From Octopus sinensis (Eukaryota), in NCBI RefSeq assembly GCF_006345805.1, contig NC_043002.1, positions 10,540,001 to 10,604,000 on the forward strand: a stretch of 64,000 nt of DNA, in the 5' to 3' direction. Positions 1 to 64,000 of the stretch are shown one piece after another (the stretch's first letter is position 1; the number at the start of each line of letters is the position of its first letter). The translations under genes were made by a program, and so were the position numbers. A model generated the notes under the pieces. It worked only from the letters and a program-made list of their open reading frames with translations, was not told the DNA's origin and ran no database searches.

Positions 1-70
1 TGCGAAGCGCATTGTGACCAGCGATGTGTAGCAACATCTGATAGCCTGGTCGATCACGGTGATCACGTTG
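1..70 (+). mobile_element. SINE tail X, cut by the window edge
   Basis: Near-identical to 41323-41392. Confidence 0.85.
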
Positions 71-74
71 AATA

Positions 75-475
75 ATGGTTCGAAATTCTGACACAGAGCT
101 AGCAACTTTTAGAGGAAAGTAGCAAATCGATCATATCGACTCCAGTACTCCACTGGTACTTATTTTATCGACCTCAAAACGATGATTGGCAAAGTTGACC
201 TTATCGTCGAACGAAGTGCCGCTAAGCATTTTATCTGGGGTGTTATCGCATCTGCTAGCTGACTGCCCTAGACTAGTCCTGCTCTTAATAATAACATCTG
301 AGGTAGAGAACTGGCAGAACTGTTAGCACGTCGGACAAAATGCTCAACGGCATTTCGTTCGTCTTTACGTTCTGAGTTCAAATGCCACCGAGGTCGACTT
401 TGTCTTTGATCCTTTCAGGGTCGATAAAATAAATACTAGTTGAGCACTGGGGTCGATGTGGCAAATTTGAAACCA
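75..475. mobile_element. Two decayed SINE-A copies, head-to-head (75-268 minus, 300-475 plus)
   Basis: GAGGTCGACTTTG..ATCCTTTC.GGGGTCGATAAA central domain and pol III A/B-box-like head. Confidence 0.75.
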
Positions 476-1080
476 GTCATAAGAACACCTCTGTATAAGA
501 TACCAGTATTAATAAGTTACTTATATTCTCCGTTGCCCATTTCCGAGTATGGAATGAATAAATACAAACACCATAATACACGTGGTACGGAAATCACATT
601 AAAGCACCGAAAGCATATTCAAAATCAAGCATCTAAACGTGGAAGTGTAACATCATATCCACTTTTCCAATTCACATATAGGAGCAAAGACTGAGACACA
701 TGTATATAACTGATCCATTGGTATTAACATTAGAACAAAGAATGGATAGGAACCAGCATTTACTACGGTACACATGGATTCTATAATATATTTCGTAGGT
801 TTCAAGAAAGGAAAATAACTTCAAAGGAAGCTGACCATTGCAGGAATTTTAGTAAATACCAGGTATTACACAACTGGAATTATTGGAAAATCTTGCGCTT
901 GTACTTCTTGAAGATAATCATATTTATTGTTAAGTAACCGAAGAGACAGAATTAAGAAAAGCGTATAAAAATAGACGGAATTAGGAATCGTGTATTGAGA
1001 CAGAGAGAGACACAGTTTATATGAAAATGTCTATTTTAATCGACCGAGATTTCAGAAATACGGACGTTTTGCATGAAGGA

Positions 1081-1190
1081 TCTCGAAACGTAAAAGACTT
1101 TTTCTATTCCTGAGCGTTATACTAATACATCTGGGTTTTTTTTGTACACCACCTGTCTTCGTCTTTTGTCTTTTTCGTAAACTCTCCCTA
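1081..1190 (+). mobile_element. Family E copy, 5'-truncated at HHR stem II
   Basis: Begins CTCGAAACGTAAAAGACTTTTTCTATTCC, near-identical to 43875-43980, and ends in a CA/TA microsatellite. Confidence 0.8.
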
Positions 1191-1217
1191 TACACACACA
1201 CATATACATATATATAT

Positions 1218-1280
<63 letters not shown>

Positions 1281-1369
1281 ATATATTTCTGCTTCAATTC
1301 TCATCTTTTATCATCCTCTTTTTTTTATATAATGTTACACAGACACACACACACACACACACACACAAC

Positions 1370-1404
<35 letters not shown>

Positions 1405-1797
1405 GGGGTGGTGAGAGAGTTTGTGTGTGTCTTTGTGTGTGTCTGTGTGTCTGTGTGTCTGTCTAACATTATATAAAAATAGAGGATGATAAAAGATGAG
1501 AAGTGAAACAGAAAAATAAGACAATGTTAAAATAAGAGGTATTGTAGCTAACAACAATCAAATACGATGTATGTATATATGTATGGGCGTGTGTGTGTGT
1601 GTGTGTGTGCGGGCGCTTGCAGTATCGAGAATGTGTGTACACCTCTTTAGCATCTGACATCGCACTTAGTTTTCATTTCGTTTTAGATTTAATCCCTTAG
1701 AAAGAATGCAGTAAGTTAGACTAGACTTTAAACAAAGACAATGGTCTAAATAACTACTGGGAGTTCAAAAATTTTGTCGAAGTGCAAATTTAATAAG

Positions 1798-1864
1798 GAG
1801 ATTCAAAGAGATTCAAAGAGATTCAAAGAGATTCAAAGAGATTCATACATAAAGATTCAAAGAG
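1798..1864 (+). repeat. (GAGATTCAAA)n decamer array
   Basis: Four perfect copies plus two partial or variant copies. Confidence 0.95.
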
Positions 1865-2481
1865 AATCACCCGAATGGGGGACAACATTGAATCAGCAGG
1901 AACTGTTCAGAATGACTGCAAGAAAGGTTTCGTAGCATCAAGGACATCGATATGCTCCACAAGTCAAGGAATGGCATTTTAGACGTTCAAGAAAATCCGA
2001 ACGGCAAGCAACTCGTGAATAGGAATTTCAAAATCAAGCGTCCATCTCATTTTGAAGCTCTGTCAGTGGGACTGAAACCGGAACCATGTGGTTGGGAAGC
2101 AAAATTCTTACCACGCAGCCACGTTTGCGACTATATTAGCAAAACATTAAATTCTGTCAATAAAATTCTCTAAAATTTGGAAATTGGAATGCCTATCATT
2201 GTCAGGGAATGTATTTTATCAGTAAAGGAGCGTATATATCAATGCGCGCGTGCGTGTAATTGTGCGCGTGTGTGTGAGTGTGTATGTGTGCGCGTGTGTG
2301 TGAGTGTGTATGTGTGCGCGCGTGTGTGAGTGTGTATGTGTATGTGTCTGAGTGAGGGTTAGGTGAGTTTGAAACATATACAAATAAATGCATGCACTTG
2401 CATATATGTGTGCGTGTACGTATATGCGTGTATGTCGGTAAGTATGTATGTGTATATATGTATGTATGTATGTATGTGTGT

Positions 2482-2754
2482 ATGGAGGCGCAATGGCCCA
2501 GTGGTTAGGGCAGCGGATCGTGGTCGTAGGATCGCGGTTTCGATTCCCAGACCGGGCGTTGAGAGTGTTTATTGAGCGAAAACACCTAAAAGCTCCACGA
2601 GGCTCCGGCAGGGGGTGGTGTATAATAGGCGCAGGAGTGGCTTCTGGGTTCAGTCCCACTGCATGGCATCTTGGGCAAGTGTCTTCTGCTATAGCCCCGG
2701 GCCGACCAATGCCTTGTGGTGGATTTGGTAGACAGAAACTGAAAGAAGCCTGTC

Positions 2755-2816
<62 letters not shown>

Positions 2817-2836
2817 TGTGTGTGTGTTGTGTGTGT

Positions 2837-2868
<32 letters not shown>

Positions 2869-3080
2869 GTGTGTCTGTGTTTGTCCCCCTAGCATTGCTT
2901 GACAACGAATGCTGGTGCGTTTACGTCCCCGACATTTAGCGGTTCGGCAAAAGAGATCGATAGAATAAGTACTGGGGTTACAAAGAATAAGTCCCGCGGT
3001 CGATTGGCTCGACTAAAGGCGGTGCTCCAGCATGACCGCAGTCAAATGACTGAAACAAGTAAAAAGAGTAAAAAGAGAGA
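2482..3080 (+). mobile_element. SINE-C head (2482-2620) followed by SINE-B (2627-3080)
   Basis: C head TGGCCCAGTGG..GTTTCGATTCC; B has CTTGGGCAAGTG, internal (TA)n(TG)n, LINE-like tail and (GTAAAA..) end. Confidence 0.9.
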
Positions 3081-3119
3081 GTATGCATGTATGTATGTAT
3101 ACATAGTTACATATATATA

Positions 3120-3299
3120 GGGGGAGCATTCACAAAAAAACAAAAGACGAAGACAGGTGGTGTAGACAACAAACAGATGTATTAGTATAACGCTCGGGGA
3201 GTGAAAAAGTCTTTAACGTTTCGAGCCTGCGCTCTTCCGCGGAAAGGAACACAGAAAGAAACAGGGAGAGAAAATAAAGTGGCGAGCGATATATCATGG

Positions 3300-3300
<1 letters not shown>
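3120..3300 (-). mobile_element. Family E copy (HHR-like motif 3211-3246)
   Basis: Reverse complement matches 43860-43980; CUUU CCGCGGA A GAGC-GCAG-GCUC GAAACGUU AAAG. Confidence 0.75.
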
Positions 3301-4285
<985 letters not shown>

Positions 4286-4436
4286 TGTAGAATTTGCGAT
4301 CAGTAAAATGGAATAGTCCTCAATAGATGATTAAAATATTCAATATTGCACACAGTAGTATAATACACAGTTTTACCGTTGCCTGCCAACAAAGCTAGAA
4401 GTTTCAGATCTCGCTTCTACAGATATATTATTCTAT

Positions 4437-4527
4437 TCTACTATAGGCACAGGAGCCGAAATTTTGGGGGAGTGAGCCAGTCGATTAGATTGATCCCAGT
4501 ACGCAGCTGGTACTTAATTTATCGACT

Positions 4528-4528
<1 letters not shown>
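4437..4528 (-). mobile_element. SINE-A 3' fragment
   Basis: TTCTACTATAGGCACA..CCAGTCGATTAGA..CTGGTACTTAATTTATCGAC. Confidence 0.75.
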
Positions 4529-4529
<1 letters not shown>

Positions 4530-4569
<40 letters not shown>

Positions 4570-5058
4570 TCTAGTTGTGTGAGTGTCTGTCCCCTTCGAT
4601 TTAGATTCCTAACTCCTCCCACATTTTGCGGTGCAGTTTAACCAAATTCGGGTATCTTATAGTCGTGATTCATATTGAGCTTGTCTGACTATTAGCGCGC
4701 GTCAACGATGAGTCTACGATTTAAAAAATAATTTAACATCATTTTTTATTCCATTTTAATGCATAAAATGCATCGTATGTCGATGGCGGCGGAGTTGGCG
4801 TCCACGCTCACAGCTGCACCTGTTTGCTTCTCCCCCTTCCCTCCCTCGTGAAGCTGTGGGGAAGGGAGTGTAAAGAAATCAACGTCGTAATGCGTTGTGA
4901 AGGAAAGCAGCGTTCTTTTAGAACAACGACTTCATGGCTTGAAGACACCAAAACAAAAATGGCTAAGAAGCCCGAATTTATTAGGGAAGTAACTCTCTAA
5001 AAATGCTTATATAGTTATTTCCCTTACAAACCCGAGCAACGCCGGGCGATACTGCTAG
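4530..5058 (+). mobile_element. Non-autonomous Helitron
   Basis: 5' (TA)nAAA start; 3' hairpin CCCGAGCAACGCCGGG followed by CTAG|T. Confidence 0.8.
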
Positions 5059-5212
5059 TATATATATATATTTTATACATATATACAGGATGCGGTGAAT
5101 AAACCGTCGTCTAATTTAAGCAAAAATGAAAATAATACTGACATATTTTAACAGATATATTTACCAAAATTACATAGAAATGTCTTGAAATACTTAAGAG
5201 GGAGTTAGGGTT

Positions 5213-5381
5213 AGGGAAGGGGGCCAGTCGATTGGGTCGAGCTCAGTATGCAACTGGTAGTTAATTTATCGACCCCGGAAAGGATGGAAGGCAAAAATCG
5301 ACCTCGGCGGAACGTAAAGACAGACGAAATACTGCTAAGCATTTTGCCCGGTGTACTAACGATTCTGCCACCTCGCCGCCG
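5213..5381 (-). mobile_element. SINE-A copy
   Basis: Central domain plus head (GACGAAATACTGCTAAGC..CTCGCCGCC). Confidence 0.8.
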
Positions 5382-5399
5382 TTTATATGTATATTCTTT

Positions 5400-6095
5400 C
5401 CTACAGCTTCATCAGGGTCCGTCAATTTGGTCAACCTTAAAGTGAACAAATTGAAGGAAACTTGTTTTAGTTAGAATACTTTGATTATGTGTTCCAGTAA
5501 TATAGTTATCGTAACTCGCGGGACCTACGTTATGTCGGACCATATTTTTAATATTTGTGATTGCTTATTCTGCCTCTCATTGTTAAATTTATAAATATGA
5601 CATTTTAGGTTATTTAATACTGCATTAAAAAGTTTCACCATATACATATAAGAATGTATAGTATCTACAAGATTTACAGAAATGTTTCTCTGATGCAAAA
5701 AAAATCCCTTTCATTTTAAATGACACATATAATCCGAATACCGGATTATACCACAAAATACTACATTCATTGAACTTTTTATTCGGTTTAGTGTAATTGT
5801 TACAGTACATGATAGAGTCATGAAGATTGGAATTCAAGTTTTTCATTCCCATTTCCAGTATCCTTGTTTTCATTTTATTTTCATTCTCAGTACTTTTTAC
5901 TCAAAATCACGAATACAACGTTAAATATAAGCCTTTCTTTCCTGTAATGTCAACTGCATTTTCCTTCATGTTCACTATCAGTCTTACCACGATATATTTT
6001 TGGGCTTCTATTTTCATTTCTATATCGATTAACTGTCCTCTTCGGCATATATTTAAATTTTTCTATGTATCCTGCATTATAATAATCTGCATGTA
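5400..6095 (-). mobile_element. Strongly decayed Penelope-like fragment (RT C-terminal region)
   Basis: ORF pieces YNAGYIEKFKYMP and ILWYNPVFGLYVS..IFF..EKHF resemble the PLE motif IIWFNPPFS..V..FL..IDKHF. A CTGATGA half-hammerhead lies near 5408-5414 on the minus strand. Confidence 0.45.
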
Positions 6096-6100
6096 GATAC

Positions 6101-6165
<65 letters not shown>

Positions 6166-6447
6166 CACTTCAGACAAAGATATTTGAGATCCATAATGCC
6201 TACAGCAATCGCGATCTCATTTCATGGACTTCCATTTTGTTACTGTCAAATTTGTGTTCAAAATACTTTATTCATTATCTAGGTTGCTTAATACCATATA
6301 ATAAACTGCTAAGGAAATTGTTAAGTATTCATTTTACTTAATCAACTTGAAACCACTCCTAACTGCGGACTAATTCAACTTAAACAGTCCAAAGGGGTGC
6401 GCTATTATAATAAATTACAACGTCCAAAGAACTGGTGCGTTTGCTGG

Positions 6448-6493
<46 letters not shown>

Positions 6494-6514
6494 AGGTAGA
6501 TAGATAGATAGATG

Positions 6515-6640
6515 CTAACCACATGATTCTGTATTCAGTCCCACTGTGTAGCGACCCGGGCAACTGTCTTCTACTATAGCCTCCAGTCGACCAAAGGGTT
6601 GTGTGATGATTTGGTAGTCGGAAACTGAAAGAGGCCTATC

Positions 6641-6691
<51 letters not shown>

Positions 6692-6960
6692 AATGTTTGT
6701 ATTCAACTCTTGTGACTGGATCACACACGTATAATATCCACATAATATAATTTTGATGGAACGGAACATGCAGATGCGCTTCACGAACACTTCTTGTATC
6801 GTAACATTACCTACATGATATATAGTTACCAACCACTTGGTTCTGGGTTCAGTCCCACTTCGTGGTACCTTGGGCAAGTGTATTCTACTATAGCCTCAGG
6901 TCAACCAAAGCCTTTTGAGTAGATTTGGTTGACGGAAACTGAAAGAAGCCCGTCGTATAT
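6515..6960 (+). mobile_element. Two SINE-B 5' halves (6515-6640, 6826-6960), each ending in (TA)n
   Basis: TTCAGTCCCACT..GGGCAA.TGT..GGAAACTGAAAGA. Confidence 0.8.
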
Positions 6961-6970
6961 ATATATTTAA

Positions 6971-7021
<51 letters not shown>

Positions 7022-7104
7022 GATAATATAAATAATATATAAATATATGCATAAATACATACATGTACATACCTCCATATATATGTATATGTACATGCAT
7101 ATGG

Positions 7105-7315
7105 GTACGGGAATCAAAGAACGAAGACAACGCAAAAACCAAAAACTACAACGCGAGCATGTAATACATGTAAAGTATTAGCAGACGCTGAGTGAAGGAA
7201 AGAAAGATGGTTTAACGTTTCGAGCAGACGCTCTTCTTCGGAAACAGAAGAAGTCCAATAGAAGGGAAGAGGGAGAAAGAAATTCGCCAACGATTCATAT
7301 ATGGTTACATTTTGA
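7105..7315 (-). mobile_element. Divergent family E copy (HHR-like motif 7210-7245)
   Basis: GUUU CCGAAGA A GAGC-GUCU-GCUC GAAACGUU AAAC followed by the related tail (..AATAC..GTCTTCGT). Confidence 0.65.
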
Positions 7316-7790
7316 AATGACTGGACAGGAATATATATGGAGAGAAGACGGGAGAGGTATGCAGTAATATATGTCTGGAAGATCCTGGAAGGAACTGTGC
7401 CAAATTTTGGCATTGTAAGCTACACCAATGCTAGAACGGGACGACACTGCATAGTGCCAAAGATCCCAGTAATGCCATCACGCTTCAGGACCAGCTTCTG
7501 CAACAGCCTGAGTTTCAAGGGCCCACAGCTTTTTAATATTCTTCCAAAGAGTCTGAGGAACTTGCACAAAGTAGATGTAGCGGTTTTTAAATCAAAGCTG
7601 GACATCTTCCTGTCAAGAGTCCCAGATGAACCTACTTCACGGCAAGAGGTGCAAATGAGAGTAGCTGTATCAAACTCCATTCTTCACCAAGTGCCACATA
7701 TTAGACGAGGTTCGTCGTAATAACAGTGTAGCACAAAACGGCGGTGCATCAGCATGGCCGCAGCTCTGAGCTGAAACTAGAAAAAAAATA
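7316..7790 (+). mobile_element. 5'-truncated non-LTR retrotransposon (CR1/L2-group ORF2 C-terminus + 3' UTR)
   Basis: ORF 7337-7720: ERRRERYAVIYVWKILEG..GPQLFNILPKSLRN..FKSKLDIFL..VPDEP; 3' stem-loop and A tail. Confidence 0.88.
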
Positions 7791-8308
7791 TATATATATA
7801 CATTGCAATACAAATGTATTACTTTCCACTCAAATAAAACACCATAAAAGTAGAAGTATAAACATAGAGTAGTGGTGCAATAAGGCACCTATGTTTACTG
7901 GAAAAAGCAGTCGAAAAAATGTATGGCGCTATTGTAAAACTTCAAAGTGTATACATTGGCAAAGTCGTGTAAGGGCAGCGAACAGAAAGAAATTTCGTCT
8001 AACCTCTTGGAAGAACATTTGGTAAATGGACAACCCAGAATCAGATAATCTAGTACCAAGTTCTCGGACTCTTGAAATTCGTTTGTTATCGCAAATTTGA
8101 TTAGTCTTCTTCAGCCAGATTAACCTGGAGAACATTTCAAATGTTGCTATATCAGTGTCAGTATGCTCGCCTGAACGCCTAGCCGTTAACAGGACCGAGA
8201 ACAGTGAAAACGTTTTCGATGAAAAATTAAAATATTGCAAAATAGCGTCATAAATTTGTCGACTGCTATTTCCAGAATACATTGGTGCATTGTACCACTA
8301 CTCTCTCT

Positions 8309-8386
<78 letters not shown>

Positions 8387-8415
8387 TATATATGTATACA
8401 TACATATACATATAT

Positions 8416-8457
<42 letters not shown>

Positions 8458-9239
8458 TTATATATACATATGTATGTATCTATATGTGTATGTATACGTG
8501 TATGTATATATACATTGTCTTAGATACACAATGACAGAATGCAGGAGATATTTCGTACTGAGGGCAAGAGTGCACGCAAATATCTGAATCATATTTCCTT
8601 CCACCTGATTGGCACCATGAAGCAAGTAAACGCTGGAAAGTTCTAAGTACGACGACTAATATGTAGACCAGATAAATAATAGTATTGAATGAATTCTGTA
8701 GGCCACACATGATTCGCAAGTTTCATAAATGATATACCAGATTTCTCGTGTCAATAGATACAGATCTCCTTAACAATGAATAATGTGTTGGCAGAATACC
8801 TAAATATATAACTAAATAACTTTCATTGACCGCTGGAAATAATACGGATTAGATCAAATGCAGCGCAGCATATTACAACGAATTTATCATTGTCAATTAT
8901 AAAACTGACATAGGATTCTCAACGGTTCACAGTTTATTACAGAAGTCTTAGAGTGTATTGTACACATTTCATATGAAAAGTACTTAACGTAACGCACATC
9001 CACACGCACATCTCTCAGCATAAACTATCATACACATGAGTGAGCATATACACAAGCTCGTATCAATACGTAACTACTGATATATATTATATAAATCGTA
9101 TATATTTACATAGATACCTATATACATACATACATATATATATAAGATCAGCAACAATTTAGATTCAAATGAATATGGTACTTAATTTAGATGCACCAGA
9201 ATTTTGAATGGTGTTACCCATAAAAATTTGCGGGATGAT

Positions 9240-9406
9240 TATAATCAAAAATAAGCAACAAGAATGACTCCGGTGATTTGGTACAATTGTTTCGTACTAA
9301 AACATTTTATTAAATTTTCGTACTACAACATTTTAATAAAATGTTGTAGTACGAAACAATTGTACCAAATCACTGGAGTCATTCTTGTTGCTTATTTGTG
9401 ATTATA
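9240..9406. repeat. Near-perfect palindrome (about 70-bp arms, small internal duplication)
   Basis: ATAAGCAACAAGAATGACTCCGGTGATTTGGTACAATTGTTTCGTACT ... AGTACGAAACAATTGTACCAAATCACTGGAGTCATTCTTGTTGCTTAT. Confidence 0.95.
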
Positions 9407-9427
9407 TATATATATATATATATATAT

Positions 9428-9562
9428 AATAAGCAACAAGGACATCCAAGGTAGTGTAGTACAATCGTTTCATGCTACTTAATTTAATTAAACAATATTT
9501 AATTAGATGAAGTAGCATGAAACGATTTTACTACACTACCTTGGATATCCTTGTTGCTTATT
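9428..9562. repeat. Near-perfect palindrome (about 55-bp arms)
   Basis: AATAAGCAACAAGGACATCCAAGGTAGTGTAGTACAATCGTTTCATGCTACTT ... AAGTAGCATGAAACGATTTTACTACACTACCTTGGATATCCTTGTTGCTTATT. Confidence 0.95.
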
Positions 9563-9600
9563 TTGATTATAATCACCCCATTTGATTTATATAGATAATA

Positions 9601-10272
9601 CACCTTTAGAACAAGAGAACGAGAAACCATGATGGTCCTCTGGAGGACACTTGTCCTAAGCCACTTTCACTATTGCTCTCAGTTATGGTCACCATCCAGT
9701 GTCAAGTTGATCACAGAGCTCGAGGCGATCCAGCGTAGCTACACGAAGAAGATAGCCTCTATGCAGAATGTAAGCTACTGGGAAAGACTCAAGAGATTAA
9801 AACTATATTCCTTGGAGCGTAGGCAGGAAAGATATGCCATAATATACATCTGGAAGATCCTGGAGGGACGTGTCCCAAACTTTGGCATTGAGATTTACAC
9901 AAATGCCAGAACTAGGCACTACTGCGTGGTGCCTGACTCCAAATTTGCCATCAAGATGTAGGACAAGATACTGTGAGGGCCTGGGCTTCAGAGGCCCACA
10001 GCTCTTCAATATCCTCCCGAAGAACCTGAGAGACCTGCATGGAGTGGATGCAGATGTCTTTAACATGAAACTGGATCTCTTCCTGTCAGGTGTCCCAGAT
10101 GAACGAACTTCACGGCAGGAGGTGCAGATGAGGGCAGCTGCATCGAACTCTCTCATGCACCAAATGGGAGTTGCTAAAAAGCTTTCGTGAAGTAAAACCA
10201 AGTAGCAACACCAAATGGCGGTGCCCCAGCATGGCCACAGCTCATGAGCTGAAACTAGAATCAATCAATCAA
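9601..10272 (+). mobile_element. 5'-truncated LINE of the same family, frameshifted near 9938
   Basis: LVLSHFHYCSQLWSP..LEAIQRSYTK..SYWERLKRLKLYSLERRQERY, continuing in a second frame GPQLFNILPKNLR..PDE; (TCAA)n tail. Confidence 0.9.
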
Positions 10273-10349
10273 AACCATACCAAATTCTTGTGCCTTGACT
10301 TAAGTACCAATTTTCATCTGAATCTAAATTTTGATGAACTTATATATAT

Positions 10350-10393
<44 letters not shown>

Positions 10394-10439
10394 ATATATA
10401 TATGCATGTATGTATAAAACAAAGATATTTTATTACACA

Positions 10440-13400
10440 CGCATAGAAGTATAGGAAGAATAGAAGTTGAAAATGCACTAAGAATAGTTAAAATATTTTT
10501 TATTAAAATATTTGAAGCCTTAACTGGTTTCACAGTTTACACTGATTTTCAAAAGGTTCAAATAGGAAGGCGTGGCATATGTCGTATCTGTCTTGAAGAT
10601 TGCCATGTGTTTAAAGGATGTCCATGGCTCAAATTAGAATATATTTTGAATAGGATTTGATTGGTACAGGATTGTCACATGACTGGTCATTGAAATTTTT
10701 GTAGGTTCCTCGCTACCTCGTCCTTGTGTTAGTATCAAGTGACAATGTTTGGCGTCTTAAGTTAAGGCTGACACGGTTGACTGAACAATTCTAAACAATC
10801 AATGCTCTGAATGTTTTCTGTCAAGTGTTTGTAGGGAATGAACTCATAATTAAGTTTATAACCTTTTTTTAAGTTTCCTGCTACGTCCGTGCGTTAGTGT
10901 CACGTGGCAATATATTTTGTGCCTGAAAAGATGGTCCACACGGTTGATTGAATATGTTTAGTTATAATCAAAACAGACTAAATTGAATCTGGTGGAAGAG
11001 TTGTCCAATGGTTAAAATTTAGCTTCCTCATGATAATTGGCAGAATGAATTTTGTGTATAGTTATTTGTGCATGTATTCTGTTAAAGTTTGCTAAGTCTT
11101 GGTTTGTACTTTTGTATGAAAGTATTTTCTTTGTTTATCCGTGCTTCATCTGTAGTATCCGCTGAACATATGTAGAGTGGGAGGACCTGGGATTTGGAAG
11201 ACTTAATTTTTTGTACATATGTCTATGTGACCACTCAGTGGGATCTGTCTAGTACGGGGGTCTTGTATATTTTGTTAGTGAATGGTTAGTCTATTTCTTA
11301 GACTAAGCTTTGACCTAAGTAATCTTCAGTACATCCTTGACATTTGATAGCGTATATTAAACTCCTTGAAGGACACGTAAAGCGATTTTTTACGGTAAAA
11401 CTCCGTCTTGACTTGAATTGGTCTGGTGCGTCTTCAATAAGGTTGACGCAGGTCCCGCAAATGGGGCTGTCACACTTTTTGCCTGTTGGTGTAGGAAATG
11501 TGGGAGGTAATTTAACACTCGTGAGGAATGTTTTGAAGGACTTTGTTTTTTACTTCTGATTTTTTTGTGCATTTCAAATGTTTGTTTCATACTTGGGTCT
11601 TGTTTTAGTAGTGGGATGTTCTGTTCAGGTGGATAATATTGTAAGCTTCAGTTTTTCTTGTCTTGTGTTTTGTAATAAAGGATAGCTCATTTGATGTATC
11701 TGGAGCGTTTTTCGCTTTTCGTAGTTCTTTGATAGTTATTGGTTTGACATATTCTATTGGTTTGTCTATTAGTTTTAATGAATATTGCCCCTTAAGTAGC
11801 ACTTGTTTTAGTTTCTGTAGTCTTTTATTACGAGGTTCAGGATTTGAAACAATTGTGCAGATTCTTCTTGCTAGATTGAAGGGGATATTATTCTTCCTGT
11901 GTTTGGGATGGCATGAGGAGAATAGTAAGTATTGTTTAGAATCTGTTTGTAGTGGATATCTGTTTCAGTAATTTTATTTCTTTTGAAGATTAGTATATCC
12001 AGGAATGATAGATGAGTTTTACTGTATTCCATGGTAAAGTTAATATTATTGTTTATGCTGTTGATTAGAGCTTTGAAATCTATAAGTTGTCCAAATGTGT
12101 GCGTCCATATGATTAGGCAGTCATCTAAGTTACGTTTCTAGTTTTCTAGTTGATATTTGTAGAATTACAAGCCATATATTAATTTAGATTGTTCATATAT
12201 CTGCACCTCCATAGATGCCATGACGAGATTGGCGTACGTCGCAGCAAATTCTGTTTCCATCGCAGTCCCAGATATTTGTTTGTAAATATTGTCATCGAGT
12301 CAAAGATGTTAGTTTTCGAGGATAAACTTTAATCCTTCAGTGATGAAATTCTTTTCAGTTCTCTCCGGAATTTCACGAGGGAATATCTCAGGCTAGAAAT
12401 TTATTGCCTCTAGTCCATATTGATGGGAGATTGTGGTACATTGTTTATGGATTTGGGGAGGTGATTTAACAGGTCCAGATCATCCCAGACAAGACTTTGT
12501 ATGTATTTTAAAATAGGCTTTAGTACTACATCTAAAAAGTTGTTCAGTCTGTGTTTCACAGTTCGGGCCTTCCACGACTGGTCTAACTTTAAGGTCGGTG
12601 GGATATTGTATATTTACGCAACTTGAAGTTGGTTCTTTACATGTATTCTTACTAGTTTGATTCTCATAGATTTTGGGGAGACCGTAGAAGTAGCTGGTCT
12701 TGCAATCAAAATGGGTCAGGTAGTTACATTCTTTCTTTGTCAAACCTTTTTGATGTATGTGAATGTGTGTGTTCAGTTTAGTCATTGTCTTTGGTTTTCG
12801 GTAATTACTTACCTTTTCGTAGTGAGTCACATCTTGTAACATAGATAGGACATCCCATTTGTAGTGTTCTATATCCACAATAACTATTGCACCTGCCTAA
12901 TCTTCTTCCTTAATCATAATGACGTTATTGGTTTTCAGTTCATGTATAATATCTCATCCCATTCGAGCTGTATTGGGTTTGATCTTACGGTGTAGGAGTT
13001 CTTTATAAAGAAAGATAGAAATAAAATCACAAAATGTATCTAAAGCTTTATTCTTACCTTTCGTAGACTTGTAATTGCACTTATTTCTTACAATCGAATC
13101 GTCCCTGATTTCTTTATCCTGCCATTTCTCTGTTAGGCATAGTTTCCTACAGAACTGTGAAATGTCGTTCTGTATTTCATTGGTGTTAGGGTGCTGCGGT
13201 GTTAGGCCTTTTGATACAATACTAATTTCTTGTACTGAGGCAGTATTTTTCGATAGGTTAATTATCTGCGGTTTCTTCCATCTGGTGTCGAGAACGCTGT
13301 CGATTAGATCTAAGAAATGGTTTTTCAAAGGATTCCGTTTCTTACTACTTATATATCCGAGGACATTTTCCCTGTTAACTTGTGGTCTTTGGCATCGATT

Positions 13401-13680
13401 TTGGATATTTTTTGTCCTGGACTGTATTTGTTTCTTTCTGTAATTATTTTTCAAGTTGATATTTTGAATCCCTTTTGGATGTCGTCGGATTTGCGGGAAG
13501 TTTAGTTCAGTCGGAGGGAAAACTTCGATTGTTCGCGTTGGATTATTTTGTTGTCGAATTAGTCTTGAGTTTTCTTTATGGAGCTGCCGACTATCTTGAT
13601 TATAACTAAACAAGTTCACTCAAGCATGTGGCCCACTTTTTAGGCTCAAAATGTATTGTCACCTGACACTAACGCACGGA
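10440..13680 (-). mobile_element. Penelope-like retroelement (Neptune-type architecture), decayed: RT + C-terminal GIY-YIG, 3' pLTR with hammerhead
   Basis: Minus-strand translation across frameshifts and stops gives IINLS..SKGL, IMIKEED*AGAIVIVD (KxADKG-like), FYGLPKIY, RPVVEGPNCET, KQISGTAMETEFAATYANLVM, KRNLDDCLIIW, YLLFSSCHPKHRKNNIPFNLARRICTIVS, CGTC, and FTCPSRSLIYAIKCQGCTEDYLGQS (GIY-YIG). HHR at 10518-10556 is followed by AATAAA. Confidence 0.92.
10518..10556 (-). ncRNA. Type I minimal hammerhead ribozyme, U3-A8 core variant
   Basis: CCUU UUGAAAA U CAGU-GUAA-ACUG U GAAAC CA GUU/AAGG: stem I CCUU/AAGG, stem II closed by a GNRA loop, located in the 3' end of a PLE. Confidence 0.7.
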
Positions 13681-14189
13681 GACACACACACACAGACACA
13701 CACATATATATACATACATATATATATGGACGGTGCTGAGTTGTCAAACATTTATACCAAATTTTCTCGAAACAACTTGAACGTCCGTCCCATAGGCCTC
13801 CCCTTTGAAAAACACTGATTTAACCTAAATTTGGGACACCAGCAAAAGAAGAAATAAAGATAGACATTTTTTCTATTAAAAAAAAAACGATTTTATTCAC
13901 ACAAATATGCAACCGAAGAGTTTAAAGTACCAGTAATGAGAAGGCTGTTGACTGGGAGAACAGGGAGAACAAAAACATGGTTTAAACAGTAAGCTTGGCA
14001 GGAAAGAAACGCGCCTTTAAGCAGTACAAAAATAACAAAAAAATGGAAGTCTCAGTTATATACAGGTTGAAGGAAGAAAAGCGATGTATGCAAATGGGTT
14101 AGCTGGAGGTAAATCTAGATGGAAAAGCATGATGAATTTATGAGAACGTACCTGGGAAAATAATAAGTTTATCCGATAAAACATGTAGG

Positions 14190-14447
14190 AAATCAACGTG
14201 CATTTTTTCTCGCTCACGCGTATTATCGATCGCAACGGCTGATGTACTTGTGCGTACAAATGCACGTTTCCACGTCTTTATCGATCGCATTCTCACCTGG
14301 AATCGATTTTTGAAATTTTTTTAAGACTTATACACGCCCTGATGCCGTCGGTATCTACATATCAAATTTGAGCGCAATCGGATGGAGGATGCTCGAGACC
14401 CTTGAAGACACACACACACACACAGACAGAACGGATTATATATATAT
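14190..14447 (-). mobile_element. Possible Helitron-type 5' end fragment
   Basis: Reverse complement starts TATATAATCCGTTCTGTCTGTGTGTG..CCGATTGCGCTCAAATTTG, a layout like 15406-15510. Confidence 0.4.
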
Positions 14448-14529
14448 GTAGGGAGAGAGAGAGAGTTTGAGAGAGAGAGAGAGACATAGTTTGAAGTGAT
14501 GTACAGATATTGTATATTCTTTTCTATTC

Positions 14530-15146
14530 TTTTCTTCTCTAGGCACAAGACCCGAAATTTTTTTTGGGGGGGAGGGACAGTCGATTTGGTCGACACCAGT
14601 ACACAATTGGTACTTTTTTTATCGACTCTGACAGGATGAAAAGCAAAGTCGACCTCGCCGGAATTTGAACTCAGTACGTAAAGACAGACGAAATACCTAT
14701 TTCTTTACTACCCACAAGGGGCCAAACACAGAGAGGACAAACAAGGACAGACAAACAGATTGAATCGATTATATCGACCCCAGTGCGTAACTGGTACTTA
14801 TTTAATCTACCCCGAAAGGATGAAAGGCAAAGTCGACCTCGGCGGAATTTGAACTCAGAACGTAGCGGCAGACGAAATACCGCTAAGCATTTCGTCCGCC
14901 GTGCTAACGTTTCTGCTAGCTCGCCGCCTTAATAAAAATAATAATCTTTTCTACTCTAGGCACAAAGCCCGAAATTTTGGGGGAGGGGGCGAGTCGATTA
15001 CATCGACCCAGTACGCTGCTGGTACTTAATTTGTGGACCTCAAAAGGATGAAAAGCACCGTCGACCTCGGCGGAATTTGATCGCAGAACGTGAAATACCG
15101 GAAAGCATTTCACCCGGCGTGCTAACGTTTCTGCCATCTCGCCGCA
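14530..15146 (-). mobile_element. SINE-A trimer (tail1/tail2/tail1)
   Basis: Three tandem central domains with two alternative tails. Confidence 0.88.
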
Positions 15147-15163
15147 TTGGTCATATTGCATAT

Positions 15164-15303
15164 TAAGAATAACAAGGTAGTCAGAATGTTGGATGTTTGT
15201 ACATATTCTTTTCTTTCCATCTTATTTACAGTGTAAATAAAATGTAAACAATAATCCGTATATATATAACCATCTAAAATTCTAACTACCTTATTATTCT
15301 AAA
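15164..15303. repeat. Imperfect palindrome, about 140 bp
   Basis: TAAGAATAACAAGGTAGTCAGAATGTTGGATG pairs with CATCTAAAATTCTAACTACCTTATTATTCTAA; centre is TTATTTACA-G-TGTAAATAA. Confidence 0.8.
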
Positions 15304-15340
15304 TATATATATATATATGTAATATAAGTTATTATTATTA

Positions 15341-15397
<57 letters not shown>

Positions 15398-15405
15398 CAT
15401 CATCA

Positions 15406-15777
15406 TCTCTCTCTATATAAACGGCAGTTTGTCTGTGCGTTTTCTGTGTGTCTGTTTTCTCGTACCCTCACTCTGACCACGGCTTTCAACCGATTCTGAT
15501 GAAACTTGACACACACATAGCCCAATGTCATAATTCAAAACTAACGCAGCGAAAATTTTGAAAAGTTCCCCCAGTTCTGAAAAAAATCGATAAATTCGAC
15601 ATGGGGTCGAGAATCAGAAACCCAAACCATAGACCGTCTAGGGGACGCAACTCCACCTTTTTTAACTCTGAAAAAAATTTACCATCATTTTTTTTCTATT
15701 TTTTGGCTATAACTCTCTAAAAATGCTTTATAGTTATTTCCCTTACAAACCTGAGCAACGCCGGGCGATACTGCTAG
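15406..15777 (+). mobile_element. Non-autonomous Helitron
   Basis: A|TC 5' end (TCTCTCTCTATATAAA), 3' hairpin and CTAG|T, no TSD; last ~70 bp shared with 4990-5058. Confidence 0.88.
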
Positions 15778-15976
15778 TGAACGATAAAATCTATATAGGA
15801 TTGTACCAGGTAGCTAACATATTAAACCTTTTAGGTATAAGTTAATACAGAGTATATAAATTTTCTTATAATAATTATTCAGAGTATATAGATAATATAT
15901 ATATATATCTGTGTGTGTGCTTATACATGGTTGTCTTTATGTATAGTTGCCAACTACATGTAGTTGCCCTTATTAA

Positions 15977-16045
<69 letters not shown>

Positions 16046-16084
16046 CATCATATACATATATATATATATATATATATACATACA

Positions 16085-16255
16085 TACACGACGGACTTCT
16101 TTTGGTTTCTGTCTACCAAATCCATTCAAAGTGTTCTAGTGGGCGTCCGAGGCTATAATACAAGTAACTTGCCGAAGGAGTCAGTCAATTCGACTAAACC
16201 CGGAATTAAGTGTTTAGGAAGCAAGCTTCTAACCACACAGCCACGCCTGTGCCCA
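16085..16255 (-). mobile_element. SINE-B 5' half
   Basis: ACGACGGACTTCTTT..GTCTACCAAATCCA..ACCACACAGCCACGCCTG. Confidence 0.75.
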
Positions 16256-16589
16256 TATGCATAAGCACATACGTCCATTAATTCATTTATGGTTGTCAGC
16301 ATGTGCACATATATTCATGCTCTCATGTTTACGTAAATACGTACCTATATCTATGCATAAACGCTTACATATATTTATTTATAGATTTATACATATATAC
16401 ATACTTACACACATATCAATTACGTCGGCATAAAGTGCTATTCGCTCTTTCATAAAATCAATATTTTTCTCTAATTTGTAAACCACTCCGAATTTAACAG
16501 AAATAACTGATCGCGCTTGTTTGAATTGATAGAAAGATGAGCTAGCTTATAAACCAACGTTGCAGAACCAAATTGACAATATTTATTAG

Positions 16590-17125
16590 GAATTTTGATA
16601 CAAGGCCAGCAAATTCAGGGAAGAATATAAGTGGATTACATCGACCCAAGCGCTCAAATGTTACTTATTTTATCGACACCAAAAAGATAAAAAGTACAGT
16701 TGCCCACAGTAACAACGCTAGGACGGATGAAATGCCGCTAGTCATTTTTCCCGGCCTGGTAACAATTCTGCCACCTCGGCGCGTTATAAAGCGACAATAT
16801 TAAAGAGGTGTAAGGCGGCGAGCTGGCAGAATCCTTGGCACACCGGGCGAAATGCTTAGCGGTATTTCATCTGCCGCTACGTTCTGAGTTCAAATTCCGC
16901 CGAGGTCGGCTTTGCCTTTCATCCTTTCGGGGTCGATTAAATAAGTACCAGTTACGCACTGGGGTCGGTATAACGACTTAATCCGTTTGTCTATCCTTGT
17001 TTGCCCTCTCTGTGTTTAGCCCCTTGTGGGTAGTAAAGAAATATGTTATTTCGTGTGTCTTTGCGTTCTGAGTTCAAATTCCGCCGAGGTCGACTTTGCC
17101 ATTCATCCTTTCGGGGTCGATAAAT
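16590..17125. mobile_element. SINE-A cluster (decayed minus copy; plus copy 16812-17043 followed by a partial copy)
   Basis: GGCGGCGAGCTGGCAGAA..GAGTTCAAATTCCGCCGAGGTC. Confidence 0.85.
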
Positions 17126-17511
17126 TGTAGAAAAGAATATTAAAGAGGTATACAACACGTGGTTGGTTATTACATAAGCCTGGGGTGAGAGAAATTTGAA
17201 CTGAACTACCACACTTAGCGGTAAAATATTCCGTTTGATTTTGGAGGATTTCGCGATGGGTAACCTGAAGAAAGTGAAAAGCTATCAGATGCGAAATGTC
17301 CCAAAGACATTAATAGTGGAGAAATAATTAACTGTATGTAAGAAAATCAATAAAACCCATCATATACAATGATCTTAAAGATTCCGCCGAAGAGAAAATT
17401 GCAATGAAAAAGGCCAACCGCCAAAAGGGAGAAAATACAGATATGATAATAATAATAATAATGAGAGTTATTAATACTCAGTTACTCGGGAACATAATTG
17501 CTGCTTATGAA

Positions 17512-19303
17512 CGTGAAAGATAAAAACAATTTGAAACAGGGCTCACCGAAATATTTGAAGAGAACTTCACTATTCGTATCAAGAAATCTCGAAATAAAAT
17601 ATCGACTATGGCACAAATTAAGAGAAAACCCTGTTGCTGTTTGTTCCTTCTAGAGCCACGCCTGGCTCAGAAGGACCAGTTTCCCGGTTCCCTTGGCGTA
17701 TAGGTTCCCCACCTGGACGGGACGCCGGTCTGTCGCAGTTGAGCTGCAAGAGGACAGAATGAGAGATAGTTGTGGCGAAAGAGTCAGCAGAAGTTCGCCA
17801 TTACCTTCTGCCAGAGCCGCGTGGAGCTTAGGTGTTTTCGCTCATAAACACACACATTGCACGGTCTGAGATTCGAACCCGCGATCCCTCGACCGCGAGT
17901 CTGCTACTCTAACCACTCGGCCATGTGCCTCCACAAAAGAAACACCTACAAACGTGATATTAACAATGGATAGAGATCAAAAGTTAAAGTGTTCTAAGCG
18001 TGTTGACCTTGAATTTAATACTGATTTTTATTGCGATAATTATTTGGAGCAATCGAATCAATAAACAAAATGAACATTTTCAAACTAAGACAACACCCGA
18101 CAACACCCGACTAATAAATTCATGGATCAGTTGTTGCAACATCGCGATAGGCATTTCAAATTCTATGAAAAATTCCAACAGTTGACCCAACGAGATATAA
18201 ACAAAAATAGCATTTAAGTGCGGGTTGCAAACGCTAAGAAAAACTTTTGAATTAATAGAAAGGACTAAACTGTGCAACTATCAACCATAAATTAGCATTC
18301 AACATACGAAATTCACAGCAAGTAGTATTGGTATTTGTGTTTTCTTTTTCCATATGCTAAATACTGACGACGCCAAGGGAGAGTTAAATCTGGAAATATA
18401 ACAAAAATAGCATTTAAGTACGGACTACAAGCGGCAAGACAAAACTTTAGAATTGGAGGAAATGACTAAACTGTAGAGATATCAACCATAAATTTGCATT
18501 CAATACACGAAATTCGTAACATGTAGTATTGGTATGTCCTTCAATATTTTTTTCCATCAGCTGAATACTAACGACGCCAATGGACAGATAAATCTGGTCA
18601 TAAAACTCACCGTGGTCATATGAATATTCGTTGTGAAGTCAAACACCTTTCTTCAATTGACTTGCAAATTACGAATATTAATCCTGACGATAATATACAC
18701 CTATGACCTCGGAGAATATTATGGCCAGATTTAACTGTCCTTCGGCGTCGTCAGTATTTAGCGTATGGGGAAAAATCATTGGACAAAATACCAATACTTG
18801 TTATTGTGAATTTCGTGTGTTGAATGCTAATTTATGTTTGATAGTTGTACAGTCTAGTCCTTTCCTCTAATTCAAAAGTTTTTCCTTGGAGTTTGTAGCC
18901 CGCACTTAAATGCTATTTGTTATATCTCGGTGTGTTATCTACTGGCATTTTTTCATAGAATTTGTAATGTCTCTCGCGATGTTGCAGCAATTGATCCATT
19001 AATTTATTCGTCAATGATCGGGTGTTGTCTTAATTTGAAAATTTTCATGTGAATTGTTTCGATCGCTCACCTCCAAATAATTATTTCAATAAAAATCCTC
19101 ACAAAATTCAAAGTCAAAACACTCAGAACTTTAACTTATGGCCCACTTTCAGTTGATCCCTCACTGATAATATCACGTTTGTAGGTTTTTCTCTTAATTT
19201 GTACCATAGTTGTTATTTTATTTCATGATTTGTGGATACGAATAGTGAAGTTTGCTTCAAATATTTCAGTGAGGTCTGTTTCAAATTGTTTGCATCTTTC
19301 ACG
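17512..19303. mobile_element. Long foldback (MITE-like) element with an internal ~200-bp tandem duplication and a nested SINE
   Basis: 17512-17631 plus 17935-18392 is the diverged reverse complement of ~18720-19303; 18192-18392 is repeated at 18393-18598; central mini-hairpin at 18623-18679. Confidence 0.85.
17633..17934 (-). mobile_element. SINE head C + tail Z, nested in the foldback element
   Basis: Imperfect TSD AAGAGAAAACC / AAAAGAAACACC. Confidence 0.9.
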
Positions 19304-19519
19304 GATTCGAATGGCCTGCTTACCTCCCTAGTCTCCAACGACGTAAATGTAACTATCTTGCAATTGAGGATAACATTACATGTGGCGATGTTGTATCTAA
19401 AACTTGATTGACAAAGGAATACCTTCCGTGTATTTCGGGGGATAAAAAGGCCTGACCTGCTCACATTTAATAAGGCCATATCCCATAATGTCTTTGCAGT
19501 ACTAGCACTATGGTGATTT

Positions 19520-19730
19520 CAGATTTTGATTCAAGGCTAGCAATTTTGGAAAGTAGATAAGTCCATTACATTGACTCCAGTGTTCAAATGATGCCTATTT
19601 TATAGACCCTGAAAGGGTGGAAGGCAAGATCAATCTCAGTAGGATTTGAAATCAGAACGTAGCGACAAACGAAACTTCGCCAAACATTTCGCCAGTTCTT
19701 CTAAAGATTCTGCTAGCACACCACCCTTAC
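19520..19730 (-). mobile_element. Decayed SINE-A
   Basis: GACCCTGAAAGGGTGGAAGGCAAG..GATTTGAAATCAGAACGT. Confidence 0.7.
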
Positions 19731-20299
19731 CAGCACTAATGTTCATATTTAGAATACTACACTAGACGCTTGATATGAGCTGTAACTTAGGTATCAGGAT
19801 GCGGAAGATAGTAACTTTTCGCACCAGCAGTAACATTGACAGAATTTAATTCAGATGTTGGTGGATACACAGAATATTAAGATCAATACAAATAGCTTTA
19901 AATCCCGCTAGGGGAAAACGAGCGCATGGTTTGTATATAAGACAGTCATAGCAACAACATCTTGAAAGTTGTTCATGATATATTGGCTAGATATTTAGAG
20001 AATGCATCAACTTTCATATGACCTAAAGGGAATATGACGACCAACTTGTAAAAATCCATGGAAGAGACAAATATGATATCAGTAGACAGTAAAACATGCG
20101 TATATATCATTCAGATGACAGCGTAATAAACTAGAGAATAATATTGTCAAGACGAATAGCCTCTTTTAAATATGCGATAGATACACTACATTCGAGGATA
20201 TGCCTTCGCTGTGTAAGAATAACTAATAAACTAATAAACAACTAATAAACAAACGAAAATGCTTGTTTCCAAACTACCAAGTTGTGAGAAAAAATGACG

Positions 20300-21070
20300 A
20301 GTATACCATAGCAGTAATGACGACATCGAACACAACATAGTTGCACACGAAAGTACCGTAATCCAATCAGGGACGTTTTAAGTGGCAAGTAATACCAGTC
20401 AAATCTTTCTCAATTTTAAGTTATTTTCTTATCAAAAGACATATTCGATAATGTGATTTTTGGATCCCATTTCTAAAGCAAACAAACAGGACCGTTACGA
20501 TTAAACTACCTTCCATCATAGGATTACTTGATTAATGTTGACTTATGGTTAAAACAAAACACTATTATAAAATTCTCCCATGGGACATGACATTATTGCC
20601 AAAAGCACTTATACCACGATCCGTCATAGGGATTGTTTTGACTGCCAAACAAAAATACTCCAAGCAGAATGTATCAACATTTTTACAAATAAAATAAATA
20701 GTGGTGAAACATCGCGAAAAAAACCCCAGTTATCTGATGCAGACACCACAGACCTGTTACTTTTCTGAGATAAGAAATAAGGCACTTTTTTTGTAGAATA
20801 GATCTGTTACTGAGCGGATATCGCTGACATAAACTTTTTCAATGATCAGCTGCAAAACTTAAAAATTCTAGAACCCTAGTTATAAATGTTTTATTGGTCA
20901 CTTATAATATGCACACGGATCTATTTAAGAACAAACATGGGTCTAGTTAAGAAAGGACAAAGTGAAATACTGTCTCGCTCCACGAAATTCAAATAGTTTC
21001 TGAAACAGTAAATGTTAGTAAAACACACGTAAGATCTTACAGTTAAGTTTTGTAGAATAAAGAAATACGA
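20300..21070 (+). mobile_element. Highly decayed RLE-type non-LTR retrotransposon (R4/Dong/NeSL-like) C-terminus
   Basis: GHDIIAK (RHD-like), then HRP(D)LLLF*DKK..FFVE..C..ADI across frameshifts, resembling the PD-(D/E)xK restriction-like endonuclease region. Confidence 0.45.
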
Positions 21071-21938
21071 ACCATGATGTATATATTTTCAAACTCACAT
21101 ACTTACAGATGCGCACACGCGCGAGCGTGTGAGTGTATACAACTTTTTTTTATTCCATTCGCATTCACATTTGAGGGGCACTTTCCTTTCAAAGTATTTT
21201 CTCATTATTGCGCATCTTTGGCTGTGTAACATTGCAAGCAAGCATGATCGAACTTCACTTTTAATGTATTATAGATTATTTTACTCTATGTTTGGTATGC
21301 CAGTATTATTTTTTTCATCTTGTTTTGTATGGGCTTGCTTGTGTGTGTGTATGTGTGTGTGCATGTGAGTGTGTGTGCAAATATTCATACATACATATAT
21401 ATATATATATATATAGAAGAGAGAAATGTATATATACACATACATACACACACATACATACATACAAACATACATATACCCTGTGTATATTAAATTATAT
21501 TTATCAATCGCTGGATGGAGTATATTTTTCATTACTCGCACTAACAACAGAGGCTTTTCAACTAACTAATCTACTCTATCCAAAAACATAAGGAAGAAAA
21601 TTGTTTCATTACATTTAAACGGTTCCAGATAAACCACTTACACACGCGTATATCTTTGCAATCAGGTTTTATTCGAAAGTACATGGTGCTCAAACAATGA
21701 CTAAAGTGAAGCATCATTTAATATCTTTTCAAAGATTTGCTATTAAGTTAGCCATATCCAAGTTCATTACTGGCCGAAACTTATCTATATGTCTAAGTAT
21801 CCATAAATATATATGTACGTATGTATCTATGAATGTATATATGTATATAGGCATGAATGTATCTCTCTCTCTCTCTCTCTATCCCCTCTCTCTGTATATA
21901 TAATGTTACTTATTATTATTATTATTATTATTATTATT

Positions 21939-22491
21939 GAGTGAGAGAGCAGTGCATGCCATCAAAGTGACACTGGGGTAAAATATACGAAGCCCAATAT
22001 ACCCATCATGACTACCCGTCTGATAAAGGTACACCAGGCACATGCATCACAACCATATGTGCACGACATGGTGATCTCATATCAAGATAAACAGCACATG
22101 ACCTTGCAGGTGGGGCCCAGTTAGAATTTTCTTCAGGTTGAGTAGCCCATCCCGCTCAAAAGGTCCCTGAATAAGGATTGTTTAAGGATGTTGAAAGAAC
22201 CACCCATGTTTCCAGAGGTGAATTATTCAAACCCCAAAGAATCCCTCTCAACATATGGCTATGATGCTCCCCCACTACTTCTGCTCGTGATCAGAGATGC
22301 ACATATCGTCAGCCACTAAGGGACATGCTCAACTGGTTAAGGTCAAACAACTGACAAGCAAATCTGTGGTATTGAGCAGAATATTGCTGTAGCCCATCTT
22401 TTATACCAAGACAAAACAATGTACATGATAACACTTCCAATCAGTTAAGATCAGAAGCCATGAGAGCCATTGCCTGGTACTGCATCAGGGC

Positions 22492-22492
<1 letters not shown>
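21939..22492. mobile_element. Unclassified non-coding element of about 550 bp inserted in (TTA)n
   Basis: GC-richer block with sharp edges, flanked on both sides by pure (TTA)n; no ORF, no TIR. Confidence 0.6.
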
Positions 22493-22537
<45 letters not shown>

Positions 22538-22544
22538 GTTATTT

Positions 22545-22690
22545 ACATTACATACATTTGGCAGATATTTGTCCCCATCTTGTTTGTTGTTAATCAACGT
22601 TTCGGTTGATATACCCTCTAGCGTTCATCAGGTGTCTTGGAGGAAATTTCGAACCTGGGTTCTCATTCCTAAAGTATTTTTCGATGTTAT
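22545..22690 (-). mobile_element. Short PLE pLTR-like element with hammerhead (22592-22636)
   Basis: GACAC CUGAUGA ACGCUAGAGGGUAUAUCAACC GAAACGUU; stem II is partly decayed. Embedded in (TTA)n. Confidence 0.65.
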
Positions 22691-22777
22691 TAATACTTAT
22701 TATTATTATTGTTTTTGTTGTTGATGTCATTGTTATTGTTATTGTTGATGTCATTGTTGTTGTTGTTGTTATTATTA

Positions 22778-22840
<63 letters not shown>

Positions 22841-23620
22841 CATATATATATGTATGTATGATGTATATATTGCGTATATTTAATTATATTTATCCCTCAC
22901 TGGTCGGAGTAACTTTTTTGTTGATCACATTAGAATAGTCCACTGTGTGTGTGTGTGTCAACGTGTGTATTCGTGTGTGTGTGCGTGTGTACATAGATAT
23001 ATGTATATACGTATCTAAATACACACCTACATACGTAAATACATACATACATACATACATACATACATAAATACATACATATATAAATACATACATACAA
23101 ACATGCATACATACATACATACATACATACATACATACATACATACATACATACATACATACATACATACATACATACTCGTATCCTCCTCTAAGTTCAA
23201 ATAATTAGTGAAGCAGTAGATGTTTGCAAAACATTCGAAAGAATCTTTATTTAACTGTATTACTCTTAGCAGATGCACTCCATTGAATATGTACCACATA
23301 TATTTACATACGTAACTAAAAAATAAATACAGAAGGATGCACTTGTTTACTAAAGTGTCCTTTACATCCATTACATGGGTGCAAACATGTTTACATAGAC
23401 ATAGATAGCTACAAGCATTGAAATATACGTAAATAAACATTAAGTTACACTTACATATTGACAAATACTTGAAACTGTTTTGAGTCAAACAAAGAAGCCT
23501 TATCATTGGCAGTCATCTTGAATTCCGCGAGCAAGAATTTAAATAGATATAAATGTAACAACATATATTCTTACATCCACACATAAAGGCAGACACAAAT
23601 AAACACACACATTTATATGC

Positions 23621-23651
<31 letters not shown>

Positions 23652-23690
23652 CATACATACGCGTGTATATATGTATATTATAATAATTAT

Positions 23691-23726
<36 letters not shown>

Positions 23727-23848
23727 CATACATATGTATATATATATATATAAATATAAATAAATATATATAAAAATATATATATTACTATATCTATATA
23801 CATATACATATATATATACATATATATATGTACATAAATCTCTCTCTA

Positions 23849-23925
<77 letters not shown>

Positions 23926-24074
23926 ATATATATACATATATACACACAGCGCCTGATGGCTTTTTTATTGAGAACACATCCTTTGTGGTAAGGAGATTTG
24001 ACGTATATCTCTAACGCATAGGAATCCACTTTAGTGGTCATTCCTCTTATTAATTGTTTATATATATATATAAA

Positions 24075-26540
24075 TCGCAAAAATATCGTCATGAAACCGG
24101 CCGACAAGGGTGGAGCCTAAACCTTTAGATGGCTGAAGCTGTCCCTCTACTTGAAGACACCACATTCTTTTTCTCTCTACCCTCTAGCCCCACGCCTAAC
24201 GTCCAACAGACTGTCCGCCACTATTCATGACCTCAATATTATTCTCCCGTATCCCTCTTGCCACCCCCAACCTCATTGCCGTAACCCACGCAGATCCACT
24301 ATCTACTTCTTTCCAAAATTCAGAAGCCCAATAACCTTAGCCGCCCCATCGTCTCCGCTTGCAACTGCCCCACTGAAATGGTCTCCAAATACCTCCACTG
24401 TGTATTTGCCCCTAGTGGTTTCCCCCACTTCACACATCCACAACACCAATCATGATCTCTTCCTGTTTAACTCTTTGAGACCCAAATATCCTCACAATTC
24501 AGTGGTCCCATCTCCCGAGCTATACGGTCGTTATAGAGATGATTGTATCGGCAGGACCTCACTCTCACGCGAATAACTGGATTCCTTCGTTTCATTTGTC
24601 CAATCCTTCCATCCTGTCCTCGAATTCTCCTGCACTATCTCTAACTCTTCTCTCGAATCTCTCGACATTTCTGTCTGCGTACACCACTGCGCTCTCACTG
24701 CCTTCATCCACTACAAACATATTGACTCATACTGTTACCTTAACTTCTCCTCTTCCCACCCTATACACACCAAGCTTTTTGTCCCCTACTCTCAATTGTT
24801 CAGTATACGTAGACTCTGCAGTGACGACCATGACTTTGAGACAGTTTCACATGATGGCTCGCCACTTCATCCTATGTGGGTATCCCCTCACCATTATTTA
24901 CACTGCCTTTGCCCTGGCACCATCTGTGGACCGTGCCTCTGCTCTTTCTCTTCACACCCGTAACAAACTTGCCCGCCCCCACTTCTTCTCACCTACCATC
25001 CCTCCCCTATTGCTCCAATGCACCATTCTCCAAGCGTTCGGTGACTCCAGTCCGACCTGTCCATCTCGCACATCTTCTCTAACCCAAACGAGCCCATAAC
25101 CTGCGTGACCACCTGGTCCACAGTTTCTTCGCTACCCCGGCCTTCCATTCTGGCTCCTTCCCTTGCTGTCACCCACGCTGCTGCATCTGCCCCTAACTCT
25201 CCAACACCACCATCCTCACAGACACCCATCACCGTCCCTATCACGTCACCGAATCCTTTACTTGTACTTCTAGTAATGTTATTTATTGTAACTTCTGCTA
25301 TCTCTTTCCTTCTCTGTACATCGGTCAAACGTGAAGCCACTTGTCTGACTGGTTCACGGGGTACCTCCGAGGTATCAGACTTAGCAATGGCATCCTGCTC
25401 TCGCACCACTTCTGTTCTATCTGTCATTTGCCACAGCATCTGTCCGTGTTCGGACTGTCTCAGCACAGGAGCCACCCGGACACCCGCCATCACCGTGAAC
25501 GAGAACTTATCTGGTCTCTTTGCTTCTTTGTGCCATATGAGCTCATCTCGCCTCCTCACGTCATATGATGCCACTCCCACACGGTTTCCCACACACTTTC
25601 CACATTTAACTGCCCTTCTCAAACTACACATCTGCATGCCGCCTACCTTGTTAACCTCACCACACATACACTACTATACAAACACCCATACACACTGTTG
25701 AACTCATCACCCACTTCACACAACATTACACACACCCCTCAACACCTTCCCACAAAACCTTCCCACACTCCACACACACTAGCACCGACTACTTCTCAGC
25801 ACCCACACCACACTCCATTATCCACACACCCAGACTCAAACTTTAATAGCGTCATCACACATATCACTATACGAGTAGCCACACACACCATCGAATTCAG
25901 TACACACCACACATCCTCATGCACACTCCCACACCCACACAAGCACATAATACATAAACAAAGGCTATATATATATATATACATACACATGCAACACGCA
26001 TTGACACACGCAACACGCTTAGACAAAGATAACTTCCTTCCATAAACATACACTGTACACATGCACACTATTTGCTTACAGACATACCTACACACCTCTT
26101 GAAAAAGCACACATCAACTGCGATACACAACACACACACACGTTAAACACAAACACGCACACGAACACCTCAGACTCACTTGCCCCCATTCACACATACA
26201 CACTCACACACACCGTTCTTACATACACACACATGCTCGCGCCTCTTATTTCGTTGGGAACACCATTATTACCTCCCTTTCATTCAGTCTCTTATTTTTA
26301 GTATTATTATCTCCTTTTCATTCAATCGTTTCCTTTCTAGTCATTCCGTCAATTTGGACCGCTGAACAGATTTTGTCTCTCCGCTGTTTTCATTTTCTCT
26401 CCATTTGTTCCTCTTATTCGAAGAGCGTAGACTCGAAACGTAAAAGACTTTTCTATTTTTCCTGATCGTCAAAGTAATACACCTTCTTGTTCTTCCTACA
26501 CCTTTCGTCGTCTTTTGCTTTGTGCAAATTTGAACTGTAT
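24075..26540 (+). mobile_element. Penelope-like retroelement (RT + GIY-YIG), decayed and internally deleted, ending in an HHR-type pLTR tail
   Basis: [11 protein letters not shown] (~24085), YFFPK, RPIVSACNCPTE, YGRYRDDCIG, YKHIDSYCYLNFSSSHPIHTK..PYSQL..IRRLCS, CTSSNVIYC..LYIGQT (~25263-25332). CA-rich 3' UTR; degenerate HHR GAAGAGCGTAGACTCGAAACGTAAAAG near 26420. Confidence 0.9.
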
Positions 26541-26614
26541 ATGTATATTTACATGCATACATGCATTATATACATACACACACACACACACCACACACAC
26601 ACACATATATATTA

Positions 26615-26648
<34 letters not shown>

Positions 26649-26715
26649 CACACATATATATAGAAATATGTATATATATATATGTATATATATATATATG
26701 TACATATATATATAC

Positions 26716-26746
<31 letters not shown>

Positions 26747-26781
26747 ATATATATATATTATATATATATTATATATATATA

Positions 26782-26838
<57 letters not shown>

Positions 26839-27433
26839 CTATATAATAAATACACACAATATACTACACACACAAAATATTTGCATGCCTGCATTAACAC
26901 TCCGACAATTAAGTGTTGTATCTTCGTTATAAAACAAATCCATCCTTATTAAAAAGAAATAGAAAAGAATGTACATACATATACACATACATATAGGCAT
27001 TGGCTTTGCTTTATACCAAATTCTTGTACTATCGATTCGGATATATTTGTAACTTGCCAGAAAAACTGCAGGATCGAAAGTATTAGAAAAAGACTTGATG
27101 GTCGGCTATTTGTACATAATACCCCCTATGAATCATTTTCTCTGTGGGAATATCAATGTACTCAGCTGACTTTGTAAGTATTTAATATTACGGAAAACGT
27201 GTCTATTAGATGCATGGCAGGATTTAATACATAAGAAGTATACTATCTATTTCTCGATTCGCTGCGTTCCAAATGACATGATCACGAACAACTGGGAAGA
27301 TAGTTCACACGATGTTGTAAATGGCGTCTACTCGTCAGAAACGAAGAAATATTTGGGAAGAAGACAATACACTTTCAGTTTTGTGAGCCCGTGCTGAAAT
27401 TTGGATTTACATAACTTTTGCAGTTTTAAGCTT

Positions 27434-27960
27434 TAATAATAATAATAATGAAATTATTGTATACAGTGCTCAGGTGCACCACAACTTGTCAGAGTATATG
27501 CAGTAACGTACAAATGCCTGGAAAGCGAACAGTGCATGAGTCAGATACATGCTTGTGTGTGTATGGAGGGGGAAAAAATCAGGTGTAGTGTTGGCGAATC
27601 TTAAGAAGCATGGAAAGTTTGAAGGATGCAGTGCTCCGACAACTAACAACTGATGCCGGTAGTTTGTTCCATGCTTCAGCAACTCTCAGCGTGAAAAAGT
27701 GTTTCCGAAAGTCATGGGAGCTGTGCTGTTTTCTGACTTTGTAACTATGTCCACGGGTGTTAGATGGGTGGAGTTTGAAAAGGTGCTCAGAGTTATTGTT
27801 TGTAAGATGGTTGATAATTTTATGTGTGTCTGCCAAGTCCGCTGCCAGACGTCGGAGTTTCAATGTGTCCATGCCCAGGGAAGTAAGGCGTTCAGAATAT
27901 GGCAAATGCCTGATGGAGGGTATTCTTTTGGTTGCACGTCGCTGAACACTTTGATCGAGT
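27434..27960 (-). mobile_element. CR1-clade LINE 3' fragment with (TTA)n tail
   Basis: ORF 27579-27905: YSERLTSLGMDTLKLRR..DL..THKI..TRGHSYK..RKHFFTLRVAEAWNKLP. Confidence 0.88.
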
Positions 27961-28089
27961 TTTTAACTGTACTCTACTAAATGACAGGTGAAACATGATG
28001 AATAGACTTGATCAATAAACTTGATGAAACACGATGAATAAATTTGTCTTATATCGACCCTATAGTCCGATGACAGAAATTTTCTGTTT

Positions 28090-28545
28090 TAAAATCATTT
28101 AAATCAGAACCTTCTCTCAAAATTTCGTGTTACTTTCTGTTCCACACATCAGCTAAATAACAATAAATTTATTTTACTAAATTCATCAGAAATTTTAAGA
28201 TTCGTTGAAACAAAGATGATGTATTTCAAAAATAAATAAAGTAACAAATGTGTTAAAGTGATTTAATGCAAAACCTTCCTTCAAAATTTAATATTATATT
28301 CTCAATTTATTAAGGTTATTTCTGTGAATTATTCATATTTAACAATAAATTGAAACAAATTTATTGTATTTCAAAAGAACTATGGTAAAGTGATCTAAAT
28401 TACAACCGTCCATCAAATTTCCATACCAATCTATGTTCAAGTCCCTGTTTAATAATGACAAAATTAGTTTACTAAATTCTTTGATATTTTAGAAAATTAG
28501 CTGAAACGAAGTGCATCTCAAAAAAAAATGCTAATAAAAACGTTC
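28090..28545 (+). repeat. Three degenerate tandem copies of an AT-rich ~150-bp unit
   Basis: Recurring AACCTTC..CAAAATTT ... TTTACTAAATTC ... TGAAACAAA..GTATTTCAAAA. Confidence 0.55.
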
Positions 28546-28812
28546 ACATTTTTTCCCTCGCTGCGTTTTCTTAGCTCTTGCTTTGAAACAATATGGGGAA
28601 AGCCACAGACTTAACTTTCACGTTGATAGTTATAACTTCGCACTCCCAAACAGCATATCCAACGCACTAAAATGATAGTGATATCTTTTTAATGATATAT
28701 CTTTATAATTAATGACACATCATAATCAAAATTTATTACTGAATCTGAAAAACGAGTAAAATCTTTCACAAGTTTGTGGTATATATGCTTACACACGCAG
28801 GCGTACACTCAT

Positions 28813-28847
<35 letters not shown>

Positions 28848-28894
28848 TACACACGCTCGCACACACATACGTTCCCATATATGTATACAAGCAT

Positions 28895-28929
<35 letters not shown>

Positions 28930-28978
28930 GAGAGAGAGAGGCAAACAGACAGACAGACAGACAGACAGATAGACAGAC

Positions 28979-29040
<62 letters not shown>

Positions 29041-30857
29041 GACTAAGTCTAGCCATACAGTGTATCTCATGGCATATTTATATATATATATAGTTCACTT
29101 ACCTCGGATCCTATATGCAAGGCTGGGTCTCCAGTAACCTTATATCATAGGCAGTAAAAAACTGTTTTACCTGAGTATGTGCCGATGAAATTGGGGTACG
29201 TCCAATATACGCATGCGTCTTTCGTTATGTCATCAAATACGGGAATTCAATCACCGTATCGAATGCATACACACAAATATGGCTACTAGTGTATACAGTA
29301 CAACACTCAGATTTTAAAATGTTCATAGAATCTATGAAATTAAGACGGACGATATGACCCACCGTAAAACAACCTTCCGGAATATGTCTTCTTTTTGGAT
29401 TTAATGAATTTGTCAAGACACTTCATATTACAGTCCTGAAGATGGGAATACAAGACGTTACAGTAAAGTGGAGGTCATTCTTACCCGTAATATGAAAGAA
29501 TACTGGTGGAATATTCCTGGGAAACCCTCTCTAAATTCTAAGCTCAACAGTCCAGAAAAATATTGATCTGAGATATAGAAGAGATGATGTTTTCTGTATA
29601 AATTAGTTGTTCATCAGATCTTCAATACAATATTGAAGATAAAAGTGAAAAACAACATACAAGGTGGGCTAATGAGAAATCTTTAGATTCTAACTCATGT
29701 AGACTATAACCTTAGGGTTTTTACCTCTGAATATAGGGCCATATTTTCTAACTACCGTTGTACCAATCTTGTATAAATGTATGAATTTATGAGCGTATTA
29801 TGGAGACATACATATGTACACATACATGCATACATAAACTCATACATCCATCCATCCATCCATCCATCCATACATACATAAATACATACATACATACATA
29901 CATACATACATACATACGTACATACATACATATATACATAATGGTGAAGCTAAAAACAAATGTGCAGGCGTATTTGTTCACTGAAAATTGCGTGTTCGAA
30001 CGTTTTCCTCAACAATTATGCTCTGATGCGTTACTGATATTTTTTTGTTTGTTTTCTGTTTGTTTTTTGTTTTTTTGTTTTGTTTTGTTTATTCACATAC
30101 GCACACCCACACCCACGTTGTTACCTGCGTAAGTGAAACATATTTTCCTCAACAACTCGGTAGCATTCATACGGGATTATAAATAATACTTCTCATCTCA
30201 CCGCGGGAAATTTCGCTTCGACAATCATGGCTGATACTAATAACAGCACAAACAAATACAGCCCTCCAACGCCGCACGAATATTCTCCACACTTCGCTTG
30301 TCTTATGTTTAAACCATGATTTACTTTGGTGCTGTCAAAAAGAACGTTTAAATCCGTCTATCAGTTATATGAAGCTGTTAAATATGTACCGGGACGAAAT
30401 CTTCCCAAACTTAAACCATATTACAGACAGCAATTATCATTTCAATTCTTGTGATGTCAGTCGCTATTCTGAAGAGACCTATATAGGTACGAAAGCTGTC
30501 ATAGACGATAGCAGATAAATATTGAAAGTATAACGCCGACGTAACTGCCAAGCTGATAGGAAAGATACGGCTGTAGAATATAAACAGCTTAAAACATTTT
30601 CAGATATTCTCTCCAGTTCCGCTAAACCAGAGTTTCCTAATCTTTTTTCGCATGTACCCAGCGAAACCATTTCAATACTTACAACCACGCAACCGAAATC
30701 TACTTTTATGTAACGAAATTAGTGTTTGTAATTGAATTGCAAATGAACGCAAACTATTTTATTATTTCTGTATAAATAATAGCTGATATTATTTCTCCAG
30801 TCACGCTTTACATTGCAGATAGACTGGAAGGAAGAGAAAAACCAAAAATGAGATGCT

Positions 30858-30890
<33 letters not shown>

Positions 30891-32256
30891 TGAGAGAGAG
30901 AGAGAGAGAGTTAAACATACGAGTGCATATAAGGGGTTTCGTGGCAGACAATGAGTAAAGACACGCTATAGATACAATGAGAGAGAAAGAATCAAAGAAA
31001 TAGAAGAAGAGGGGAGAAGACGGAGGAGATGTAGTAAATGACAGAGTAGTTATAGGAAGAGTTAAATTTGTTTCAATTAATTTTATTTTATTTTAAGATA
31101 GTAAATAATTTTGAAAATTAATATTTATTTCATTCTTTTGTATAAGCACCAAGGAATTTCATGAAAGTTATGTTATAATTATTGTGTATACACTCTATTT
31201 CTTGATATTACCCATGGTGGAAAAATTATACTTTCAACAATGTAGCATCCTAGTTCTATAATAGTTGAACATTTTCATTGATGTGAATAACCAAAAATAA
31301 CTGATGTTGTATGCATTGTTTATTAATGTGATTGTAATATGTTGAAATAGCGCCAGACGTTTGTTAATGTGATCCCTGCAGCTGACGACTTACAGAAAGT
31401 TTTACAATATTTAGTTCGAAATTTGATAAAAGTAGTTGTAATTCCCCAAACTGTTTTATTTTCATTCGGTTTCTATTGTCAGTCAAAATTTAATTTACTG
31501 CACTAAAACTTTTTTCCCTCAGATAAAAGGACGAAGAAGCAGTAAAAACTAGTTTGGCATCTTTCCACAATATAGGATACAAAAGATTACATTGCAATTA
31601 TATTTCACACAATCTTCGATTTTTAAATATCCTCTTTACTTCATCATTTTAGAAATCAATGATGGTTTCCTTTAAACCATTTTTTCTTCTTCTATTTCTC
31701 CCAACGATAGAGATTTTTTCAACTCAGTCAGGAATCTACTGTTTAATCATTAAATCTTGTCTCATATATACTTTCAACTGTTGTAAATGTATACAGTATG
31801 TCCTCAGATTATCGTCTCTAAATCATTGTAAAAGGATTTCCATTGATGAAAACTGACAAGACACCTTTCTAACAAGGTTTCGCTTGTACAGTTCAATCTC
31901 CCTCGTGAAGTTTTATATGCATTGGATTACAATTGTTTCCTTCTATTTGAAAATTCAGGCTTTTCATCTTGTCATAAAGATATCAGCTTATTACATCGCA
32001 TCGCTATGAATAAAATCAATGCATTTTGCTAGTTGGATATTATAATTCATAGGTAAAACTTCAACAATGGAACTGTTAATCATGGTGAAGTGTTTCAAAC
32101 AGGATCCTTTTCATAGCCACAAAACCTCAGCGTAAAGAAACAGTGCTTCAGTTTCTTCAATTGATAGAACAGCCTATTATATAAAGCATGTGATTTGAAT
32201 TTGAATAACCTTAAATAATACAGACATCAAGCTTGAAAACAACTACTCATGAGATA

Positions 32257-32397
32257 TAAGGTTGTCCCAAAAGTTCGTAGAAAGTCTTGGAAAATAATGG
32301 TCTTTATTTTGAGGAATAATTTTTGTTGTTTTTGTTAGTACTTGGCGAGTAAAAATTCAATTTTCGCAAGTGTTTACGAACTTTTGGGACAACCTAA
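32257..32397. mobile_element. Mariner-type MITE
   Basis: TIRs AGGTTGTCCCAAAAGTTCGTA / TACGAACTTTTGGGACAACCT with TA on both sides. Confidence 0.85.
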
Positions 32398-32706
32398 TAT
32401 TTTAACAACGAAATATAATCGATGAATTACACAGTGAATTGCAGATACATCAGACACTTCTCTTTCATATATGACACAAGACAAGCTTTGCGGTGTGTAA
32501 TAGACGGTGCGACATCAGTTCTGTGCGATAATATATTGCACAGCAAGAATTGCTTCTCCCTTCTCGGTGGTGATTCTCTTAATGAAACACGTGTTAAATA
32601 CCTTCAAAGTATTAACTATTTGAGGAAAATTACGATTTCATGGTTTTATGCTCTTTAAGATCGTTCTAGCCATCAGTACTGCCTCACACACATATATATG
32701 TATACG

Positions 32707-32745
<39 letters not shown>

Positions 32746-32839
32746 CCGGTGTGGGTAGTGTGATTGTGTGTAAATATGTGTGAGCTTGTGTGAGTGTGTG
32801 TGTTTGTGTGCGTGTGAGTGTGTGCGCGTGTGTGTAGCT

Positions 32840-33070
32840 ATGTGTGTTTGGTTACATGCTTTGATTCGTGCTGTTGTTGCATTTGTCTTCTACCACCATT
32901 TGACAAATGGTGTTGGTTTGTTTACACTCTCCTTACTCTTTTTTGGTGAAAGACAATATGCCAAGCTTAAAAAATAAATACTGGGTTCGACGTTTTAGTG
33001 CTAAGCCCTTCAAGGCAGTGATCCAGCATGGCCGCATTCAAATGACTGAAACAAGTGAAAGATAAAAGAG
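32840..33070 (+). mobile_element. SINE-B 3' half
   Basis: TTGACAAATGGTGTTGGT..CCAGCATGGCCGCATTCAAATGACTGAAACAAG. Confidence 0.7.
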
Positions 33071-33212
33071 GAGGTCTATACTAAATACCTTTGGATCTCA
33101 CTGCGTGAAACAGCAAAGTGGGGCTTTTTTAAAAAATATATAACAGAAATCAATTAAAGTATCAACAAATTTGGTTGACCTTTGTATTTCACTGATTGTG
33201 ATATAGATATAT

Positions 33213-33541
33213 GGGAGCACTCCGTCGGTTGCGACGCCGAGGGTCCCAGCTGATACGATCAACAGAACAGCTTGCTCGTGAAATTAACGTGCAAGTGGCT
33301 GAGCACTCCACAGATACGTGTACCCTTAACGTAGTTTTCGAGGAGATTCAGCGTGACACAGAGAGTGACAAGGCTGGCCCTTTGAAATACAGGTACTACT
33401 CATTTTTTCCAGCTGAGTGGACTGGAGCAACGTGAAAATAAAGTGTCTTGCTCAAGGACACAACGCGCCGCCAGGCTTTGAACTCACGGCCTTACGATCA
33501 CGAGCCGATTGCCCCTAACCACTAAGCCACGCGTCTTCACC
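33213..33541 (-). mobile_element. SINE head D + tail Y
   Basis: CORE-like GTGTCCTTGAGCAAGACACTT; TSD ATAGATATAT. Confidence 0.9.
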
Positions 33542-33717
33542 ATAGATATATATTTATGAGTAAAAGACATTAGTAAAAATTGTGCTCGTTGACACTCTCA
33601 AGCCTCTAAACGCTTCCCTGTGGTATGATTTTGCTCCCCACCCTTTTCACGATTTCAAAGGTGTGACTGTTCGGACCTTGTTAGGAAACATTATTCAACA
33701 GACTATTAATATGGAAA

Positions 33718-34039
33718 GACCCAGACCGGGCGTTGTGAGTGTTTATTGAGCGAAAACACCTAAAGCTCCACGCGGCTCCGGCAGGGGATGGTGGTGATCC
33801 CTGCTGTACTCTTTCACCACAACTTTCTCTCACTCTTACTTCCTGTTTCTGTTGTACCTGTATTTCAAAGGGCCGGCCTTGTCACTCTCTGTGTCACGCT
33901 GAATATCCCCGAGAACTACGTTAAGGGTACACGTATCTGTGGAGTGCTCAGCCACCTACACGTTAATGTCACGAGCAGGCTGTTCCGTTGATTCGGATCA
34001 ACCGGAACCCTCGTCGTCGTAACCGACGGAGTGCTTCCA
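33718..34039 (+). mobile_element. 5'-truncated SINE head C + tail Y
   Basis: TSD TAATATGGAAA. Confidence 0.9.
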
Positions 34040-34594
34040 TAATATGGAAAAAAACAACCACTCGTATATTAATCATTATTTATGGTGCCAGTGGAATCTA
34101 AATTAAAATGTGTTAACACATGTCAGGCAACCACTGTCTCTTTCTATCCACCTACTATTTTTTCTAAAATAACACGTAGGATTTAACTTCCAGGACTGGT
34201 AATAAAATATGCCAACTTCAGAGAACCTGGCAGATAAGAAAAATGAACATTTGACGAATCTGTCAAATGACTGCACAGTGGAATCAAATATTTGATGTAA
34301 CTGTATACTGAAAACTGAATAATATAATTTCACAGCTCCGCAATTTTTTCATAAACGGTTTTTTATAAAAGAAAAAAAACGGACGAAAGCGTACGGCAAT
34401 TTTACACTCAAATAATTTACGACCTAATAACTTCGAACACGAACTTACGATGTGTAGAAAATCTGTCACTGAAAAGAACTGCCGTCAAACAAATTTGAAA
34501 GAGAAGTTTGCTTCTAATTAACAAGCTATTTGCAAGACAGCTGCAAAAACTACTATCGCTCTGAGGTGTGGGCATGGCACATAGGCATAGATAT

Positions 34595-34827
34595 TATTTC
34601 TTTATTGCCCACAAGGAGCTAAACATAGAAGGAACAAACAAGGGCAGACAATGGGATTAAGTCGATTACATCGACCCCAGTGCGTAAATGGTACTTAATT
34701 TATCGACCCCGAAAGTGTGAAAGGCAAAGTTGACCTCGGCGGAATTTGAACGCAGAACGTAGCGGCAGACGAAATACTACTAAGTATTTCGCCCGGCGTG
34801 CTAACGTTTCTGCCAGCTCGCCGCCTT
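34595..34827 (-). mobile_element. SINE-A (tail2), full length
   Basis: Full consensus; TSD ACATAGGCATAGATAT. Confidence 0.92.
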
Positions 34828-34834
34828 ACATAGG

Positions 34835-35360
34835 CATAGATATGGCTGTGTGATGAAGAATCCAGCTTTGAAGCCATATGATTACGGGTTCAGTCCCACT
34901 ACGCGGTACTTTCGGCAAGTGTCTTCTACTATAGCCCCAGGCCAACCAGTGCTTTGAGAGGGAATTTGGTAGATTGACAACTGCTTGACAACTGGTGATG
35001 GTTTGTTTACGCCCTCGTTAACGATAGAATAAATATTAAACTTAAAAAATAAGTTCTGTTGTCGTTTTGTTCAACTAAAATTCTTCGGTGAGGTCTCCCA
35101 GCATGGCGACAGTCCGATGACCGAAACAAGTAAAGAGCAGAACACAAACGATGCAAAATAGATCTTATTTTCGAGCCGACCTGAAATAAATTTAATTTAG
35201 CGTTGGAGTGGCTGTGTGGTAAGTAGCTTGTTTACCGACCACATGGTTCCAGGTTCAGTCCCACTGCATGGCACCATGGGCAAGTGTCTTCTACTATAAC
35301 ATCGGGCCCACCGAAGACTTGTGAGTGGATTTGCTAGACAGAAACTGAAAGAAGCCCGTC

Positions 35361-35432
<72 letters not shown>

Positions 35433-35444
35433 TGTGTGTGTGTG

Positions 35445-35477
<33 letters not shown>

Positions 35478-35695
35478 TTGTGTGTCTGTGTTTGTCCCCC
35501 AACATCGCTTGACAACAGATGCTGGTGATTTTACGTCTTCGTAACTTAGCGATTCGGCGAAAGAGCCCGATAGAATAAGCACTAGGCTTACAAAGAATAA
35601 TTCCTGGAGTCGATTTGCTCGACTGAAAGGCGGTGCTCCAGCATGGCAACAGTCAAAATGACTGAAACAAGTAAAAGAGTAAAGAGTAAAGAGAG
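34835..35695 (+). mobile_element. Two SINE-B copies (34835-35140 decayed; 35200-35695 full length)
   Basis: Head, internal microsatellite and tail as in 61586-62033. Confidence 0.88.
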
Positions 35696-35886
35696 TAGCA
35701 CTTTGATTTTAATGATTGAATGTTTTATAGCCATCCACAACTAATCTTACCGCATAAACTTTGATAATAACACTCGAACTTTGAAAATGGCAACATAATG
35801 TGAATGCACCAGGAAGAGCCTAATTGTTGAGCACTTGTACAAACTATTGTCATTCTATAAAATGTAGTTTCCATATATCTACAATA

Positions 35887-36116
35887 AGGCGGCGAGCTGG
35901 CAGAAAAGTTAGCACGCCGGGCGAAATGCGTAGCCGTATTTCGTCTGCCGTTATGTTCTGGGTTCAAATTCCGCCGAGGTCGACTTTGCCTTTCATCCTT
36001 TCGGGGTCGATAAATTAAGTACCAGTTACGCACTGGGGTCGAGGTAATCGACTTAATCCGTTTGTCTGTCCTTGTTTGTCCCCTCTGTGTTTAGACCCTT
36101 GTGGGTAGTAAAGAAA
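35887..36116 (+). mobile_element. SINE-A (tail2), full length
   Basis: Full consensus; TSD ATATATCTA(C/A)AATA. Confidence 0.92.
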
Positions 36117-37651
36117 TATATATCTAAAATATGGGAGACAAAAATGACATAGTAATTTGGCTCGCTGCAGTAAGAGCTTATCTTGTCATGAAGCAAACTA
36201 CGCACTTAATAGAAATATAGAGGCTTATTGCTTCCATAAATAAGCTACCATAATGAATATCGCTAATGTAAGTTTAGTTCAGCATGATGGTTCCTGAAGA
36301 GTTGGCAGGTAAAAAGTGAGGAATGAGTGATGTATTAATAAAAATAATCTAAGGAATACAAATAGAGTGAGAAGTTTGGGTTGCTTGGGGAAAATGACTA
36401 TTGTTTATTTGTAGTTTTTGAAAGAACAGTATTTGACAAAGGTGCTGAAGTGCTCAGTTGGTGCCGTAGAAAGGTTTGCAAAGACCTGGTCAACCAACTT
36501 CATTCTTGTAATTGAAAGCTCTGTGATTTTCTCTTGCTCTAGAAATCTTTGAAAGTGAATATTCGACAGAAGACTGTCTGTCTAGGAAAGGGAATTACAA
36601 CCGTGTTTCGTGGTCTGCTACCACAACAGCTCCTTAATAGGATCCAGTTAGCTCAAGACATCATCAGGAGGAACCAACGTCTGGTTTCAGCCCCTACTCC
36701 TCTACCGTTTTGACGTGGTGGGGCCCCCTCCTTTCGGAGGTGTCTTCAGCTCTGGTGCTGGGTGCATGTCTTCTTTCTTCTGCTTTCTTCTGTTCCCTGG
36801 CCTCTTCGATGTACTGTTCGTTTTAATGCTAAATCTTGTTATCTGATTTACTAATTTCTTTTACGAATTTAATCCATAATTCCGCCAATTTAATCCATAA
36901 TTTCTTGGCAATTGAAATATTTACACAGAAAATAGTTACAGTTCTAAGAAGCAAGACGAAATAATTTCACGATGTAGAAGAATGGACTTAGCCAAAATTA
37001 ATATTCCTACTTGACAAGTGAACGTGAGAGAATTCCTGACGAAGCCAATTTTACATAAATGAATTCCATTGCCTTTCTTCTGAGTACAAATACCAAGGTA
37101 CTGACTAAATTATGTAATGTAGTGAACACGGATTGAATAACCAAAACACATTCAAAGAACAAAGCGCAATATATTACGGGTTGAAATATAAAAGGATTTC
37201 CTCTTTCAACAAAGTAATAATCCATAATACATTCGCAATATCATTATAAGAGATACTTGACTGCACAATAGAGAAAATCCTTTTCATGTATATTAAAACC
37301 CGTGAGATCCTCGTTGAGAAGCTGCCGCTGAAATAGAGATATCGACAGCGTCCATCTGAGGAGAAAAGGCGGGGAAGAATTTTATGATTTATGATCAGTG
37401 TAATAAATATCTTTTGAATGTTGTATCATATATATAACACCGAATGAAGCAATATCAACAAAAGCAAAACATTAACCAAGTGTTTAAAATTAAATAGTTT
37501 AGCATCAAAAGATCTGACATGAATATCACAAGCGGCCGATGATCCTGAATAGGATCTCTGTAATACAACAACTATCGAACGAAAGGACCTCACCGTAGAC
37601 GAAAATAGGAAAGACTTCGCGTACCACAAATGCTTACGCAAGTGTATTTGT

Positions 37652-38417
37652 TCGGGAATAATCTATCCCCCAGGTGAATCCTCATCCCAAAACTTTATGA
37701 GCACAGGTCTTCCATTTTTATTCTTTATTTTAGGTGTATTCACAGACCACAATATATAATACAACCCACTTTCTTTAAAATGGAAAGACGTCATGAGGTA
37801 CCTCTGGCTGCTATTCCTAGTAGATTGAGGGACGATAAAGGGTGACAATCGCTTACTTGTAATTTATCAGATTTCCTATTGAAGAAAATAGATATTTAAG
37901 CTCTGATGCGACCGAATATGACGATTATGTTACAAATTTGAGGAATGTATTTCATATTATTTATGATATTTTAGTACGGTGATGAGAATATGCTCATGAC
38001 ACTAGCGAGCCTCTGTAAATGGTGAAGGGCGAGGAAGGAGACCTGCACCAAATACTTGTAACAAAGTGGGGTCCACTGATGGTATCCAAAGTGCTGGCTA
38101 GGGGTGTTAAACTAAGCAACAGTTTTAATCAATCACCCAAGTATGCTATCTGGGTAACTCAGAACTCATTGTGTCAGAACAAATATTGCAAGGGACCCTG
38201 TCGAACGTTTTGCAGCGATGGTCCCCCTTTATCGTCCTTCAATCTGCTAGAAATAGCAGCCAGAGGTACCTCATGACGTCTTTCCATTTTAAAGAAGGTG
38301 GGTTGTATTATATATTGTGGTCTGTGAATAGAATAAAGATGGGATAATCACAAATGGAAGACCTTTGCTCATAAAGTTTTGGGAAGAAGATTTACCTGGG
38401 GGATACACTATTCCCGA
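37652..38417. repeat. Inverted repeat with ~200-bp arms and ~360-bp spacer
   Basis: 37652-37853 is the reverse complement of 38214-38417, e.g. TTTAAAATGGAAAGACGTCATGAGGTACCTCTGGCTGCTATT. Confidence 0.9.
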
Positions 38418-39649
38418 GTTTTGCAGCTACCCCGAAGACCACCCTTGATTAGTACTATTTTATCGACCACAAAAATATGAAAGTTATGGTTGACAGCTTG
38501 TGATCAACAGCTACCGCAAAATGTCATTAAGGTCCCTCATTTCGTTGCAGCAGAAAGGTTTAAGAAACAATATACAATGTATATAAATAATATACAAAAA
38601 ACAATATACAATGTGATGCAGTACGAAGTTTTGTCAGTAAACAAGTTGTGGTCTCAAAGCGACGAAAATATTTTGGCAAATTAAATTTAAATGTTGAAGT
38701 GAATCTAACGGTTTTGTGTGTTTCTTAAATAGCCTATAAACACCTCCCGCGCTGCAGTATACAACGCTATCAATAGTAATTTTATGTTTCGATACAGACA
38801 ATATTAAAGGAATATTGATATCAAAACGTTAATCATAGCCGAACATATGAGAACCGAGTTAATTGTGTTGGACAGAAAATAAAAATTTAAACGATATGTA
38901 GAGTTATAACGGTTATCTATTTTGCAGATGGAAATATTTCTATAAAGCTTAATGAGGAAAAGAATATTTTTCTGACAGCTGTTTCGAAACTGCGCAGTTT
39001 GTGCATTATATTTGTATCTATTTGGAGCATTCGTTTGTTATGAAAAGCCTAAAAGTTGGTACCAAAACGTTAGTTAATCCCAGGATACAAATTGTAAAAA
39101 CCAGCCATCTGGGATTTTACAAATGCAATCTGTAACGTCGACAGAAAAATATGCAAGCTACTTCCTTACTCAACATATAACGCTTCAACGGTATTAACTA
39201 AACTCTAGTTACAGACACTTGAATGATTGTCAGAAAAATAATTCGTTTTTGTAGAAATCATTCAAATAATTGGAAAGATTAATGAGAAATACATACAGGC
39301 TATTCACGAGAGGTAGAGGAATGAATATTGCCTCAGTCGAAAGTGAAGAATATTTTTTTATGAATGCCTGAGAGGGTGAGGAATGGAGGAAGAAAGGAAG
39401 GGGAATCAAAAGTGAGTGACGTTGGAGGTGGTAAAGTAGAAGGAAGAGGAGAATAGTGGTGATTATTTATCAGTGTTAGTTGGGGGTGACTGGGTTAATT
39501 AGGGGGCAGGGAATTCGTAAATAACTTCAGTGAAGGTTAATACATACATTCTATATTCATATGAATACGAGTTGTAGAAATTTAATTAAACAGCTAGCAA
39601 TCATATTCGTAAATACAAGCATTCACATCTACACATATACAAGGCTAAC

Positions 39650-39708
<59 letters not shown>

Positions 39709-39714
39709 CATACA

Positions 39715-39802
<88 letters not shown>

Positions 39803-40361
39803 AAGGAAAATAAGCTAAGAGAAATAATTCAAAACCTCGAAATGGCCAGTGGCATGTACTTGACAAATTCTAATATATCAAATACCATTCAGCCAAAAGT
39901 TCTTGATATATCTAACTTATCTCCGCCTCCACAAGAGGCATCATAATTACTAAATGCCAATTATGACCACCTCCCCGTTAGAAGGGGAGATAATTTCAAA
40001 GTTCAAGATTTTCTCATAAACTTACATCCCATTCAGGAAAAGACAGGCTTATTATCTCGGTTCAAGAGGAAAGAAGTGGACACGTGTTGCTAGTTTAATA
40101 GCGTTCATCAGCACGTTATGTCTTTGTACGACCATTTATTTTCAATCACTAGAGGATTTGGACTTATATTAAAATAGTACAACACATTTATGGCCAAGGT
40201 ATGTTGTATCGTTTATACAAAAATCTGCTAAGCGAAATAACTCGAAGTCGCCAAAATGCGTGCGTATATGTGTGTGTGTGTGTGTGCGCATGTGCATGTG
40301 TGTGTATGTGTGTGTGTGTGTGTGTGTGTATGTGTGTGTGTATGTGTGTGTACACAGTGGG

Positions 40362-40577
40362 TGCAATTGCAAGCTGACAGAAACGTTAGCACGCCGGGTG
40401 AAATGCTTAGCAGTATTTCGTCTGTCTATACGTTATGAGTTCAAATTCCGCCGAGGTCGACTTTGCCTTTCATCCTTTCGGAGTCGATAAATTAAGCACC
40501 AGTTGCATACTGGGTCAGTCTGATCGACTGAACCTCTCCCCCAAAATTGCGGGCCTTGTGACTAGATTAGAAAAGAA
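40362..40577 (+). mobile_element. SINE-A (tail1)
   Basis: Head, central domain and GGGCCTTGTG..AGAAAAG tail. Confidence 0.88.
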
Positions 40578-41085
40578 ATTGTAGCAATTAACTTAGAGAC
40601 CACGCCAAACAGTCTTTGTTGAAAAGAGTGCATATTTTTCATGTCGACCCAAGTGCCACTCGCAAAGCTCCCCTCACAATAAGCCACACTTTTTCATTGA
40701 GAGCTTTGATTATTTTGGGAATGCAACTTCACAAATTAACAGCGCTTCTAATTCCCTGGTTTTGAAATTCCTTTCTAATGAGTCGCTACACTGATTTTGT
40801 TGAACTCTGACAAGACGTTTCTAGTTCTCTGTTTTTGTCTCTCAGTCGGGATCATCGATGCCAGCGCTTTTCTAGTGTGTTTCTTTTGGACATTCTGAAT
40901 AGTTCTGTCTAATTGAAACTTATCTCCAATTCAAGAGATTCTAACCCGTGTAGGTGTATCTGTTTGTCCTGGATTCTTCTAATTTCAATTGCGTTTTCAA
41001 ACTTAGAGAAGACACTTTATCTTAACTTTGTTTCAAGCTTGAATATATCAATTGAAACATATAAATGCATTTATATACATGAGTG

Positions 41086-41392
41086 GTGGAGGCGCAATGG
41101 CACAGTGGTTAGGGCAGCGGACTCGTGGTTGTAGGATCACGGATTCGACTCCCAGACCGGGCGTTGTGAGTGTTTATTGAGCGAAAACACCTAAAGCTCC
41201 ACTAGTCTCCGGCAGGGGGGGGGATCCCTGCTGTACTCTTTCACCACAACTTTCTCTCACTCTTTCTTCTGTTGGCCTGCTCGCTTAGCCAGCGGGGTGG
41301 TGTCATTTGAAGACTAAAACAATGCGAAGCGCAGTGTGACCAGCGACGTGTAGCAACATCTGATAGCCTGGTCGATCACGGTGATCACGGTG
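41086..41392 (+). mobile_element. SINE head C + tail X
   Basis: A/B boxes; 13-bp TSD ATATACATGAGTG. Confidence 0.92.
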
Positions 41393-42034
41393 ATATACAT
41401 GAGTGTGTGTGTGTGAGAGAGAGAGAGAGCTGGTGTATGTATTTATACATGATGAGCATAGATCAATTAAAAGCCAGATTAAAATGTATGCTAGGGTTGA
41501 TATGATCAACTATAAAACGTTTCGGTGACATTCCTCCAGCATGGCCACAGGCCATCTAGCCAACTAATATTAGAAACGTATTCGAGAATAAAAGAATACG
41601 CCTATGTATATACAGGAATAAGTTTGTACATATATATGAAAACACATGTAGTCACGTATGAGAATACATAAAAAGAAATTTCGTCGGAATTCATCGAGAG
41701 AATATATAATTACGTACACATGTTACACAGCTTATTGTGTCTTATTCTGTGAGAACAGCAAAGAGAGAAAATTTAACCTGATTAATGAAGCTATTATAGT
41801 TTTGTTTCGAAATATTAGCATGGCAAAAATCGATAAAACCACGTTTTTTCATTGTCTTTCATTTAAGATGTAAGAGAATAAACAGGTGAGTTTAATGACT
41901 AATAAGCAACAGCTAAAACATATATTTGCAAAGGTAGAATACGTATATACATTCAGCCGTGCATATATATTAGTGTATTTGTGTGTAGGTGAGTGCGTGT
42001 GTATGTATGTGTCCGTATGCATTTATGTGTAAAT

Positions 42035-42424
42035 GTGGAGGCGCAATGGCCCAGTGGTTAGGGCAGCGGACTCCCAGTCGGAGGATCGCGGTTTCGATTC
42101 CCAGACCGGGCGTTGTGTGTGTTTATTGAGCGAAAACACCTAAAGCTCCACGAGGCTCCGGCAGGGGATGGTGGCGACCCCTGTTGTACTCTTTCGCCTC
42201 AACTTTCTCTCACTCCACTCTTACTTTCTGTTTCTGTTGTACCTGTATTTCAAGGGGCCGGGCTTGTCACTCTCTGTTTCACGCTGAATATCCCTGAGAA
42301 CTACGTTAAGGGTGCACGTGTCTGTGGAGTGCTCAGCCACTTACACGTTAATTTCACGAGCAGGCTGTTCTGTTGATTCGGATCAACCAGAACCCTCATC
42401 GTCGTAACCGACGGAGTGCTTCCA
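42035..42424 (+). mobile_element. SINE head C + tail Y
   Basis: A/B boxes; TSD TA(T/C)GTGTAAAT. Confidence 0.92.
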
Positions 42425-42819
42425 TACGTGTAAATACATATAAACATATGTGCGTAATTATGCATGAAAGTTTCCTATTTATAAATATTTAAATTCTTTT
42501 CCTGAGGAAGGAACTGGTTTCTAACAAAGATAAACTACTCCATCGTTAGAACGTAGATAATGAAAAACAATGTCAAATTATAAAGCTGAGAAAAGTCTTG
42601 AATATTTTACCATTTCACTAACAGATGGTTTTTGTAATGTGCGAGTTAATTGGTTGAATGCTTTTTACTGAAAAACACTAACTTATCCAGTTTATCATTT
42701 GGGCATTTATTGAAAAAACGTAGGGTATATATTATGGTATAAATTAATTTGTAATCTGTATATAGGAGCTGGAAGTTTCCCAGCAGTTATCCCTAATTAT
42801 TATTTTCTCCTTTATATTT

Positions 42820-43030
42820 ACACTTTACTCTCTTTTACTCTTTTAATTGTTTCAGTCATTTGACTGCGGCCATGCTGGAGCACCGCCTTCAGTCGAGCAA
42901 ATCGACCCCGGGACTTATTCTTTGTAAGACCAGTACTTATTTTATCGGTCTCTTTTGCCGAACTGCTAAGTGACGGGGACGTAAACACACCAGTATCGGT
43001 TGTCAAGCAATGCTAGGGGGACAAACACAG

Positions 43031-43065
<35 letters not shown>

Positions 43066-43232
43066 CATATATACGACAGGCTTCTTTCAGTTTATGTCTA
43101 CCAAATCCACTCACAATGCATTGGTCGGCCCGGGGCTATAGCAGAAGACACTTGCCCAATATGCCACGCAGTGAGACTGAACCCGGAACCATGTGGTTGG
43201 TAAGCAAGCTACTTACCACAGAGCCACTCCTG
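42820..43232 (-). mobile_element. SINE-B, full length
   Basis: Reverse complement of the 61586-62033 consensus. Confidence 0.92.
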
Positions 43233-43774
43233 TGTATATATATGTATATGTATTTGTACATAGACTGATCAATAAGCAGTTATCCCTAGTTACTATTTTC
43301 CCCGTATATGTACGCATGTATATATATATATGTGTATATATTTGTACATGGACTGATCAGTAAGCAGTTATCCCTAGTTACTATTTTCCCCGTATATGTG
43401 CGTATGTATATATATATGTATATATATTTGTACATAGACTGATCAATAAGCAGTTATCCCTAGTTACTATTTTCCCCGTATATGTGCGTATGTATATATA
43501 TATGTGTATATATTTGTACATAGACTGATCAATAAGCAGTTATCCCTAGTTACTATTTTCCCCGTATATGTGCGTATGTATATATATATGTATATATATT
43601 TGTACATGGACTGATCAGTAAGCAGTTATCCCTAGTTACTATTTTCCCCGTATATGTGCGTATGTATATATATATGTATATATATTTGTACATGGACTGA
43701 TCAGTAAGCAGTTATCCCTAGTTACTATTTTCCCCGTATATGTGTGTGTATATATATGTATATATATTTGCACA

Positions 43775-43980
43775 ATTTTTCTTTCCTTCTTTCTCTCCTT
43801 TTTTACTCTCCTTTTTTTCTCTCCTTGTTTCTCTCCTTGTTTTTTCTGTGTCCCTTTCTGTAGAAGAGCGTAGGCTCGAAACGTAAAAGACTTTTTCTAT
43901 TCCTAAGCGTTACACTAATACATCTGTTTGTTTTGTACACCACCTGTCTTCGTCTTTTGTTTTTTTTCGTAAACTCTCCC
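43775..43980 (+). mobile_element. Family E: short PLE 3'-end element with minimal HHR-like motif (43854-43889)
   Basis: CUUU CUGUAGA A GAGC-GUAG-GCUC GAAACGUA AAAG; homologous to the 3' end of the PLE at 24075-26540; flanked by TATATTTG on both sides. Confidence 0.75.
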
Positions 43981-44504
43981 TATATTTGTACATAGACTGA
44001 TCATTAAGTATCCAGTCTGCTGCCATAATAACGAAGCTAAAGCACGCAGAGTAAAGCCGCTTGGCACAGATTGACCTTGAACTCTCTTGTGCATGTGCAC
44101 TAAGTTTTAACATTCTACATCGATATATCATCGAACACACATACTCAGTGCATATGCTTGCTTGATCGCTGGTGGCTTGCCATTTGATGCAGCGGAGATA
44201 ATGCTCTCAATGTCCCTAGTATTAGAGCACTTGAGAGTCATAAACAGGCGAGACAACTCACCTCGAGTCCCATTCCAGAGTGATCGAAGTTGATGATTCG
44301 TCATTTTTGTTGCTTATCAACATCATGTAGCTGATTCGACGCTTTGGGAGAGTCATCGCCATCATGTGAAAGCGCAGCCTACTGGCGAACGAGCAAAGCG
44401 CATATATTGTGTATGGTTATTCGGTAATGTTTGCAACACTAGCGCTGCTTCTAACATATATTTGAATTTATTCTCCGGGCATAGCAACAGAAGTTTTCTT
44501 TTTA

Positions 44505-44737
44505 TACCTATTTCTTTACTACCCACAAGGGGCTAAACACAGAGAGGACAAACAAGAACAGACAAACGGATTAAGTCGATTATATTGATCCCAATGCGTA
44601 CTGGTACTTAATTTATCGACCCTGAGATGATAGAAGGCAAAGTCGACCTCGGCGGAATTTGAACTCAGAACGTAGCTTTAGACGAAATACCGCTAAGCAT
44701 TTCGTCCGGCGTGCTAACGATTCTGCCAGCTCGCCGC
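44505..44737 (-). mobile_element. SINE-A (tail2)
   Basis: Full consensus. Confidence 0.9.
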
Positions 44738-45241
44738 GCTTTTTTTTATACCATTTTACATATAGCCATAGATAGACAATTCAACTCACCTCCAATTCAG
44801 TTCAGTATGTGATATTGATAAATCACAAAAATGGCGAAAAATCTATGTCGATCATCGCTCCTGAATGGGACTCGAAGCTAATTGTCTCACCTGTTTCTGA
44901 CTTCCAGGTGTGTTAACCCTCGGCGCTTGAGAGAATAATCTCCACCGCGTCAAATCGCATCCTACCGGCGAGCGAGCAAAGCTCATATATTGTGTACGTC
45001 TGTTTGATAATGTCTGTAGCTTTAGCGCTAATTCTAATTCAAATTTGAAGATATACCTCTCCTCCACACACACACAGACACACATACGATAGACTTCCAC
45101 TGAGTTCTCGAGTACCAAATCCATTTGGAAAGAATTGGTTAACCCGAGGCAATAGCAGAAGGCATCCACCTAAGATGTCACGTTCTGTGACAGAACCTGC
45201 AACCGCGTGGTTGCATAATGAGCCTTTTCAATAGTGCGTGA

Positions 45242-45297
<56 letters not shown>

Positions 45298-45346
45298 ATG
45301 AATTTATTCCTACCTTTATCCTGCTGTCATAGCAACAGATTTTCTT

Positions 45347-45584
45347 AATACCTATTTCTTTACTATCCACAAGGGGCTAAACAGAGAGGGGACAAACAAG
45401 GACAGACAAACGGATTAAGTCGATTACATCGACCCCAGTGCGTAACTGGTACTTAATTTATCGACCCCGAAAGGATGAAAGGCAAAGTCGACCTCGGCGG
45501 AATTTGAACTTAGAACGTAACGGCAGACGAAATACGGCTACGCATTTCGTCCGGCGTGCTAACGATTCTGCCAGCTCGCCGCCT
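45347..45584 (-). mobile_element. SINE-A (tail2)
   Basis: Full consensus. Confidence 0.9.
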
Positions 45585-46559
45585 TGCTTTTTTTTTTTAT
45601 ACCATTTTACATATAGCCCTAGATAGGCAATTCAACTCACCTCCGATTCAATTCAGGTAAGTGATATTGATAAGTCACAAAAATGGCGAAAAATCGATGC
45701 CGATCATTACTCCAGAATGGGACTCGGAGCTAATTGTCTCGCCTGTTTCTGACTTCCAGGTCTGCCAACCCTGAGAGAATACATACCATATACATTATTA
45801 ATTATACATTGCACTATTGGAAGAAAACACAGCTAACGTACCAGTTATTTATCAATGAATATGTGTGTGTGTGTGTGTCTGTGTCTGTGTGTATAATGAA
45901 GTAGAATGTATATTTTTGCAATATGTGTATGCAGAGGCACATGCGTATATGTAATATTTCTATGTATTTACTAATGTGAATGAATTATTGCGTACTTGTA
46001 GTAATATAAGTATAAGCATTTCCCCGGTCTTCCTTTATTTTGCAACAAAATGATTTCAATAACGCTAATAGAATTTATTGAACACTTGAATAAACCTTGA
46101 ATTATAAAAGAAACTTCCTAGGAAATGGTTAATATTCATCTTCACAAAACGTACACTTTACTCTCTTGTTAAAGTGAACATCCATTAAAATCTGAAATAT
46201 TTTTTAAAATTCCGATATTTTAATATTAAATAACCTTGATCGTCAATATTGCATATTTTAAAAGTAAGTGATCGTTTTCTATTAATAGTTAATTTTGGAG
46301 AATTTCTTGAAAATGAGTTGGTATAATCTACCTCAGCGAAATATTGGAGCAGCTTATATTTCTACATGAGTCTGTGTGTCTGTCTCTGCCTTTCTCTGTC
46401 TCTCTCACTGTCTCTCTCTCCTCCGTCTCTTCCTCTCTGCTCAAATAAGTATTTCATAGTGAAGGACAATGAGATGTTGAACTTCAGCAATTGATATAGG
46501 TTGTTACTTATATATTGTAATCGCTATTTTACTTCCAGTTGAACACAGATCAAGATGAC

Positions 46560-46753
46560 ATTATTTTCCTCAATAGGCACATGATTGGAAGCTTTAGGGG
46601 AACGGGTTTGATCATTATATCGACGACCCATGCGCTCGATCAGCACTTATTTCATCGATCCCGAAAAGATGAAAGGCAAACCTACTACGGTGTGAGAAAC
46701 ACCGCTAAGCATTTTGCCCGGCGTGCTAATGATTTAGCCAGTTACCCACCTTA
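46560..46753 (-). mobile_element. Decayed SINE-A
   Basis: ATCGATCCCGAAAAGATGAAAGGCAAA..CCGCTAAGCATTTTGCCCGGCGTGCTAA. Confidence 0.7.
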
Positions 46754-47204
46754 AAAGATTAAGCAGACAATGATGAAAGGAATCCTTGCTCGACCATCCT
46801 GTCGACTAACTGTTATTCATTTTATGCATTGTATATCCAGAACTATATTATATAACATGTTCTTTTAAAAGATGAATAGGTGTACTATGAAGTTGATTTG
46901 CCTGCTGATTCTAGTAGATCAAGTAACTGCAAAAAAGCTCTTATATTGATCCATATTTTAATAGTAGAATTTCGAAATATAAAATAATGGTTACGTAGTA
47001 TGTTATTATGCTACTTTAGAACAGTTAGCTCTCGTTCAAACCCGTAGAGTTCAGTGTGAATAAATCAATCTTATTGTAATACTGTTAGCAATAGCATAGC
47101 TTCCAGCCACTGAAGGTATTTCCACGAAAATAGAGATATATAAATATCCCCTGTCACTACCTATATGATGTCTAGACAGTGGTAAAAAAAAGTTTCAGAA
47201 AAGA

Positions 47205-47632
47205 TATACCGTAAGAAACATCTGGAAGCTCCTGGATGGACTTGTCCCAAAATTGTTATGGTGACATCAAAGTAGAGCGTCGTTGCATACTGACAAAGAT
47301 CCATCAAAGCACGGGATCAGATATCGCTATAGTTTGGAATTGAAAGGCTCTCAGCTCTTCAGTCTTCTCCCAAAAGACTTGCGATACCCAGACGCGGTGA
47401 GTGTAAAAGTTTTCAAAACGAAACTTGGTCTCCTCCAGTGAAAACAAAACTGGATCTGCTTCGGTCCAGATGAACTAAAGTCACGAAAGGAAGCGCAAAT
47501 GAGGGCAGCAGCATGAAACTCACTCATTCAGTAATACCAACTATTAAATAATGATTAACGAAAGCGTAGCAAGACCAACTGGAGCTACCCCAGCGCGACT
47601 GTCATTCATGCTCTGAAACTAGTAAAAGACAG
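47205..47632 (+). mobile_element. Older decayed copy of the same LINE 3' end
   Basis: ATCTGGAAGCTCCTGGATGGACTTGTCCCAAA, CAGCTCTTC, CCAGATGAACT, ATGAGGGCAGCAGCA and CTGAAACTAG match 9850-10260. Confidence 0.8.
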
Positions 47633-48048
47633 AATAAGAGAATATCTTTAATGAGTAATGGAACCGGTTTTAAACATTTAATTTCAGACTAAAATTGATG
47701 GTTAAACTCCATAATTCAAGCTTAGATACCATTGGGGACGTTCTTTTATAATGAGATTTCTCCCAGTAAAATATATAAAGTTTGTATGAAAGACGAACAG
47801 GAACAGAATTAAATGTTTACAGATCGCAAAATCGAGGCAAAGTAAAAGTTAACCAGTTCTTTACAAACAACTGAAAATTATGAATCGGAGGTAAGATATA
47901 TAAAACGTGAGTTCGAGACTATGTGGTTAAGGAGTTCACTTAGCAGAAGGAAACTGTGTTGATGCCTGCCCGTCGGATGTGCAGATGTATATACATACAC
48001 ACACACACACATACATATATATGTATGTATACATATATGTATGTATGC

Positions 48049-48141
<93 letters not shown>

Positions 48142-48179
48142 ATGTATATATATATATGTATGTATATATGTCTGTATGT

Positions 48180-48560
48180 AGGCGCACGGTGACTGTGTGG
48201 TAAGAAGCTTGCTTCCCAACCACATGGCTCTGGGTTCAGTCCACTGCGTGGCAACTTGGACAGGTGTCTTCTGCTATAGCCTCGGGACGACCAATGCCTT
48301 GTGCGTGGATTTGGTAGACGGAACCTGAAAGAAGCCCGTCGTGTGTGTGTCTATGTTTGTGTATCTGTGTTTGTTCACTCATCATCGATTGACAACCGAT
48401 GTTGGTGTGTTTATGTCCTCGTAACTTAGCGAGTCAGCAAAAGATATGGATGGAATAAGTACTTAGCTTACAAAGATTAAGCCCTGTGGCCGATTTGTGC
48501 GACTAAAGACAGTGCTCCAACATGGCGGCAGTCAACTGACTGAAAGAAGTAAAATAATAC
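48180..48560 (+). mobile_element. SINE-B with minimal internal microsatellite
   Basis: Full head and tail; only a short (TG) run inside. Confidence 0.88.
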
Positions 48561-48644
48561 AAGAATATATACATATATATGTGAGTGTGTGTGGAGAGAG
48601 ATAATGATATATATATATATATATATATAAATATTTATATATAT

Positions 48645-48686
<42 letters not shown>

Positions 48687-48969
48687 GTTGTTTGTTCCTT
48701 CTAAAGCCACGCCGAGCTCATTCGGGCCGGTTTCCCGGTTTCCTTGACGTATAGGTTCCCCACATGGACGGGGCGCCGGTCCGTCGCAGGTGAGCTGCAA
48801 GATGCAGGAGGTAGGAGTGAGAGAAAGTTGTGGTGAAAGAGTCAGCAGAAGTTCACCATTACCTTCTACCGGAGCCGCGTGGAGCTTAAGTGTTTCGCTC
48901 ATAAACACACATATTGCCCAGTCAGAGATCGCGAGTCCGCCGCTCTAACCACTAGGTCATGTGCCTCCA

Positions 48970-48970
<1 letters not shown>
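48687..48970 (-). mobile_element. SINE head C + tail Z
   Basis: Matches 17633-17934. Confidence 0.9.
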
Positions 48971-49007
<37 letters not shown>

Positions 49008-49619
49008 CACACACACACCACACACACACAAAATAAAATATGTACTAAAATAATTTAGACTCCACAAGCATTTTCTCAGAAAGCAAATATATGCAATCGT
49101 TTATAGTCTGTAAGTATAGTGGCTCTCGTCCTTTGTCAAATCTATTAACTAAATCTAACGAATGTGTATAATAGACAGAAAGGTTTGTTATGTTACATTG
49201 TAGCTACAAAAACGGCGAGAAAACGGGGACATAAACAAACCAACATCAGTTATCAAGCTGTTGGTGTGGACAAACACACACATAACTAAGGACATACGCA
49301 CGCTCGCACATACACATCACTTTTCCACAGAGTTTATGTCAAGCAAATTCACCGACAAACCATTGGTCAACCTGCTTGAGGTACCGCATGGTCTGAACCC
49401 CGAATCCGTGCTTGCAAAGTGAGCTTCTTCACCACACAGCAATGCCTGCCTCTGCATAAAATTTTGATAGTGGAGGCGAGGCAAATCACAAACTATAGTA
49501 CCATTGTAAACTAACAAAAGATGCGCCATTTCCAACACGAGTCAGATTAAATACTGCAAAATCTAAAATGTATTATCCCCATCTAAATGTAACATGCAAG
49601 CAGAAAAAGAAAATAGATT

Positions 49620-49785
49620 CAAACACTTGGACATTATGCTGAGTAATAATACACCGGATGAATCTACATCAGAGCAAAAAAGCACAAACGAGATCACAAG
49701 CTGTTTAATTTACCAAATATCGAACGCAGAACGAAAACTGCAGAAACGTTGTTACTGCAGCTGTAGACTTGCTGAAACCAAATGG
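49620..49785 (+). mobile_element. Trace of the same LINE 3' end
   Basis: KHLDIMLS..PDESTS..LIYQI resembles KLDIFLSRVPDEPTS..ILHQV; ends GCAGCTG..GCTGAAAC. Confidence 0.4.
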
Positions 49786-51042
49786 TTGTAAACAATAAAA
49801 ATTACAGAGTAACAATACCAATTAACAAAGAAAGTTTTAATGAAGCTAAATCACTAATAGGTGAGACCAAGAAGTGTTATTACCTTAGAAAAATCACTCC
49901 GATACCAATCAGCTAATGGAAAAATCACGGTATTTTTATTTTATGAGCGGAACCAAAATTTTGAATGTCGGTATCATTGTGTGGATTTTCACTGAGTAAA
50001 TTAAAAATTCTTTTAATTAGATCAATTATAGTCTCTAATTTTTATATTACAATTTTCTGCTAATCTTCATTAATTTACTAAGAAAAAAAATATAAAACGT
50101 ATTTAAAATCTAAAACTATGAGATAATGAACATTAATTTTATAAAGAAAACGCAGGATCAATTCGATCAGTATATATACTGATAAAATTAACTGCCGAGA
50201 AATGTAGGGCGCTGCACAAGCTTCGTTAGCGGAATAATGAGGTTATTGCGCTTTTTAAACATTTTTCTTTGTATCATTAAAATATACGATAAGTGCAATA
50301 TATGCTATGTTCATTTTTATGCATCTAGCTTTAGAGTGGCCAATTATGTCGTTATTTCATTGCGCGTGCTTGTTTAATTCCCAGTGCAATTATATGTACA
50401 TATAAACGCATATATACAACTACAACAAACCATGCAACGCGCATACGCCCACGTACTCATCTACACACGCACCTTACATGCTCGCACGCACAGACGCATG
50501 AATTTCACACAAACACACACGCATAAATTTAGCACAAACACACGCACGCACTTTCACACATACACACATAAAATTTTCCAATCGGTATTTTCACACTTAC
50601 CGTGTACTTGACGTGTATGGTAGACGTGTGGGAGGAAGTTCTTCGGGGAGGTTCAGCAAGTGATTGCAAATGGAGCTGGAGACAGCCCGGGCGGTAGAAG
50701 TGAAAACTTTCTTCGTCAATGCATTAACTATAACGCCATCATGTCTGAGAAAATGGGGTTAGGAGTGATACTAAAAGTTTTGTTTACTTGAGAGACAAAA
50801 GTCTGGTTGCAGTTTCCTAAACGATAAAACATACAATGTATGCGAAGCATGAAGGATTTCCGTCTGAAAGAGTAAAATGTGTCATAGCATTGAATAAAAT
50901 CCACTCAGATATGTGAAATGGGTTTTTTACCGTGTAATTGTAAAAAGTGCTTTTCACTGCTACTTATCCAAAACCGTTGTGTGTAAACCAGTCGGGGAGA
51001 TCGGGTTTCGAGTTTTGATTGTGTAAGTGGTGTGATTTCATT

Positions 51043-51112
<70 letters not shown>

Positions 51113-51139
51113 ATAAGCAACAAGGATATCCAGAGGCAA

Positions 51140-51226
51140 TGCAATATGATCGTTTCATGCAACTGCATTTAATTCAACTATGCAATAATTACATCAACTT
51201 AAAATGCAGAGCAATCTTCAGCTGCA
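51140..51226 (-). ncRNA. Type I hammerhead ribozyme with extended stem II
   Basis: UGCAG CUGAAGA U UGCUCUGCAUUU...AAAUGCAGUUGCA U GAAAC GAUC AUA/UUGCA: stem I UGCAG/UUGCA, palindromic loop 3 (GAUC). The 3' tail runs into (TA)n. Confidence 0.7.
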
Positions 51227-52284
51227 CAAAGACATAGAATTTAATTAAGTTAGAACAGATGGACACATTAGTATAATTATACCTAAAATCTCCAAGAAGT
51301 TAAGGAGATAGACAAAGAACATGCTGTTCTTACTCTAACATAGAAGTTACTAAGCTTTTCAAGAAGATATACATTGTTACAGACTCTGCCTGTCACTGAT
51401 TTTTTTTTGTTTATATGAGGTCAATTTTTAATTTATAAACTAGTTTCTCAAAACCCTTGTATATCTAAGGCTGAGAGAACAGAGGGCAGTATATGTTAGG
51501 GTAGGGCGATGGGAGCAGACATACATCATAGTTGGTATAGTCATAAAAATCACGATTATTAGAAGCAATATCATGAGGTTTGGTAAAGGAAAGATTAAAA
51601 CAAGATGTTAGCTGACTATTAAGGGGGTGGCCCACTAGCAGACCATTGATAATGAAACAGGGAAGTCTTATCATGTAGAACTATAGTTAAATATTTTAAA
51701 CAATGTTGCTATATTGTATACAGTTAAAGTTTAGGGTTATTCAGAGGATTTATTAAGAAGAAAATTATAGCAAAAGGATAGATATTTATGAATACTTTTG
51801 AGTATATACCAAACTTTTACCATAATAGAGGGAGGGAAAGAAATTATATAGAAATAGTTTTATATTTATACAGTTTGTACACTTAAATACTAACTCATTA
51901 GATGGTTTCTGTGAATATTGATTAATTGGTATATACTGGTATTAACAAAGGAGTATTGAGGTAAAAGAACATGCTAATTATATAATAATAAAAATAAAAT
52001 TATAATCTAAGCAGATTTTTTTTATAAGTAGTGAATATACCAGTATAGTTTTATATATGCTAAGTACAAAAATTAGATTAATTTTATAAATAAATAAAGG
52101 CTGATTATAAAATAATAAAGAAATATAATAAAATAATCAAGTAAGGCAGAACACCATAGAAAAGGAAATAAAATAGCTTAATTACTAATACTATGGCAAT
52201 GTATATGTAGCTTATTAGCACCAATAGAGAAGAATTTTAGAAAAAGTATAATAATTTAATATAGGTTTAAGAAGTTATTATTAT

Positions 52285-52490
52285 AAGGTGGTAAGCTGTC
52301 AGAATTTATTCACACGCCGGACAAAGTGCTTAGCGGTATTTCGTTCGTCCTAACGTTCTGAGTTAAAATTCCGCCACAGTCGCTTTTAACTTTCATCCTT
52401 CCGAGGTCGATACCTGGAGTCGATATAATCCACTTAGCATCCCCAGCCCTCACGAAACTGCTGGCCTTGTGCCAAAATTTGAAATCATTT
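52285..52490 (+). mobile_element. Decayed SINE-A (tail1)
   Basis: GCTTAGCGGTATTTCG..TTTCATCCTTCCGAGGTCGATA. Confidence 0.75.
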
Positions 52491-53849
52491 TTATAAAACT
52501 TTTTGACCATCCAACACACTGGCATTTACATTACACATACAACACTCAGTGAAATTGTCCTCGTTCGGTCGCTTATGACATTGTTAGTTTTTCTTTTACT
52601 TAAGATGTTGTCAAAACCAGATCCATAACTTTAGCTCTGAGAATAAATGTCAGTCCCACATTCACGAATGCTTATATTCACTCTTCCGTTATCGAGTACG
52701 ACAATTAACTAACAAGAAATAGGCACTTAATATTTTCTGGTCGTAGTTTGATATTCATTTTCGTTACACGTCCTGATATATGTTTAATCTCTTTGCTAGG
52801 TTGACTAACAAAGTATGGAAATAAACACATGCTCTGATGATTTAGTTGACAAATCTTAGTGTTCTTCCTTATTTATTATCTCGGTTTTGTTCCACAATAC
52901 TTGGAAGTTAGCCATTTTCCTTGCACAAATTATCAACTATGCTCCTATTCTGCTTTTCATTACTACATTTTTCTATAGGTCAATGGGGTAATGGTTATAA
53001 ACGTTAATTCTCTTTTAAATGTTTTAAATGCTGGTGAGCGTGAATTTAACCTCTGAGTCAGTCAAACATTGTATTTCCTGATTCGAGCTAAACGAACCGG
53101 CGACTTCAGGAGTAGAAGAATAACTAAAATGCGAATATCATTGATATGGACAAACGAAGAACTAGAGTCATCTTCTTTGGATTTTATGTAGGGTTGGATT
53201 CGGAATTCCGAGAAATTTCAGAAAGCCGGAAGTTAGCACGGCCGAACCCTAGCAGTGTGACTAAAACAACCGAAATAAGGTAATTTGATGGAATTAGATT
53301 ATGTGCGACCACACGATTTCGGGTTAATTTTCTCTGCAAGGGCCATTACGTAAGTTTTTTTGCTACAATCCCGGGCCGGACAATGCCTTGTGAGTGAATG
53401 AGGTGGACGAAAACCGTGTCGAAGTACGTCCTACATTACATATAGCAACCGGTGTTGGTTTGTTTATGTCACCATAACCTGCAGCAACTCTTCTGGACAG
53501 TCTCCTTGTTTAAGTTGATGAATGCTGCCATAATCATCGCCTTCAAGGGGTTTTGTTGGTCTTCTATTTTGAACTATGACTATGCTGGGGAAACTCCTTT
53601 AAGACCTTATTCAATCATATAGACACAAGTCCTCTTTTCAAATGTGTCACTTATTATATTCTTTGGACACAAACAAATATAAACAAGGCTACAGGCACAA
53701 AACCACTCGCAATACAGCAGAATCCTCACCATCATGAACGCGCTGGGTATTGGGACTTTTTCAAACGAAATTTATTCTGTAGTATCTCAAGATATATATG
53801 TAATTTTGGTAAATATATCATCAGTTGAAATGAGATATCATTTACGAAA

Positions 53850-55990
<2,141 letters not shown>

Positions 55991-56781
55991 TAAGACAAAA
56001 AGTAAATAGCAACACGACTTCTGTACACAACTACCATATTTATTATGAAATCAGTGGCGAAGAAACTTTGCGAAAAATTAATCAATATATATATTTTGAA
56101 AGATTTCATTGAAAATGGCAGCTAGTTTAATTTTCGATTGAATGCTTACATACATAAGTGGAAAAGAGAAAATATAAATAAAAACCAAGGCAAAAATTGA
56201 TTAAGTGACTAAATTAGGGTTTAATTTTCAACTATTTTTCTTTTATTTTTAATGTATTTATAGCAAATTCGAGTCAGTCTCAAGTAAATCTATTTATAGA
56301 TTTTGAACGGGTTGCGTAAATTTACTTCGTTTTATTAATTTTGTTTTGTTTGTTTACTGTTTGGTTTTTCGATTTTATCTTAATTTGATCTGTAAAGCAT
56401 ATTTTTTTTATCTTTATCTTTTTTTTAAACAAATATTTATGCTTCTTTATTTTTGCCGTTATTTTCAACACGGTGGAAGTTTTTCTTCCAAATTTTCAAA
56501 CCCGTAGCAGATGCTCACCTTGAGTTAAATTTTCTCATGTATGGATAGAATTCAGGCGATTAACACTCTTGCTTATTTAACCCCATAACAACGCTGATTA
56601 AGCAGACCTATGACTAAAGGTATTTCATCTGTTACTGTACCTTCGATTCTTGTAAGAATTTGGTTCCTATTTTCAGACAGGGTGATGCGTCCTGTCCTCC
56701 ATTTAAACGCTTCATTTTCACATTGCTCCAGTTTACTTACGTGGGAGTACTAATAATTTCCTCGACATGAGTAAAAGAATA

Positions 56782-56919
56782 TACGGGAGAACAAATCAAT
56801 TATTATTTTAATCAACATATTTCCCTCTCAAATTCATACACTTATTGCAGCGGTCCTTCAGAACTCCCTGTAAAAGAACTCGGAAGATTGAGCCTCCAAT
56901 CAGGCCTTTTGAGATACCA
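56782..56919 (-). mobile_element. Mariner transposase C-terminal remnant
   Basis: Reverse complement reads *LEAQSSEFFY, then after a frameshift KDRCNKCMNLRGKYVD*, typical of a mariner C-terminus. Confidence 0.6.
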
Positions 56920-56923
56920 TTAA

Positions 56924-57059
56924 CTCTTTGAGCCCGTAACACCGGTTTACCGGTGGATGGCTTAATTTTCTCTATACCGTAGCACCGCTCTACAGGTGGA
57001 GTGCATCAAGAAGCCAGTTATATGGTCAAATGAGGTTCAGGAGATCAAGGCTGAAAGGG
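56924..57059. mobile_element. piggyBac-like MITE
   Basis: TTAA|CTCTTTGAGCC ... GGCTGAAAGGG|TTAA. Confidence 0.65.
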
Positions 57060-58106
57060 TTAAAGCCAAGAGTTTTTCAGCTCCTTCTTGTAGCTATAAA
57101 GGAGTTCCCGCAAGAGCTGGATGGTTAACCCTACCACAGGCCGCAGTCCTGCTCAAAGTGGCCTCATCAGACCAAACTCCTAAGTACATTATATAATGTA
57201 TCATTTGTTTATTTCAGCCCCCTGAGCGTAATTTCAGAAAAATTTATCAACGTTTCAAGAGTTGCTCGTTCAGATTATGACATTTATGATCCAAGAGTTG
57301 TTGTTGCGTGGACGTTGTTGTATCTGCAAGTTAGTAATGACACTTTGTTTAATACTTTTTCTTCTTTAGATTGTTATCATTCAATTGTGATATCTTGGCG
57401 ATATTGTAGTGAAACGAATGGGCTTCCATTATTGTCCGTTATATGGCCTAAATACAATATCGCTAGAAACAATTGTGGATTCTGTTGTTGCTTTGTCTCA
57501 GGCCATCTCAGATGCAGCAGGCCTATGATAAAGAAGTGTTAAAGATAAAGAAGATGATAAAGAAGATGCAGAAGGCTTATGATAATTTGATCTGTGTAGC
57601 ATATTTTTTTATCTTTATCTTTTCTTTTTAAACAAATATTTATGTTTCTTTATTTTTGCCGTTATTTTCAACACGGTGGAAGTTTTTCTTGTCAATTTTC
57701 AACCAGTAGCAGATGCTCACCTTGAGTTAAAATTTCTTATGTATGTATAAAGTTGTTGCTGTGTGGACGTTGTTGTGTTTGGTAATTAGTTGTTGTATCT
57801 GCAAGTTAGTAATGGCACTTTGTTTAATAGTTGTTCTTCTTTAGATTGTTATCATTTAATTGTGATATCTTGGCGATATTGTATTGAAACGAAAATGTTT
57901 GCATTATTGTCCGTTATATGGCCGAAATACAATATCGCTAGAAAGGCCTATGATAAAGAAGTGTTCCAGGACCATGCATCCTGTAATTTTTATGGGTAGT
58001 GCATATTTCAGACTAAAATAATCGAACTTGTTCCTCTCTTTGAATACCAGAAATCATTAACTTTGAAAGATTTGGTTTTTCTTTCCAGCAGGCTAAGTGA
58101 CCAGTT

Positions 58107-58380
58107 TGTGGAGGCGCGTGGATTAATGTTTAGCGTGTCAGCATCATGATCGTAAGATTGTGGTTTCGATTCCTGGACTGGGCGACGCGTTGTGTTCTTG
58201 AGCAAAACACTTCATTTCACGTTGCTGCAGTTCACTCAGCTGGCAAAAATGAGTAACGCTGCGATGGACTGGAGTCCCGTCCAGCTGGCGAATACGTACA
58301 CCATAGAAAGCGGGAAACCGGGAAACCGGGCCCTAGATCCTAGCTAGGCTTTAAAAGTGTGCGTTTATTTATTATTTTTT
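58107..58380 (+). mobile_element. SINE head D + tail Z
   Basis: 13-bp TSD TAAGTGACCAGTT; tail CTGCGATGGACTGGAGTCCCGTCCAG..GGAAACCGGG. Confidence 0.88.
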
Positions 58381-59249
58381 TAAGTGACCAGTTAGCAGGT
58401 TTTATATTAGCTTGTTTATCGTGATGCTGCTGGTGGTTTTGTGATGTTCACCATAGCGATGATTGTAGTTCCTTGTGTATTGATCAGCATACTTACATAG
58501 TATCATCCACTTCAATACATGCGTCTTATTATCCTCATACAGTGCAAGTTTATGCTCTCATGCTTTTGTGACATTGTCACATGAAATACAATGCAGCATT
58601 CTGATAATGTGGTACACTGAAACGTTTTAGAATGTAATGTGTTTTGACTAGACTTAATATATTATTTATTTTATATTTTGTATAGACACCACCAACGTTT
58701 ATGTCACATATCATTATTTCATTTTCAGTATTGAGTTTTCTGAAATAAGTTACTTACCTAATATTTTCTTTGACAATATCAATTTATTTTGAGAAGATAC
58801 CGGGTCACTTGTCGCTGAAGAACGTGCAACCAATTGAAATGACTCCTTGGTTTACAGTCGTTTATTTTATCAATTCAAGCGAGACAAAAAGCAAAATTTC
58901 ACCACAGTAATATTTCAGTGATGAACGTAGACGGTAGAATATTAATATTACCCAAATGTCCATACTTCAAAATATGACCCAGACTTTCACAATGACAGTG
59001 AGGATGGTTCATACCCCAGCTCCTGTGGATCTTTGAACGTGTACTTGAGCAAAATATTTAATTCTCCCGTGTGAGATATTCAAGATTCATGTTTCATCTT
59101 ATATCTATTACACGCAATAACAGTAACAAATGTAACTATAGTAGTTCTTAGGGTTAGGGTTAGTGAGGATTAAGTTATTTAAAATGGTTGATTATTAGCA
59201 ACACTGTCCAGTTGCCGAAGGTTTGTCTTTGGATATGTAAGTCTCACAT

Positions 59250-59908
59250 ATTCTTTTCTACTCAAGGCACAAGGCCCGAAATTTGGTGGGAGGGTGCCAG
59301 TCGATTAGAGTGACCCCAGTATGCAACTATTTCTTAATTTATTGACCCCGAAAGGATGAAAGGAGAAAAGTCGACCTCGGTAGAATTTGAACTTAAAAAG
59401 TAAAAACATGAAATACCGCTAAGCATTTCGCCCGGTGTACTAACGTTTCTTATTTATTTACTGCCCACAAGGGGTTACACACAGAGGGGACAAATAAGGA
59501 CAGACAAACGGATTAAGTCGCTTATATCGACCTCAGTGCGTAACTGGTACTTAATTTATCGACTCCGAAAGGATGAAAGGCAAAGTCGACCTCGGCGGAA
59601 TTTGAACTCAGAACGTAATGGCAGACGAAACACCGCTAAGCTTTTCGCCCGGCGTGCTAACATTTCTGCCAGATCGCCGCATTTTAAATAATCCTTTCTA
59701 CTCTAGGTACAAGGCCCAAAATTTTACGGGAAGGGGGCCAGTCGATTAGATCGAATCCAGTCCGAAACTGATACTTAATTTATCAATCCCGAAGGGTTGA
59801 AAGGCAATGTCGACCTCGACAGAATTTGAACTCAGAACGTAAAGACAGACGAAATACCGCTAAGCATTTCGCCCGGCGTGCTAACGTTTCTGCCAGCTCG
59901 CCGCCTTA
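59250..59908 (-). mobile_element. SINE-A trimer (tail1/tail2/tail1)
   Basis: Same order of modules as 14530-15146. Confidence 0.9.
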
Positions 59909-60239
59909 TAAGTGTCACATATCGTGTTAATTTCCTCTAAATAATTCTTCAACCGGATGTCGGCCTCGAAGAGTGAAAACACAGGTTTTCTTCTGGAATA
60001 TAAATTTGACACTCCAAGTTTGAAGCGTAATAAATATTAACCAACTTTACACGCAAAGACCACCTAAGTAGTCACTTCAGTCGTATCAAAATAGCAACCG
60101 ATCTTCCTCAGATCATATTGCACTGTCTTAAAAGCACAGAGATCAGACAGTATAGATCAGGGTTGAAAATGTTAGGTTTTATTCAGGGTGTGCATAATTG
60201 TAAAACTTATAATCCCAGAACTACTTGATGTGGGCTTTT

Positions 60240-60548
60240 TGTTTGTTTGTTCCTTCTCCAGCCATGCCTGGCTCATAAGGGCCGGTTTCACGGTTTCTTG
60301 GCGTATAGGTTCCCCACCTGGACGGGACGCCGGTCCGTCGCAAGTGAGCTACAAGATACAGGAGGAAAGAGTGAGAGAAAGTTGTGGCGAAAGAGTCAGC
60401 AGAAGTTCGCCATTACCTTCTGCCGGAGTAGGCGTGGAACTTTAGGTGTTTTCGCTCATAAACACACACATCGCCCGGTCTGAGATACGAACCCGCGTTC
60501 CCTCGGCCGCGAGTCCGCTGCTCTAACCACTAGGCCATGTGCTTCCAC
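60240..60548 (-). mobile_element. SINE head C + tail Z
   Basis: Matches 17633-17934. Confidence 0.9.
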
Positions 60549-60609
60549 ACTTGATCTGCGCTTGCATGAGACTAACCAGCATTAACAACAAATTCAGTTT
60601 AATTTATCG

Positions 60610-60948
60610 CTTATCTTTTCCTTGTTTCTGTTATTGGACTAAGGTCATGCTGGGGCACCCCGTTAAAGACTTTTTAGTCGAATCAGTCGACCCTGGTTCT
60701 TTTTGGGTTTTTTTTAAAGCCTGTAACTTATTCTCGCGGGTCTTTTTGCTGAATCGCTAGGTTACGGGTACGTTAACAAAGACTATTAACGGTTGTCAAG
60801 AGGTGGTGAAACACGCATACACACGCGCACACACACATGCACACGCACACGTACACACACGCATATATACACACGCACACTCACAAACACAAGCATACAC
60901 ATACATACTCACACACACACGCAAACACATACACACACGCACATACAC

Positions 60949-60979
<31 letters not shown>

Positions 60980-61160
60980 TGCATGTATGTATGTATGTAT
61001 GTATAAATGATGGGCTTCTTTCAGTTACCGTCAACCAAATCCACTCAGACAGCTTTGGTCGGCCCGAAGCTATAGGAGAAGACACTCGCCCAAGGTGCGA
61101 CGCCCTGAGATTGAAACTGCAAACATGTTATTGCGAAGAAGACTTAGCAGACAGCCACGT
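60610..61160 (-). mobile_element. Older SINE-B with expanded internal microsatellite
   Basis: GGGCTTCTTTCAGTTACCGTCAACCAAATCCACTCA..; tail CATGCTGGGGCACC. Confidence 0.8.
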
Positions 61161-61585
61161 TACGTGTTCAAACGTGAATATTTAAATACGACATGCCTTC
61201 CGAAAAATAACCAAACCGAACTTGTGATTTTCCAGCTCGAATCATGACGTTCAAATTTCGGTGAAGTCGAACGTTCGAATACTCATATCAGAGATCAATA
61301 AAACCGTGTATCTGTTCAAAGATCAATAATATTGATTTAATTGTCAGTGACATAGCCTACCAGTTCAAAGATCAGTAAAATCGGTCAAAGCGAGATCCTA
61401 AGAAGTCTGCATAGAAAAATATTCAATATTTCGCTGAATAAATTTGACAATCAATTATCGTTTCAGTTTTCGGTATTGGATATATTGAGACGTTTCTGAA
61501 CGTTTCTTCGCGTTTTAAATATTTATAAATGTTTTATTTGCTGTATACAAGAAAAAGTGTTAAAATTTAATCTGCTAATATTAAT

Positions 61586-62033
61586 AGGCGCAGGAGTAGC
61601 TGTGTGGTAAGTAGCTTGCTAACCAACCACATAGTTCCGGGTTCAGTCCCACTGCGTGGCATCTTGGGCAAGTGTTTTCTGCTATAGCCCCGGGCCGACC
61701 AATGCCTTCTGAGTGGATTTGGTATACGGAAACTGAAAGAAGCCTGTCGTATATATGTATATATATAAGTGTGTGTGTATATGCTTGTGTGTCTGTGTTT
61801 GTGTGTGTGTGTGTGTTTGTCCCCCTAGCATTGCTTGACAACCGATGCTGGTGTGTTTACGTCCCCGTAAATTAGCGGTTCGGCAAAAGAGACCGATAGA
61901 ATAAGTACTGGGCTTACAAAGAATAAGTCCCGGGGTCGATTTGCTCGACTAAAGGCGGTGCTCCAGCATGGCCGCAGTCAAATGACTGAAACAAATAAAA
62001 GAGTAAGGAGTAAAAGAGTAAAAGAGAGTAAAG
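61586..62033 (+). mobile_element. SINE-B, full length
   Basis: GGCGCAGGAGTAGCTGTGTGG head, GGTTCAGTCCC B-box-like motif, LINE-derived tail and GTAAAAGA repeats. Confidence 0.93.
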
Positions 62034-62237
62034 TCAGTTCTTGAAATACTACTCTTTATCTTAATGGCATTCGTTGGTAAACGATTCCAATTGAAGAACA
62101 TTGGATACCATTCGATATGCTATATTGCGTTTTGAATAATTTATGCAACCGGTTCCCTGGTGGCAGATGGATTCCAAAACATAGGCAGATTGTAATTACG
62201 TTACAGATGGCTACATATATACTATTTCGTTGAATAA

Positions 62238-62755
62238 AGGCGGCGAGCTGGCAGAAACGTTAGCACGCCGGGCGAAATGCGTAGCCGTATTTCGTCTGCC
62301 GATACGTTCTGGGTTCAAATTCCGCCGAGGTCGACTTTGCCTTTCATCCTTCTGGGGTCGATAAAATAAGTACCAGTTACGCACTGGGGTCGATATAATC
62401 GACTTAGCCGTTTGTCTGTCCTTGATTGTCCTCTCTATGTTTAGCCCCTTGTGGGTAATAAAGAAACATATATTATTTCGTTGAAAAAAGCAAAGATTTG
62501 GACCAGAGTAATAAATTCCATTTTCTAAAGGAATTCAATATTTTTCACTGTCTCTTAGTCGATAATCTGGCAGAATCGTTAGCGTGACGGGTAAAACGCT
62601 TATCGGTATTTCGTCAGGCTTTAGGTTCTGCGTTCAAATTTCGCCTTTTGCTTTTCATCATTTTGGGGTCAACAAAATAAATACAAGCTGAGTACCGGTA
62701 TCAATATAACCCGCTTTCCCCCAAATTACAGAACTTGTGCTATAATTTGAATCCA
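62238..62755 (+). mobile_element. SINE-A full length (62238-62467, with TSD) plus a decayed copy (62565-62755)
   Basis: Full consensus; TSD ATATA(C/T)TATTTCGTTGAA. Confidence 0.9.
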
Positions 62756-62999
62756 GTATTTGTCAATATCTTAATATGATTACTTGGCTGCTTTTTTTAC
62801 TCGAGAATGTAAAATAATAATTCTTCCCATTCTTGAGATTTATACTATACAAAATTTCTACAATATTTCGTTTTTGAATTTGATTTAGAAGATTCTTGAT
62901 ATAATGACATATGCTGAAACATGCTGTGTTGTATATCGGGAGGGTCATTATGTGAACTGTAAATACACGCACTGTTTCTATTTTACTTCTTTATTATTC

Positions 63000-63262
63000 A
63001 TTTGCCAATCGGTTATCTATTTAACCCACTAAGTAATCGATTGCTTGGTTTGGTTAATCGTTCAGTTAATCTGTCAATTAATCAGCTATCTTTCTCAAAG
63101 TCCCTTCGTCACCATTCGCAATTCTATCAATGGCATGCCTTCTCTACTCCCTGTCTGCCCCGACGACGGTAGAACTTCGACAAATATAAACGATCGATTA
63201 ACCGGACGATTAATCAAACGATTGACTAGTTGACTAGCTGAATAGTTAATCAATTGACAAAT
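63000..63262. mobile_element. Decayed MITE with GATTAATC-type subterminal repeats
   Basis: TTTGGTTAATCGTTCAGTTAATC pairs with GATTAACCGGACGATTAATCAAA; outer TTTGCCAAT / ATTGACAAA. Confidence 0.55.
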
Positions 63263-63932
63263 AACTCATAAAGAAGTGACAAAGAACCAGAGCTTGTATT
63301 CAATAATGGTACAATGACCCTCCCGAGATAAAACCGGAATTTCTGCAAGAAAAGAGGAGTTAAGCTGTAAATGTATATCAGTTAATTCTAGGAATTATAA
63401 TTGAAATAAATAACGATATTTTAACGAACCAAAGAAGTCACCTTCGAATCCTACTATCCACTTGCCTGCACCAGCTGAGTAATCCTACTCAAATCTTACT
63501 TTATTTTGTTTGCAAAAAACACGGGATAATATGATTTTGGTTGCAGTGTGTCAAGGAGATAGATAAGAAAATTAACGCCAGGAAAATCGCTATTTATAGG
63601 TTTCTTTGAGTGGACTGATTTAAAATTAGACAAGAACAACATTTCTAATTGACAAAGCTTCGAAAAAAAAAAAAAAACAGCAATTGCCCTAAGGTCTCAG
63701 CTGGTTCTCTTTCCTTTATACATTTATACATTATTATAGTATACAGAGAAAGAGTACCAGAGACATACACAAACACATACGGACACATATATTACGCACA
63801 CACATATTTTCTATATTCTATAAATTGTCCTACTTTTTATATTTTTCATTAAAATACACACACGCATATGTGTGTAAATACATATGTATGTATGTATGTA
63901 TGTAGTATGTATGTAGTATGTATGTATGTATG

Positions 63933-63998
<66 letters not shown>

Positions 63999-64000
63999 TA

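What the first reader, a model, noticed from the sequence alone, without database searches (positions are those of the whole stretch)
9231..9580. Twin palindromes are hammerhead 3' halves folded back at ribozyme stem II
Seen: read outward from the centre, each palindrome arm is stem II 3' strand + GAAAC + 4-nt loop + GUA + tail ending CTTGTTGCTTATT (GTACGAAACAATTGTACC; GCATGAAACGATTGTACT). The second is homologous to the intact-looking HHR element at 51111-51226 (GCATGAAACGATCATATTGC..GGATATCCTTGTTGCTTATTTT). The CUGANGA strand is replaced by the mirror image. The two palindromes differ in sequence, flank one (TA)n tract, and their outer ends are also complementary. Inference: PLE cDNA snapped back on the long stem II and copied itself, making MITE-like hairpins with no transposase. 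These would be catalytically dead but form near-perfect dsRNA (Dicer or ADAR substrates) against the parent element. I know of no description of this route.
Basis: partly seen in the sequence, partly recalled or inferred. Interest (0 to 1): 0.85.

Follow-up and report, generated by a model that had tools for sequence, protein, structure and literature searches.

The report
Penelope retroelement stubs joined head-to-head
The two palindromes are the shortest head-to-head insertions of hammerhead-bearing Penelope-like retroelements in one TA repeat, and their two arms were likely copied separately from two fixed start sites and then joined, which would explain these elements' long-puzzling inverted ends.

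Summary
Both palindromes are real, and each arm is the 3' half of a hammerhead ribozyme from a Hydra-clade Penelope-like element (PLE). Parents with the complete ribozyme exist (664 and 26 exact matches). The palindromes are not symmetric MITEs: one arm ends at a fixed short site, the other runs about 100 nt further (the PLE 'tail'), and both abut (TA)n. They are the short end of a continuum of head-to-head insertions (92 and 391 loci). In 25 of 63 resolvable cases the tail-less arm reaches further into the parent than the tailed arm, so neither arm can simply be a copy of the other. All 20 two-armed insertions found without regard to layout pair one tailed with one tail-less end. Likely route: two cDNAs primed on opposite target strands, joined by microhomology. 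Stem II is a junction hotspot in one family (12 of 91, scan p 0.008) but not in the other (1 of 97). The window's own centres stop short of the stem II loop; fold-back appears only as a 15-nt patch. Inverted pLTRs, tails and a self-priming proposal are published; I found the pairing rule and arm statistics in none of six paper searches. dsRNA activity is untested.

The parts
9144..9315 (-). Palindrome 1, tailed arm: last 25 nt of stem II 3' strand, GAAAC, stem III, cleavage triplet, stem I 3' strand, then the ~97-nt tail (9144-9240) ending at (TA)n
   Evidence: 97.8% over 181 nt to ribozyme-complete copy L139; tail end matches the fixed long end
9316..9330 (.). 15-nt fold-back patch: self-copy of the tail-less arm from an 11-nt A/T micro-palindrome in the stem II 3' strand
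   Evidence: 9316-9335 pairs 20 of 20 with 9337-9356; DNA hairpin -18.6 kcal/mol, z -6.9; seen as direct repeat D7
9331..9406 (+). Palindrome 1, tail-less arm, ending at the fixed short site against (TA)n
   Evidence: 96% over 76 nt to L139; 72 of 76 complementary to the other arm
9403..9428 (.). (TA)n tract shared as target by the two separate insertions
   Evidence: sequence; TA run at 83 and 79 of 91 ends in family 1
9428..9496 (-). Palindrome 2, tail-less arm (reaches 25 nt upstream of GAAAC)
   Evidence: 94% over 67 nt to family 2 parent L101; breakpoint 25 versus 21, 1 nt inserted
9498..9601 (+). Palindrome 2, tailed arm (reaches 21 nt upstream of GAAAC) with the first part of the tail
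   Evidence: 92% over 110 nt to L101, alignment 9492-9601
9602..10270 (+). Later insertion into the tail: multicopy fragment ending in (ATCA)n, likely a LINE 3' end (label recalled)
   Evidence: splits the L101 match into 9492-9601 and 10271-10357; very high contig depth; no Pfam family
10271..10340 (+). Rest of the tail of palindrome 2, ending at (TA)n
   Evidence: 87.5% to L101 tail; gives inverted repeat I5 with the tail of palindrome 1
51108..52263 (-). Solo, tail-less, 5'-truncated 3' end of a sister family, with both core boxes of the ribozyme (about 51141-51225)
   Evidence: 2471 candidates, 40 scored, 90-95%; family homology extent; no inverted partner within 1.5 kb (L031)

Best explanation
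Each palindrome is a minimal head-to-head insertion of the 3' end of a Hydra-clade Penelope-like element, likely made when the element's enzyme nicked both strands of a TA repeat and primed two cDNAs from one source, one at the tail end and one about 100 nt upstream, and the two truncated ends were then likely joined by microhomology. Shown: parentage, two discrete ends, one of each per two-armed insertion, independent truncation of the arms, same subfamily on both arms, TA targets, a stem II junction peak in family 1 only. Inferred: double nicking and twin priming in this organism, use of one RNA or one source element, microhomology joining, and that the self-complementary stem II supplies the microhomology for the in-register class. 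In the window both pairs stopped within about 25 nt of GAAAC, so the CUGANGA strand was never copied; at palindrome 1 the tail-less cDNA likely folded back for 15 nt before joining. Two such insertions from different families landed in the same TA tract, back to back, and a later element split one tail.
For: Ends are bimodal: tail-less arm ends at offset 46-55 in 82 of 91, tailed arm at 142-149 in 81 of 91; 30 ribozyme-complete copies end at 46-53 (13) or 144-149 (17), none between. All 24 rows (20 distinct insertions) with an inverted partner, out of 86 rows examined, pair one tailed with one tail-less end. Tail-less arm longer by more than 10 nt in 25 of 63, tailed longer in 19, by more than 30 nt 15 versus 14; 12 of 24 versus 7 in family 2 and sister. 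L148: 3.2-kb ORF arm ends tail-less, the 735-bp inverted arm carries the tail; L304: 4.8-kb arm tail-less, 54-nt inverted stub is the tail end. Solo tail-less arms between two TA tracts (L117, L119). Subfamily sites agree between arms in 88, 86 and 79 of 91 versus 49-56 expected. Most junctions show 1-8 nt overlap or a few inserted bases. In vitro, an anole PLE cuts and extends both target strands, starts RT at two internal sites that bound the tail, and is predicted to dimerise (PMC11167929, parts 1-2 of 4 read).
Against: No intermediate was observed; everything is read from finished insertions. Arm lengths are more alike than chance (within 15 nt in 16 of 53 versus 7.8, p 0.002), which fold-back with small central loss would also give. 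Short fold-back patches do occur (window, L216, L228). Long perfect palindromes can lose their centres asymmetrically (general knowledge), which could mimic a longer tail-less arm. The survey was limited to spacers up to 500 nt and exact pattern matches; family 2 figures use the first 100 of 391 matches. The in vitro data come from a different clade with a 30-40 nt tail.
Confidence: 0.62

Rival explanations
1. One cDNA folds back at a hairpin and copies itself; the endonuclease then trims the copy at the short site, and later asymmetric deletion of the palindrome centre scrambles arm lengths.
For: Stem II peak in family 1 (12 of 91); stable cDNA hairpin for family 1 stem II, -11 kcal/mol, z -4.7; 20-of-20 fold-back hairpin at the centre of palindrome 1 and shorter ones in L216 and L228; excess of equal arm lengths; same-subfamily arms; loop on the tailed arm in 5 of 14.
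Against: Needs kilobase one-sided deletions for L148 and L304; symmetric distribution of which arm is longer (15 versus 14); loop on the tail-less arm in 9 of 14; solo tail-less insertions; no peak in family 2; the window's centres are short of the loop.
Confidence: 0.2
2. The short palindromes, above all the in-register class, are secondary: longer head-to-head insertions collapsed later by slippage deletion between the near-direct repeats that stem II creates on the two arms. This can coexist with twin priming.
For: 36 of 86 insertions keep the whole ribozyme on both arms and so carry these repeats; predicts either loop orientation, as seen; strongest in the family with the perfect 8-bp apical stem.
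Against: Does not explain the 11 of 91 spacers shorter than 55 nt or the window's two centres, one of which has a templated patch; no long and collapsed allele pair at one locus was seen or could be sought.
Confidence: 0.13
3. The palindromes are a self-propagating MITE or foldback family moved by a DNA transposase, or by RT as a hairpin unit.
For: More than a thousand candidate copies each, hairpin shape, TA flanks.
Against: Asymmetric ends; centres differ from locus to locus; arms are 92-98% identical to PLE 3' ends; palindromic copies are scattered over the tree of tailed arms, 21 label changes versus 19.8 shuffled, at least 5 forced by supported branches (89 rows, weak resolution).
Confidence: 0.03
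4. The palindromes are assembly or library fold-back artefacts.
For: No read or contig spanning this locus was recovered; the assembly has some adjacent duplicates (L172/L173).
Against: Arms differ by 5-6%, one tail is split by a later insertion, ends fall at two family-specific sites against TA, and hundreds of loci show the layout.
Confidence: 0.02

Closest known systems
Inverted-pLTR insertions of endonuclease-bearing PLEs (Adineta vaga Pen2/Pen2a/Pen3a, PMC3846280: passages and Discussion read; Fig. 2 legend of PMC8557442)
   Same: Head-to-head inverted 5'-truncated copy next to a direct copy; tail at only one end; palindromes at the junction; N-rich linker between RT and endonuclease.
   Different: Here the whole insertion shrinks to about 240 bp and is nearly all palindrome; the tail is about 96-100 nt rather than 30-40; that paper proposed self-priming on an antisense template and does not tie junctions to a ribozyme, whereas the arm statistics here favour two separately primed copies.
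Hydra clade of C-terminal-endonuclease PLEs (PMC8557442, section 11 and passages read)
   Same: RWK, DKT, CxCX5C linker, CxxC and CxH, no CCHH, hammerhead, (TA)n targets.
   Different: About 4.8 kb with an N-rich linker rather than under 3 kb; ribozyme stem II about 58 nt, outside the 7-17 nt spacer of that paper's core descriptor and unseen by Rfam; thousands of candidate copies.
PAc (Poseidon, Anolis) in vitro reaction (PMC11167929, parts 1-2 of 4 read)
   Same: Both target strands cut and extended, AT-rich target, two RT start sites bounding the tail, predicted dimer, ribozyme cleavage not needed for insertion.
   Different: Different clade, shorter tail lying inside the ORF (here it lies before the start codon); the parts read do not propose that one site is used on each strand to give inverted insertions.
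L1 twin priming (5' inversions; search listing and recall)
   Same: Two target nicks prime two cDNAs that are joined by microhomology into an inverted structure.
   Different: In L1 the two cDNAs copy different, non-overlapping RNA stretches from a variable second site (recalled); here both copy the same stretch from two fixed sites, hence a palindrome.
Non-LTR retrozymes (10.64898/2026.07.22.740005, part 1 of 5 read) and MITEs
   Same: Short, non-coding, PLE-derived or hairpin-shaped dispersed repeats.
   Different: Retrozymes are head-to-tail tandems with whole ribozymes; these are head-to-head and lack half the core. MITEs have symmetric ends and spread as a unit; these do neither.

Membership tests
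Hydra-clade PLE (parent elements) | Single ORF with RT then C-terminal GIY-YIG endonuclease, upstream of the ribozyme-bearing repeat | tested here: met
   L148, L300-L304; PF01541 E 6e-4, 20.4 bits, below the 22.6 cut-off; RT piece has no fitting Pfam match but 3765 relatives; family 2 ribozyme follows an endonuclease in L312
Hydra-clade PLE (parent elements) | RWK and DKT motifs | tested here: met
   Both in the near-full-length relative L304; DKT in 28 and RW[KR] in 18 of 40 long homologues. Not seen in families 1 and 2 themselves, whose fetched copies are 5'-truncated
Hydra-clade PLE (parent elements) | CxCX5C linker, CxxC and CxH, CCHH absent | tested here: met
   Read by eye in L148, L300, L302-L304, L312 against section 11 of PMC8557442
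Hydra-clade PLE (parent elements) | (TA)n targets | tested here: met
   83 and 79 of 91 ends
Hydra-clade PLE (parent elements) | Placement within Hydra in an RT tree with named references | not tested
   No named PLE proteins were available; supplements of PMC8557442 not opened
PLE inverted-pLTR insertion (the palindromes) | Inverted 5'-truncated copy head-to-head with a direct copy, tail at one end only | tested here: met
   Window; 20 of 20 distinct two-armed insertions; no second full tail in 91
Type I hammerhead ribozyme (parents) | CUGANGA and GAAA boxes, stems I-III, palindromic stem III, NUH site | tested here: met
   22 of 86 listed copies aligned: 92% of cells paired, 10 of 27 pairs with changes on both sides, 3 of 4 in stem I (related sequences inflate this). 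Base pair of stem II unpaired in 9 of 22
Type I hammerhead ribozyme (parents) | Rfam hammerhead model match | tested here: not met
   None for L135 at E up to 10 or among the listed window matches; the long stem II is the likely cause
Type I hammerhead ribozyme (parents) | Self-cleavage | not testable with these tools
   Needs an in vitro assay
Type I hammerhead ribozyme (the palindromes) | CUGANGA box present | tested here: not met
   None between 8114 and 11329
MITE | Symmetric terminal inverted repeats reaching both ends | tested here: not met
   One arm is about 100 nt longer
MITE | Spreads as one unit with a uniform interior | tested here: not met
   Spacers 14-499 nt, varied junctions; no clade
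MITE | Fixed target-site duplication | tested here: inconclusive
   Both ends lie in (TA)n, which hides any duplication
Non-LTR retrozyme | Head-to-tail tandem units each with a whole ribozyme | tested here: not met
   Head-to-head, half core

The most novel reading that the evidence does not exclude
PLE integration is an ordered double-priming reaction: one enzyme complex starts one cDNA at each of the two start sites, on opposite target strands, from one source RNA, so that the tail, the inverted pLTR and these short palindromes are all one mechanism, and the element's own hammerhead stem II serves as the splint that joins the two cDNA ends, seeding the genome with hundreds of ribozyme-dead hairpins.
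Probability: 0.4. Interest if true: 0.65.

Novelty: new variant of a known kind. Interest (0 to 1): 0.45.

Why it matters
How PLEs come to have inverted repeats and a one-sided tail is stated as unresolved in PMC8557442 and PMC11167929. This genome holds hundreds of short two-armed insertions whose ends and junctions can be read base by base. They give a rule (one tailed plus one tail-less end, same source, independent truncation) that links the two start sites seen in vitro to the inverted layout seen in genomes, and that an existing in vitro system can test directly. In practice, such hairpins would be mislabelled as MITEs or microRNA precursors (Rfam gives them sub-threshold microRNA matches), and the difference between arms could date each insertion as LTR pairs do. 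The two window palindromes themselves are likely inert fossils.

Tried and rejected
Rfam found no hammerhead in the window list or in an intact parent. Folding the 51 kb copy alone did not give the ribozyme fold (z +1.1). Pfam and PDB did not name the RT piece or six homologues. No inverted partner for the 51 kb element. Run search: no RNA holder listed, which says nothing about expression. Laying one raw DNA run (about 3 in 100 read) and three contig sets gave no record spanning the locus; one contig matched the unique left flank 8520-9106 with 4 differences, the rest were other family copies, so neither presence in reads nor editing was tested. Earlier scan notes: nothing in three look-ups. 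The first full-length candidates were duplicated segments, not PLE units (L147, L149). Rejected: MITE or DNA-transposon origin, retrozyme, one element spanning both palindromes (the arms belong to different families, 69-76% alike), and stem II loop as the general centre. The loop-orientation count caught 20 palindromes by regular expression, missed some, and includes one duplicated pair.

Full report
Observation. The two palindromes are present. Trimmed to their true arms they are 72 of 76 and 61 of 65 complementary, far beyond chance (z -20.8 for the second). Each arm, read outward, is the 3' half of a type I hammerhead, and the CUGANGA box is absent from the region. The genome (G000, 2.72 Gb, TA-rich animal; an octopus is my guess from recall, no call establishes it) holds 1617 and 1293 candidate relatives, 40 scored each.

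Anatomy. The fetched relatives show that the unit is not symmetric. One arm stops just after CTTGTTGCTTATTTTGA; the other continues about 100 nt; both run into (TA)n. In the window, palindrome 1 has its tail on the left (9144-9240) and palindrome 2 on the right, split by a 670-bp later insertion (9602-10270) and resuming at 10271-10340. The two belong to different families (69-76% alike).

Parents. Patterns for a complete ribozyme found 664 family 1 and 26 family 2 places, with 0 for the reversed controls. Palindrome 1 is 96-98% identical to L139 and palindrome 2 is 92-94% identical to L101. In 22 aligned copies from three families the core boxes are invariant and stems I-III covary (92% of cells paired, 10 of 27 pairs changed on both sides; relatedness inflates this). 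Stem II is about 58 nt long with an apical hairpin, perfect over 8 bp in family 1. Rfam does not see it. These ribozymes lie downstream of an RT plus GIY-YIG ORF (L148 for family 1, L312 for family 2). A near-full-length relative, L304, has ribozyme and tail before the start codon, RWK, DKT, an N-rich linker, CxCX5C, CxxC and CxH, and a second ribozyme at a tail-less 3' end. These are the features given for the Hydra clade in PMC8557442 (section 11). No tree with named references was made.

Where do the centres fall? A pattern blind to spacer length up to 500 nt found 92 head-to-head family 1 loci; all were analysed, one adjacent duplicate dropped. Spacers run from 14 to 499 nt; 23 of 91 are 66 nt or less. 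Of 86 with inserts of 20 nt or less, 36 keep the whole ribozyme on both arms, 19 on one, 31 on neither. There is a real peak in register with stem II: 12 of 91 at 55-66 nt against 2.8 expected (scan-corrected p 0.008). Family 2 with its sister family gave 391 loci; among the first 100 listed, 97 after dropping 3 duplicates, only 1 falls there (spacers estimated from coordinates). The window's own centres are not at the loop: arms stop 21-26 nt upstream of GAAAC, at A/T micro-palindromes, short of the loop at 30-32. Palindrome 1 carries a 15-nt patch that pairs 20 of 20 with its tail-less arm, a short fold-back; L216 and L228 show smaller ones away from the ribozyme.

Is one arm a copy of the other? 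A fold-back from the tailed cDNA can only give a tail-less arm that is shorter. Among 63 resolvable family 1 junctions the tail-less arm is longer by more than 10 nt in 25, the tailed arm in 19, and 19 are within 10 nt; beyond 30 nt it is 15 against 14. In 24 of 28 family 2 and sister loci (4 dropped for inserts over 20 nt) it is 12, 7 and 5. In L148 a 3.2-kb ORF arm ends tail-less and the 735-bp inverted arm has the tail; in L304 the tail is a 54-nt stub. Among 20 short palindromes caught, the loop lies on the tail-less arm in 9, on the tailed arm in 5 (two are one duplicated pair), and is lost in 6. Solo tail-less copies between two TA tracts exist (L117, L119). Yet the arms are coupled. Ends are sharply bimodal (82 of 91 at offsets 46-55, 81 of 91 at 142-149; the tailed side was required by the pattern; 13 and 17 of 30 unselected copies, none between). 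Of 86 rows chosen for a complete ribozyme or by similarity to the 51 kb copy, 9 had no ribozyme match, 5 could not be typed, 48 had no partner within 1.5 kb, and all 24 with a partner (20 distinct insertions) pair one tailed with one tail-less end. Subfamily-marking sites agree between arms in 88, 86 and 79 of 91 against 49-56 expected. Against my reading, arm lengths are more alike than chance (16 of 53 within 15 nt against 7.8, p 0.002), which fold-back with small central loss would also give, though a shared broken RNA end would too.

Not a MITE lineage. On a tree of 89 tailed arms (2 too short), the 22 palindromic copies need 21 label changes against 19.8 for shuffled labels, at least 5 forced by supported branches; resolution is poor. 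They arose many times.

Mechanism. Most likely two cDNAs are primed on opposite strands of a nicked TA tract, one from each start site, from one source, and their truncated ends are joined through short homology; stem II offers 8-12 bp of it in family 1. The double nick, the single source RNA and the joining step are inferred. PMC11167929 (parts 1-2 of 4) shows both strands cut and extended and two start sites bounding the tail for another PLE. Rivals: whole-arm fold-back with trimming and later central deletion (0.2), and later collapse of longer insertions at stem II (0.13), which I cannot separate from joining at insertion for the in-register class.

What is known. Inverted tail-less pLTRs, junction palindromes and a self-priming proposal are in PMC3846280 (passages and Discussion); the general layout is in PMC8557442 (passages); pairs of hammerheads on opposite strands 100-700 bp apart are noted in PMC4209133 (parts 1-2 of 4). 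PMC6962438 only counts hammerhead matches in a squid genome (passages); 10.64898/2026.07.22.740005 (part 1 of 5) treats tandem retrozymes. Six searches returned no listing that states the one-of-each rule or a junction hotspot at stem II; most subscription papers, including the early Penelope work, are outside the library, and no supplements were opened.

Function. The hairpins cannot self-cleave in cis. They would form about 65-75 bp of near-perfect duplex if transcribed, but no RNA data were obtained, and longer two-armed insertions are commoner and would give longer duplexes. No read spanning the locus was recovered; arm divergence, the nested insertion and the family-wide pattern make an artefact unlikely.

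Verdict. New variant of a known kind, interest 0.45, chiefly because the pairing rule makes an open mechanistic question testable.

Noticed in passing
window 9602-10270: Multicopy fragment ending in (ATCA)n inserted inside the tail of palindrome 2; likely a LINE 3' end (recalled label, no Pfam match). It is younger than the palindrome.
   Followed up: partly
L304 (G000:C15:17992300-17997800): Near-full-length Hydra-type PLE with ribozymes at both ends, tail before the start codon, and relatives with open frames of 700-800 codons (L300-L303); a candidate for the in vitro test.
   Followed up: partly
L148 1704-3430; L300-L304: Long asparagine-rich linker between RT and endonuclease, as described for rotifer PLEs; in L148 it holds nested inserts in the (AAT)n run.
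   Followed up: no
window 51141-51225; L091-L116, L031-L060: Most family 2 and sister ribozymes have U.U instead of G-C at the base of stem II (9 of 22 aligned rows unpaired) yet spread to thousands of candidate copies, which suggests cleavage is weak or dispensable.
   Followed up: partly
L216, L228, L225, L174, L157: Junction inserts are often copied from nearby sequence, direct or inverted, some as short fold-backs at A/T micro-palindromes, resembling polymerase-theta end joining (comparison recalled).
   Followed up: partly
family-wide: The tail is about 96-100 nt, against 30-40 nt in the papers read.
   Followed up: partly
L128, L300-L304, L317-L319: Further subfamilies with the same ribozyme layout and different stem II sequence; useful for testing whether the junction peak follows hairpin strength.
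   Followed up: no
G000 C4:41804809 and 41805144; C1:202374671 and 202374935; C3:15061805 and 15072627: Adjacent near-identical loci with the same junction and flanks: local duplications or assembly duplicates.
   Followed up: no
window 9274-9372, 9373-9449, 9449-9541: Rfam gives sub-threshold microRNA-precursor matches to these hairpins, a likely source of false annotations.
   Followed up: no
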